Shown here: piece by piece, positions 1 through 64,000 of the stretch
Layout: each line of letters begins with the position of its first letter
Position numbering within the stretch: position 1 is the first letter of the stretch
Assembly (NCBI GenBank): GCA_943704425.1
Contig: CALSCP010000894.1
Span: 1 to 64,000 of the forward strand
Origin: Ministeria vibrans ATCC 50519
Lineage: Eukaryota > Protista > Filasterea
Reading direction: 5' to 3'
DNA: 64,000 nt
Made by a program: the position numbers and the translations under genes
Notes under the pieces: generated by a model
Databases searched by the model: none
What the model was told of the DNA's origin: nothing
The model's input: only the letters and a program-made list of their open reading frames with translations

Positions 1-34
<34 letters not shown>

Positions 35-165
35 AGTGATAGAGAGAGAGAAACAAAGTGATAGAGAGAGAGAAACAAAGTGATAGAGAGAGAGAAACAA
101 AGTGATAGAGAGAGAGAAGCAAAGTGATAGAGAGAGAGAAACAAAGTGAAACAAAAAAGTGATAA
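1..165. repeat. (AG)n microsatellite grading into a ~20-24-bp minisatellite (aaacaaagtgatagagagagag), inside an intron of the adhesion GPCR gene
   Basis: AG run followed by 5-6 tandem imperfect copies of aaacaaagtgatagagag, read directly. Confidence 0.9.
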
Positions 166-182
166 GAAAATAACACACGCAC

Positions 183-3100
183 CTCATGACATAAGCAAAG
201 CAGATGACTATTCCCTGGAGCGCGTTGAAAATGATGAAAAAGTACCATGGCCACGTCTGACCACTAGCAACAGCAATGTACGCAAAGATCCACGCAAGAC
301 TGATGATGCGCACAGGGACGAAAACCGAAAAAAGAAGACAAAAATGAGTTGCTTGTCGTGGTGCAAAGTGTGCGCTGTTACCCGAGTGAGAAGAAGAGAA
401 TAAACATTGTGGAGAGCAATCGCTTAAGATGACCTTCTCGGTCCGCACTCAATTCGACTCGCTTTTTGCGCGCCACATTTAGCGAGTGCACAGCCGCAAT
501 AAAAATGAAGAGATTAATTGTCACAATAATACCCACAGGAATCGCAAATGCCCCAATGAGTCCCCATCGAGAACCAATCCAACAGCGACGACTAAACAAA
601 ATAGACCAGGCACATGCATTAATATCAATAGAGTTTATTATTATTATTTTGGGACTTACGAGTCGCCCCACTCAATCGCATAGGGAGTCGTAACGTAGTT
701 GATAATAATGAGCAGAACCGTGATGGACACAGACACGATCCAACAGACAAGCCAGAGTTTGTTGTGACGGGAGCCAGTCATATCCACAACAACCAACTAC
801 AAAACATGACACATGTATTGGAGTTCTGTCAATTCACACCTCTCCTATATTCTACTAAAGAACAATAGTAAAAGTATAATCATACCTGTTTGTACAGATT
901 GTACGATACTGCCAGCATCAGAAAAAAGGCAGTGAGAAGGAACAGATAAAGCAGAATAGCAACAACGGCACAGCCAGCAGAGCTTCCAGTGCGATCAATT
1001 CCAATCATAAAAATCTAGAAAAAAAACAGTAGAAAGAGAGAAGAAGAGATATAAAAACAAAGTGGAAGAACCGAAAAAAAAAAACAAAGAGCAACAGACT
1101 CGGTTCAATTTTAATCTCTTCTTCTTTATCTTGGCATAGCTCTAAATCACACTTACCAAATTCGATGCGATGAGACACACTGCAAGGTGCATTGTGAGGA
1201 GAGCAGGGGTCGTGACGAGTTTGCTGAGCAATATGTAGACAGTGAGGAAGATTATACAGCCGATGATGGAGAGAGTTGCACCCACATAGGAGAGAACCGT
1301 GAGCGCCGTGTTGTCGACAGCCGTATTGGCAACGTCAAGGAGCACAGCAAAACTGGTAAAGTGATTGCACTCGCAAATTGTAGAGGTGGCCGTCGACGAA
1401 ACGGTGCGGCATCCGTCGGTGCTCCAGTAGCTGTTGATGACGTCCCAGTAGTAGCACTGGCGCGCCGCCGACACACTGGACAGATGGGTGAGAGTGAAGG
1501 TGATCGACGACGAGTTGTCCAGGTCGGTGACGGTGACATTCTCAAGCTCAATGGAAAACACTGACGAGTCGACGTTGTTCGTCTGATTTTCAATGTTGCT
1601 CGAGAAGACATTCGCATCAAATGTCAAAATGGCCGCAGGAATACAGCTCGTTGCATTGACCAGGGCCGCAATGGACGAGCCAAAGCCCGTGGGAAACGAC
1701 ACGCCCACTCCAAAGGGAAATTGCGCTGAGCCATTCAGTACACTTCCCACGTTGCCAGGCGCCACCGAAAGCGATCGGACGTAGAGTGCGTCATAGAGAG
1801 TGCTCGTGTCAAACCCACATGGTTGATCCCTTTGCGCCGTAAACGCCAACTTACTCGAACTGTCGACGAGCGTATTCGATTGCTTCTCAAGACGCAACTG
1901 CTGAAGCGATAGGGGCGACAGCAAATTGTTGATCGATAAAAGCGTTTCGTTGATGGTGGTCTTTGTCAGGTTCCGCACTTTGGCCACATCCGCGATCGTC
2001 TGTGTAATCACCTTGCCTGCGTTCGCCTTGTCGTTGACATTGAGCCAACTATTGCCAGTCGTCACCTATTTGAAACGGAAAAAAATGGGAGAAAAATGTG
2101 AAAATTTCTCTAATCATAATAATATAAACAATTAATCATAATAATGTCGCGATACCTCTACGAGTTTGGTGGCGGACTGTTCGGCGGCCGCTGTGGTGTT
2201 TGGAGGATTGTCTTGAAGATTGACGATGGTACAGACGGCTGCGGTTGGGGCAGCATTGCCAGAGAAGATGGTTGTGCCGGCGGTGATGCTGGCCCAGTCA
2301 ACACTAACGCCGGCGCACAGCTGGGTGTTGTTCGTGACGGTACTGTCGCCGGTGACGGAAGTGAGCGACACACTTAGCGAAGAGAAGCGTCGTAATTGAT
2401 TGTTGGACTGAATGATGACATTTCCATCGATTGTGGTGAGTGCCGGAAAAGCGGAGGACTCGGTCAGTGCGTCACACTGACGAATGGTAAGAGTCCCGCG
2501 GAGTGTCGTCAGCGCGCTAAATGTCATCGTTTCCAGCAGTGCATTGTTCTCAAAGGTAAGGTCACCATAGAGCACCTGCAGTGACGTAAACACGCCGGCA
2601 GACGTGACAAGCCCGGCACAGTCACTGACGGTGAGGCTCACGTTCAATAAGGTGGTCACGGACGGGAAAATTTGAAGTGCAGTGAGACCGGGGCTGTTGG
2701 TGACTGTAATGGTGCCCGAGTGCGCCGAACTGCCGCTCAAGACAAACCCCACAAATTCGACTAGGGGATTGTTGGACACAATGGCGGTCGCGAGAACCCG
2801 ACGCACAGTGCACGCGACCTCGGTCAACGCCGCATTGTTGGTGACAATTAGTGTTTCAATGATGTCAGAGGAGGAGATGGGACAGGTAAATTCACCGGAG
2901 AAAACAGTCAGTCGCGGATTGTTGTCAACCATGAGGTATGTTCCGAAATGCGTGAGTTGCAGCAGCGTAGTGAGCTCGTCATTGTACTCAAAGAGTGCAA
3001 CGCCCGTCACGACCACAGCGGGCATCGTCACGAGTGCGTTGTTGTAGCCGCAGGTGAACCGTTTTACCCATGGACCCACACCAACGGTGGTAAAATTGAC

Positions 3101-5683
3101 GAGGACATCGTTGTTCGTAACGGAGAAGTTCAGGGCACCTCCAAATTTCGCTTGGAAGCCGGTGAGCACCGGATTGGAGGAGATTGTGACAATGGCGCTG
3201 GTGCTGTCGGTCTGAATCAGACTAAATGAGGGCATGGTCTGCAGTGCACTGTTGCCCTGAATGGTGACTGCACCGGACACCTGAAATGATGTGGTGCTGC
3301 CCGTGTCAAACGACGTGAGTGCTGTTGTCGACGCAATGGCAAAAGACCCTGTGATGTTAGTGAGCGAAGCGAGTGCCGTCACCGACGAAACAGAGCCGCT
3401 GAGCACAACATCGCCATAGAGAATGGTACAGCCCGAAACCACCTCGAGGTCTGCCTGTGTCGAAATGGTGGACGACACGAGGCAGTTGCGCTCACATTGC
3501 GTGCCCTCAAAGTTCTCGGGGCACGTGCACGAGAAAGCGAATGCGCCCTCACTATCGTCCTCACACGTGCCGCCATTCAAGCACGGGTTCGAGTCGCAGG
3601 CAAACACCTCGATGCCACAGCTGTGACCCTCCCAACCTTCAGGACAGGTACACAGCGCCGAGCCAATTCCGTCGACGCACGTTGCGCCATTGGCACACAA
3701 GTTGGGATTGGAGCATTCGTTGACGGACGACAAGCAGGTGTCGCCGTCCAGGCCCAGGGGACACTCACAAAAGAATGAAGTGGGGTTGAGTGGATCAACA
3801 ATGCACACATCAAGGGAGTTAGTGCAAGGGTTGCTTGCGCACGGATTGGACGTGAGAGGATCGACAAAGGCCGAGAACTGTGTCAGATGGGTGACATAGG
3901 CAACGCTCGCGCTGAGTGCCGGGTAGTAGTAGGAGAGTTCGCGAGTCCAGTCGTTGCCGTTGGATGACGAGAAAATAATGCAGTTGTCAGCGTTGGGGCC
4001 GACCAGAGCTGCCTCGGCCGCTATAGTCATGATCGCCTCGCGGCTAAAAGTCGTTGAGGGGCTGAGTGAGAAGACGTACGACGAGCAAAAGGTCATGTTG
4101 GTTGGGGTCACGTCAGGGTGACTATTGTCCATTTTCACGACAAGAAGACGTTCACTGAGGTAGGTGTTGGTAGAGCCAGACGGGATACGAAAGTAGAGTG
4201 GAGGGCTGACGGCGACCTGAATGTTATGATCGTTGGAGACCAAGTTGTTGTAGAGGATAAAGTTCTCGCAGGTACTACCAGTGAATCCGCTGGGACAGAT
4301 GCAGTAAAGGGTCGCCGGTATGGCTGTGATGTTGCCGGCACACGTTCCGCCGTTCTGACAGGTGTTAAGGGGACACACAATGTCGTTCTCGATGATGGCC
4401 GAGATGGAGAAGGAGCCGCTCTGTTGCCACGCGGTGTAAAGGGTATCACGCAGGGTCGCAGCCATCGTCACGGAGGGAAGATTGATCGTGACGGAGCCGC
4501 CAATGTATTGCATTTGAGAGAAGCCTTCAAATTGGGTGAGGGCAGATAGAAAGCCGATGAAGATGGAGCCGGTGACAGTGGTGAGCGAGGAAAAAGGTGC
4601 GAGACTGGGCGCACTTGTGTCGCTCAGTTCGAGTGTACCATTGACCACCCGGAGGCGTTCAAGACCGCCGTACGAGTCAAAGATACCGGCGGAAAGCTCC
4701 AGATCGCCGCCCTGGATCTCAACCGCATTGCCAAGCCAGGACATGTTGTACTGGGAGTTGAACGATTCGACTTCGTTGACGACAACCCCATCGAAAATGA
4801 TGGTGCAGTCGCCATAGCGATTGAGAAGGAAGTCATAGCTGTCCGAGGGAAAGCTATCTCGATTAAAGAAGCACGTCTTCGAGCAGGTGTCGCCAAAGAA
4901 GTTCTCGGCACAGGCGCATGAGAAGGAATTGATGCCGAGGTCGGTGCACGTAGCGCCGTTCTCACAGGGCGACGGTACCTCGACGCACTCGTCCATCTCC
5001 GACTCGCACTGATCGCCTGTCAGACCGGTGATGCAAGTGCACGTGAATCCGCCCGTTTCGGGATGATCGGTGCATGTGCCGCCCATCAGGCACGGTGATG
5101 ACTCGCAAAACAGCGACGTCTCGCAAACGCTGCCCGTGTAGCCAAATGGGCAAATGCAATCACCCGTGTTCCGCTCGCACGTACTGCCAAACTGGCATGG
5201 ATTCGAGTCGCAGTAGTTTTCGTTGCACAAGGTGCCAAAGTAAAAATCTTTGCATGTACAGGCGCCGTTGATTCCCTCGGTGCAACTGAGAGAGAAGAAG
5301 AAGAAGAAGAAGATGCACAACGTTTTAGAAAAAGTTGAAAGTTTGTTGTGCGTTACCCGGTGGAGCCTTCGGCGTCACAAAGGCTACAATTGGTACAAGA
5401 GGCTCCAAAGAAGCCGCTGGCGCATTCTGAGCAACTACAAAACACAAAATAGAGGAGTGGAGTTGGATAAGAAAGAGACGACGACGCCGAGATCGTACAC
5501 TTCGCCATCGAAATTTGGGCTACAACTACAGCCAACGGAAGTGTCGCAGCCAGCGTTGTTTTGGCATGGAGAAGAGTCGCAATAAGACTCCGAACAGAAT
5601 TCGCCGGTGAAAAAGGGGTTGCAGACGCACTCACCAGCGACCCCTTCAGTGCAGCTACATAAGATGAGGTGAGCAAGTTCGCG

Positions 5684-5725
<42 letters not shown>

Positions 5726-6398
5726 ATGAGTACCTCGACGAACCGCTGCTGTCACAATTGTCGCAGCTCTCGCAGGTAGCTCCAAAGCGGCCACTCTGGC
5801 ATTCAGTGCAGCTGAAACACAGTGAGACAGAGAGAAAGAGGGCAGAAAAGTTCGCATGAGCGTTTTTGGGTTTGTGTGAAAAAAGTCATTCAGACGACGA
5901 AAAGCAACGATTGAAGGGGCCATGGTCGACAGTTTGACAAACAACAGAGGATACGGGTGCCAGAGGGCCAGATAGAAGTCGGAATTCATTTGTTGTGTCT
6001 TTTTCAAAAAGGCTTGTTCGCCATTTCGCTAAATTCGGCACTGCATATGCAAACGCGTCGCATTGCGAGAGCAGGACACTCTGCGAGGAAACGCGATCGG
6101 GAAAACGCACTTGAAAGGGATATCCCGAAGGGTAGATGGCGTGCGGTGGACGCAGCGACGACGGATGTGTCGTGAAAAGAGACATTTTCGTTGCGACAAA
6201 AGTGTTTAATGACACAACTTTTTTTTTTGTTTTAGCAAGAGAGAACACAGAGAAGACATACGCGGGGGCCTCAAAGCCAAAGTCGGAGCAGACACACTCT
6301 ACATCGTTGCAGAAGGTGCCGGAGGGACAGGTGCCACAGGTGGCGGCTGCAGGAGCGACGGACAGCGCCAGGACGAGCAGAAGCACACCCACGTGCAT
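183..6398 (-). CDS. Adhesion GPCR (secretin-like 7TM) with EGF repeats, two receptor-L-like solenoids, ZU5-like domain and GAIN/GPS; 3' end lies left of the window
   Basis: Manual model with GT-AG, phase-consistent exons: 6398-6262, 5811-5734, 5654-5499, 5434-5357, 5285-2156, 2065-1157, 1014-886, 796-660, 591-382, 299-183. Signal peptide MHVGVLLLVLALSVAPAAA. GPS motif CYYWD..WSTDGC..CECNHFTSFAVL. TM1 LSYVGATLSIIGC, ECL2 CW, TM5 AFAIPVGIIVTIN, TM6 LGLAW and TM7 FNALQG are adhesion-GPCR hallmarks. Confidence 0.9.
5689..5722. repeat. (CT)n microsatellite in an adhesion GPCR intron
   Basis: About 17 CT units, read directly. Confidence 0.9.
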
Positions 6399-6423
6399 TG
6401 GAAGGGTTGCGGGGGGTCTTGGG

Positions 6424-6495
6424 GAGAAGGGAACGCTTTGTGAGTTGGCCGGAGTGATACGCAAGCGAGACACAACCGCTCGCCACACTTGGCGC
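6424..6495 (-). repeat. 72-bp exact inverted copy of ATM coding sequence 55661-55732, abutting an assembly gap
   Basis: The reverse complement of 6424-6495 (gcgccaagtgtggcgagcgg...gcgttcccttctc) equals 55661-55732. Confidence 0.9.
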
Positions 6496-6505
6496 NNNNN
6501 NNNNN
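6496..6505. other. Assembly gap (10 N) next to a poly-G tract
   Basis: N run. Confidence 0.99.
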
Positions 6506-6946
6506 GGGGGGGAGGGGGGGGAGCGCTACGGTCACAGCGTTGCCAAGAGAAAAGGATGGAAGAAAATTGAATTATTGAAAATTGTTGATCTGGAAAGTAT
6601 GAAACGTCAGAAATTTTTGATTGTTTTGTGACTTTGTGACAGACAATTGTGTTCCTCCATGATCGGTGACGGTGAGTGATGGAACTGATGATCCAGTTTA
6701 TGTGTGCAGTCACTGCAGTGTGATGTGACATGTGTTGTCGCTTTATGTTTGTCATTTGGTGAATTGTGATTGAAAGGAATCATGAATATGATCATAACAG
6801 ATCATAATAAATGAAGAAAGGAAGAATCATACAAAATACAAGTGATATACAAACCATTTATTAATGATGCAGTCATTCAGTCACCTCGCAAAGACACAGT
6901 CAGACCGCCTTGCAAACTCAACCAAAACTGCCATACCACCAGTGGG

Positions 6947-6947
<1 letters not shown>

Positions 6948-6988
<41 letters not shown>

Positions 6989-6992
6989 CAAC

Positions 6993-7029
<37 letters not shown>

Positions 7030-7059
7030 TTAATTATTAATAATATAATATTATTATTA

Positions 7060-7104
<45 letters not shown>

Positions 7105-7130
7105 GTTGTTGTTGTTATTGTTGTTATTTT
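6948..7130. repeat. (AAT)n/(ATT)n AT-rich inverted microsatellite
   Basis: About 80 bp of AAT (with AAC interruptions) followed by ATT and then GTT repeats. It generates the spurious poly-Ile ORF 6910..7143. Confidence 0.9.
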
Positions 7131-7272
7131 TGTTTGGCATTGATCATGAGTACAGCTCTCTATTCTCTATAATTAGTTTATTCCTTGATAAGAGTGAAAC
7201 CAATAGAAACTACTATGTTGCATTTGAGTACTATGGCTAATGTTCATGATTTTCCACGTAACAAGTAAGGGT

Positions 7273-10200
7273 TTATTTCCATGCAAGGTTAAAGGCGCCC
7301 GCTGTGATTACACCAGCTTTGTTGACTCCCGTTGTGTTCATTGAGGAACACTGCGCGCTGGTAAAGTTGGCGTTGGAAATATCGGCGTTTGAAAAGTTGA
7401 CGCCTGTCAGGTTGGCATTGGTAAAGTTGGCAGAGGACAGATTAGCGCCTGAAAAATTCGCGCCAGTGAGATCCATTCCACTGAAGTCACAACCCGAAAA
7501 GTTCTGATGGATCAGGACCGTCGAGCGGAGAAACTGGGCACGAAGAATAGAGCTGGTCGTCAGAGAGGCATTGGTGAAGTTGACGCCCGTCAGATTGGCA
7601 CCGTCCACTTCAGTCGTCCTGAGATTGCATCCAGTCAGGTTCGCCAAGGAGAGGTCCTTGCCGGTGAAATCACCTCCGCACAAGTTCACGTTGGTAATGA
7701 TGATACCAGCAAGGGTCCTCGCAGACGACAAAATACATCCAGAGGGAAGGGAATTGCTGAAGTTGGCGCGCGTGAGATTGGCATCGGTAAAGTTTGTGTC
7801 CGCCAACACAGTGGAAGTGGACATGAAACGCGCGTCAGTAAGGTTTGCTCCGCTAAAGTTCGTTCCAGTCAGGTTGGCGGCTTGAAAATCAAATCCTGCC
7901 AAGGAGAGACCACTCAGGTCGGCACCTGTCAGGTTAGCACTTTTGAACAAAGCGCCATCCACGGTACAACCACGCAGCACAGCTCCCGTCAAGTTGGCAC
8001 CCGAGAAGTTCTTGCCACTCAAATCCCGTCCTGAGAGATCCGCACCGGCGAAATTCAAGTACTGGAATGACTTGGCTTGCAGAAGAGTGTCAAGAGGGAT
8101 GGACTTGACGTCAACAATAGCCCTGTCCAGCGTGGCGTTCTTAAAGCAAGCACCAGAGAAGACTGCCCCAGTCAGCCTCGCACTCGAAAGATTCTTCTCC
8201 GTAAAATCACAGTTAGAGAGATCGTGTCGCGTCAGAATGACTGAGGACATGTTGCCATCGCATTGCAACACCAGCGCACGCGTGTCCAGCTTGGCACCAG
8301 TGAAGTCGGCTGAATTCACACGCGAACCGCTAAAGTTGGCGCCCATCAGTTGTGCAGCAGAGAGATCGGCAGAAGTCAACAAGGCATTCGAAAGATTGGT
8401 GTTGGTCAAATCTGCACCGTTGAGCTTCGCCGACTGCAAATTGGTACCGACCAATTTGGCATCGGACAGGACCATGTTCACCAGGATAGCATTTTGAAAG
8501 TTCTTTCCGCTTGCATCAAAGCCAGGCAGCTCGTGCGCTGTGAGGTTAACATTCGTTAGAGAAGTTGCCAGCATCAACGATTGCACATCAACCGTTGCGC
8601 CGGTCAGATTCACTTGAGCCAGTTTTGCACCCTTAAAATCCACTCCGGTCAAATTGGAGTTTGTCAAGTTCACAATCGATAGATTCTTCGATGCAAAGCT
8701 CTGTCCAGAGAAGTCTTGATTGGACAAGTCCAAGTTGGAAAGGCTGGCAGCAAGCACGAGGGATGAAGCAGGCATGTTGCGCGCTTTTCGCCAATTAAAA
8801 CCGTCGATATATGCGCCAGTAAAGTTGACACCTGTTACATCCGCGTTTGAGAAAGTTGTCTGCTGGATACGCGCGCCAGAGAAATTCGCGTTGATGAGTG
8901 TCGAGTTATTAAAGACAGCGGAAAACAGCACCGCGTTGGTGAAGTTGGCGGAGTCCAGGGCAGAACCGGTGAAATTGACATTTTGGAGATCTCGGCACCG
9001 AAAGTCGGCCTTCTTCAGGTCAAGGCGGCTCAGGTTGATGCCTCGAAGCGTGGTCGCTTTTAGAATGGCCTGGATCGACACGGTGGCGCCCTCGAATTTG
9101 GTCTTGTTCAGACAACAGTTGTCAAATTTGGCATTGGACAAATCACATTCCGTCAAAATCACGCCTGACAAGTCCTTGCCAGAAAAATCGACTCCCTTGA
9201 GAATGTGTTTCGTAAGATTGACATTCATCAGAGAAGCGGCTGACATAAGAGCGGTAATGGCAACCGTTGCACCCACAAAGCTGGAATTGTTGAGAATTGC
9301 ATTGGTAAAGTTGACGTTAGTGAGATCGCAATGATCGAACGACACGCCAACCATGTTGCGTCCCGAAAAGTCAGCACCAACAAGCCTCAGACCAGACAGG
9401 ATGGGCTGTTTCAGCGACGACGCAGCAATAAGAGACTGGAAGGTGACATTGGTGTCGTGGAAGCTTGTGCCGTCCACTTTGGCTCCGGAAAAGTTCACAC
9501 CCTGAAGATCAGCGCCGTCGAAGCGCACCTTGGAAAGATCTTTGTTGCTAAAGTCGCAATCACGCAGGTTCTGCTGTTGCAACTTCGCACCAGCAAGGGT
9601 GGAAAAGGAACTGAGAGATGGAGCAGTCAGCGTGGAGCGCTGGAAATCAACGTCGGTGCCAATCGCATCTGTCCAAGTGGCGCGGCAAAGCTGGGCGTCG
9701 CAGAGCAAGGCAGATGTGATGTTGGCGCGCGTAAAATTCGCATCGGACGCATCGACTGACCTCAATTTGGTGCCTTTGAGGATTGCGTCGGTGAAATCAA
9801 TAAACGGTGCAATGGCAGACGACAAATCGGCTGCAGAGAAGTCTGCGTTCTTAGCAAGCACATGGCTGAGAATGGCTCCGTTGAAATTGGCTTGCGACGC
9901 GTTGACCAGAAGAAGGGTGGCACGATTCAGATTTGCTCGAGAAACACTGGCCCGCACAAGAATTGCATGTTCGAGATTGGCACCGGTGAGCACAGCATCG
10001 TCCAGAATGCTTCCAAGAAAGCTGGCGCTGACGGCCTTGACAGCCTTCATGGAGCAGCCACGCATCTTGGCGTTGGTTAAATTGGCTTCTGATAGATTGG
10101 CTCCGTCTAGATACGCCCCTTCCAGAATGGAGTCGCGCAGGTCAGCTCCTTGAAGGTTGGCGCGCGACAGGTCCCCGCCAGTAAAATTGGCGCCAGCTAA

Positions 10201-11408
10201 GCAAACGCCAGAAAGCTGAGCACCAACAAGCGAGTAGCCGCGAAAGTCGAATCCACGTCCACTCTGTGGAGCATTAGCAAGTCGCTTCATCAGTTCCATT
10301 TGTTCCTTATCGGAGCGCACTGGCACTCCTGATTGGTCAGTTGCGGATGGAGCGTCAAGAGCCCAGTTTTTTTCAATGGAAGAGACAAGATCGCAAAGTC
10401 CTAGTTTACGAGCAAGGTGGAGGACATCATCGAGCGTTGCGCGCTTGAAGTGAAGAGCCTCAGCAGTCGGGGTGACACAAGAGTGAAACCACTGAAGAAT
10501 GACTTCCAAGGCATTACTGTCGCATTGGATGAAGACCTCGTTAAGCACAGGATGGGCTTGAGAGGCATCGTTGATGATGTCACTGAGAACTGAGTACGGA
10601 TAGCGTGTGAGTGTCGCACGCGCAGCTCGAAACGTGCGCCCAGTAGGAGTGTTGATTGTGATAACGTCGCTTGGTTGCGGATTGAGCGCCTTGCACTGGT
10701 CTGCCCGCTCACTTGCGCGTTTCTGATACTCCGCTTCTTCACGAGCGCGTTTCTCTTCGTCGTCAAGTCGCTGCTTTTCGGCAGTCTTCCGTGCGAGCTC
10801 TTCAAGACGTGCCGGACAAGACGCCAGATGTTGAGCAATAGAATCGCGTCGCCACACGGTGGTGTCATTGCAAGCAGTGTAACCACAGGTCATGGGCGTT
10901 GCCGGGCACACGTCTCGTGAGTGTGCAACGCAGGCGTCAAAGGTCCCCTTCCACTCGCAGCCGGTGTGGACACAACAAAAATGCGCGCAGGCGGTCCGGT
11001 GGTCTTCCAGTAGCTGTTGGCGCGATCCTATCCATTGGCAACCATGCTCTTCGTTGATGCAGCGGACGCGACACTGGTCGAGAACAGAAGCGACGACTGC
11101 AGGCGCCACTTTCGTGCTCTCAAGCGAACAGGCCGTGTCTGCGCCGGCACACTTGAACGTGTGCTCTGACAGACACTGACGGCACAACAGAGTCTCGTGT
11201 TGGCACAGTCGAGGCTCAAACGCGACCCTCTCGCAGATTTTGCAGCGAAGTTCCGATGTGGGCGGCGTCTCGTACACAAAGGCTGTTGGGGAGAGAGGAG
11301 ACAAGCAGACGAGAGGAGGTGAGAGGAGAGAGCCAAGAGAGAAGAAAGGATCGTACAAGTCGATTTCAACTTCAAGGCTTCTAAAGAAGCCTCACGAGTG
11401 CTCGGCAT
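7273..11408 (-). CDS. RING-like + TRAF/SINA-type zinc fingers + coiled coil + BTB/POZ (T1/KCTD-type) + ~1000-aa pentapeptide-repeat protein (~1353 aa)
   Basis: Exons 11408-11357 (MPSTREASLEALKLKST, donor gtacga) and 11282-7273 (acceptor aacag), phase 1 match. RING-like CKIC..CQH..CRQC..C. TRAF-like fingers CINEEHGCQW..H..C. BTB-like VITINT..TFRAARATLTRYPYSVL..VFIQCD. A(D/N)LXX-type repeats run to the C-terminus. Confidence 0.85.
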
Positions 11409-11746
11409 TGCTCAAAGACGAATGCAGGTGTGTGATGGGATATATAGAGTAAAGAGAGAGAAGAGGAAAAAAAAAGTGATTAAATTTCATTTCTGATTTA
11501 CGTCTTTTACTTGAAAAATTGTGTGTCGAAAAGTCATTCATTCGTCAACAATAATAATTATTATATATAAAAATGGCGATAAGGGCGAAGATAATTTTCG
11601 ATTTGTACGTCCTCTTATCGAGACCACTCTACCGGCCGATCCATAAGAAAAGATAGACTATAAGACTAACCAACTAAACAAAAGATGTGTACTCTTTCCT
11701 TCACTCTCTCTCTCTCCTCTCTCTCAGTTTGTTGTCCCTCTCACAA

Positions 11747-11880
11747 TCACTCAATGTTGCTCAAAATAGTGTAAAAATGCAACGTGTGGCGCAGCTCTAG
11801 CTCATCCGGGAAGTACTTGACGTACCAGTCGAGCGACTCGAGGTCGACGGATGCGGCATAGCCGAGATACTCTTTCAGAT

Positions 11881-11915
<35 letters not shown>

Positions 11916-14900
11916 CATCACATCATCATCATTATATTTTCTCCATCAATTTTTTTTCCTTCCTCTCTCCTCTTTCTCCCTCTGTCTGTCTTTGTTACTT
12001 ACCGCCTCGGCAGGCCACGCAGGCTTGATGAGCTGCTCGGTCATAAAGTCACGCAACGTCGGCATGATGACACCTCGGTCGTAGGCAGCGGCATTGTCGC
12101 GCACAAGCGACGCAAGCTCTGGGTCAAGTTCGTCACGGTAGCGCATGGCTACGTGGTCCAAAGGTGAGCCACGACTGCGCTGCTCGAGTGCAAGGAACAG
12201 CGAGCGCAGGTGACGCAGCGCCACCGTGCGTGCAATCGTTGCCGTGCCTACCTCCGCGTCCCACACAGACCCGTCAAACAGCAGTGTGTCCACACAAAAG
12301 TCGCGCAGCAACACCTCACCGTCGAGTGCTCCCGCCGCACGACCACCCACACCCACCACAAACGAAATACAGTCTTCCAGCATCGCCATGAGCCGCGCCA
12401 GATGGTACTCAGTGTCCACTTCGGCCCAGATGGTCGCAATTGCCGCGTCACTCAGCTCCGCCTGCGCCACACGCAACTGGAGCATCCCCAGGCGACCTGT
12501 CGTCTGCATCTCCCCCAGGTACTGGAAATGACGCACCTGCACCATCACCGGTCGCTTGTCGGCCAGCAAACCGTTCGCTAGCGCCTCCTCAATCAACTGG
12601 TAGTTATAGTCAAGCGAACCACCTTCGCCCAACGCCAGCGACTGTCGCGAAAACGAGCGCACCAAGGGAAGGAAATGCTCGGCAGCATCATACACAATCA
12701 ACTGCTGTTGCACTGATGCAGTCGGCGTCAGGTACGTCACGGCAGGAATCGCATTGACCACTGGCGCCGCTTCCTCCTCTTCCTCCCCTCCCTCCTCTCC
12801 AGCGGGCCCCGCACCCCCATCGGCATCGGCATCCACGGCGCGAGCCGGCCCGTCTCTCCGCAAATGGTCGTCGTCGTTGGTCGTTGTCGTACGAAGTCGT
12901 GCCAAGACGGTATTGTGACTCGTCTGCAGCGTGTTCAGCAGTTGAATGGTGCACAGGCCCTGGGCATCCGTCTCGCCCTGGATCATTGACGGCAGCGAAA
13001 ACGACACGGGCGTGTCCATGTCCATCCGTTTGCCGCCCGTGCCCGTCCCACTCAGGTCCACCGCACCGTCCGTGCCCAGAAACGGGTTGGCCTGGCACTC
13101 GTACAGGTTACGCACGCGCGGGAACGCCTCGTTGAACCCCACACAGAACCGCTCCAGAATTGCCAGGGCCTCGGCGCGTCGGTCGACGGGCAGTCGCTCG
13201 ATCACGTCGCGATTAGAAATCTCAAGGGCCTCCTCACGACGCACACGTCGACCACTGCCAAAGCACTCGTAGAGTATCCGATGCCATGCAAGCACATCCG
13301 CAATGTACTTGATCGTACCCAACGTCGCTTCTTCCTGCAGAAAGGCGTGCAGCAGTGGGTGCTCACGGACATTCTCGGCTCGCATTGCAAACGTGCGACG
13401 GAAGTGCACAAGCGAAACGGGCGAGCGCACACGCCACACACCCAGCATGAACTTGGTGTTGCTCGGCGACTGCGCCGGTACCGGCAGCTCCTGCACTCGC
13501 ATCCACACCTCTTCGCCCAATGCTGCACGTACACCCGCCGATAGCTGGGCCGTGGAAAGCTCGTCGCGCGCGTCCGTCAGTCGGTCGCACAAGTTTCCTG
13601 CAAAAATCGGATCGACACAGCCCCGCTGGAAGTTCATCTCAAGCTCCGTGCGGTTGGCGGTCGTCGTGGGCGCAGCAGGAATAGTCTCAAACGACGTATA
13701 CGCATTAATAACGAGATGCAGTGCCAGAGTGAGGTCGTCATCGTTGAGGCCCGTCAGACGTCGCATGGCCAACCAATCGTCGTTGACGCGCGCGGTAATC
13801 TCTACGGCAGCCGCATGCTGGTCCACATTGCGGCTCGTGGGATACACCAGACGGAGCGTCTGGAGGACGGAAGGAAGCGCCTGCGACTCGGGCATGCTCA
13901 AATTGACGCGCATAAGAGAGTGGATCATAAAGCGCGTGATGCGCGTGGCCAGTCGCGACGCACCGCGCGACACGCCATCCGCATCCTTACCCAGCGTTGC
14001 ATCCACCATGTAGCCAAGGGTCACGCCACCCTGCAGATCAGCTACGGCCACGCGCTTGTTGCCCTTCGCCGCCACATGACTGCGCCCGCCAATGCGCGCG
14101 CCACAGCCCGGATGCGAGCAGCGCGACTCCTCCATGGGCAACGTGCACTCGCCCACCGTGTACAGATGGCCGTTAGGGCAGTGCCAGAAGCCCACACCAT
14201 GACTCGCATTCGCAATCATGGTCAGCTCGTCGTCAAACATGGAAGGCATGTAGCGCGAGAGAAACACATCAGGTCGCACCAGCAGGTCGTACAGCCACGA
14301 GTTGGGCTTGAGCGACGCCGCAATCGCCAGGTGTGTGGTCAGCTGGTAGTGCGCCAGGCGCGCCCGCGGCGACACCTGCACCGCCGCTTGTTGCACCAAC
14401 GGACACTTGCTTGCGAGCCAGTGGAAAATGACTCGGCGACGCTCGGCGGTCTGTCGCTGCTGCACGCGATGCATAAGGAACGTCGACAGCGCCGTCCAGT
14501 TGGCCGCCACGATCGTCTCGCCATTCGCCACTCCCTCAGTATACACCGCTGCAAACAGCATCTCGTCGAGGCACGGCAAGCGCCACAGGTCCTTGATTGC
14601 CTGATCAATGAGTCGCGTGTCGCCACCGCCAGTCAGACAAATGCGTACCGCGCCACACATACGATCGTATGGCTCACGTCCGCACAACATGGAGAAGGGG
14701 TCCACAAGACGCTCGGCAGAGCGGGCCATCGTCGCCAGACTCGACCCCGCGTGCTCACGGTCCACCGCAAGCCAGGGAATCTCGTGCTTCTCGCGACTTA
14801 CCAGACGCAACAGGCCGTCAATGCCACCGCCATGACGCACCATTTTGCACACAAACTCACAGGCATGCTGGCCATTCGACGCACCCAAAAGTGCAGCTAC

Positions 14901-17900
14901 AGTCGCATAGATAGCCTCGCGTTTCGCATCGGCAGCAGTGCCATCATCCCCATCATCCCCAAACGTAAGCAGTGAGTTAGCGTAAGCAGTCAAAGGCTGA
15001 CGCACACGCGCCACGGCCTGCAGATACTTGGGCAACGACGTAACGGACGGTCCCGTCTCGAAAGTCTTGTCCGTGATCGTCGTCACATCTTCCTCGCTCA
15101 CCTGCAACAGTCGAGCGCGTGCTGCCGCAACTGCCATTGCTGACTCGCCATTGTCCTCGTCGCTCTTCGCCTCCAAGGCATCGAGCGCCTCGCACACACC
15201 GTCTTCGTGGTGCTGCACGTACAGCTGGGCCGCGTGAACACTTCCACTGAGAATGCGCGAAAGCGTTTCCGTTTCCTCGGCACCCGTCGACAGCAGACAG
15301 TGCAGCGACACACGACGCAACGGCAAATCCGCACACGTCTTGGGCACATCCAGACCGCTGAGCTCAAGTATCTCACGGTGATCCGCGTTGTCGCATGCCA
15401 CAATCGCATAAAGAATATCAAGTATAGCAGTGGACAACGCTGCGTCCCGCGGCAACTTGGACACGCCCATCTCGTGGCCAAAGACAATCTCGTGCAAGAA
15501 GCGACGAACAAAGTTGCCAAGGCACTGCTCTTCGCTCGAGTCCGCAGCGCCCTTCTGGCCTCGCATGGGCGCCCACACTAGCGCACACTGGTCACGCACA
15601 AGGCGTACCACACTCGCAAAGTCCGTCGCACTGTTGGCATCGCACACAGCGCTCGCCGAGACCACTTGCGATACCGACTCGCTGCTCAACGACAGGTACG
15701 ACGAGGGCACTGCCACCTCCTGCACATAAATACGGAGCAGGGTGATCGCAGTCCATCGCTGTGACAGCACCGCATACTGCGGATGCTTGACATCGCGCAG
15801 GTGCAAGAGCAGCGCTTCAACGTGCACGCGCAGTGACGAGATAGCATCAAGCCAGGGCGACCACATCTCCGAGGGATCGAGGGGGCTCTCGTGCACTGTG
15901 ACGTGTGCACTTGTGAAGGGCGCACAACTTCCACCGGCTGCCCACGCGTGGGCAATGGAGGTGGCACGGAAGCTGAGCATCGGTCGGCTTGGCTCGTTCG
16001 TCTTGGCACGCACTGCCCTAATCTTTCGGTGGTAAGCGTCAATTTCCACGCCGTATTCGTGCAGCGCCTGCTGGTGTGCCACATGCTGAGAAATGTAAGT
16101 GGCCAACGGTGGCAGGACGTCAATGAGCTCGTCAAAGAGCGACAAAAGCATCGACGAGACTGCATCGACACAGAGACCGCTGCCACTCAAGGTGGTGCTG
16201 CTCTGAGACGGCTCGGCACAGAACGACTCCTCAATAGCACTCCTGAGATGCACCGGGAGCGTCGGGAGACCAATTACCGACAGAATGTGCAGCAGGGAGG
16301 TCTCGTTGAGCCACACGGCCGCGTGGACACCGGCCGGAAGTTGTGACATGTCGCCCGAGACACACTGTCGCACGATTGTGGTGTAGACGCGCACAAGCTG
16401 CTCAAATGACACGCCGGGCACGCGCGACACCGCAGTCGACACGTAGTCGTAGAGGTAGGAGTCGCCCAGAAGCTTTAAACGCGAAAACTCGAGCCACTGC
16501 GACACAATCGACTCGCCAAAAACACGTTCACACCATTGGTGCACAAGACGCACAAGACTCGCACTACTCGAGACTGCCTGGCTCATGAGCGTTTCGCGCA
16601 GCTCGGTCGTGCTCTCAAGCGATCGAATAATCGCGTAGCTCATGGGAAAGCGCGACACGAGCGATCCATGGACGCCTGTGTTGAGCACTTCGCTCGTGAG
16701 CGCACCAAAGTACCCCGTGCCATCGTCGTCGTCAAACGAAGCATCTTCGTCGCCACTGCCACCCGTCATGTCGTCACCCACATGGCGGTCACCATGAAAG
16801 CGCAGAAGACGTCCGCGCGATGCCATGGTGCTCATGCTAAAGAGTGCCTTGCACTCAAAGTGTGCGTACCACATCTCAATGGTCGCCTGTGAGACACTCG
16901 TCTCGTTGCCCTCGCCCTCTCCCTCAACCGGCACTAACATGGACAGACCAAAGTTGGTGTCGAGCGAACGCAGAACATGGGCAAAAGTCGACACGAGCAC
17001 TGCATCCATTGCAAGATAGAGCGACTGGCGGAAACTACCGCGCGACAAGTCGCTACAGGCGAGACGAACATGCACGTGCATTCCCGAGTGGTCCACCATA
17101 CGATGCTTCTCGAGCACCGCAAGCATGGCGCGCTCGAGCACCCCGGCAAACCGGAGGTCTGCCAGCAACGCTTGAACCATGCGAATGCGACGCGAGAATG
17201 AATGCATTGCAGGTTGCTCGCGTGCGGGACGCTCGCTGCCAAGACGGTCGCCGGGAAGCGACGCCAACGACAGCTCGGGTACCTTGCACATGGAGAGCGC
17301 CGACTGATACTGACTGTTGAGCACACGATGCATGTTGATGTGACCGCCGCTGACCAGATCAAACAGCGACTCGTGAGTCACAAGCTCCATCGTGAGCTGT
17401 CGCTTCTCCACCGTCGCCTCGTCCATCATGTTCTCCTCGCCTACGTCGTCCTGGTCGCCTGCACGCAGGTCATCGACAAACAGGTAGACCCAAGGCGCAT
17501 GGAAGTCGACCAGATAGTGACGCTGACGCTGACGCACGCCCGGTGGTACATGCACGAGAAACACAATATGACGCTGCTGCTCTGCCGAGCGCACGCGCCT
17601 CGAACCAAAATCTTCACAGTAGAGTATGCGCTGGCGCACGCAAATATGTCGTGCATGATCAATGAGAGCCTGGCCACACACAAGCGGATCGCACTGTATC
17701 ACAAGCACCGAACTCTTGCTCTTGGCGTCGGGCTGACGGAAAAACTTTTGCAGATGGTCCTGCAGCTGTCCCTCGCTCGAGAGTTCCGACAGCTGCACCA
17801 CCTCGTAGGTTGTGGTTGAGTGCGCACGCTCAAGCGCCAGACCAAGATGAGCCACGGGCGAACGTGTCATGGTCACAACAAGCGCACCAAGCGCACAATG

Positions 17901-20900
17901 CGGGTCGCTCGCAGGCGACGGCTCCGCATGCACCACAAAGCGATTGACGACACTTAAAAAGTCCGAGTGCACATCAAAGTACTCGAGTGAGTCGCACGCG
18001 CGCAGAACAGATGACGTCATGACGGCCACGGGCAGCGCAATGTGCGCCAACATGAGCTTGAGTGGCTCGCAGAAGCGCTCAACGGCCACCTCCTCGTCCT
18101 CGCTCTCGTCCAACGTCGCAATAGCGTCCGCCGAGAAGCCAGTCGCACGCAGCACCAGCGACGGCACGGTTCCTGCATGGAACCCCGCAAAGACTTCCTC
18201 CTTGCAGTCCATTCCCGAATCTCGCAGTACCATCGACGTCCACTCCTCCAGCAGATCCACTGCCATCAGCTGACGTCCTTCAAGCACATTCGCCGGGCAC
18301 AACACCTACGGCAAGAGAAAGAGAGAAAAGGGAGAGGGGAGGGAGAAAAAAAAACAAAGTGATATAAAGTGAAAGAGAAAGAGAAAAAGGCCATTAAAAT
18401 ATCATAAATTAATATCATAATACGTCTTATTATATTATTATTAAAAATTATTAAGATTATTTTACCTGTTTCTCGAAGCGGTTGAGAAGGGGCAAATCAA
18501 GGCGTTCGAGAGCGTGACGTTCCTCGACAACCACCACAATCTTGAAGGAGTCGGCGACGGGGCAGAGCTGGGAGCGAGCGCCAATGGCAAGACGGAGCAT
18601 CTTGCGGGTCATATTGGTCTTGGTGTCGTGCTTGAGGAGGTAACGCTGGTTGAGCACGTCGTAGAGGGCCTCGTAGATGTTGTCGTGGTTCAGCAAAACA
18701 ACTGTGTTGCCATTGGCCATGGCCATCTTCACTGCGTTGATCTGTTGCACCAGATGAAGCTCGTTCATGTCGTCCTGGAATTGCGAACCCACAAGCACCG
18801 TCGTGTCACGCTCGCGCAACAAACCACAGCCAAACATGAGCGGCAGCGCTGCGCCATTGCGTGTCAGAACCATCAGATGCCGCGCTGCACGGTCTTCAAG
18901 GTTCGCCTTGAGCAACGAGCGCACCGGCGGCATGGGTGGCAGCCCTTGTTGGCCGTCGCCGGCAAAGCAACTCGCGTGGAACACATTCAACACACGCTCG
19001 GTCAAGGTCGGCTTCCCACCAAAGTTGCGACACAACGCATCCACCAAAAGCTCCGCCGTCAGCGCCACCACAGGCTCAACACTTTCTGCCGCCGCCACAC
19101 GACTCGACGGCCCGGCGTCCTCCTCATTTGCCGCCTCCACTTGCCCTTCCTTCTCTTCCTTATCTCCTTCGCTCGCAGTCATCCCCGTCTCCTTCTCCTC
19201 CTCCTTCTCCTTCCTCTTCTTCCTCTTGGGCACCAGCTTGCGACGCAGCAGCTTGAGCAGACTGTAGTAGTCACGCATGCCAATAAAGTCACGTCCATCC
19301 TGCTCCGAGTACACCTGATGGTACGCCTGTGCCAGTGGCGCAAGCCATGCCCCAAGCACCGTCGGTGCACCGTCGTCACCGTCCCCTCCACCAATGATCC
19401 GCTTGCCGGTCAACTCAATGTCACCCTCGCTCGGTTCGGTGCGCTGTAGACAAATGGCACGGTTCATTTTGGCCGGATCCAACACCCAATTGGACAGTCC
19501 AACAATCGCAATAGGAGGATCAACCAACATCGCGTGAAGAACCTACAAAGAACACAAATACACACATATGAGTCATGAGTGACAAAACGGGTTCATGCAA
19601 AGACAAAAAGGTAAAGATTATAGAGAACCTTGAGGGGCATATCAGGAGAGTGCTCCGCCAGACCGACTTCATCAAGCAACAAAATGGTCCGCGTATTCTG
19701 AGCGTGACGCTCATAGCTCACGGCCATATCGTATTGGTGCTGGATCGAATGTGACGAACTCATGGGTGAACATTGGTATTGAAACACATAGACGGACGGG
19801 AAGCGGCGCCAAAACTCTCGCGGGCTTTGGGCCCCTTGAAGGTTGCTTGACACCACTTGCATTGTCAGGGTCTTTGACGATCCAGGCTATACACATAAAC
19901 AACAAGGTCAGCAAAAAGTACTTGCTAAATGCCGTTAAAAATCGTGTACCTTTCCGACCATAAAAATGGGAATGCGATTAAGCACGCAAATGATGACGAC
20001 AAAGAGATTCTCTTCCAAAGCGCCATTCATTGCAATGCCATCCTCCACTTCAATGTTGTCGCAGAAGCGACGTTGCACCTGCGACAGAATCGCCGCAAAC
20101 GCACCAGGTTTCTGCAGCTTATCAAATCCTAACACACACACACACACACACGCGCGCGCGCGACAGATTGACAGACACACACACACACACACAATAATTG
20201 TTAAAAATCAAATTCCTCTCCTCTCTTCCCACGCCGAACCTTTTCCTCTCATGTTTCGGTCGGCAAACGGTAAACTCCAGCGCAACTGCCCCCACAGTTC
20301 GTTGCGGTCCTCCTCGCGCGGCAGACAGTACTGGTAAACAAAGGCAATGCCAAGCACCACAGCCGCGGCAAATGGCGACAGCTTGTGGTTCTCCTTGCGC
20401 GGCACAATGTACGTCGAGAACCACGTCACAAGGTTGAGACAGCGTCGCACGTCGCGCAGACTGCAAGCGCTCGGATCGCCCTCGGTGGTGCGCACAAACC
20501 GTTGTGCAATGACAATCATCTGTGCAACAAACTCGTGCACGGCGCTGTGGAGCAAGCGAGCCGGCTGGCAGTCGCGCACCATGGAGCGCACATAGAGCAA
20601 CTCTTGGGCGTCGGTGAGCGAACCAAAATCAAAGATGAAGTCTTGGAGCGTAGCCGGAATGGGGTGAACGCGATAGACAAGAGAGCGCATGGGATCCGGT
20701 GGGAGCGCAGTGCCTCCGCCGCCCTTGGCATTCGTGTGCATCTGGAAGACCAGCCCGGGTCCTTCATTGCCCAGATCGGGTCTACGACGATAGGGATTGA
20801 GCGCCGCCAACACCTGAATGCCGTCCGCAATGCGTCGTCCAAAGAGCGTCCGGCGACAAATCACCTCGCACATCAGTCCCATGTGCGCACACGCGTTGAT

Positions 20901-23900
20901 CTCATCAAGGAACACAAAAATAGAACCCTTGTTCCCCGCATGCGCCTCGCCCAGACTCTCCTCGGCACGCTCAAAGATGCGCACAATGTCCCGCTCAGAC
21001 GTGCCACCGTGCACATCCAACACTGACAGCTTGACATCAAGCCAGGCACACAGGTAGCGAATGAGCTGCGTCTTGCCTGCGCCACACTCGCCCATGAGCA
21101 CAACAGGAATGCCACAACGCACACGCACAAAAATGGCAAGCATCTTCAGGAGCGCGTCACCCGTGAGGCAGTAGCGACCATCAAGTAGCGCCGATGCCTC
21201 ACTGCGCGTGCGAAGAACACCGGTCAAACCCGAAAGAATCTCGTCGAAGCGCGAGTTGAGATCGTCGAGTCCCTCACCCACGTCAATCTTGTTCTGCGTC
21301 AGGTGTGTGAGCAGTCCCGGATGCATCTTCTCGCGCATGCGTTTGGGGTCAAGCGACAAAAACGACACGCGATGAGCCTCGTTGTTAAACAGCATGCACT
21401 CGTGATTGCTGTCGTTCCAGCGAACAAGTCGTTGCAGCCGTGCTCCATAACCAAAGCGCTCTGCCTCCACATCAACCTCGGCCACCTCGTCGGCGGCACG
21501 CTGCGCCTCATCGGTAAGACGCCAACGCGACGCACCCAATGCGCCACGGTAGCGTCGGTACTCTGCAAGCTCTTGGGCACGCGAGAGAAGGACAAACTTG
21601 CAACTTTGCTCAACGATGTCGGGAGGCATGCGCAACCAGTTGCCCTCCAAGTTTGAGGTTTCGCTCAGCGCAAAGGCACCCTCCTCGTCAGAGCACACCG
21701 CCGCAATCTGCCAGCACGTCTCGCGACTGCTCCAAAACAAGTGGCGTCGGTACGTCTGCTCCGTCTTGATGTAGTGCGGTCGCCCGCTAATGTCGTCGTA
21801 CGCCGGCTGTCGCGAGTACAAACCGACATCGCGTGCGTCGGGAGCGCCCGAGACGTGAACTCCTTCGCCGCGAAACGCTGTAGGCACACGTTGCTCACGC
21901 ACACGCATAGGTACACAGCGCTCCCACGACGGCGATGTGGTCCAGCGTCCGTTCAGGGTTGGGCCTGCCGACTCGCTGAACACCGCCCCGCGCGGCTCCA
22001 CAATGTCGTCAATAACCCACTTTTGCCAGAGGTGACGGTAGTACAGGAAGAAGTTGGCCATGCGAAAGCACGGCTGGTTGTCATTATCAAAGTCGGTGCG
22101 GTTCCACAGTCCGTTCCACTCGGAACGCGACATGTTCGAAACGTAGCAGCTCACAATCACCTCGGGATCCGCCTCGATCATTTGCACCGTGCTAAACTCG
22201 GCAGCCGTATTCGAAATAAACTGTAGCACCTCACCCTTGATCTTCTCCTTACTTTCGCGATCGTGCGAACTGGGTGCGTTCATGTCGGGCAAGCATGCCG
22301 TCTGAATAGGCGATTCGGGGTGATGCATCTCGCGCAGTTGATAGTACACGATGTTCACAAAGTTCCACAGGCACCACAGCGACACGTGCTGGCCCGTCTG
22401 CAGACTTGCGCGAACCAGCAGCTCATAGCACCGCTCGCTTGAGAGCACATCAAGGCGACGCTGATGTGCAAACTGACCGTCGCTCAATTGAATGGTTGTC
22501 ATCTCGTGGAGGAGCGACTCGGGCACCGTCGAGTCGTCTTGGGACACAAAGCCACCAAATTCGTATGGGAAGAGTCCACCTCGTGACTCCTTCAAATGGA
22601 GCGCATTGCACACGTAGTGGAGACGCACAAAAGCATTTGCCGAGGATGTGCCGCCGAGGTAGAAGGTCGCATCGTACATATGACCGTCTGAGGATTCGCG
22701 CTCGTGGCGAGGCTGCGTGGCTGCTCGCTTGCCCTTGCCCTTGCCCTTGTCCTTGCCACTCAACTCATTTGTCATGCTCGTAACCGTGGTGACACTAGTC
22801 ACAGCAGTCGTCGTCGCCGTCGTCGTCGCGGTCGTCGTCGTCGTGCTTGTCGAACTGGCAATGGTCTGGTCATTGTATACCAGTGGACGAGTACCGTCGC
22901 TACGCGGCGAGTAGAATTCGTCACCCATGGCACGCGCCAGGTAAGGCGCAGGACCCGAGCAAAAGGTCTCGCTCGAGACAGCAACATTGCGTCGCGGGAG
23001 GATCTGGCAAAGGCGGAGACGGTCAAGAAGAGGACCGTACGCAATCTCAATGGCAATCATCGTCGAGGAGGGCGTCCACGAAAAGCTCTGACCGCTGCTG
23101 GGATCAAAGAGCGAACCCAGGTAGAGCAGCTCAAAGAGTACCGAGCCAAACTGGGGCGCGACAGGATCACCGAGATCCAAGTGAATCAACAAGTGCTGCT
23201 CCTTGTCGTGGTGGCTGTCGGTGAGCGCATCCATGCCAACATGAAGCTCGTTCAGCAGCGCACGCGAACTCAGCGACGAGTTGACGGCGACAGTGATGAC
23301 GCTGCGTTGTTGTGTGTCGCCCAGCAGACGCACGGCAAACGACTTGCCGGCACCCGGCGAGGACGCCGTCACCACCAAAATGCCCTGGGAGTAGTCGTCC
23401 GAGAGACGCGCGCCAATCATGCAAAGTGCCTCCTCGGAGAGTGGCGACACGTTGGCGCGACGATGCGCAAACTGTGTCACCAAATGTTGATCGCGTGTTG
23501 AGCCCGAAATGATGAGCATGGGTCCTTGGGCAAGAGATGAGCACTCGCGCAGCGCTAGCGCCGTCTTGTACTGCAAATCAAAGGAGAGCACTTCGGTGCT
23601 GCCCAGGCAGTAGAGAAGTCCCGCTCGATCGTGCTCGTGTGCTCGCTGCCAGCGCAAAATAAGCGTGTGGATCTCCTCCCAGGTGGTGTCCGGGCTGCAC
23701 AATAGCACCTGGGGACGCTCTGGAAAGTAGCCAACGCGAGCGTACGCCGACACAATGTGGTCCACGACGCGCGTCGCGTCACTTGTGCACACCACATGCA
23801 CACCAGGTGTACAAATATCCGTGCAAGCAATGCTTGTGTGGCCCTCGAGCAACGCAACATTCTCAATGGCGCGACGACGCGGTCGCACGGCCGAGAGACT

Positions 23901-26900
23901 CGCCGCAAGCACATGGCCCAGTGCAAAGAGCATGCGCGTGGCATCCTCGCTACGTGCGTCCATCTCGCGAATCGCTTCGTGAGCCGCCACTATGTCCGTC
24001 GGCGCAATCTCCGTGTGACTGTGCAGCACAAAGACACTGCCACCCACAGAGTGCCATGCGTGACGCAGCGTCGTGGCAAACTGCTGTACAGCCAAAGCAC
24101 TTCGCGCGTACTCGGGCTGGACGCACAAGAGGAGCTGTTGCAACAGGGGATCAACGTCTTTGGAGCTGCTAGGGGTGTCCGTGGGCTCGACCACAAGCCA
24201 GTCAAGAAGCAACGAGAGCTGACGCATCGAGAAAAAGTTGAGGTAGTAGAGTTCGCGACGTGCACGCAAAATGTCACTGTGCCACTCTTCAAGTCGACGC
24301 TTGCAGTCGAGGGCCACAGCACGACTGACGTTAGCGTCGCACGCCAGAGTTACGTCGTAGTGGTATGTCTGGAAGTTGAAATGACCGCTCACAAACAGCT
24401 CGTGTAGGTGTTCGTTGATGCGACGAAGCCAGGCAAACTGCATGACAAACTCGTCAATGGCACTCTGGACGTCGGCCGTGCGCATACTGGTGCCCGCCAG
24501 CACAATAGACGACTGGAATTCAATAAGATCGTCCACACTAAGCTCCTGTGCAATAGAGGTCGTCTTGCGTGGCAGGTTGTAGTGCAAGCACAGTAGAGTG
24601 TCCAAATTGAGGTCCGCCTCTTTGCCGTACACACGCTCCGTCTTCGTCTTTTTCGCCTTCTTCATCTTCTTCTGTGCACTCGTCGACAACGCAGCACCAG
24701 TGTCGTCGTCATCGTCGTTGTCGTCCTTGTCAATGGCCGCCGTCTTCTTGAGCACCTTTTTGGCTCCCCTGTGTTTGCCATCTGCAGTGGCGCTGGCACT
24801 GCTGGGCGAATACTGCACTTTCCAGTGAGCCTGGCGCGACGGGTGCATGAGCTGCAGAAGACGATCGGGCGCTGCCTCGGCGCCCTTGTCGTCGAGAAGC
24901 TCCATGAGTGCAATGCGCAAGTCGTAGCACACTGTGAGACTGGTCATGATGCGCTCGTTGGGCTCGCCCACACGTTCGAGGGTCGCAAAGTACAGGGAAA
25001 AAGTCTCGAAGCGATCGACGGGACGGTAAATGAGATCGTGCAAGAAGGTACGCACTGTCGTGAGCTGCGACAGAATCTGTTCGCTCGGGCGACCGGGACG
25101 TCCCTCGTGTTCCTCCCACAACTCGGGTGGACACTCCATCTCGGTGCGTCCCAGCGCCACTTCGACGCTGCTGGTAAAGTCGGTGTCGCTCGCGAGAGTG
25201 CGCAGCCACTCGAGAAGCTCAAACGAGGCACACACAATGCGCATAAGCTTGAGGTCAACCGTCACCAGGCAAGGATGAATGCGCTCCGCCTGTACACCGA
25301 CACGCACGTAGTCGCGCAGACGGTACCGATTCCAAGCGTCCACGTCGTTGTGTGACTGCTCCATGTGATCAATGGCCTCGCGCATGTGAACGAGTTCCTG
25401 TTGCGCACGCGGCGAGTGTTGTACATCGACAAAGATAATGGAGAGCGCCAAAAGAGCGCGCACATGCGTCAGGGACGTGATGACGCTGTGCAAGTGAAGC
25501 CAACGTGTCAGACTTAGATGCATCTGTGCAACCCACGCCTGGTCCACGTCAAGACACGCCCACGGGGAGAGTCCCGATGCCGACGAGGCGCCTGTGATCG
25601 TCAGCAGCTCAAGTTCGCGCGACTGATCGCCGCCACTGCCACACAGGGGGCGAGCCATGTCAACGAGTCGACCAAAGGTAATTTCTGAGTTGCTCAGCTG
25701 ACGATAGAGTTCCTTCCACAGGCGCAATGAATTGACAAGAAGACGCAACGGAAGCTGTGTCGATCCGCCCAAGAGCATCTCGTAAACGTCCCCAGTAGCA
25801 CCACCTTCGCTCTCGCTCGTGTCCTTTTGCTTCTTCGCCGCCGCCGGCTTGCGTACCATCTTGCTGGTGAGTGTTGCCTCGGAAGAAGAAGAAGACGCAC
25901 GATTGTCTTCACTTGCTGTTGTCGCGGCAGCATCTTGCTGTTCTTGTGCCTCCAACTTGTGTTTCTCTGCTTGCCAAATTGAGTTGAACACATCACTTTC
26001 GCGTAGTGCCTCAAGCCAGGGGATGCTGTCAAGAAACACGACGGGCACAGCGTCAATGCGACTGCCCACAAGACCAAAAGTGGACGAGTCAGCGGTGGCA
26101 GCGGACGACGAGAGAGAGACCGATGATGACGATGTGCACGTGAGGATGGCAGAGAAGGTGTCGCGAAAGAGACCCTGGGCGTGACGCAAGTAGCCGGCAA
26201 TGTCGGCGACAGTGAGGCCGCGCCAGTTGACGTCGACATATACAATGCCATGGTGCAAGTCAGTGTCGTCAAAGTACACGCCCGCGATCGACTTGGCACG
26301 GCCGGTGAGGGCCGCTGCGGCATGAATGCTGTCACGTACGGCCACCAGCTGATCCACCGTCTTAGGGTGACCCAGCGCGGCCCAGGCACCCGCAAGCGAG
26401 TCACGACCGGAGAATAGCAAATCAATGTTGCGCACAAGAATGGAGCCAGATGTGAGTGCCGTCGACGCAGTCACAAGGTGCGACGCAAGTTCGCTGAAGA
26501 GCGCTGCTGTCTGTCGCGTGCGCTGCACACACTCACGCTCCTCCCAGACAGACAACAGCAAGGCGACTGTACTGTCGTCGACACCAGCCTTCTGGTTGGT
26601 CGGGTGTGTGAGACGGCGCTCTTCTTCGCGCGCATGCCACACCACAAAGGACGGCCAACCAAAGAGAGACTGGCGAAGGAAGCTCTCAAAGGTGATTTCT
26701 TTGGGTCGGGCGCCGGGCTTTGACGGAGCATTCGCCTTGACCAACTCCTGCTTGAGGGCCGTGAAAAGGGACGCCATGAGTGCGGCAACGATGTCAAGGT
26801 AGACAGGATCGGTGCGCATGTGAAGGGGCAGACGCAGGATCAAGGGAGGCGTCGGTGGTAGAGTGGCAGTTGTGCCTGGCAGTTGTGCGGCAAGCGTCTT

Positions 26901-29900
26901 TTCACAAATTGCCTGGTGTTCACGCAGAGTTTCAAGGAGACACAGAGCGCCGTCAAAGTCGGCGGCATCGCTGGTGGGACGCGGAAAGATGAGCTGAAGG
27001 CACTCTTTGGCTCCATGCTTGAAAGGGTGGTTGACAACGGCGTCGCAGCACACGTCAATGTACTGACGTAAGACGAGGGGATGAAGACTGGCGTACGAGT
27101 AAACGTCCGTCTTGTCGGCACATGGGGTCTTGCAGTGAGCGAGCGTAAGCGCCATCGTCTGCAGGGTGTCGGGAGTGCGTGAGGGTGGGTTGATGGTGAC
27201 GTCGTCAAGGTAGGCACGCACCACCCAGGCGACAGTACGGCTGTTAAACCACGGCGAGTCGAGAGCAAGCAGTTTAGTAGCCATCGACGACCAGGTGCGT
27301 AGCAAGTCGGCAAGAGCCAGACCAAAGTCGACAAGCGACGTGTTGACTTGTGGCATAGGCATGACGCGTTGAAGCCACTGCACAAGAGGACTACGCACGC
27401 GCGTGCACTCGGCGCGCGCGTGTGTCCAGTGGAGACGGTCAAGAATCGGGTGGACGAGGGCAAGGGTGGCGACAGACACGTTATGGTTGAGAGCCACGTT
27501 GCGAAAGACGGTTCCAATGACCTCGGCGTCGACAACCTGGTCGCCATAGACGCAAGCCACGTTAGCCAGCGCTAGCATGTCCTTTTCGTAGGTGGCGGCC
27601 GGCCAGGTGTATTGCCGCAGCAGCATCAGCAGACTGGTCTTTGCCGCCTCGATATAGGGAGCAGACCAAGGAATCGACGCGTCAAACACGGAGCAGAGAA
27701 GGTGCAGATTGGGTGAGGCGGCCGTGGCGAGTGCGAGTGCATCGGGCGAAACAATAGTCGAGAAGGGATGGACTGCTGACAATGGCTTCTGAGCCAACTC
27801 TCGCTGGACGGCGAGGAGTAGACGATCAAGCTCGGAGTGGTAGGTGACAGAGCGAAAGTGGACGCGGGCACTTGAAAGACAATCTTGGACGGCATTGAGA
27901 CGCTGGTGGTGTTCGTGAAGCGACTGAACGCGGTCAACAAGCTGCGCTTTCAGGGTGGCAAAGGCCGCGAGGAAGTCGCCCATGGCCTGGTTATTATCAA
28001 CAAGCGTCATCTGGAGCTGTTGAGAGGTCGTAAGACGACGAATGGCGCCCGAATTCTGCTCGACCACAATCACCGAGGCATTCGCCGTGCCCATGGCGAG
28101 GGCGACTGGCGAGTCAAAGCCCACAGTAGGGGGTCGGCCGTCCGTCGCGCCCGGAATCTGAGGACGACCGGCAATCGTTTGCACGTTCACTTGATCGGCG
28201 GTGCAGCGGGGCTCAATCAGGTCGATGGTACGCACGGTGTGGTTCTCAGAGTCAGCAATAAAAAGGACATGCTGAAGTGGATCGAATACAAGAGCGATAC
28301 CACGGCCAAATCGCGCGTCGAGCCCCGAGCCGTCGTTGCGGCCGTGAGCGCGTGGCCGGCCCGCAATCAGCGTGAGTTGACCTGTCTCAAGGTGGTAGCG
28401 TTGGATGGCGGTCCGCCCATCGACAAAGAGCACCGCACCGCCGTCGCGTGGGTCGAGGGTGAGCGACGATGGCTCAACCTTGACCGGCAACTCAATAGTT
28501 GTAAGCTCATCGCCGTGAAAAAGGCGCAGCGACGTGTCGGCAATGAGAATGCCACGATTTTTTGGCAGCTCGACGACACTGGTAGGCATGTTGAGGCTCG
28601 CATGACGCACGGGACCGTCCGCCGAGCCCTTCGTGCCACGACCAACGATCGTCTCAAGCATGTTGGTGCGCGGATCAAAACGACGCACACGGTGGTTCAT
28701 GGTGTCGGCAATGAGAAGGGTGCCGTCGGCGCAGGCACACATACCGGCTGGGTTTGACATGCGCGCAACGGTGGCCGCGCCATTGACCATGCCTGTGCCC
28801 GCGCGCCCAATGAGCGTCGTGATGCGACCGGCCGTGTCCAGACGACGCAGGCTGCTGTTGCCGATCTCGAGGAAGTAGAGGGTGCCGTCGTTTGTGAAGA
28901 CGGCAGCACTCATGTTGGAGACCTTGGCTGTTGCGGTGGTACCGTCGACAAAGCCCCTGGGACGACGAAACAGAGTGGAGACGGTTGGGGTCGAGATGGC
29001 TGCTGACACAGAGCCGCCTGAAGCCGACTCGGTGTCTTCTTCGGGTGCAATAAGCGAAGCGACTCCCAGCTGCTGTACAATGGGACTCTGCGCGAGCAAC
29101 TGAGCAACGTCGGCAATGCGACGAAAGATGCGACGAATGGCATCGAGTGTTTCAGCCTGCAAGTTGGCCGACTGGCGCAGCGCCTGGAGCAAATGCATTG
29201 CTTGAGCAAGAGTACTCACGACGGATCCACCATCTGCGGCAGTGCTGTCGATGCACTGCGAAGGAATGGACGCTTGGAGTTGCTCGGTGAGGGTGGTCAT
29301 GCGCTCGATGCAGTTGTGCACCATGTGGAGGTTGCCTCGCAAAAGTGCGAGACCCTCCTTGTTCATTGTGTCGAGCATGAGTTCGCGGTGAATTGCATGT
29401 GGCTGTAGAGGAGTAGCGGCAGTGGCAGCAGGTGTCTTGCCTTTGCCCGACGACGACAGACGAGTGCGCTCGATGGCTTCAAGCGCCACACGACGGAGAG
29501 ACTGCACCACAGTGAGGACAGAAGCATCGTGCGAGGAACCGGTCCAGCTAAGACTTATATCTTTGGAGAGGAGAGCCAGTTCGGGCAGAAGAGCCACGTC
29601 CGAGGTGGCCGCGAGTGATGATGCCGTGGACATGTTCGCTGAGAGCGTTTGAGTGTCGCCAAGCAGATTCAGCTGTGTCAGCAAAGGAAGCGAGCGGAGA
29701 AATGCAAACGTAGGACGGTGACGCTGACGATCCTGGTTAAAGGGAGCGAGAACACCGGCGCGGAGAAAATAATGCAAATGAGCGCGCGAGAGAGTGGTGT
29801 CACGGTGTTCGGGGTTGGTGGTGAAGGAGGGCACAGAGGCTCGCCACTGGCAAAGCGTGAGCTCAGGCACCGGCTCGCTTGGGAGCAGGTCGGGCTGAGT

Positions 29901-31364
29901 GAGACGCGATGGAAAGTCGAGTGGAATGCCTTGACGGGCCTCGGGTGAGTGACGGTAGACACCGTTGACAGCCTGTCCAATAGCTGTCCAGATGGTCAGT
30001 GCGCAAGTTGTGCTCGTTGCAGTGGTGTCGAGGGGAAAGGCAGCAACGACGTCGACAATGGACTGGGCACTGAGGGGAGGGGGTCGTGCTGGGTCGCGGG
30101 TGGTCTCAAGGGCAAGTGAGGCCAAGAGGACGCCGTGGTACCAGATGAATGAGTAGGGCGAGTGAGCAAAGAGGCACCAGAGCCCCCTAGCAAGGTCGGC
30201 GTAGAGACTCGAGAGAGACGTGTGAGATGGCGTGGCAAATACGACACATGTGTGAGCTTCGGAGGGTGCAAAGTCAACTTGGACATGATGCGAGAGTATG
30301 GAGAGTGACGCAGCAGTTGACGCCGTGTCAGCACTGGCTGCGGACGTAGTGAAGAGGTCAAACTCGAGTGTGTGTCCATCATGCTGAAGGGACGCGAGCG
30401 ACGGCAAGGGCGAGCCATCGGAGGCGCTCCAAGCATCGCTGCTCTTGGTGCTGCTGTTGTTCAGTGGCAAGGGCACCTGTACGAGCCAGCAGCCATCGCA
30501 GACGTTGGAAATGTCCAGGGGTTGGGTGTGGACAAAGCGCAGGACGGCGGAGACGGACGGGCTGTCGACGGTGCTGTCTACGGGCGCTGTGCTGCCGGCT
30601 GGAAGACTCTGCTGACGCGCATACAGCACTTCGCGACGGATCGACTGGGCGCGACGCAGTGCGGGTGGTCCCGATGCGATAGGTTTCTACGAAGAAAGAA
30701 GAGAGATTAGATATTGAGATTGAGAGAGATATTAATAATAATAGGAAAATAAATAGAGAATCGAGAGCTGTACTCAATGTCAAAACAAAACTATTAATAA
30801 TAATAATATTAGAAAAAGATAATAATAAGACGTCATAATAATATTAATAATAATAATAATAATTATTATTATTAATAATAATAAAATTAATAATAATAAA
30901 ATATATTATTATTATTATTATTATTAAATTTTAATGTTTATTGCTCAATGGCTTTTGATGATTTATGAAATCGGATGCAATCGTCAAAAATGCGCTGTAG
31001 GGGCGCAAAAGAGTCAGACACGCGCACAGAAGACAAAGCAAGGGTGGAGCAGTACCTGGTTGGGCGACGGCGTGGGTGTGGCGTGCGACGAGATCGCCAG
31101 CGGATGCAAAGATTGTTGACGTCCAAACAGCTTTGCCTTCACGACCCCTTTCGACGCGTCTGCAGGCGCAGCTGCGGCTGTGTCGACGTGATCTGAGACG
31201 ATCGTGGCACGCAGCGTGGCCGTGATGTGGGCAACAGACGGTCTTTCGTCGCTTGCAAGAAACACTTGCAATGACGATGAGTAATCGTCCGGTGTGGACG
31301 TGATCCAGCCGCCGTCGCCGAGCACGTCAACGCCAGAGGCATTGGCGGCGCGCGATCGTAGCAT
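11747..31364 (-). CDS. RNF213: RNF213/mysterin-like giant AAA+ ATPase E3 ligase with RZ finger and N-terminal NHL propeller (~6235 aa)
   Basis: Phase-consistent exons 31364-31056, 30686-20240, 20128-19950, 19886-19629, 19542-18466, 18305-12003, 11881-11747. RNF213-typical motifs: SSPGAGKS; IPVVLMGECGAGKT with FLDEIN; ALEENLFVVIICVLNRIPIFMVGK|PGSSKT; LLDEVGLAEHSPDMPLK; GLSNWVLDPAKMNR; GMRDYYSLLK; NIYEALYDVLNQ; PLLNRFEK; RZ finger CPNGHLYTVGEC..PME.SRC...C.ARIGGRSH. Exon 1 is the least certain. Confidence 0.9.
14076..14186 (-). other. RZ (RNF213-ZNFX1) zinc finger within the RNF213-like gene
   Basis: WHCPNGHLYTVGECTLPMEESRCSHPGCGARIGGRSH matches the RZ pattern, including the GEC cysteine and the terminal histidine. 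Confidence 0.92.
28030..28955 (-). other. NHL-repeat beta-propeller (~6 blades) within the RNF213-like gene
   Basis: Repeats of the type DG....A....P.G......G.L.IAD..NH.VR, e.g. GTLLIADTMNHRVRR and VLFIADSENHTVRT. Confidence 0.88.
30795..30930. repeat. AT-rich (AAT)/(ATT) microsatellite mosaic in intron 1 of the RNF213-like gene
   Basis: Alternating aat and att runs, read directly. Confidence 0.8.
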
Positions 31365-31492
31365 GCGTAGGAAATGAAAATGAAAACTGAAATATAAAGA
31401 CTGCGTGTGTCAGTATAAGTTGATCGATCGTGTTTGAAAAAGTTATTTATTTGATTCGTCATTCGATTCATATGATTTTCAAATATTTTCAT
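31365..31492. promoter_or_regulatory. Putative compact bidirectional promoter
   Basis: 128 AT-rich bp between divergent predicted ATGs at 31364 (-) and 31493 (+). Confidence 0.5.
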
Positions 31493-33364
31493 ATGCGTCG
31501 GCGACAGGTGTATGTGCTTGTGTGTTGCATAGCGTTCACCTTTATGTTTGTGTTTGGAGCGTTGCTCAACTTGCCTGACAACGAAAATTTTGCGGAAGAC
31601 TTCTTTGATGTACCGACCAGAAGGGCTAAGCAGCAGACGATGGGGGTTGCTGCCAAGAAGAGTGTGTCTAGGGAGCGGGAGAGTGTGTTTATGAAGGGCC
31701 TGCTGACGCGGTGTGATGAGCCGGCAGTGGAGAGTGTTCGGCTTGATCGCTTTCAGTGCGATCGACAAGTTCCGTTGCCACCAGAGTCGCTACCGCTCAA
31801 TCCCAACTTTGTGCGGATACCCGGCGAGGCGTATCATGTGCTACTGCTGTGGCGCGTCAAGTTGCTGTGGAATTCTCGCCGTACGAGCAAATGGCCCAAT
31901 GACATGTCGGTGGCACTGATGGACGTGCGCAGTGGTGCGCTTGTGCCGCACAATGTCCCCTTCGATGCCGTCCCGTACGGCTCGTACAACCGCGACGTGC
32001 ATCATCACGTGGCACGTGGTCGAAATCAAACACTTCGAGAGTTCTACGAGGGACGCAAGACCTTCCTGGCAATCGAGGCGCCCCAGTGCCTGAAAAGCAA
32101 AGATTTGCGCTGTGTCTGGTGGCGCAACGAGCTTTATCTTTTGACGACAAGCAATTGCGGCAACGAACGCGAAGTGCTCATCCCACTTCGCCTTGCAATG
32201 GTACGCGATGAGCATGGTAATGTACAACGTTGGCGTCTCTGGATTGACTACACGCACGCGCGGTTCTATCTGCTTGAGCCCCAAGTACAAGAGCCCCAAG
32301 CGATTGAACATGTGTCGCCCATTGAAAAGAACTGGGCAGTCCTGCCTCTCGCACTCTCCGTCACAGACGCACCCAACTCGCTGGTTCTTGTGCGCCATCT
32401 GTGTCCCTTCACGGCGCTCCGCTCCACCACACTCGACGGACACCTTCCCGACGGCAGCAACAGTTTCGGCCTCATTAATGTTGCTGGTGTCTCCGCCAAG
32501 ACGCCACTACGACTGGTTCTGACAGAGGAAACAGCAAACAGCACGACTGCCACTGCTGCTAGTACTACTGCTACTGCTACGAGTAGTGGCGACGGTGTAT
32601 TTGACTGCATTGACGACTACACGCGCACTCATCGAAAAACAAAGCGCTATAATACCCATCACATTTATCCCACTCGTGATTTGCATGGCGCAAACCCTGC
32701 CAATCTGGCGACGACGACTGCAGCGTGTACAGTGGCTCCTGCGCACATCAATGTCACTGCAGACCCCCTGTGGTACCTGGACGTGCCCGAGTGTTTGCGG
32801 CGTAAGCTGGTGGGTCTAGCCTGGCGCGGTGGCAGTGACATGGTTCGCGTGGAGGCGACAGGAGCTGCACCTGATCACAATCACGAAGTGAGCGTTTTTC
32901 TGGGATCCGCACACATTAAAGTTTGGGCACGAAACGACAGTGTGGCGCACTACTGGCACTTTTTTTACACTGTGCGTGTGGTACGGACTGTCTCGACGCG
33001 CGCCGTCTCGGTGTCACTTCACTCAGCGTCGCGTCTCTTTCGTTTTCACCAGCGACGCATTCCCTTTCGCGAGTTCAACACGGGAGTGCTTCGTGTCGCG
33101 CCTGACACAATAATGCTCACGTATGGACAGGGTCTGAAAAACGAACGAGCCTACACAGCTTTTGTGGCGACAAGCACGGTGGAAGGCATGTTGCACGATA
33201 CAATTCGATTTGGTGCCTTTGCTCGTCAACCTGAAGAGCACGCAAATTCACCCTCGCTCGCACTCAATGAGTCGTGGAATAGTAAGGTGTTTTCAAAAAA
33301 ACTTGGGATGAGCGATCAGGTCGAATACGTCAGAAGACCTTCCACAAGTTTCAATGGAAGTTGA
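31493..33364 (+). CDS. Type II membrane protein, EKNW-type five-bladed beta-propeller (GH130/GT91 mannosyltransferase/phosphorylase-like), paralog 1
   Basis: MRRRQ plus hydrophobic anchor VYVLVCCIAFTFMFVFGALL. Ordered motifs LNP, KDLR, EKNW, WRGGS, FLGSAH, YWHFFY, EFNTG, LTYG. Intronless. An alternative in-frame ATG lies at 31472. Confidence 0.7.
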   Translation: MRRRQVYVLVCCIAFTFMFVFGALLNLPDNENFAEDFFDVPTRRAKQQTMGVAAKKSVSRERESVFMKGLLTRCDEPAVESVRLDRFQCDRQVPLPPESLPLNPNFVRIPGEAYHVLLLWRVKLLWNSRRTSKWPNDMSVALMDVRSGALVPHNVPFDAVPYGSYNRDVHHHVARGRNQTLREFYEGRKTFLAIEAPQCLKSKDLRCVWWRNELYLLTTSNCGNEREVLIPLRLAMVRDEHGNVQRWRLWIDYTHARFYLLEPQVQEPQAIEHVSPIEKNWAVLPLALSVTDAPNSLVLVRHLCPFTALRSTTLDGHLPDGSNSFGLINVAGVSAKTPLRLVLTEETANSTTATAASTTATATSSGDGVFDCIDDYTRTHRKTKRYNTHHIYPTRDLHGANPANLATTTAACTVAPAHINVTADPLWYLDVPECLRRKLVGLAWRGGSDMVRVEATGAAPDHNHEVSVFLGSAHIKVWARNDSVAHYWHFFYTVRVVRTVSTRAVSVSLHSASRLFRFHQRRIPFREFNTGVLRVAPDTIMLTYGQGLKNERAYTAFVATSTVEGMLHDTIRFGAFARQPEEHANSPSLALNESWNSKVFSKKLGMSDQVEYVRRPSTSFNGS

Positions 33365-33686
33365 TATTAAGTGACCATTTGTGGGTCTATCTATGCTTCC
33401 TCTATAGTCGATGGGGATTCAGATTTTATGGGGCGCTTCAGCTGTTAGTGTTAGTTAGCCTATGACGGAATCATTGTGAAGTCATTGTTTTACTCTAAGG
33501 AGTATGTCGAGTGGGATGAGATCTTTGAAGACCTATGTAATAAGAGTTTGAAGTCTCTGTAACAATTAACTTTTTTATTTACTTTTACACGAAAATGGAC
33601 CCAAAAAAAAGATTACAGTTTTTTTTTTCCTTTTGTCTTGTTGGGATTGATTTGTCGCCAAAATCGACAATTTTCCGTTCAGTTGA

Positions 33687-35761
33687 ATGCGGAGGGCTAG
33701 CTTCTTGCTATGCTTCTGTTTTCTTAGTAGCGTGGTGGTATTTTTTGCAGCAGTTGTCCTACTCCGTCAAGATCACATTTCGGGACAAACTGAAAGCATG
33801 CAGATCCTTTCAACAGCCACAACAGACCTCCCTGCCTCACTTGGGACGCGGCAATCCCGCGTTGATATGATGAGGAGCCTGGCGATGCGCTGTGGCGAGC
33901 CTGCAGCGGACGGNNNNNNNNNNNNNNNNNNNNNNNNNNNNNNNNNNNNNNNNNNNNNNNNNNNNNNNNNNNNNNNNNNNNNNNNNNNNNNNNNNNNNNN
34001 NNNNNNNNNNNGATCCTTTCAACAGCCACAACAGACCTCCCTGCCTCACTTGGGACGCGGCAATCCCGCGTTGATATGATGAGGAGCCTGGCGATGCGCT
34101 GTGGCGAGCCTGCAGCGGACGGGGTTCGTCTTGAGCGCCAACAATGCGATCGGCACATTCCATTGCCGCCAGAGTGGCTTCCGCTCAATCCAACGTTCAT
34201 GAGGATCCCCGGCGTCTCCAACCTGCTGCTGCTTCTCTGGCGCGTCAAATTGCTGCCGTTCAAAAGGGGCACATCAGCATGGCCAACGGACATTGGAGTT
34301 GCGCTGATGGAGTTGGACTCAGGCACACTCATCCCCCACAACGTCCCATTCGATGCCGTCCCCTTTACCAACGACAACCTTGTCAATCTTGAAGAAGTGG
34401 CGCGTGGTCGGAATCAAACCGTCGCGGAGTTGTTTGAAGGTCGGAAAACTTTTCTGTCCATTGATGCGACGTACTGTTTGAAAACAAAGGATCTACGACC
34501 TGTGTGGTGGCGCAACCAGCTGTACCTGTTGACGACGCACGGGTGCGGCAACGAGCGAGAAGTGCTTGTTCCGTTTCACTTGACCATGTCGCGAGACGCC
34601 CAGGGGAGCGTGCGGCGCTGGCGAGCCTGGGTCAGCTTCTCTGAGCCGCGCTACTTCATTGTCGAGCCTCGACCAGACCCACAGCCCAGTTTTGGTGACT
34701 ACATCGAGTTTGATGATGTATCCCGCGGTTCTCGACGACCACAGCCACCATCACGTCTTGAGAAGAACTGGGCCGTCCTGTCGGTTCCTTCCACCAATGA
34801 CTCCCACTCTCTCTTCATGGTGCGGCATTTGTGTCCGCTCACGGCGCTGCGGTCGTTTACACTTCAGGGTGTCTTACCGCCGACAAGTGACCTGCTTGAA
34901 GTGTCAGACGTGCCATTAAACATGCCCATGCGGATTGTGGACACGGCACCGGTGGATGCCATCACGAAACTGACGGGGAAGGCACGGCCGCACGAGCTGG
35001 CCGCATGTACGGATTGGTACACGAGCGAACACGCGGACCTGGCGACGCGCAATCCGATGCATGTGTACCCGCCTTTTACCGAGCGCAATGCAACCTCGAC
35101 AGACACACTTAGTGAGCGTCCCACGGAGTGTACTGTGGCGCCCTTGCATGTCAATGCGACGGCCGATCCGCACTGGTACCTTGACATACCCGCGTGTCTG
35201 CGTCACGAGTTGCACGGGCGGGCGTGGCGTGGGGGCAGCGACATGGTTCATGTGCTGCCTCGTGGCAGACAGAAGGACGCAGAGAGTATGCTGTTTCTGG
35301 GCTCGGCCCACATCAAAGTGTGGCAGTCGGATCATGTCGTCGCGTTCTACTACCATTTCTTTTATGTACTGCGTGTGGTCCACTCGCCGATGCGCAATGC
35401 ATCGGTGTCGCTGCTGTCTGCGTCGCGTCTGTTCCGTTTCCACCAGCGACGTGCGCCCGCTCGTGAATTCAACACGGGTGTACTTCGCGTCTCACCTGAC
35501 ACTGTGCTGCTCACGTACGGCCAGGGAGTTCGAGGCGACCGTGCCTTTGTTGCCTTTGTCTCGACGGACACCATTGAAAGGATGTTGCACGACACGATTG
35601 AGTTTGGTGCGTTTGATCATCGCAATGAGGAGCATGTGGAATCGTCGTCGCTGAGTCTCAATGCGTCGTATGAAAGCGACATATTTACTCAGAAATGGGG
35701 GATGGCGGAACAAATTGACATTGTGCCTCGAAAGTGGAATCGTTTCACTGGGAGGGACTGA
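33687..35761 (+). CDS. EKNW-type propeller paralog 2 (621 aa once the gap-spanning 111-bp overlap is collapsed)
   Basis: 33803-33913 is repeated at 34012-34122 across a 98-N gap. Removing the 209 redundant bases gives a 1866-nt CDS, exactly the length of paralog 3. Confidence 0.75.
33914..34011. other. Assembly gap (98 N) with overlapping contig ends
   Basis: N run flanked by identical 111-bp sequence. Confidence 0.97.
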
Positions 35762-36047
35762 GAAAAGATTACACTGTACAAAGTAAAATCTATGAACCAT
35801 TTTATCAATGTTGATTGTGTTGATGACGCCGAGAGGTGGTCACAGTACGCACATACTACGATGGAACGTTTTGGAGCACATTGGATTGAATTTTTAGTAT
35901 ATTTTTATGAGTACAATATTTTGGTCAACATCTGACTGTCTTTTTTTGATAGTCAATTGGTATTAATTATTATGGGTATTGTCTTTTCTAGTTATTATAA
36001 AAATTACCAAATAACCAGTAATTAGTTTGTTTTGTCTATTGGGGCTA

Positions 36048-37913
36048 ATGCGCAGGGCTAGCTTCTTGCTATGCTTCTGTTTTCTTAGTAGCATGGCGTT
36101 CCTGTTGATGTCAATTGTCCTACTCCGTCAAGATCACATTTTGGAAGAGACCGAAAGCATGCAAATCCTTTCAACAGCCACAACAGACCTCCCTGCCTCA
36201 CTTGGGACGCGGCAATCCCGCGTTGATATGATGAGGAGCCTGGCGATGCGCTGTGGCGAGCCTGCAGCGGACGGGGTTCGTCTTGAGCGCCAACAATGCG
36301 ATCGGCACATTCCATTGCCGCCAGAGTGGCTTCCGCTCAATCCAACGTTCATGAGGATCCCCGGCGTCTCCAACCTGCTGCTGCTGCTCTGGCGCGTCAA
36401 AATGGTGCCGTTCAAAAGGGGCACATCAGCATGGCCAACGGACATTGGAGTTGCGCTGATGGAGTTGGACTCAGGCACACTCATCCCCCACAACGTCCCA
36501 TTCGATGCTGTCCCCTTTACAAACGTTAATCTTGTCAATCTTAAAGAGGTGGCGCGTGGCCGGAATCAAACCGTCGCGGAGTTGTTTGAAGGTCGGAAAA
36601 CTTTTCTGTCCATTGATGCGACGTACTGTTTGAAAACAAAGGATCTACGACCTGTGTGGTGGCGCAACCAGCTGTACCTGTTGACGACGCACGGGTGCGG
36701 CAACGAGCGAGAAGTGCTTGTTCCGTTTCACTTGACCATGTCGCGAGACGCCCAGGGGAGCGTGCGGCGCTGGCGAGCCTGGGTCAGCTTCTCTGAGCCG
36801 CGCTACTTCATTGTCGAGCCTCGACCAGACCCACAGCCCAGTTTTGGTGACTACATCGAGTTTGATGATGTATCCCGCGGTTCTCGACGACCACAGCCAC
36901 CATCACGTCTTGAGAAGAACTGGGCCGTCCTGTCGGTTCCTTCCACCAATGACTCCCACTCTCTCTTCATGGTGCGGCATTTGTGTCCGCTCACGGCGCT
37001 GCGGTCGTTTACACTTCAGGGTGTCTTACCGCCGACAAGTGACATGTTTGGAGTGCCAGGCGTGCCATTAAACATGCCCATGCGGATTGTGGACACGGCA
37101 CCGGTGGATGCCATCACGAAACTGACGGGGAAGGCACGGCCGCACGAGCTGGCCGCATGTACGGATTGGTACACGAGCGAACACGCGGACCTGGCGACGC
37201 GCAATCCGATGCATGTGTACCCGCCTTTTACCGAGCGCAATGCAACCTCGACAGACACACTTAGTGAGCGTCCCACGGAGTGTACTGTGGCGCCCTTGCA
37301 TGTCAATGCGACGGCCGATCCGCACTGGTACCTTGACATACCCGCGTGTCTGCGTCACGAGTTGCACGGGCGGGCGTGGCGTGGGGGCAGCGACATGGTT
37401 CATGTGCTGCCTCGTGGCAGACAGAAGGACGCAGAGAGTATGCTGTTTCTGGGCTCGGCCCACATCAAAGTGTGGCAGTCGGATCATGTCGTCGCGTTCT
37501 ACTACCATTTCTTTTATGTACTGCGTGTGGTCCACTCGCCGATGCGCAATGCATCGGTGTCGCTGCTGTCTGCGTCGCGTCTGTTCCGTTTCCACCAGCG
37601 ACGTGCGCCCGCTCGTGAATTCAACACGGGTGTACTTCGCGTCTCACCTGACACTGTGCTGCTCACGTACGGCCAGGGAGTTCGAGGCGACCGTGCCTTT
37701 GTTGCCTTTGTCTCGACGGACACCATTGAAAGGATGTTGCACGACACGATTGAGTTTGGTGCGTTTGATCGTCGCAATGAGGAGCATGTGGAATCGTTGT
37801 CGCTGAGTCTCAATGCGTCGTATGAAAGCGACATATTTACTCAGAAATGGGGGATGGCGGAACAAATTGACATTGTGCCTCGACAGTGGAATCGTTTCAC
37901 TGGGAGGGACTGA
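36048..37913 (+). CDS. EKNW-type propeller paralog 3 (621 aa), near-identical to paralog 2
   Basis: ATG at 36048 (MRRASFLLCFCFLSSMAFLLMSIVLL signal-anchor). Same motifs as paralogs 1 and 2. Intronless. Confidence 0.78.
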   Translation: MRRASFLLCFCFLSSMAFLLMSIVLLRQDHILEETESMQILSTATTDLPASLGTRQSRVDMMRSLAMRCGEPAADGVRLERQQCDRHIPLPPEWLPLNPTFMRIPGVSNLLLLLWRVKMVPFKRGTSAWPTDIGVALMELDSGTLIPHNVPFDAVPFTNVNLVNLKEVARGRNQTVAELFEGRKTFLSIDATYCLKTKDLRPVWWRNQLYLLTTHGCGNEREVLVPFHLTMSRDAQGSVRRWRAWVSFSEPRYFIVEPRPDPQPSFGDYIEFDDVSRGSRRPQPPSRLEKNWAVLSVPSTNDSHSLFMVRHLCPLTALRSFTLQGVLPPTSDMFGVPGVPLNMPMRIVDTAPVDAITKLTGKARPHELAACTDWYTSEHADLATRNPMHVYPPFTERNATSTDTLSERPTECTVAPLHVNATADPHWYLDIPACLRHELHGRAWRGGSDMVHVLPRGRQKDAESMLFLGSAHIKVWQSDHVVAFYYHFFYVLRVVHSPMRNASVSLLSASRLFRFHQRRAPAREFNTGVLRVSPDTVLLTYGQGVRGDRAFVAFVSTDTIERMLHDTIEFGAFDRRNEEHVESLSLSLNASYESDIFTQKWGMAEQIDIVPRQWNRFTGRD

Positions 37914-38172
37914 GAAATTTAATGTAATGAAGGTTAACACAAGTATTGTATATACACACAGTATAAATATGCAAACAAAAACTCAGTCAAGTTCATCGTA
38001 CACGTGTCATGTGTCACACGTATATCAAACAGATGAAATTGGTCATGCCCGACATGCCAAATTGCCAGTCACACAGCCAACTGTCACAACTAACTCACGA
38101 CCTCACCTGTTTGTTGATCGATCACTATAGTCAATCACTGTCTTTGCTGTTTTCTTTCATCTTCCTCTCATC

Positions 38173-41100
38173 ATGACGCACGTCTTAGTGCTTCTTGCCA
38201 CACTTCTAAGCTGCTCGAGTACGTTTCACACCTTAGCGTTCCTTTTCAAAAAAGCGCATCGAGAGTTGTTACGTCACAAACCATTCTTATCACTGCAATC
38301 GCCGTCGCCACGCTCGCTCGCCCCGCCATGCCATTTAACCCGCGGCTTTGGTCCGCTTTTACCTGTTGTCCCATCCAATGAAGCACTCTTTTGTGCGTTG
38401 TCATGGAAAACCCGGAAAATTAAAAAAAAACGCTTACGTATATCTTTTTTTAATATAATTGCCCTTCTTAGGACTATCTTTAGGAGGTGTCACCACGACA
38501 GCCTTTGGTGTTGAGGTGGAGTTTGCCGGGCGAGGCAGCATTGCGCTGCGCCACGTCAACGAGGCGGCTGTCGACAATTATCTGCTGGTTGTTTCGCTGG
38601 TTGCACGTCACTACGCACCCGATGAATATCCGCTCACTTCCCACACGGTTCGCATGGCGCCCCACCCCACCATGCCAGACCGGTTTCCACCTCGTCGCCT
38701 GCACTCTGTCGTGTGGACGGATCCGCAGGGGCGTCCCTGGCGAGTCGAGCCCGAGTACGTCTCACACGGTGTCTATGACGGCTATGAGCTTGTCTCACCC
38801 CCCATGAGCAACGCGAGCGAATTTGCCGCTGCCCTTCACGACGTCCTTGCCTCCGGTCTGGTGGGTGCTGGTGAGCGCAGCGCCACACACATTCATGTTG
38901 ACGCCCAGGCGTTGCTGCAGTGTGAGGCCCCCGGTCTCGCCCTTGCCAACCTCCTCATCCTCAGCGAAAACTACGACGAGGTCGTGCGCGCACTCTTTGG
39001 CACCCGCCATAACGGTGGCGCCGACAATGAGTTCTCTCTGTCGCTCCAACGCTCCCATCCAAAGCTCCTCCGCCAACTTACTGCACTGTCTGCGACCGAA
39101 CGCACAATGACACAAATTGTCGCGATCTTCGACCAGCACCGCAACCACGAGCTGCTGCGCTACGGCGGCGACAAGACCAAGTTGTGGAAGTATCTCGCAG
39201 TGAGCCCTGCGTCACTTGTCAACCTCGAGCCTGACCATCATCGTCACGGCAGCCAGACTGGTGGTACCATTGAGTTCCGTGCCTTTGACGTGTTCCCTCG
39301 CGACTGGCAGTATGTCGCGGCCATTGAATTTGCGCGCGCCCTTGTCAACCATGCTGTCGAGCTTGCTCGCGATAACCATGCCGTCACTTTCAAGTTGGTC
39401 CCCGTCAACACCTCGACCATTGAAACGCTCCTGCGCACTCTTCAACTGGACCAACTCGACGTCTTCCATCGGCTGCCCCTCGACAGCAACAGCAACAGTG
39501 ACGATGATTCCATCAGCCGCGACTTCTCCGTCGACTCGTCTCAGCTCATGCGCGACCGTCGCAACACGGACTGCATTGAACCATGTCAAAATGGTGGCAC
39601 TTGCAGCTGTGCCATTGACACCAAAGGGTCCACCTGCGAGTGTGTGTGCGAACCGAGCTTTACTGGTCTCTCGTGCGAGTCTGTTGTCGACACCTGTCTT
39701 TCCAATCCTTGTCCTCCACCCCACAGCGCCTGCACCGGCCACGGCACATCCAATGGAATGGACACACTCGTGGTCGCTGACGCATACGCCGCGTCCTCCT
39801 TCACGCTTCAGATTGACCTGGGCAGTGCGTCCGTGAGCTCCCCGAGCGGCGGTGGCACCGTCATTGTCACCACTGCCATCGACGTCAACGATGCCAATGA
39901 GTTTGTCAGCATCACTGCCGGTGGCCAGCGTTTCGACTTCTTTTTTGGCAGCGAAAACCTTCCCGACTGCGATCTTCAGGAATCCAGTGCTGACCTCACA
40001 CCCGCCGAAATGGCCTCCTTCCTTCAGAATGCCACCGCTGCCGGTGTAGTGCCCGTTACTGTCTCTCCCGTGGGCCTCACCACCCCCTGTGTGGACCCCT
40101 CCGTCACCGTTCAGGTCATCAACTACGCCATTGGCTTCAGCTGTGACTGTCAAGTGGGATTTACTGGCGCTTCCTGCGAGACAAACATCGACGACTGTCA
40201 AGTGGACACATGCGCAAACGGTGGCACTTGCCTTGACGGCGTCGAATCGGTTCTCTGCGAGTGTGTCACGGGATTCACCGGTGACTTTTGCGATGTGCCT
40301 ACCGACGAGTGTGCCTCGTCACCCTGCCAAAACGACGGTGCATGTTTTGACAGCGTCAACACCTTCTTCTGCTCCTGCCCCACCGGCTTCGAAGGGGACT
40401 TTTGCGAGACAGACCTCGACGAGTGTGCGTCGAGCCCCTGTCGCAACGGCGGCACCTGCAACAACCTTGACGGATTCTTTCACTGCGACTGCCCCCTGGG
40501 CTTCTCTGGCACTGACTGTGGCGTCAACGACGACGAGTGTGGCTCGTCACCATGCGAAAACGGTGGCACATGTCTCGACGCAGTTGACGGCTTTACGTGT
40601 GCGTGTACCTCGGGTTTTGTCGGCGCTCTTTGCCATGAGGACGCTGACTCGTGTGCCTCGTCGCCTTGCGCGCCTCCCATGAGTGTGTGCACACCACACG
40701 GCAGTGCTTCGGGCAACTCCGTTCAGCATATTCCCGATGTCTACTCGGCGTCCTCGTACACGCTCTCCTTTGACCTGGGTGTCGCCTCGGTGGGCTCCGT
40801 GGGCGGTCAGCTTGCCGTCAACGGCGCTATCGATGTCAACGAACCTTCCGAGTTCATTCGCGTCCAGGCGGGCTCGCAATCGTTTGACGTGTTCAATGGC
40901 GAAGAGGAACTCAGTGACTGTGCCGCCCAGAGTCTTGTTCTTGATTTCACCCTTACCGAGTGGAATCGCTTCACCGAGAGCCTCTCGCCCAATGGCATCC
41001 TCAACGTGACAGTCACTCCGGTGGGTGTAAACACGCCCTGTGTTGACCCGTCGCTCACCGTTGAGCTAACGAGCTACGCCGCTGGCTTCCAGTGCGCGTG

Positions 41101-44100
41101 TGACCCGGGATTCACGGGTGCCTCGTGCGAGACCAACATTGACGAGTGTGCCGCTCTCCCCTGCCAAAACGGCGGTACTTGTTTTGACAGCATCAATGCA
41201 TTTTTCTGCCTCTGCGCGAGGGGATTTACCAACGACGTGTGCGATCAAGAGCTTGACGAGTGTGAGTCGGAGCCGTGCCTGAACAACGGGGTGTGCCAGG
41301 ACACTGTCAACGGGTTCGTCTGCAATTGTGAGCAGGGCTACACGGGCACACTGTGCCAAAGCGATACGAACGAATGTCTTTCGGCACCCTGTTTCAATCA
41401 GGGTACGTGCGAGGACCACGCGGGGTTTTTTGCGTGCCAGTGCCTAACGGGATTCTCCGGTATTGACTGCTCAATCGACGAAGACGAATGTCTTTCCTTG
41501 CCCTGTGCCAACGGCGGAACGTGCACGGATGCGGTCGCTGGCTTTACCTGCGCGTGTTCTGCTCAGTTTGTGGGTACCACGTGCAACAATGACGTCGACA
41601 GCTGTATGTCATCTCCTTGTTCGCCTCCCATGGACGTGTGCATTGCGCATGGTTCCGAGTCGGCAAGCGACACACAAGTTATTGCCAATGCGTACACTCA
41701 GGCATCGTACACGCTCACCATGAACTTGGGTGCTGCTGGTGCCAGTGCCGTCTCGGGCACGCTCGCTGTAACCACGTCGGCCGATGTAAACAGTCTCTCG
41801 GAAATTGTGCGTGTCGCTGCTGGAGGTCAATCCTTTGACTTTTTTAATCTGGTGGATGAGGCTGACAACTGCACGACACAGTCAGCGCTGCTCACACTCA
41901 CTCCTAACGAATGGTCGTCGTTCATGCAAGCGTCCTCCAATGGTCAGGTGGACCTAACTGTCACGCCCATCGGTCTTGACTCGCCCTGTGTCGACCCGTC
42001 CATTACTGTGACCCTCGCGAGCTACCCGCCGGGCTTTCAGTGCGCCTGTCAGCCTGGTTTTACCGGTACTGCGTGCGAGACAAACATTGACGACTGTGCC
42101 CCGTCACCCTGTGACAATGGTGCAACATGTGTCGATCTTGTGAATACTTTTTCGTGCATCTGCGACGAGGGATTCTCGGGCGAAGCGTGCGAGGAGGACA
42201 TTGACGAGTGCCTGTCGGAGCCGTGCCTCAACAATGCCGCGTGCTTCGACGATCCAGGCACCTTTGTGTGCGAGTGTCTGGCTGGCTTCACTGGTGCTCG
42301 GTGCGAGACAGACATCAACGAGTGTGCCTCGGCACCGTGCGTGAACGGCGCCACATGTGTCAATCACGATGGGTTTTTTGAGTGCCAGTGTGTACCGGGG
42401 TTTTTTGGCGAACGCTGCGAGACTAACCAAGACGAATGTGGGTCGTCTCCGTGCGAGAATGGTGCAACGTGCACGGATTCAATAGATGGCTTTACGTGTA
42501 CGTGTGCCAGCGAATTTAACGGAGTGCGGTGCGAAAATGCCATTGCATCGTGTCTGTCGTCGCCCTGTGCAGCACCCATGGACGTCTGCATTGCACACGG
42601 CCCCACAACAAGCTTAACCTCGGCTGCGGTCCCCGATGCCTACACGGCACCAAGCTACACGCTCACGCTTAATCTGGGCCCCGGTGTGGCCAGCTTGGCG
42701 GTCAGTGCAACGCTCACTGTGACTTCGTCTATTGACATCAACCAACTCGGCGAGTACATATTCGTGGCGGCTGGCGCGCAATCCTTTGACTTCTTCAACA
42801 TTGACGAGACCCTTGACAACTGCACACTGCAGACGGCAACTATCGATATGACTCTCAGCGAAGTGTCGCTCTTTCTTCAGGACGCCTCGCCCGTGGGCCA
42901 AGTCAATGTGACCGTCACCCCGACGGGCGTTACCATGCCGTGTCTTGACCCGTCCATCAGCATCACCTTGGAAACGTACGAGGCCGGCTTTCTTTGCGTT
43001 TGTCCGAGTGGCTTCACCGGCGCCGCCTGTGAAATCAACATTGACGATTGTCCGCCCTCCGTGTGTGCCAATGGAGGCTCCTGCGTGGATGGCGTGAATG
43101 CCTTTTCCTGTACCTGCAGTCAGGGCTTCACCGGCGAATTTTGCGAGGAAAATGTCAACGAATGTCTCTCGGAACCCTGCCTCAACTTGGGTCAGTGCGT
43201 TGATGGCGTCGGCGGCTACACTTGCTCGTGCGTGGCGGGCTTTACAGACCTTGACTGTGGCGTCGACATCAACGAATGCACTTCGTCGCCTTGCCTTAAT
43301 GGTGGCACTTGTGAAGACCATTCGGGCTTCTTTGCCTGTCAATGTCTGCCTGGATACTCCACAAACGATTGCTCGATCAACAACGACGAGTGTGCCTCAG
43401 CGCCTTGCCAGAACGGTGGTACCTGCGTCGACGGAGTCGATGGGTTTGCCTGCACGTGTCCCGCTGAGTTTCTCGGCTCGTCCACCTGCAACACGCGCAC
43501 TAACGCGTGTCAGTCGTCACCGTGCAGCGCCCCAATGGACGTGTGTACGGCACACGGGCCCGCAAGCGGCTCCGACTCGCATGTCATTGCCGATGCCTAC
43601 ACGTCGTCGCACTTTTCATTTACACTCGATTTGGGCCCACAGTCGTCCACCACCGCCGGCGGGCTTTTGCTTGTGGAGACAGCCATTGATGTGAACGAAC
43701 TATCCGAGTCGGTGCGCGTAAGCGCGGGCAATCAAGTGTTCGACTTTTTCAACTCGGGTGACGTTGACCTGCCCGACTGTACGCAGCAGTCGCTCGTGGC
43801 CGAGTTGACTGGCAACGAAATGGCAGGCCTGATGCAAGACTCGCTAGATGGGGTGGTTACGGTGAATGTGACTTTGTTTGGTGTGGACACGACCTGTCCG
43901 CAGACGTCGCTCACGGTCGAACTGACAAACTATGCGCCCGGCTTTCTTTGTGGTTGTGCTACCGGCTTTACCGGTACGGCGTGCGAGACCAACATAGACG
44001 ACTGTGGTGTCGAGGCGTGCCTCAATGGTGGAACGTGTGTGGATGGTGTCGAGTCGTTTTCATGTGTGTGTGCTACTGGATTTTTTGGTGAGAGCTGTTC

Positions 44101-47100
44101 TCTCAACGTGGACGAGTGTGCCTCGCAGCCATGCATCAACGGTGGCGTGTGTGTTGACGGTGCCAACAGTTTTGTCTGTCAATGTCCTGCCGGCTTTACC
44201 GGTGCCGATTGCACGCAGAATGTCGACGAATGTCTTTCGCAACCTTGCCTGAATGGGGGCTCTTGCTCGGAGAGTGTCAACGATTTTGCTTGTGTGTGTC
44301 CACTCGAGTTTACTGGCGCGCTCTGCGGGTCCGCCATTGACTTTTGTGCGTCATCTCCCTGCGTGGAGGTGTGCACCGCACACGGTAGCGCAACGAGTGT
44401 CGACTCGCACACCATTGTCGATGCATACACCGCCCCCATGTACTCCTTCTTGCTCAATGTGGGCTCCAGCGCGAGCACGGGTGGCGGCCGTCTGACCGCA
44501 ACAACTGCCATTGATGTAAACGAGCCGGGTGAGTACGCAGTGGTGTCGGCAGGTGACGTCGCCTTCGAGTTTTTTCGCACCAGCAGCGGTGCACTGCCCA
44601 ACTGCACGTCGATTGAAGAACTTGCTGACTTGTCACCGAGTGAAATGGCGGCGCTTGTGCGTACCGCTGTCAATGGTCAAGTGCGTGTCAACGTGTCGCT
44701 TGTCGGTGTCGACACTCCCTGCGGCAACCCGTCGCTCACGGTGCAGTTGACCAACTTTGCAGCGGGATTCACATGCAGCTGCCGCGCTGGCTTTACTGGT
44801 GTTGATTGCGATGTGAACCTCGACGACTGTGTTGGAGATCCCTGCAAAAATGGTGCAACTTGTGTCGATGGAGTTCAGTCGCATGTGTGCGTGTGTGCTT
44901 CCGGCTACACTGGCACCGAGTGTGCCGAAGACATTAACGAATGCGCTTCAGCGCCGTGCGAAAACGACGGGACCTGCATCGACGCCGTTGCTGGGTTTGC
45001 GTGTGCTTGTGTCTCTGGGTACACGGGCGTCAGCTGCCAAGTGAACATTGACGAGTGTGCGTCAACTCCATGCGAGAACGGCAGTACATGTACCGATTTG
45101 GTCAACGAGTATTCCTGTTTGTGTGCATCTGGATACACTGGAAACGAATGCGAAGTTGACATTGACGAGTGCGCGTCTCAGCCGTGCGGTCTGGGCACAT
45201 GCAACGATGGCACGGGCAGCTTCACGTGTACATGTGGACCGCGCAACACGGGTGTATTCTGTGAGACGGCCATTACGGGTAACGACTGTGCGTCTCAGCC
45301 GTGCCAGAGTGGCGGCACCTGTCTCAATCTGTTTGAAGGTGTTCTCTGCCTGTGTCAGCAGGGCTTTACCGGCGAACTGTGCGAGACAGCCCAAGACGAC
45401 TGTGCGTCGACACCCTGCAGCGCTCCTCTGAGTGAGTGTGTCTCGCACGCGACCCAGACAGGCAACGCGACACACGTGGTGCCTGATATGTACGCAGCGG
45501 CGTCGTTCACGTTCACACTGGACCTGGGTACCGCGTCTACCTCGTCGGGGGGCGGTCTCGTGACGGCACGCACGTCCATTGATGTGAATGAAATCAACGA
45601 GTTTGTGCGTGTCTCTGCTGGCAGCATGAGCTTTGAGTTCTTCAACCTTTTTGAACAGGACGACTGCCAAGAGGATATTGTGGAGCTTGAGCTGACGGCA
45701 TCCGAGATGGCCGGTGTGATGCAGGGCTCCAACAATGGCATAGTGACGGTCACGGTGACTCCTGTGGGTGTGGACACGGCGTGTCCCGACACCTCGTTTA
45801 CCCTGACGCTGACCAACTATGCAGTGGGATTCACCTGCACGTGTCCCTCTGGATTCACGGGAGCCGCGTGCGAGACGAACATTGACGATTGTGTGTTTGC
45901 ATGCGACAACGGGGGCACATGCCTTGATGGTGTTGAGTCCTTTGTGTGTTTGTGCGCCACGGGCTTTTCCGGCAATGACTGCGTTGAGAATATTGACGAG
46001 TGTGCCTCGACGCCTTGTCTCAACGGCGGCAACTGCGACGACGGTGTCAATAGCTACGTGTGCGTGTGTACAAGTGGATTTACCGGCGATCTGTGCGAGA
46101 CGGACATTGACGAGTGTGCGTCGCTGCCGTGCCACGGAGGGGGCACTTGTGTCGACTCCGTGGACGGCTTCACCTGTGAGTGCCCGTCGGGACGCACTTC
46201 GACGGACTGTTCGGCGGACACCGACGAGTGTGCTTCGGCACCTTGCAAAAACAGCGCGACATGCGTCAACCTCGACGATCGTTTCAGTTGTGTGTGTCCT
46301 GCTGGGTTCACCGGAATTTTGTGCGAGGTGGATATCGACGAGTGTGCGTCTGCTCCGTGCGAAAATGGTGGCTCGTGCACTGATGCGGGCGCAAATATCT
46401 TTACCTGTGCGTGCGCATCGGGATTTTCGGGCTCTACGTGTACAGTTGACATTGACGAGTGTGCCTCTGCGCCTTGCCACAACAGCGGCACATGTACAAA
46501 CTTGATAAATGCGTTCGCCTGCACCTGCGTCGTTGGTTTCACTGGGGCAGCGTGTGATGTCGACCAAGACGAGTGCACTTCAGCGCCGTGTGAGAATGGC
46601 GCCACGTGCACCAATGCTGGTTTGAATGCGTTTACCTGTACATGTGTGGCGGGATTTTTTGGCGCGACGTGCGCTTCGAATATTGACGAGTGTGCGTCGA
46701 CTCCGTGCCTGAATGGAGCCACCTGCGACGATGATGTGAACGGGTTTGTGTGTGTGTGTCTTTCAGGGTTTAGCGGGACCCTCTGCGCTGACAATGTCGA
46801 TGAGTGTGAGTCGCAACCGTGTCAGAACGGCGCGTCTTGTGTGGATGGTCAGGGATCGTTTGCGTGTGCCTGTGTGACGGGATACACTGGCCCTGCTTGC
46901 GAGTTTGACGTTGACGAGTGTGTGTCCTCGCCGTGTGCCAATGGTGCAACCTGTTTCAACACCATTGGCAGTAGTATGTGTGTGTGCGTGCAAGGGTACA
47001 CAGGCTCTCGCTGCACCGATGAGATTGACGAATGTGTTTCCAGCCCCTGCCTGAACGGGGCGACGTGTGCCAACGACGCGTTCAACATTGGCGAGTTTAT

Positions 47101-50100
47101 TTGCACGTGTGCCGCCGGCTTTACTGGCAGTCAATGTGCGATTGACATTGACGACTGTGCGTCGGCACCGTGTGCTAACGGAGCAACGTGCCAGGACGGT
47201 TTTTCACAGTACACATGTGTGTGCGCGTCAGGGTACACGGGGGTCGCGTGTGTTTCTGACATTGACGAGTGCCTCTCGTCTCCCTGCGGGAACGGTGGTT
47301 CCTGTGTTGACCAGCCCGGTGCTTATCAGTGCCAGTGTGTTGCAGGCTTTTTTGGCATTCGCTGTCAGACCAACGTTGATGAGGTAACAGAGAAGAGCTA
47401 AGAGAGCAGAACAGAACATGAAAGGATTATTATGAATAATTTATTTTGATATTAATAATATTATTATAATTTTTTTCTTCTTATTTTATAATTATTTTTA
47501 GTGCGCCTCGAGTCCGTGTGTCAATGCGGGCACATGTCTGCAGACGAGCGAGAATGATTTGTGGACGTGCGTGTGTGCGGCAGGATATACAGGTGTACAA
47601 TGCGAGTCTGAGGTTGACGAGTGTGCTTCTGTGCCGTGTACAAATGGAGGTACGTGTGTTGATGCAGGATTCAACATGTTTACGTGCACTTGTGCGCTGG
47701 GATTTGCGGGTCCGCTGTGTTCTGTGAACGTTGACGAGTGCGCGTCGACTCCGTGCCAGAATGGTGCAACGTGCACCGATGGAGTGTCATCGTACTTGTG
47801 TGTGTGCGCCACTGGATTTACCGGCAGCGTGTGTGAAAGTGACGTGAACGAGTGTGCCTCAAACCCATGTAACAATGGCGGAACGTGCAATGACGGCGCC
47901 GCCACATTCAGCTGTGTGTGTGCTGCAGGATTTAATGGCATTGACTGTGCCATCAATGTGAATGAGTGTGCGTCACTCCCATGTCATAATGGTGCGTCAT
48001 GTCGCGATGGTGTCCTGTCGTACGAGTGCGAGTGCCCTGCCGGATACACAGGCATTCTATGCGAATCGGATGTGGACGAATGTGCCTCACAGCCGTGTCA
48101 GAATGGCGGCAGTTGCTTGGCACCAGCTTCCGGGGCCTTTGTGTGTGGCTGTGTGGCCGGCTACACTGGCAATGTGTGCCAAGTGGACACGGACGAGTGT
48201 GCGTCGTTGCCGTGCCAGAATGGCGGCTCATGTACCGACCAAGTCAACGGCTTTGCCTGTGCCTGTGTTCAAGGTTACTTCGGCAGCCTGTGCGAGAATG
48301 ACATTGACGAATGCCAGTCGTCTCCCTGTCTCAACGGAGCCACGTGCTCCCAAGGGTCGGTTGCCAACTTGTGGACGTGCGAGTGTCCCGTGGGTTTTAC
48401 TGGAGTTGCTTGTCAATCTGAAATTCAAGAGGTACGCGGAGAAGATGTAATTTTAATGATGAATGTTCATCAGCTGTTTTATCTTTGTTATTCTTTGTTT
48501 AATTTTTGTGTTATTAAAATAATAATTCAATGTTTTCTTGATTAAATCTTTCTGTGTTTCTAGTGTGCTTCGAGTCCGTGTGTTAATGGTGGAACATGCG
48601 ATGAGGGAACGTCTGTGGACAGCTGGGTTTGCATGTGTGTGAATGGATTCACGGGAGTTGACTGTGCTTTTGATGTGAACGAATGTGCGCCAGAGCCGTG
48701 TCTGAATGAGGGAGTGTGCAGTGAGATTCCCAATGGCGGAGGATTCAGCTGTGCCTGTGCTGTTGGGTTCACGGGTGTGCAGTGTGAGTCGGATGTGGAC
48801 GAGTGTGCGTCGTCGCCGTGTCATCCGTTGTCGTCGTGTGTCAATATCGAGGCACAGTTCTACTGCGTGTGTGCCGAGGGTTTTTTTGGCGACTTGTGCG
48901 AGACGGAGGTGGACGAGTGTCTTTCGGACCCCTGCGAGAATAGTGGAACATGCCAGGATCTGGTGGACGGCTTCAACTGCGCTTGTCCCGTTGGCTTCAC
49001 CGGCGACGTGTGTGATGTGGACACGCTCGACGAGTGCGCGTCGTTCCCCTGTCATGGTGGAGGCACGTGTGTCGAGGACGACACGGGGAAGAGCTACACA
49101 TGTGCGTGCACGAGCAAGTACACGGGTGTAATGTGTGAGACGGACATTTTTGACGATTGTGCCTCGTCGCCTTGTCTCAACGGCGGCGTGTGTGCCACAT
49201 CCGTGTTTATCGAGAGTCAGGGGCAGGTTAACATTGAAAATGGCTATGTCTGTGGCTGTCCGACCGGATTTGTTGGAGATCGTTGTGAGAGCAACGTCAA
49301 CGAGTGCGACTCGTCTCCGTGTCAGAATGGCGGCGAGTGTTTTAACGGTGTCAACGCGTTCCTCTGCCAGTGTCCTCAGGGATTCGAAGGGAACACGTGC
49401 GAGGTGAGCGTGTCGCAGTGCAACTCGTCACCTTGCCACAACAACGGTGGGTGTCGTTCCGACGGTGCAGGCGGTTTCACTTGCTTGTGTTCTTCAGGGT
49501 TTGAGGGGGACCTGTGCGAGACAGATATTGACGAGTGTGCGTCGTCGCCGTGCGCCAACAGCGCCACCTGTGTCGATTTGGCTGGAGGGTTTCTGTGCAC
49601 CTGTGCGACGGGATTCACAGGAGCGACGTGTGGCAGTGACGCTGACGAGTGTACCTCTACACCGTGTGCCAATGGCGGAACATGTGTGGACGCCTTCAAT
49701 GCATTTACCTGTACTTGTGCGAGTGGCTACACCGGAGTTGATTGTGCTGTCGATGTGAACGAGTGCGAGTCGTCACCGTGCACCAACGGCGGCACATGCA
49801 TCAACTCGATCAACTTGTATGCCTGTGTCTGCGCTGTGGGCTTTACGGGATTCTCGTGTCAGAGTAACGTCGACGATTGCCAGTCGAATCCATGTGCGAA
49901 TGGCGGCACCTGCATTGACGGTCTTGCAACATTCACATGCCACTGTGCGCAGGGCTTTTTTGGCGCTGCGTGTGATGGCAACACCAACGAGTGCGCGTCG
50001 CAGCCGTGTGCGAATGGCGGGACTTGCCAAGACGCTGCAAATGGATTCAATTGTGTGTGTCCCTCTGGATTTAGCGGTGCCACCTGTGCGGAAGACGTCG

Positions 50101-53100
50101 ATGAGTGTGCGTCACTGCCCTGTTTGAATGGCGCAACGTGTACGGACGCATCCAATGCGTATACATGCCAGTGTGTCAGTGGGTTTGATGGAGCACAATG
50201 CGCAAACAACATTGATGAGTGTGTTTCGCAGCCTTGCTTGAATGGCGGAAGCTGTGTGGATGCAGTGAATGGGTTTACGTGTGTGTGTGTGTTAGGTTGG
50301 ACAGGAACAAACTGTGCCGTGGGCATTGATGAGTGTGCATCGTCGCCCTGTGCCAACGCGGGCACGTGTGTCGACCACATTGGCAGATTTACCTGTGTGT
50401 GTGCTGCCGGGGAGACGGGCGCAACGTGTCTCGAAGACGTGGATGAGTGTGCGTCGTCTCCGTGTGCCAACGGCGGAAGCTGTGCGGAATCTGAAAAGGG
50501 ATCGTTTACATGCGTGTGTGCCAGTGGTTTCTTTGGTCTCACGTGTGCCAGCAATACCGACGAATGTGCGTCGTCACCGTGCCGCAATGGAGGATTATGT
50601 GTGGACGGGGCGAATGGCTACACGTGTGCGTGTACGTCCGGCTGGACCGGTAGCATCTGTTCGACCAACGTCAACGAGTGTAACTCTTCTCCCTGTGCCA
50701 ACGGTGGAACGTGTACCGACACGGCAGGTTCGTTTGCGTGTGCGTGTCCCGTAGCATTCACTGGCATCACGTGCACGCTAATAAACGACGAGTGTGCGTC
50801 AACACCGTGTCTCAACGGCGGCACTTGCGTCTCGGGCCTGAGTTCGTTTGGGTGCGTGTGCGCAAGTGGCTTCGCGGGAACAGTGTGTTCTGTCAACACT
50901 GACGAGTGTGCCTCCATGCCATGTCTCAACGGTGCCACGTGTCTTGACGGTGTCGCCGGGTTCACTTGTGCGTGTGCCACTGGCTTTGACGGTTTGCTTT
51001 GTGCCAATGATATTGACGAAGTAAACATGCAAGGAACAAACCTTACGTTTGAAAAAACAATGCTCATTCTTTTTTTTTTACTAGTGTGCTTCAACACCTT
51101 GTCAGAATGGCGGCTCTTGCTCCACGCCAAGTGTGGGCGTGTTTAGCTGTACGTGTGCAACAGGCTTTACTGGAGCCACTTGTGTGAATGATCTCAATGA
51201 GGTATGAACAATAATAATAAGAAAAATGGAACCCGCCTCCAAACCTTAAAAAAAAACACCGAAAATTAGTTTTTATTTAAATATTGTTATTTTTAACATC
51301 ATAATTTTTTAGTGTCTGTCTTTGCCGTGTCTCAATGGCGGCTCGTGCGTGACACCGTCGCTGGGGGTGTTCACATGTGTGTGCGCGAGTGGGTACACAG
51401 GTGCACAGTGTGCAGTGGACATTTCGGAGTGTGCGTCGTCACCGTGTCAGAATGGAGGAGTGTGCAGCGAGCCGAGTGTAGGAGTGTATGCGTGTGCGTG
51501 TGCAAGTGGGTTTACGGGAGCACAGTGTACGGTGAACATTGTGGAGTGTGCGTCGTCACCATGCCTAAATGGGGGAGTGTGCAGTGAGCCAGGTGTGGGA
51601 GTGTATACGTGTGCGTGTGAGAGTGGCTTCACAGGCGAGACGTGTGCGAGCAATGTTGATGAGTGTGCGTCGTCGCCTTGTGGACATGGTGGTACGTGTA
51701 CAGATGCTGTCGGGGCATGGTCATGCGCGTGTGCGACAGGCTACACTGGTGTTGCGTGCGAGACGAATCTCGACGACTGCTTTACATTACCATGCTCCAA
51801 TGGTGGCACTTGTGTTGACGGAGTGACTTCTTTTGTGTGCGCGTGTGCGCCGGGCTACACCGGAACACTGTGCAGCATTGACGTCGATGAGGTAGCAACG
51901 ATGATGAATTTTATCATTATTATTATGTTGTATGTGTATTGACTTTTGTGTATGTCTGTGTTTTTTATTCTTCTTTTTATTGTTTTTTTCTGTTTGTTTA
52001 GTGCGCATCGAATCCATGTTTGAATGGGGCAGTGTGCATGGAAAGTCAAGTGGCTGGGTTCTTTGAGTGTGTGTGCACAACGGGAACGTTTGGCCCGACG
52101 TGTGCAACGAAAAGCGTGGTGTGTAGCGAGCCGACGGTACGCTACAATACGGTGACACCGGGCAGCGCGATCACATTCACAGAGGACTATGGCAATGGCG
52201 TGATACTAACAGTGACCATTCCGTCGGGTGCGATTACGGGTGGAGGAGCGCCCTTTGTGATGTCGAGTGTGTACCTTGCGCCATCGTGTGCCAATCTTGA
52301 CCAAGTGCCCAACGGCCTTCCGACGCTGTCACCGCTGTTTGAGTTGCAGCCAAGTATGACCTTTGCCGTGCCGGTGACGCTGGCGCTGCAGCCAGTGTCG
52401 GTAACGAGCGAGACAAACGTGACAATGTTGATCACAAGCAACACGACGACGGGTCCGTGGGAGCCGGCAGACAACGTTGTGGTGGACGTGGGAGCCCAGC
52501 GGGTGTCGGGCCAGGTGACGCACTTTTCGACGGTGGGCGTGTTCTCGACGACAGTCGGCGGAACGAACACGGGTGGACAGAGCAGTGGGGGTAGCAAGGG
52601 CTGGATTGCCGCGGTGGTCATAGGTGTGCTTTTGCTCATTGTGGTGTTGGTGATTCTCATGGCGATGTACCGGCGACGGCACAAGGAAAAAAAGCCACTG
52701 GACCACGGACTGGACCAGGTGGAGATGTATGGGTACCGGGGAAGCATCAGCCACTCTGCGGGTCTGGCGGGCGGTGCGGGCATAGAAGCGAGTCGAGCGC
52801 GCCATCAGAGCACACGCAAACTGCCACCGGCACCTGCGGGTGGGCTGCCGGGGGCTGGAGGACCGCCACCTGAGCCGACGCTGACGCCTGCGGAACTGCG
52901 CCAGCAGACGATGGACCGACTGTTTGTGGACCAGGACCTGGTGTACCGTGAGGCGGCTACCAGTCCTCTGGGCTCGATTCCTTCGACAAACGACTTGGAG
53001 ATGCGCGAGGGCGGTGAGGGTGTCGCTGCTAGTGCCCATCGAGCGCCCAGTCGCGAAGGCACTCTGAGCACACGAGAGGACGCGAGTCTCTATGAGTTTG

Positions 53101-53354
53101 AGCGACTGCGCACCAGCACAAGTCACTCGATGCGCTCAGTGCCCGACGACCGCGCGAAGCTAATGAGCGCCGGCGGCATGTCTATGGCGACCCACGACAT
53201 GCTTAACTACTCGACAACATCTGCTGCAGGTCCCATGGACATGAGTGAGCTGGAATCGGGCGATGAGATGCGCTACGCAGCCGATCGCGAGCGATCAAGG
53301 CGTCCCTCGCTGAATCTCGGCCAGAATGTGTCTTATACCGAGGATTATGTCTAA
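38173..53354 (+). CDS. Giant type I membrane protein (~4797 aa): signal peptide, amidoligase-like domain, RDRR site, ~81 EGF/cbEGF modules, ZU5-like HFS domain, TM helix, cytoplasmic tail
   Basis: Exons 38173-38218, 38472-47383, 47502-48431, 48564-51020, 51085-51201, 51313-51891, 52002-53354; all GT-AG and phase-consistent, 14394 nt total. Spliced N-terminus [23 protein letters not shown] repeats D(I/V)DEC.S.PC.NGG.C...[31 protein letters not shown] followed by RRRHK. Confidence 0.9.
38504..39370 (+). other. Amidoligase_2-like (COOH-NH2 ligase, glutamine-synthetase/GCS fold) domain
   Basis: Ordered motifs [34 protein letters not shown] and GTIEFR parallel the family pattern FGVEIE / ELVSP / CGLHVHV / RY / GTIEFR. 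Confidence 0.82.
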
Positions 53355-53675
53355 AAAAAAAGAGAGAGACGGAAAGAGAGAAAAAAAAAGAAAGATGGGG
53401 AGAGAGAGAGAGGGCGAAGTGATGTATCGATTGGATAGAGGAAAGGAAAAATATTATAATACATGAATTTATTATTCTTTGAACACATTACACTGGTCAC
53501 TAGACACTAAGGAGATGATTAAAATATCATTACGAGCGAACCTTATAAAATAATAATAATAATTATTATTATATTAATAATAATTTATTTGATACCATTC
53601 CTATAATGATTAATGAATCTTACAATTTTAATTCTACTTTCGCTTCGACACACTCTCCCCATTTTCTCCCCAGCA

Positions 53676-56600
53676 ATGGTCAACCGGATTGCTGAAGCGT
53701 GTCGCCTACTCAATAGCTCGCGACAGGCTGAGCGCAAGGTGTGTGTGTGAGTGTGTGTGTGTGTGAGAGAGAGACGACAAAACACGTTTCGCTCTCGAAC
53801 GCGCTATTGCGACCATCCGCGAGTGCAGAGCATGGCAAGCGGGGTGCAGCCATTGAGATCGCCCTCCTCTAGGACGCTCCCGTTCCTCCCCATCCACTTG
53901 TGTGTTTTCGCTCTTGTGTGTTTTGTGTTTTCGCGCCGTTTTATCGCGTTGGATTCAACTGAGCTTCTCCTCTCCGTTCCTCCCGCTATTTCCGCTTCGT
54001 AGAAGGGCTACAAGGAACTGGGAGACGCTCTTAAGTCCGAGGCTGATCGGTGCACGCTCTTCGAAAACACTCTGGAGCTGCTCAGCGAGAGTCGCGTCCG
54101 AAACACGCCGCGCGTCTCCTGGATCACCGTGGTCGACGCCACGATCAGGTACGATGCAGATGCGCACAACAAGATCCTCTCCGCCAAAGATGCGCTGGGA
54201 GCACGCAAGGTTCGCTGACAACTCCCCAATTTGAAGTGTCGTCCTGTCTTGTTTATGCGTCTGTCTCTCTTCTCTTTGCTGCTGTAGACGGCCGCCGAAG
54301 CCGGCAAACTCTTGATGGACGCGCTGGACAGGCTTATGAAGGCGGATCCGGTGGGTGTGCGCCTTCTGTGTGCGCGCTTTGGGCGAAGCGATTCGCGGTC
54401 GCTTCTGGTCGATGTTCTCGTGCATATCAGCGAAATGCTTCGCACACCAACTCTGCACCAATCTTGTGTGGGCAGCTACTGCGACATTATTAAGTTGTTT
54501 ATGACGAATCGCGTGTGTGCATCTCAAAACCTACTGACAGATGCGGAGCCGACACGCGCTGGCAAGACAAAGCCTGCGCCTCTCACAGTTACGTCGCTCA
54601 CCCTCGACTTGACGCTTAGTCTTCAGAAGAGATTTTGCCATATTCAGAAGTCAGAAATGTCATCAGTATCGTCTATGCCCGACGATGGTGTCTTTGTATT
54701 GCCGCGCATTGCGTCTGCCCTGCTTGCGCTTGTCCTCTCCGACAGCGTCAACCTCGAGCCTCTCACCGTCGACCTGCTCGACTTTGTGTGTGGGGCACTT
54801 GAAACGCGTAGTTCGACACAGTGTCGCGGGGCACTTGAAACGCCTAGTTTGACACAGTGTCGCGGGTACCTCGTCCAAGTTGCGGCGCATCTTGTACGCA
54901 CCGCAGGTCTCGCGCATGTGTCATCGCTCGTATCTTTTGTCCGCGACATTCTCCCGCATCTGTTGCACATCTTGTCGCAACGCAAACCCGCTGGACACAC
55001 TGAGGCTGTTCAGTTGCTGCGCGCTCTCATGGCCCTTGACTGGCCCCACGACAACGCACCGCTCTTTAGTGTTCCTCAGCTCGTGAGCCTTCGCGACGTC
55101 CTCTTCAAGTACATCGCCGGTGCCAAGGCGCAAAATTTACCCGGCGACGCCAACTACGCCAACGACAACCTCAAAGCCACCGTGTTCCAGTACCCTCGCT
55201 TTGTGTTTGCCGATCTCACCGCTCATGTCATTCAACGTCTTGCCGTGCACGAGCAGCAGCAATGTCTGCCCCAACGGGATGCAGACATGGACATGGGTGG
55301 CACCGACGAGACGGGCGACCTGGGTGGTTCCGCGTTTCAGAGGGCGCGCACTGCCTCTCCCGCATCCACCTGGTCGTCTCTCTTGGGCGGTATCAATTCG
55401 GAAAATGACGCACCGCTCGTACTCTGGCTGCAGACTGCGATCGCCTACCTCGATCATCGTGTGGTGCGGGTGTCTTCCTTCGCTCACACAATCGCGCATC
55501 TCCATTTGAAGCTACTCGAGGAGCTCAAAGCGCGTCTTGAGCGCACTCTCAACGCCGACGTCTCCGCTTGGCTCTTGCGTGCTCTCACGGCGTTTGCATC
55601 GTCTGGCGCCGCTTCAGGTGTCGCGAACAGTCCTCATGCTAGCGCTTTTGCGCTGCTGTGGCGCCAAGTGTGGCGAGCGGTTGTGTCTCGCTTGCGTATC
55701 ACTCCGGCCAACTCACAAAGCGTTCCCTTCTCGTGTGACCTTCTCAGACGTCTTCTTGATGAGCGCCGTGTCGATCGAGATGCGGCTGCCGACTGGCTTC
55801 GACGACCCGATGATTTTGTCAATCTCGTGCACGTCTTTTCCAACGGACGGGGCGGTCGTGTTGCGCCTGTTCTCTTGCTTTTGCGCTCCCTTTTGCAACA
55901 TCAACTCATCGGAACTCCCAACGACCTTGTGAGTGGTGCCGGTGGGGACCATCACCACTCGTGGCGTCGAGATCTGCTGGAGAAGCTTCTCGAGAGCGAC
56001 GCGACCCTCTACTTGGACAATCGCCTGTCGTATGCCTTTGAGCCCACCTCGTCGTGGCTATGTGCCGAGACCCTCATGGCGCTAGCCTATCGTGGCGCCA
56101 CCATTGCCACTGTGCCCATGCTACGCATTCCCGATACGCAGCCGGAGCCACTGCAACGCGACTGGCGCCCGTCCGAGCGTCAAATTGAACATGATCTGCG
56201 TGAACTGTCGGCGCGCGCTCGCCTCGTGGTCTTTGACGAGCCAGTCGACTGTGTCAGGCGTGTTCCCGATGCCAGAGCTGCATTTGGGTCCTCCTCGGTC
56301 GCGGCGCCCTCGTCTCAGTCGACGGACCATTCTTCCTTTGCTACCCCCTTTGTGCACGAATTTATCGTGACTTCCTCCGAGGGTGTCACCCGCTGTGCCG
56401 TTGTAACCCCACTTGATCAGCGTCTCTTTTCGCGCCTCAGCACCCTCAGTGAGATGCTTCGACGACAGCTTGAGTCAGAGAATGACATTGACGGTGGGCC
56501 CGCAAACGACTTGCCCAGCCTGGATTTAGTCCGCCAAGCGGTCTTTCTTGTGGCCGTCACATTTAAGACGCTCTTTTTGCACTCTCGTTTGCGCGTGCGT

Positions 56601-59600
56601 CAATCTCACGCGACGCTTCGCCGCAGCGCATTCCTCAACGCCGCTCAGTTGTTGCGTACGCTGGCTCGTCATTTATCGACAGGAAATGAGGCGAATCCCG
56701 CCTATCGCGTCCTTGTTGAGTGTCTTACGGACGTGGCACTGCTTCAGCACGAGCCTCACTCACTCGCATCGTGGCATTCACTGATGTATGCACGCCTCCG
56801 CTTTGACGCCAACGAAGTCTATCAGGAGTTTTTGCGTGAAGTCGCTCGGTGCGGCTACGAGACGGACGACGACGAGGAGGAGGAGGAGGAGGAGGAGGGG
56901 GAGGAGGGCACTCGAGCGGATGCGACCCCAAAGCTCACCGTGCTGAGCATGTTTGTGAAGATTCTGAAACGTTTCAGGGCGGTCGCTCGCTCCGAGTGGA
57001 CGCATCTGACCGCTCGTGGGGACTCCCTCAAGTTGCAAGTCTCCTTCTGGTTTGGTGGCAGTGCCGAGCAGGTGAGTGGTCGAGACTCGCCAGTGCGGTA
57101 TCTCGCGAGTGACAGCTTTGAGGAAGACGCGTATGTGGGCGACAGTTCGATGGGCGCTGGTGGCAGTGGTGGCGGTGGTGGTGGTGGAGGAGGAGGCAAC
57201 CACACAAGTGACAGCATGGGAGTCGCTGCGGGGAATGGCACTGCTCGCGTGGGTCGTGGGGTTCGAGGTGGTGGTGGTGATGGTGTGCACAATGAAAGCG
57301 GTGTGGACGGTCGCGACTTTGATGACGCTCAGCTCGCGCAAGTGATGCCCCTGTCTACACCAGTCACAATATTTCTGCGCAAGTTGCGACTCTTACACGC
57401 GTGGTATGGCGTCACGGACGAGGTGGGCGACACGAAAAAGCTTCGTACGAGCATCGAAGATCTCATGTTGCTGGTGTGTCATCACCGGGAGGCGTCAGAG
57501 CCCCAGCTGCTGTTTGAAGTGGCCGCCATGATCTCGCGCTGGCCCAACGCTTGTGATTTTGTGCTTGCCCGATTCAAGGCGACCGCCAAATACAAGCGAT
57601 GCGGTGTCGGTCGCTCTCTTGGCTTTCGCATGTCCGTCATGCGTCTGCTAGCGCTTACTGCGCTTTCGCTGGACGAAATGAGTGGTAATCAGTGCACCTT
57701 GCTGGAGGAGGTCCCCGAGCGTGACCGGTTGTTTGACGACAGCTCGTTTGCGAGCCTTCAAATCTTTAAAGCCCTTCAGCGTGGCCTCGCCCCTTCTTGT
57801 CACTGGAAGGTTCAGCTGGAGGCGCTGTCGGCGTGCAGTCGACTCCTTGTTGCCTATCCGCCCGCACAGGCGCAGCTTCTTGGTGCGACCGACGTGATTT
57901 TTGACTTTATGCACTCCACCTCGTTTGTTGTGCGTTTCACGGCTGTCTCCCATGGCCTTCCGACCCTGTTGGCTCTGGCCCACGAGAATGCGTCTACTCA
58001 CCACACACTCGCCCGGCTTGACGTGCTCTTTTACTTTCTCTGCGATGTCCTCCAAAATGAGTTGCTCTTTGTGCGTCGTCTGGACGGCCACATTGGCGAC
58101 AACAGTGACGATGAAATTGACGACGAGGACGACGTCGATGATGACGGCCAGGATGATGTTGACAGTGATGACAACGACGGAGACGACGATGGCAATCAAG
58201 CAGAGGCGATGGACACATTGATGAACGACAATCGACATCTCTTTGACTACAAGTTTCGCAGTGGCAAGCGCAAAGGTTGTCGTCGGCGTCGGCGGCATAG
58301 TCGTCACCTCACAACTACTTTTGCGTCGCACGCTTTTGCTCTCCGTGCGCTAGCCGAGTTTTTCAGTGCTACAGTGCACACGGGTGGGTTTCGTGGTGAC
58401 GATGTGCTTTTTTTGATGTGTCGTGAGGCGCACGACTCCCCCAGTGAAGCATCGTTGTGCAGTGCGCCGACCTCTTCTCTCGGCCATGTCTCGGCTGCGC
58501 TTGATTGGCTCGCATTGCGTGCTGGCTACTTGAATGGCGTTGATTTGGTGGTGCACAGTTTGCCGGCGCTGATGGAGCGGTGGTACACGAACACGGGTGG
58601 GATTGGTGAAGTCGAATTTCCTGCGTCGCTCGCGGGCTGCACGACTCCCGAGACGTTTGTCCAAGCACACTGCGCCGCGTTGATCACACCCATTGTGATG
58701 CGTTGCGACTGTGATCTGCTCGACAGAGTGACGCTGGCGTGCGAATTCGACTCGGTTGGGACTTTGTTGCAAGAGCACTTTGGAGTGCTTGTGGCTGCGT
58801 GGATACCGTTTCATCAGAGTGACAACGCTGTAGCCAATCGAGTGTTTGAGAAGCTTTTCATTGGGTGTATTGGCAAGCATAACTATGGTGGGCTCTTTGC
58901 TACACACATCGAGGAGATTGTGGCACGTGTGGTGTACGGTTGTATGCCGGGTCACGAAGAAGTGCGTAAGCTGGTGATGGCACCGCGGTGGACCAAGGCA
59001 CCGCAGCAGCATGATAAGCGCGGTGGTTGTTTTGTGCGCGAACCCGACTACCGAGTGGCGAGTACACGGGAAAATCTGAAACGAGCGTTGGAGAAATGTA
59101 ATGGGCTTACCGAAAAGGCTACACTGCTGCTCAAAGTGCAACAGTGTGCTCGCGATGCGCGGCGCTCCAATGATCGTATGCGTGCGTTGCAGGCGTACCG
59201 TGACTGTGTGCAGCGGATACAAAGACCCATGTCATTGTTTGTCATGAGCGATGTACTTGCGACCGCTGTGCGATTTATGGACGATCTCTGGCTGTATGAG
59301 GCTGTCTTGGATCTGCTCGAGGCGGGCTGTGATGCGTTTGTGGCGTGTCACGACGCCTTGCTCAAGCCCGAACTCATTCACCAGTGGTCCACCCTTATTG
59401 CGCTTCTCCGCGCCTACGAGCCGCCCAGTCGTGTTTTGGCTGCGATACGCATCTTTCAACAATCTCACAGTAGCGGCAGTGGCGCAAGTGACGCGCATTC
59501 CGAGTTGTTGTGCAATGCATTGGTGACTGCCTACAATCGCGATGTGGTGAACAGCGACAAAGACCTCCACGACCGACTTTTGGTGGCGTTTTATGCGGTG

Positions 59601-62600
59601 CTCCAGCACGGCGGCACCGCCTGGCTGCTTTGGCGTCGACTGAGCGGTGTTGATGTGGACGTGGACGTGCGCAGGCGCTGTGCTGAACGTGCTCATAGGA
59701 CATTGGCCACGAAAGTTACCGAGCTTGTGGACACCTTTGACATGAGTTTTGACAGTCATGTGGTGTCGGTGCTCAATTCGGATTACCTTGCGAAGCTAGA
59801 GTCGGTGTGGACCGACCTGTCGCCCAAGAGCAAGCGGCCAACGCAGCTGCGTGTGGCCGCTCTCAATGCACTGCACGAGTCGCTCATGAATCCGAGCGAA
59901 GGTGATGCGTTCAAGCTCAGTGACGACGAAGAGCACGAGGACACGGACGACGATGATGACGATGGGGAGGGGGGTGGTGAAGGGAGTGACGCGAAAAAGA
60001 AGAGGAAGAATCGAGCATCGGCGCTGGTGCGTCTCTTGTTGGATGTGGCAACGAGTCATGCAGATGTGCGTGTGCGCTCTGCTGCTGGTGAATGCCTCGG
60101 TCACATTGGGGTGCGAACAGTGGCACTCGGAGGTGATGAAGTTCTGGATGACAAAGAGTCGCTCACGGCGCCCATTGCTACCGTGCCCAAGGTGTATCAG
60201 GTGGCCCTGGACAACAGCATGAAGCAACGCAACCTGCGGCTTATCGAGGCACTCGACAGCTATGCATTTGATCGGGACATTCGCCTTGTTGAGCCGACAC
60301 TGGTGTGTCTTGCGGCGGTACAGTCACACGAACATTGGCAGGCGGTGATGAAAATCAAGAGTCCCCTCGTGACTCTGTGGCGTCGACGCTATCAGTGGAT
60401 GATGAAAAATAACGGGGGAGAAGTCTCTCCGCTTGAGCTTGACGGCCGCAGAGCTTTTACGAGCCACGACTGTCTCAATCCCAGTCTGTGGACCACAACA
60501 ACGGCAGCGACAGGCACAAGCGACGGCGACGAGACGGCGGTGTACGCCCAGTGGGTCTGCCGCTTAGCGTGCAGCATGATCTGGGGACAATGTCGTGTGG
60601 GCGATCGTGTGCTGTTGCGCCTGTTGGGTCCGTTGTGTCGCGAGAGCGCTCCATTTGCACGCACTGTGCTTCCTTGGCTGGTACACGAGCTCCTGATGAA
60701 CGCTGTGGACACTGACGAGAAGCCGCTGTGCGCACATGAAGTGCGCCAAAAGTTGACTATTTGCGTGCAGGCGCTGCTGTCCGCCGATGGTGTGCATTCA
60801 GAAATGGTTGCGACCGCCATTGACGTAATTTTGTATCTACGCACCCAACGCCGTCCTGCCTTGGGCGACAACCACAACTCCGTTGTTGGTGGCAGCTATG
60901 GCAAGAAGAAGCGAGCGGCCGCGACGGGTACGTCGTCGTCGTCGTTTGTGGATGAGACTGGATTCTACAGCATGTCGGGCTTTGATGACAACTTCTGGCT
61001 GGGCCTGGAGAAGAGTCTGGGCCGTGTGGCACGCAGTGCACACGAGACGTGCCGACGACACCACACGGCACTGATGTTGGCGGAGCTTGCGTGGTACGAG
61101 CGATTTGAGGACGCGCCCACGTCGAGTGCTGTTGCGTCCGACGAGGAGATGCTCGAGCGTCGTGAGCAACTTGAGTTGTTCTTGAGCATTTCGCAAAACT
61201 TGAGCGATCCGGATTTCTTCTATGGAGTCAATTTGGGCGATGACACACGCACGCTGTTGAACACGTATGAGCACGAGCGAAAGTGGCGATCCTCTGTGGG
61301 ACTGTACGACATGCAGTGGCGCGTGGACCGGTCGCAGTCGTCGATGGACCGTGGTGTGGCCAACATGACTGGTCTGGCGCGTTCGCTGCACCAACTGAGC
61401 CACTATGGGCTGCTCGACATGCTCTTGAGTCAGACGTCGTTGGCCGAGTCGTCGTCGTCGTCGGCGGCACTGCATGCCCTACAAGCAGAGACGTCGTGGC
61501 GTCAGACGATGTGGGAGCCACTGGAGACGGTGGACGGTTCGTTGGTGCACGACGAGACGACTTTGGGTGGTGGTGGACGACATTTGCTGTCGAACGTTGT
61601 ATCCTTTCATGAGTCACTTCGACTGGGCTTGGCCTCACTGCGCACACACAATTACGGTGTGTTCCGGGACGTGGTGGATCGAGCGCGGCTGTCGGTGGTG
61701 AGCGAGCTTGTTGCGTGCGAGCGTCAGTCGTCCAAGGCCACATGTGTGCTGTTGGGTCGGCTGCAGTGTTTGGTGGAGCTTGACGAAATGTGGGTGTATC
61801 GTGAGCAAAGTTTGGCTGCCCCAGGGGGAGGAGAAGGGGGAGGAGAAAGTGGTGGGGGTGATATGGCGTCGCTCATGGCGTTGGTGGGGCGCTGGGAGGC
61901 ACGTCTGAGAGGATTGGATGCAGCGGGAGCCGACGATGCGACACTTTTTGATGTGTTCGATGTGATTTATTCGTTGCGCACGTGCATGCTTCACGGTCTT
62001 GGTAAGGAGGGTATCAACGTGTTGCAGACACAGCTGTTGCTCTTTGCGCAGTCAGCGCGTGGCGCGGGTCGATACCATTTGGCGAGCAATTGTTTGGGGC
62101 GTCTTAAGGCGACGCTTGGCGCAGACTATGAGAAGCGCTACGGGGCGTGTGTATGGGCGCTCAAGCTTGAAGAGGCGCATCTTTTGTGGGATCAAGGGGA
62201 ACGGGCTTTTGCCAAGCGCTCGCTCAAGGCTTACTTGCAACTGTACGATCTTGGAAAAGGGTGTACTGAAGGCGATGGAGGAGGAGGAAGACGAGGAGGA
62301 GGTGAGCGACGCGGGCGCACACGCGGACGGGCTGATGATGATGATGGGTGGATTGGAGGTGGAGGCGGAGGTGGAGGTGGGGGGCCTCGTCAGCTGTCAT
62401 TGTTTCAGAGCAGTTTTGATTCTGAGCTGGAGTCGAGTGCGTTTGGTGTTGGTATTGGAGGAGGAGGAGGAGGAGGAGGAGGAGGGTATCTTCGACGAGG
62501 GCAGTCGACTGCTGGTGGTACAACTGGTGAACTGGCTGTGCCCATGACAGGATCATTTGGGGACTTTAGTGTTGACGGTGAGGATGCGGTCGTGCCCAGG

Positions 62601-63980
62601 CGGTCAGGTCTGACACGACGTGCGACGGATCCGTTTATTGCGTGGGCAAAGGGACTGCGTCTGTGTGCCGAGTGGTCTGCGGAGCTTCGCGATGAGTCGC
62701 CACATGTGATTATGTCACAATTGGAGCGTGCGGCGCGAGCGGTGCAGGAGGATGCGGAAGAGGATGGCGACGAGGAAGGTGACGATGGAGGGGAAGGTGA
62801 TGGAAAACGAGCGCTTGCGAGTGCTGCGTACCTGGCACTTGCGCGCTACACAGACCGTCACTTTCAGCAGCTGATTGAACTTGACCAGAGCGAACAGGAC
62901 ACGGAGTTACGCGACCGACTGCAAGCGGAGCAGCGTGAGATTGAGGTGATGAGGAAGCAGAAGGGAATGGATGCGACGCGATCGACTGAGCTGCGGAGCC
63001 GTTCGAAAGATCTTGCTAATCAGATTGATGGGATGAATGAGCAGAGCAAGCGGGTGCGAGCGGATCGTGAGCGGTTCCTTAAGGAAGCACTGAAGAGTTA
63101 CATTAATGTGTTGCGACTGAGTCGTCGTGGTACAAGTGTGAGTGGCTCTGGTGAAGGCGACAGTCCCATGCTCGCCATGTTGCGACTGTGTTCGCTGTGG
63201 CTTGAACATGGCGAGACGCATCCCGGAGCTTTGTCGGCAGTTAAGGAGCGTTTAGGCACGCTGCCTACGCATCACTTTTTGCCTCTGATTCATCAGTTGA
63301 CGGCGCGAATGGGATCAGCCACGACGTGCTTTCAAAAGACGGTGCAAGCGCTTGTACAGCGGGCCGCCGAAGACCATCCACACCATGTGCTGTTTAACCT
63401 GATGGCGTTGGCGGACGCCGAGAAGGAGATGGAGCAGCGTAAGCCGGAGTCGAGGAAGCTGATGTCGAGCAGTGCATTGTCGAGCAGTGGTGTTGGTGCG
63501 CGAGCGGGCAGTGTGGGGCAGGGTACGAGCCAAGACAGTGGGTCGGGGGGTGTGGGGGCGAGTTGCAAGAGTGAGGCGAGTGCGGTGGCAGCAGAGATGA
63601 TTGCCAAGGTGGGAGCGGGGCCGCTGGCCGAGCTGGTAGCGCAGCAGCAGGCACTGGCGGACGCGTACTTTTGGCTGGCGTACCGCTCGAAGCCCAGCCA
63701 GGAGTATCCGACGACCACACCCATTCCCATGAAGGCCAGCGATCCTATCATGTCACTGCGCGGCCTCAAATTGGTACCGGTGCCCACCAGTCACATTCCT
63801 GTGGACCCACAGTGTCGCTACACGAGTCTCGACACGGTGGTCTCCTTCAAACCGACTTTCTGGATTCCAGGTGGAATCAATGCGCCCAAAGTGGTGGAGT
63901 GCATCGGCTCGAGTGGGCGGGTGTACCAGCAGCTTGTCAAGGGGAAGGATGACATGCGCCAAGATGCAGTCATGCAGCAG
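53676..63980 (+). CDS. ATM: ATM/Tel1 PIKK serine/threonine kinase, 5' part (continues beyond the window); missing from the ORF track
   Basis: Exons 53676-53738, 54003-54209 and 54288-63980; the two ends of exon 3 are in the same frame and the track lists no closed ORF in that frame. TAN-like N-terminus CRLLNSSRQAERK|KGYKEL. FAT-type DPDFFYG. FLPLIHQLTAR..HPHH. Kinase N-lobe GGINAPKVVECIGSSGRVYQQLVKGKDDMRQDAVMQQ, then donor gtaaat at 63981. Confidence 0.93.
54792..54863 (+). repeat. In-frame 36-bp tandem duplication in ATM exon 3
   Basis: ggggcacttgaaacgcgtagttcgacacagtgtcgc / ggggcacttgaaacgcctagtttgacacagtgtcgc (2 mismatches), encoding GALETRSSTQCR GALETPSLTQCR. Confidence 0.9.
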
Positions 63981-64000
63981 GTAAATAATACGCTTTTGAT

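Follow-up and report, generated by a model that had tools for sequence, protein, structure and literature searches.

An amidoligase-fold domain on a giant EGF-array membrane protein of the filasterean Ministeria vibrans

Described carboxylate-amine (COOH-NH2) ligases, including those of the Amidoligase_2 family, are to our knowledge cytosolic enzymes from bacteria, phages and fungi, and in the literature no paper was found on an exported or EGF-fused amidoligase. Here we describe a variant of this known enzyme fold in a setting that is new, i.e., fused to EGF repeats and predicted to be exported. The N-terminal domain of the protein (hereafter the head) resembles the glutamine-synthetase (GS)-like COOH-NH2 ligases (YbdK/GCS2, glutamate-cysteine ligase, GS and PafA/Dop) in its Pfam match, its fold and its strand-borne ExE, E, H and ExR residues. 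It differs from them in that its clade has leader peptides and carries the domain at the N-terminus of large, seemingly exported proteins, and in that the eukaryotic branch has other residues in place of two arginines that the bacterial members conserve.

The remainder of the protein invites comparison with Notch, Crumbs and other giant EGF-array receptors, with which it has in common an extended array of EGF modules, calcium-binding ones among them, one transmembrane helix and proteolytic sites, here candidates, both distal and proximal to the membrane. Unlike these receptors it has an enzyme-fold N-terminus and a ZU5/GAIN-like module with an H-F-S motif, and of the LNR/NRR, ankyrin and DSL domains none was reported by Pfam, which found only EGF-type families in the ectodomain and, in the last exon, no match resembling the RAM/ankyrin region of Notch. 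Teneurins are holozoan membrane proteins that combine EGF repeats with a module from exported bacterial proteins, and the gene described here makes the same kind of join. However, teneurins are type II proteins whose bacterial part is a C-terminal YD-shell with a toxin-like domain, whereas the head is an N-terminal ligase fold, and the two have no sequence relation.

Filastereans rank among the unicellular organisms most closely related to animals, and their surface proteins show the assembly of adhesion and signalling parts before multicellularity. The present family would add to this an exported bacterial enzyme fold that was captured, mounted on EGF and LamG stalks and retained in at least two filasterean genera, a capture which parallels the origin of teneurins.

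Gene layout and ectodomain

The window, i.e., the whole stretch of DNA that was analysed, comprises positions 1-64,000 of contig CALSCP010000894.1 (assembly GCA_943704425.1) of Ministeria vibrans ATCC 50519, and the gene occupies 38173-53354 on the forward (+) strand, as do all features given below. The gene is real and encodes a predicted type I membrane protein of some 4,800 residues (~4,797, the sum of the exon lengths in the inferred splice model), which runs from a leader peptide through the amidoligase-fold domain, an acidic linker with an RDRR site, 81 EGF modules and a ZU5-like H-F-S domain to a transmembrane helix and a tail.

Exon 1 (38173-38218), as read from the sequence, contains the start codon and encodes a 15-residue hydrophobic leader with a core of nine, a candidate signal peptide, and is followed by a GTACGT donor. 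Intron 1 (38219-38471; 253 nt, GT..AG, phase 1) would join it in frame to exon 2, which starts at 38472 from the acceptor tag/G. Because the earliest in-frame methionine of the long frame, residue 66, falls within the amidoligase domain, an intact N-terminus requires the spliced leader. In the homologue L009 a phase-1 intron likewise separates the leader exon from the domain, and the acceptor in the paralog C932 is in the same phase; it is from this homology that we infer intron 1. Among the possible RNA runs X1-X3 and other contigs aligned to the window, no read or contig was found to cross the 38218/38472 junction, the three runs giving only three short exact contigs (depth 2-4) within 38528-40004. 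The leader exon of C932 sits past an assembly gap, and for the second paralog, C1856, none was found within 500 nt upstream.

A stop-free frame of 2,980 codons (38459-47401) carries the Amidoligase_2 domain, then RDRR and then EGF repeats, so that enzyme fold and EGF modules do share one gap-free exon, as the initial annotation had stated. Downstream of exon 2 five introns, all phase 0, are inferred, with exons ending at 47383, 48431, 51020, 51201 and 51891 and starting at 47502, 48564, 51085, 51313 and 52002; after each acceptor the open frame starts exactly at C-x-S-x-P-C. The EGF array (39572-52100, exons 2-7) matches the Pfam families EGF, hEGF and EGF_CA and has 81 modules as counted by the CxC signature, the total number of cysteines being 495. 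Next to the membrane lies a beta-sandwich domain (52110-52560) with H-F-S (52521-52529) between its last two strands, followed by the transmembrane helix (52602-52670), the basic stop-transfer sequence RRRHKEKK and a cytoplasmic tail of about 227 residues with the stop codon (52671-53354). The initially proposed succession of some 81 EGF modules, ZU5-like HFS domain, transmembrane helix and tail is present.

The self-cleaving ZU5 domains of PIDD, UNC5CL and NLRP1 (FIIND) are cytoplasmic. The juxtamembrane module resembles these and GAIN domains in its modelled beta-sandwich (pLDDT 77), in the position of H-F-S between the last two strands and in its location directly before the membrane, and H-F-S is kept in eight of the nine paralogous copies read. 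Foldseek placed the ZU5 of ankyrin (TM 0.50-0.53, probability 1.00) and the GAIN domain of BAI3 as its best matches at E about 1e-3, which is a moderate match. The module departs from the autoproteolytic domains in that TM reaches only about 0.5, in that ZU5 was not detected in the window protein by a Pfam scan, and in its predicted extracellular location.

The head and its pocket

The head (38498-39448, including a C-terminal helical extension) matches Pfam PF12224, Amidoligase_2, with 26.3 bits (E 8e-6; cut-off 22 bits) over profile positions 3-244 of 245. In a profile search of the genome it scored 25 bits, the lowest of the three copies, the paralogs reaching 51.7 and 34.9 bits, and in a language-model atlas the top matches listed were PF12224 clusters only (0.95-0.96). 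The AlphaFold model of the head (pLDDT 91.2, pTM 0.90) aligned with plant glutamate-cysteine ligase (2gwc) at Z 13.6 over 243 residues, with YbdK (1r8g) at Z 13.3, with Dop at Z 11.7 and with glutamine synthetase at Z 11.6, and Foldseek gave a probability of 1.00 for the GS/glutamate-cysteine-ligase catalytic fold. Profile and structure comparison thus bear out the Amidoligase_2-type fold that had first been read from motifs. Sequence searches of a solved-structure library with the single domain and with the family profile returned nothing relevant, NCBIfam gave a sub-threshold YbdK-family match only, and when profiles were aligned with GshA and YbdK of E. coli the probabilities stayed below 1%. 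A local resemblance to segment 282-308 of GshA was also seen and is only a lead.

The motifs FGVEVEF (38504-38524), ELVSPP (38786-38803), THIHVD (38885-38902), WKY (from 39185) and GTIEFR (39263-39280) are spread along the domain. In domain numbering, residues E10, E12, E101, H135, E263 and R265 fall on predicted strands and are 95-100% conserved in the clade; they are probably the metal-binding and E-x-R residues, their equivalence to the catalytic residues of solved enzymes being drawn from the fold match and from what is generally known of the superfamily. Of the 44 columns with a conservation of 80% or more in bacteria (percentages from 63 rows), the window copy keeps 34, including both glutamates of ExE, E101, S132, H135, E161, N181, K235, E263, R265 and D268. 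All motifs had initially been read as intact, which holds for the metal-binding motifs but not for four further positions. R175, found in 100% of the bacterial rows, is His in every filasterean-clade copy, and R237 (95%) is Leu in the window copy and His in the others. N240 (97%) and K243 (87%) are Ser in the window copy only, N240 being kept by the paralogs and by Pigoraptor. Because these conserved Arg, Asn and Lys residues are replaced, catalysis by the window copy is uncertain. The terminal branch of this copy (0.8) exceeds those of the five other filasterean-clade rows (0.2-0.55), the copy appears to have diverged furthest of the three paralogs, and its activity may be weakened or altered.

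The fusion, its processing and possible activity

The join could be suspected of being an assembly chimera, or bacterial contamination fused to a eukaryotic EGF gene, since the culture behind the genome seems to have contained bacteria and the domain has its nearest relatives among bacterial proteins. We give such an artefact hardly any credence, and it is already close to refuted: domain and EGF repeats share a single uninterrupted frame and the same composition, with GC and GC3 of the domain equal to those of the rest of the gene, and spliceosomal introns lie on both sides of the exon. Two other assemblies concur; a Logan contig of 3,180 nt covers 37888-40600 without any difference from the window, and an ENA contig of 11.5 kb encodes an identical protein with EGF domains (P0001). 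The head-plus-EGF order is the same in the two paralogs of the Ministeria genome, and transcript-derived Pigoraptor proteins carry a leader or signal peptide, the amidoligase domain and EGF in one frame. The fusion is confirmed as real and as common to related protists.

Between head and array lies an acidic Ser/Asp-rich linker (39479-39562; acidic part 39479-39508) that ends in RDRR (39551-39562), three residues before the initial EGF cysteine at 39572. The furin-type R-x-R-R site of the initial annotation recurs as RLRR in C932, RHRR in C1856 and RKRR and RKKR in Pigoraptor, i.e., R-x-[KR]-R follows the domain in five of the six filasterean-clade proteins, the exception being P0008. With a basic site in the linker and P_proprotein domains (PF01483; 115 and 85 bits) encoded in the genome, RDRR fits a candidate proprotein-convertase substrate.

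The explanation that we favour by a small measure, taken as a whole, is that of a real type I gene whose exported, bacterial-derived head has a metal and ligand pocket, is probably an enzyme on amide or carboxylate groups and is cut by a convertase. The head would enter the ER, pass the Golgi and reach the cell surface at the distal tip of the stalk. With the acidic residues and histidine conserved in its pocket (ExE, E, H, ExR) it would still bind a divalent metal and a carboxylate- or phosphate-bearing ligand, and its reaction would be either that of a ligase, given ATP in the lumen, or that of an amidase like Dop. RDRR would be cleaved by a convertase of the furin/kexin type, leaving the head released or held non-covalently. 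The bacterial relatives have Sec-type leaders and we know of no ATP pool in the periplasm, which together argue against a classical ATP-driven ligase for the whole clade. A narrower proposal takes the head of at least the better-conserved paralogs for a working amide-bond ligase or amidase, placed in the secretory lumen or at the cell surface, which adds to, cross-links or trims carboxylate or amide groups of matrix, prey-wall or partner-cell molecules. We consider this rather unlikely; if true, extracellular modification of a new kind would have been taken over from exported bacterial proteins before the rise of animals. Cross-linking, delivery as an effector and the sensing of ATP or glutamate, which the initial annotation suggested, are putative roles. 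Convertase-processed lumenal or extracellular enzymes, e.g., peptidylglycine alpha-amidating monooxygenase, and the kinases Fam20C and VLK offer parallels in having an enzyme domain in the secretory lumen, a type I protein, dibasic sites (candidates here) and a precedent for the use of lumenal ATP, whereas their folds and chemistry are unrelated to the head.

Two other readings keep the gene and change the role of the head. As in other GS-fold proteins with lost catalysis, it may be a pseudoenzyme that keeps fold and pocket and serves only binding or adhesion, with e.g. a metal-carboxylate ligand, an extracellular nucleotide or an amino acid, a reading that we hold to be possible, if on the unlikely side. 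It is favoured by the Leu and two Ser at otherwise conserved positions of the window copy, by the long terminal branch and weakest Pfam score of that copy and by a place at the tip of an adhesion-type stalk that suits recognition, but all metal-ligand motifs and the 34 conserved columns have survived a long divergence (38-42% identity between paralogs), a retention that exceeds what the fold alone would require. Alternatively, the head could be a cis-acting maturation module. With ATP at hand in the ER and Golgi, it would act there only, on the stalk of its own protein, on cargo that travels along or in support of folding, and would be removed at RDRR like a pro-domain to give a mature surface protein without a head. 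In all three paralogs the basic site precedes the initial EGF cysteine by three to five residues, such a site is present in Pigoraptor too, convertase P domains are encoded, and secretory-pathway kinases of the Fam20C type are a precedent for ATP-dependent enzymes in the lumen. However, the partner modules vary among family members, so that a shared cis substrate is unlikely, and with P0008 lacking the basic site we regard this reading as quite improbable. An active head would be the first known case of a carboxylate-amine ligase fold at work outside the cytoplasm and would define a function for the exported bacterial clade as a whole; an inactive one would illustrate how an enzyme fold becomes a recognition module.

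Distribution, export and origin

The head belongs to a rare clade of Amidoligase_2, with 72 matching protein clusters out of 1.84 billion. The initial annotation knew of no described receptor with this architecture; the gene is not unique but belongs to a small family with three genes in the Ministeria genome (the window gene and two paralogs) and others in Pigoraptor and at least one other eukaryote. Since a hydrophobic N-terminal segment precedes the ExE motif in 50 of the 51 testable family members, nearly all members of the clade, bacterial and eukaryotic, are predicted to be exported. Their partner modules include EGF arrays, LamG, mucin-like stretches, other Cys-rich repeats and, in bacteria, HHH or HEAT regions.

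The nearest relatives of the head are giant proteins of Planctomycetota. In the tree a group of 22 rows, supported at 100, unites the eukaryotic clade (support 99) with that of Planctomycetota (support 95) and stands apart from the 49 other bacterial rows. The domain is present in six of 201 Planctomycetota genomes, and a single-protein scan of genome contigs found three MAGs, two of which are titled Planctomycetota. This relationship suggests an old bacterial origin; most likely a filasterean ancestor acquired the head from bacteria akin to the Planctomycetota carriers, and the head was later joined to EGF and LamG adhesion modules. The gene neighbourhoods of the bacterial members contain ordinary housekeeping and transport genes with no common partner, and the additional domains of the bacterial proteins, HHH_3/T2SSK or HEAT repeats, give no clear functional hint. 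Stand-alone bacterial members of about 360-400 residues also exist.

Gene structure and the head-EGF fusion

A single stop-free frame on the + strand (38459-47401; 2,980 codons) holds both the head and EGF modules, and the initial annotation was therefore right to place them in one gap-free exon. The first 330 residues match PF12224 (E 8e-6, 26.3 bits against a cut-off of 22 bits, profile positions 3-244 of 245) and, past residue 371, Pfam reports EGF, hEGF and calcium-binding EGF domains throughout. The motifs by which the head had been recognised (FGVEVEF, ELVSPP, THIHVD, KY and GTIEFR) were all found in place, as was the acidic linker with RDRR at 39551-39562, three residues ahead of the first EGF cysteine. 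Since the downstream frames start at C-x-S-x-P-C after an acceptor and stop at Glu|GT donors, we placed five phase-0 introns on the + strand, at 47384-47501, 48432-48563, 51021-51084, 51202-51312 and 51892-52001. The CxC signature gives 81 EGF modules, in agreement with the earlier estimate, and the last exon encodes the HFS motif, a clear transmembrane helix, a basic stop-transfer stretch behind it and a ~227-residue tail, the helix and the tail also as annotated. All exons are in phase, and their lengths, summed rather than joined into one sequence, come to 14,394 nt or ~4,797 residues. Several EGF modules at 39695-45875 (beginning at long-frame residues 413, 1022, 1656 and 1930) measure 168-195 residues by cysteine pattern and seem to carry an inserted domain.

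A misjoin near 39400-39570 had been raised as one condition that would refute the fusion; a 3,180-nt Logan contig from sequencing run X5, built separately though possibly from reads that also went into the assembly, spans 37888-40600 with zero differences from the window. An 11.5 kb ENA contig encodes an identical protein (P0001), likewise with EGF domains, while two further genes in the genome share the head, one followed by more than 60 EGFs (contig C932) and one by two EGFs and LamG (C1856). The head does not differ in GC or GC3 from the remainder of the gene. Taken together, these contigs, paralogs and uniform composition make a chimera or contaminant very unlikely. At 40150-40600 contigs of all four runs stack to a high total depth and show numerous apparent joints from one EGF repeat to another, a pattern that looks like cross-mapping among the many EGF genes of this genome rather than real rearrangement.

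The first Met of the long frame is residue 66, within the head domain, and an upstream exon is therefore needed. We place it at 38173-38218 (+), where Met-Thr-His, nine hydrophobic residues and Ser-Cys-Ser precede a GTACGT donor, and an acceptor at 38470-38471 brings the frame back in phase 1. Support for this candidate leader is comparative, as its junction was crossed by no read or contig among those compared with the window. The contig of P0008, an EGF/LamG-bearing homologue, has a classical leader exon, an identical GTACGT donor and, right ahead of the F-G-x-E-x-E motif, a phase-1 intron of 64 nt; the C932 paralog has a same-phase acceptor four residues ahead of this motif, and the transcript-derived Pigoraptor proteins carry leader and domain within one frame. 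The first exon of the C932 paralog is absent from the assembly, given a ten-N gap just upstream of its amidoligase exon (L002:2560-2580) and a myosin-motor-like gene beyond it. In C1856, the presumed intron immediately before the amidoligase exon contains a run of ~38 A (L005:8055-8092, minus strand), and the 500 nt upstream show no recognisable leader exon.

Fold, family and origin of the head

The AlphaFold model of the head, based on 28 family sequences, reached a pLDDT of 91.2 and a pTM of 0.90. Its structural matches were plant glutamate-cysteine ligase (2gwc; Z 13.6, 243 aligned residues), YbdK (1r8g; Z 13.3, 224), Dop (Z 11.7, 216) and glutamine synthetases (Z about 11.6, about 213-215), and Foldseek returned the same enzyme families at probability 1.00. 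The conserved motifs fall on predicted strands (ExE at 7-15, E at 97-103, H-x-H at 134-139 and E-x-R at 261-267), which we take, from knowledge of the fold rather than a residue-level alignment, to be the metal/phosphate ligand sites of the superfamily. Profile score (26.3 bits) and modelled fold (Z about 11.6-13.6 against GS/GCS structures) thus place the predicted head in Amidoligase_2, as first proposed. This is the closest family, although the clade of this gene departs from its described members in topology, in partner modules and in two arginine replacements specific to the clade.

Searching 1.84 billion representative proteins yielded 72 hits in total at E up to 1e-3. A hydrophobic segment lies ahead of the ExE motif in 50 of the 51 members with a complete N-terminus, and so the clade overall is predicted to be exported; in most members the domain sits at the extreme N-terminus of a long protein. 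The nearest bacterial group is made up of Planctomycetota proteins, ~430-2,460 residues long (mostly >1,100), with HHH_3/T2SSK motifs, the domain being present in 6 of 201 Planctomycetota genomes sampled. In a more remote group the domain either stands alone, in proteins of 355-400 residues, or is combined with HEAT repeats. A myxobacterial giant from a Kofleriaceae MAG (P0036/P0083, ~4,520 residues), named ADP-ribosyltransferase at source, has two internal matches to the domain, a hint that in some bacteria it forms part of larger, multi-domain proteins resembling effectors.

On the eukaryotic side the family comprises this gene and its two paralogs (three genes in this genome in all), three Pigoraptor proteins, P0008 (head, EGFs and three LamG domains) and a gene on an 830 kb ENA metagenome contig (L027:5989-9483) with a leader and amidoligase-like head. 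In this last gene a ~120-nt intron interrupts the head, and ~900 residues of another Cys-rich repeat follow with Pro/Thr-rich linkers between, by its sequence a second, independent type of extracellular stalk beneath the same head. In a quick IQ-TREE run the eukaryotic rows cluster together (support 99) and are joined by a 14-row group that includes proteins named Planctomycetota or on Planctomycetota MAGs (support 95); these 22 rows are united at support 100, with a long branch to the remaining bacteria. At positions 173, 175 and 237 the Planctomycetota rows agree with the other bacteria, and the eukaryotic rows have derived residues in common; a transfer out of bacteria into an early filasterean thus appears the simpler reading. 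By these affinities the source organism is itself a filasterean, possibly the marine species whose sequencing accompanied that of Pigoraptor in 2022 (PMC9492541).

Pocket conservation and candidate processing sites

The window copy retains 34 of the 44 columns that are ≥80% conserved in 63 bacterial rows, every putative metal ligand among them. Pro173 and Arg175 (both 100% in bacteria) are Thr and His in the window and the other filasterean-clade copies alike. Arg237 (95%) is His in the other copies and Leu in the window, Asn240 (97%) is Asn in the others and Ser in the window, and Lys243 (87%) is His, Arg or Asn in the others and Ser in the window. We read this as a pocket under continued constraint in the family, with altered ligand contacts. 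The window copy also has the lowest Pfam score (25 bits vs 51.7 and 34.9 for its two paralogs) and the longest terminal branch of the six filasterean-clade rows in the IQ-TREE tree, and its pocket is possibly weakened.

Five of the six proteins in the filasterean clade carry a basic R-x-[KR]-R motif behind the head (RDRR in the window, RLRR in C932, RHRR in C1856, RKRR in Pigoraptor vietnamica and RKKR in Pigoraptor chileana) and none was found after the head in P0008. This recurrence is unlikely to be chance, as the flanking linkers cannot be aligned. Two P domains of the convertase type are present in the genome. Near the membrane, a 150-residue domain was modelled as a beta sandwich (pLDDT 77), with H-F-S between its last two strands; in line with the ZU5-HFS annotation, its best matches are the ZU5 domain of ankyrin and the GAIN domain of BAI3, at only moderate similarity (TM about 0.5). 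With a conserved basic site after the head and this module near the membrane, the protein may be cleaved on both sides of the stalk. The HFS module (52110-52560) has 14 matching places in the genome, nearly all within large open frames. Among the nine paralogous copies read (L018-L026, on contigs C1664, C2846, C2584, C572, C1425, C2066, C16, C2362 and C232), HFS is kept in eight, and the module lies directly ahead of a hydrophobic stretch.

Proposed working and nearest analogies

Building on the architecture, family, fold, clade export signal, conserved pocket and conserved basic site demonstrated here, we propose that the head would enter the ER and arrive at the surface at the outer end of a very long rod of EGF modules, from which a convertase could part it. 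It would bind a metal together with a ligand bearing carboxylate or phosphate, acting either as a ligase in ATP-containing compartments or as a Dop-like amidase without net ATP need. ATP is available in the eukaryotic secretory pathway, as a ligase would need; the bacterial relatives are exported to where no ATP supply is known, and this weakens a classical ligase for the clade while keeping alive both an amidase and a head that purely binds its ligand.

The gene is of real interest for the pre-animal surface toolkit, tempered by the putative nature of its head chemistry and by the window copy being the most diverged of the three paralogs. In the paper library searched, no amidoligase was described as exported or as fused to EGF modules. 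The stalk had been called Notch-like; the long EGF array is present, but Pfam reports no LNR or ankyrin parts and the gene is therefore not Notch. The nearest analogy is with teneurins, holozoan proteins in which EGF repeats were combined with an exported bacterial module.
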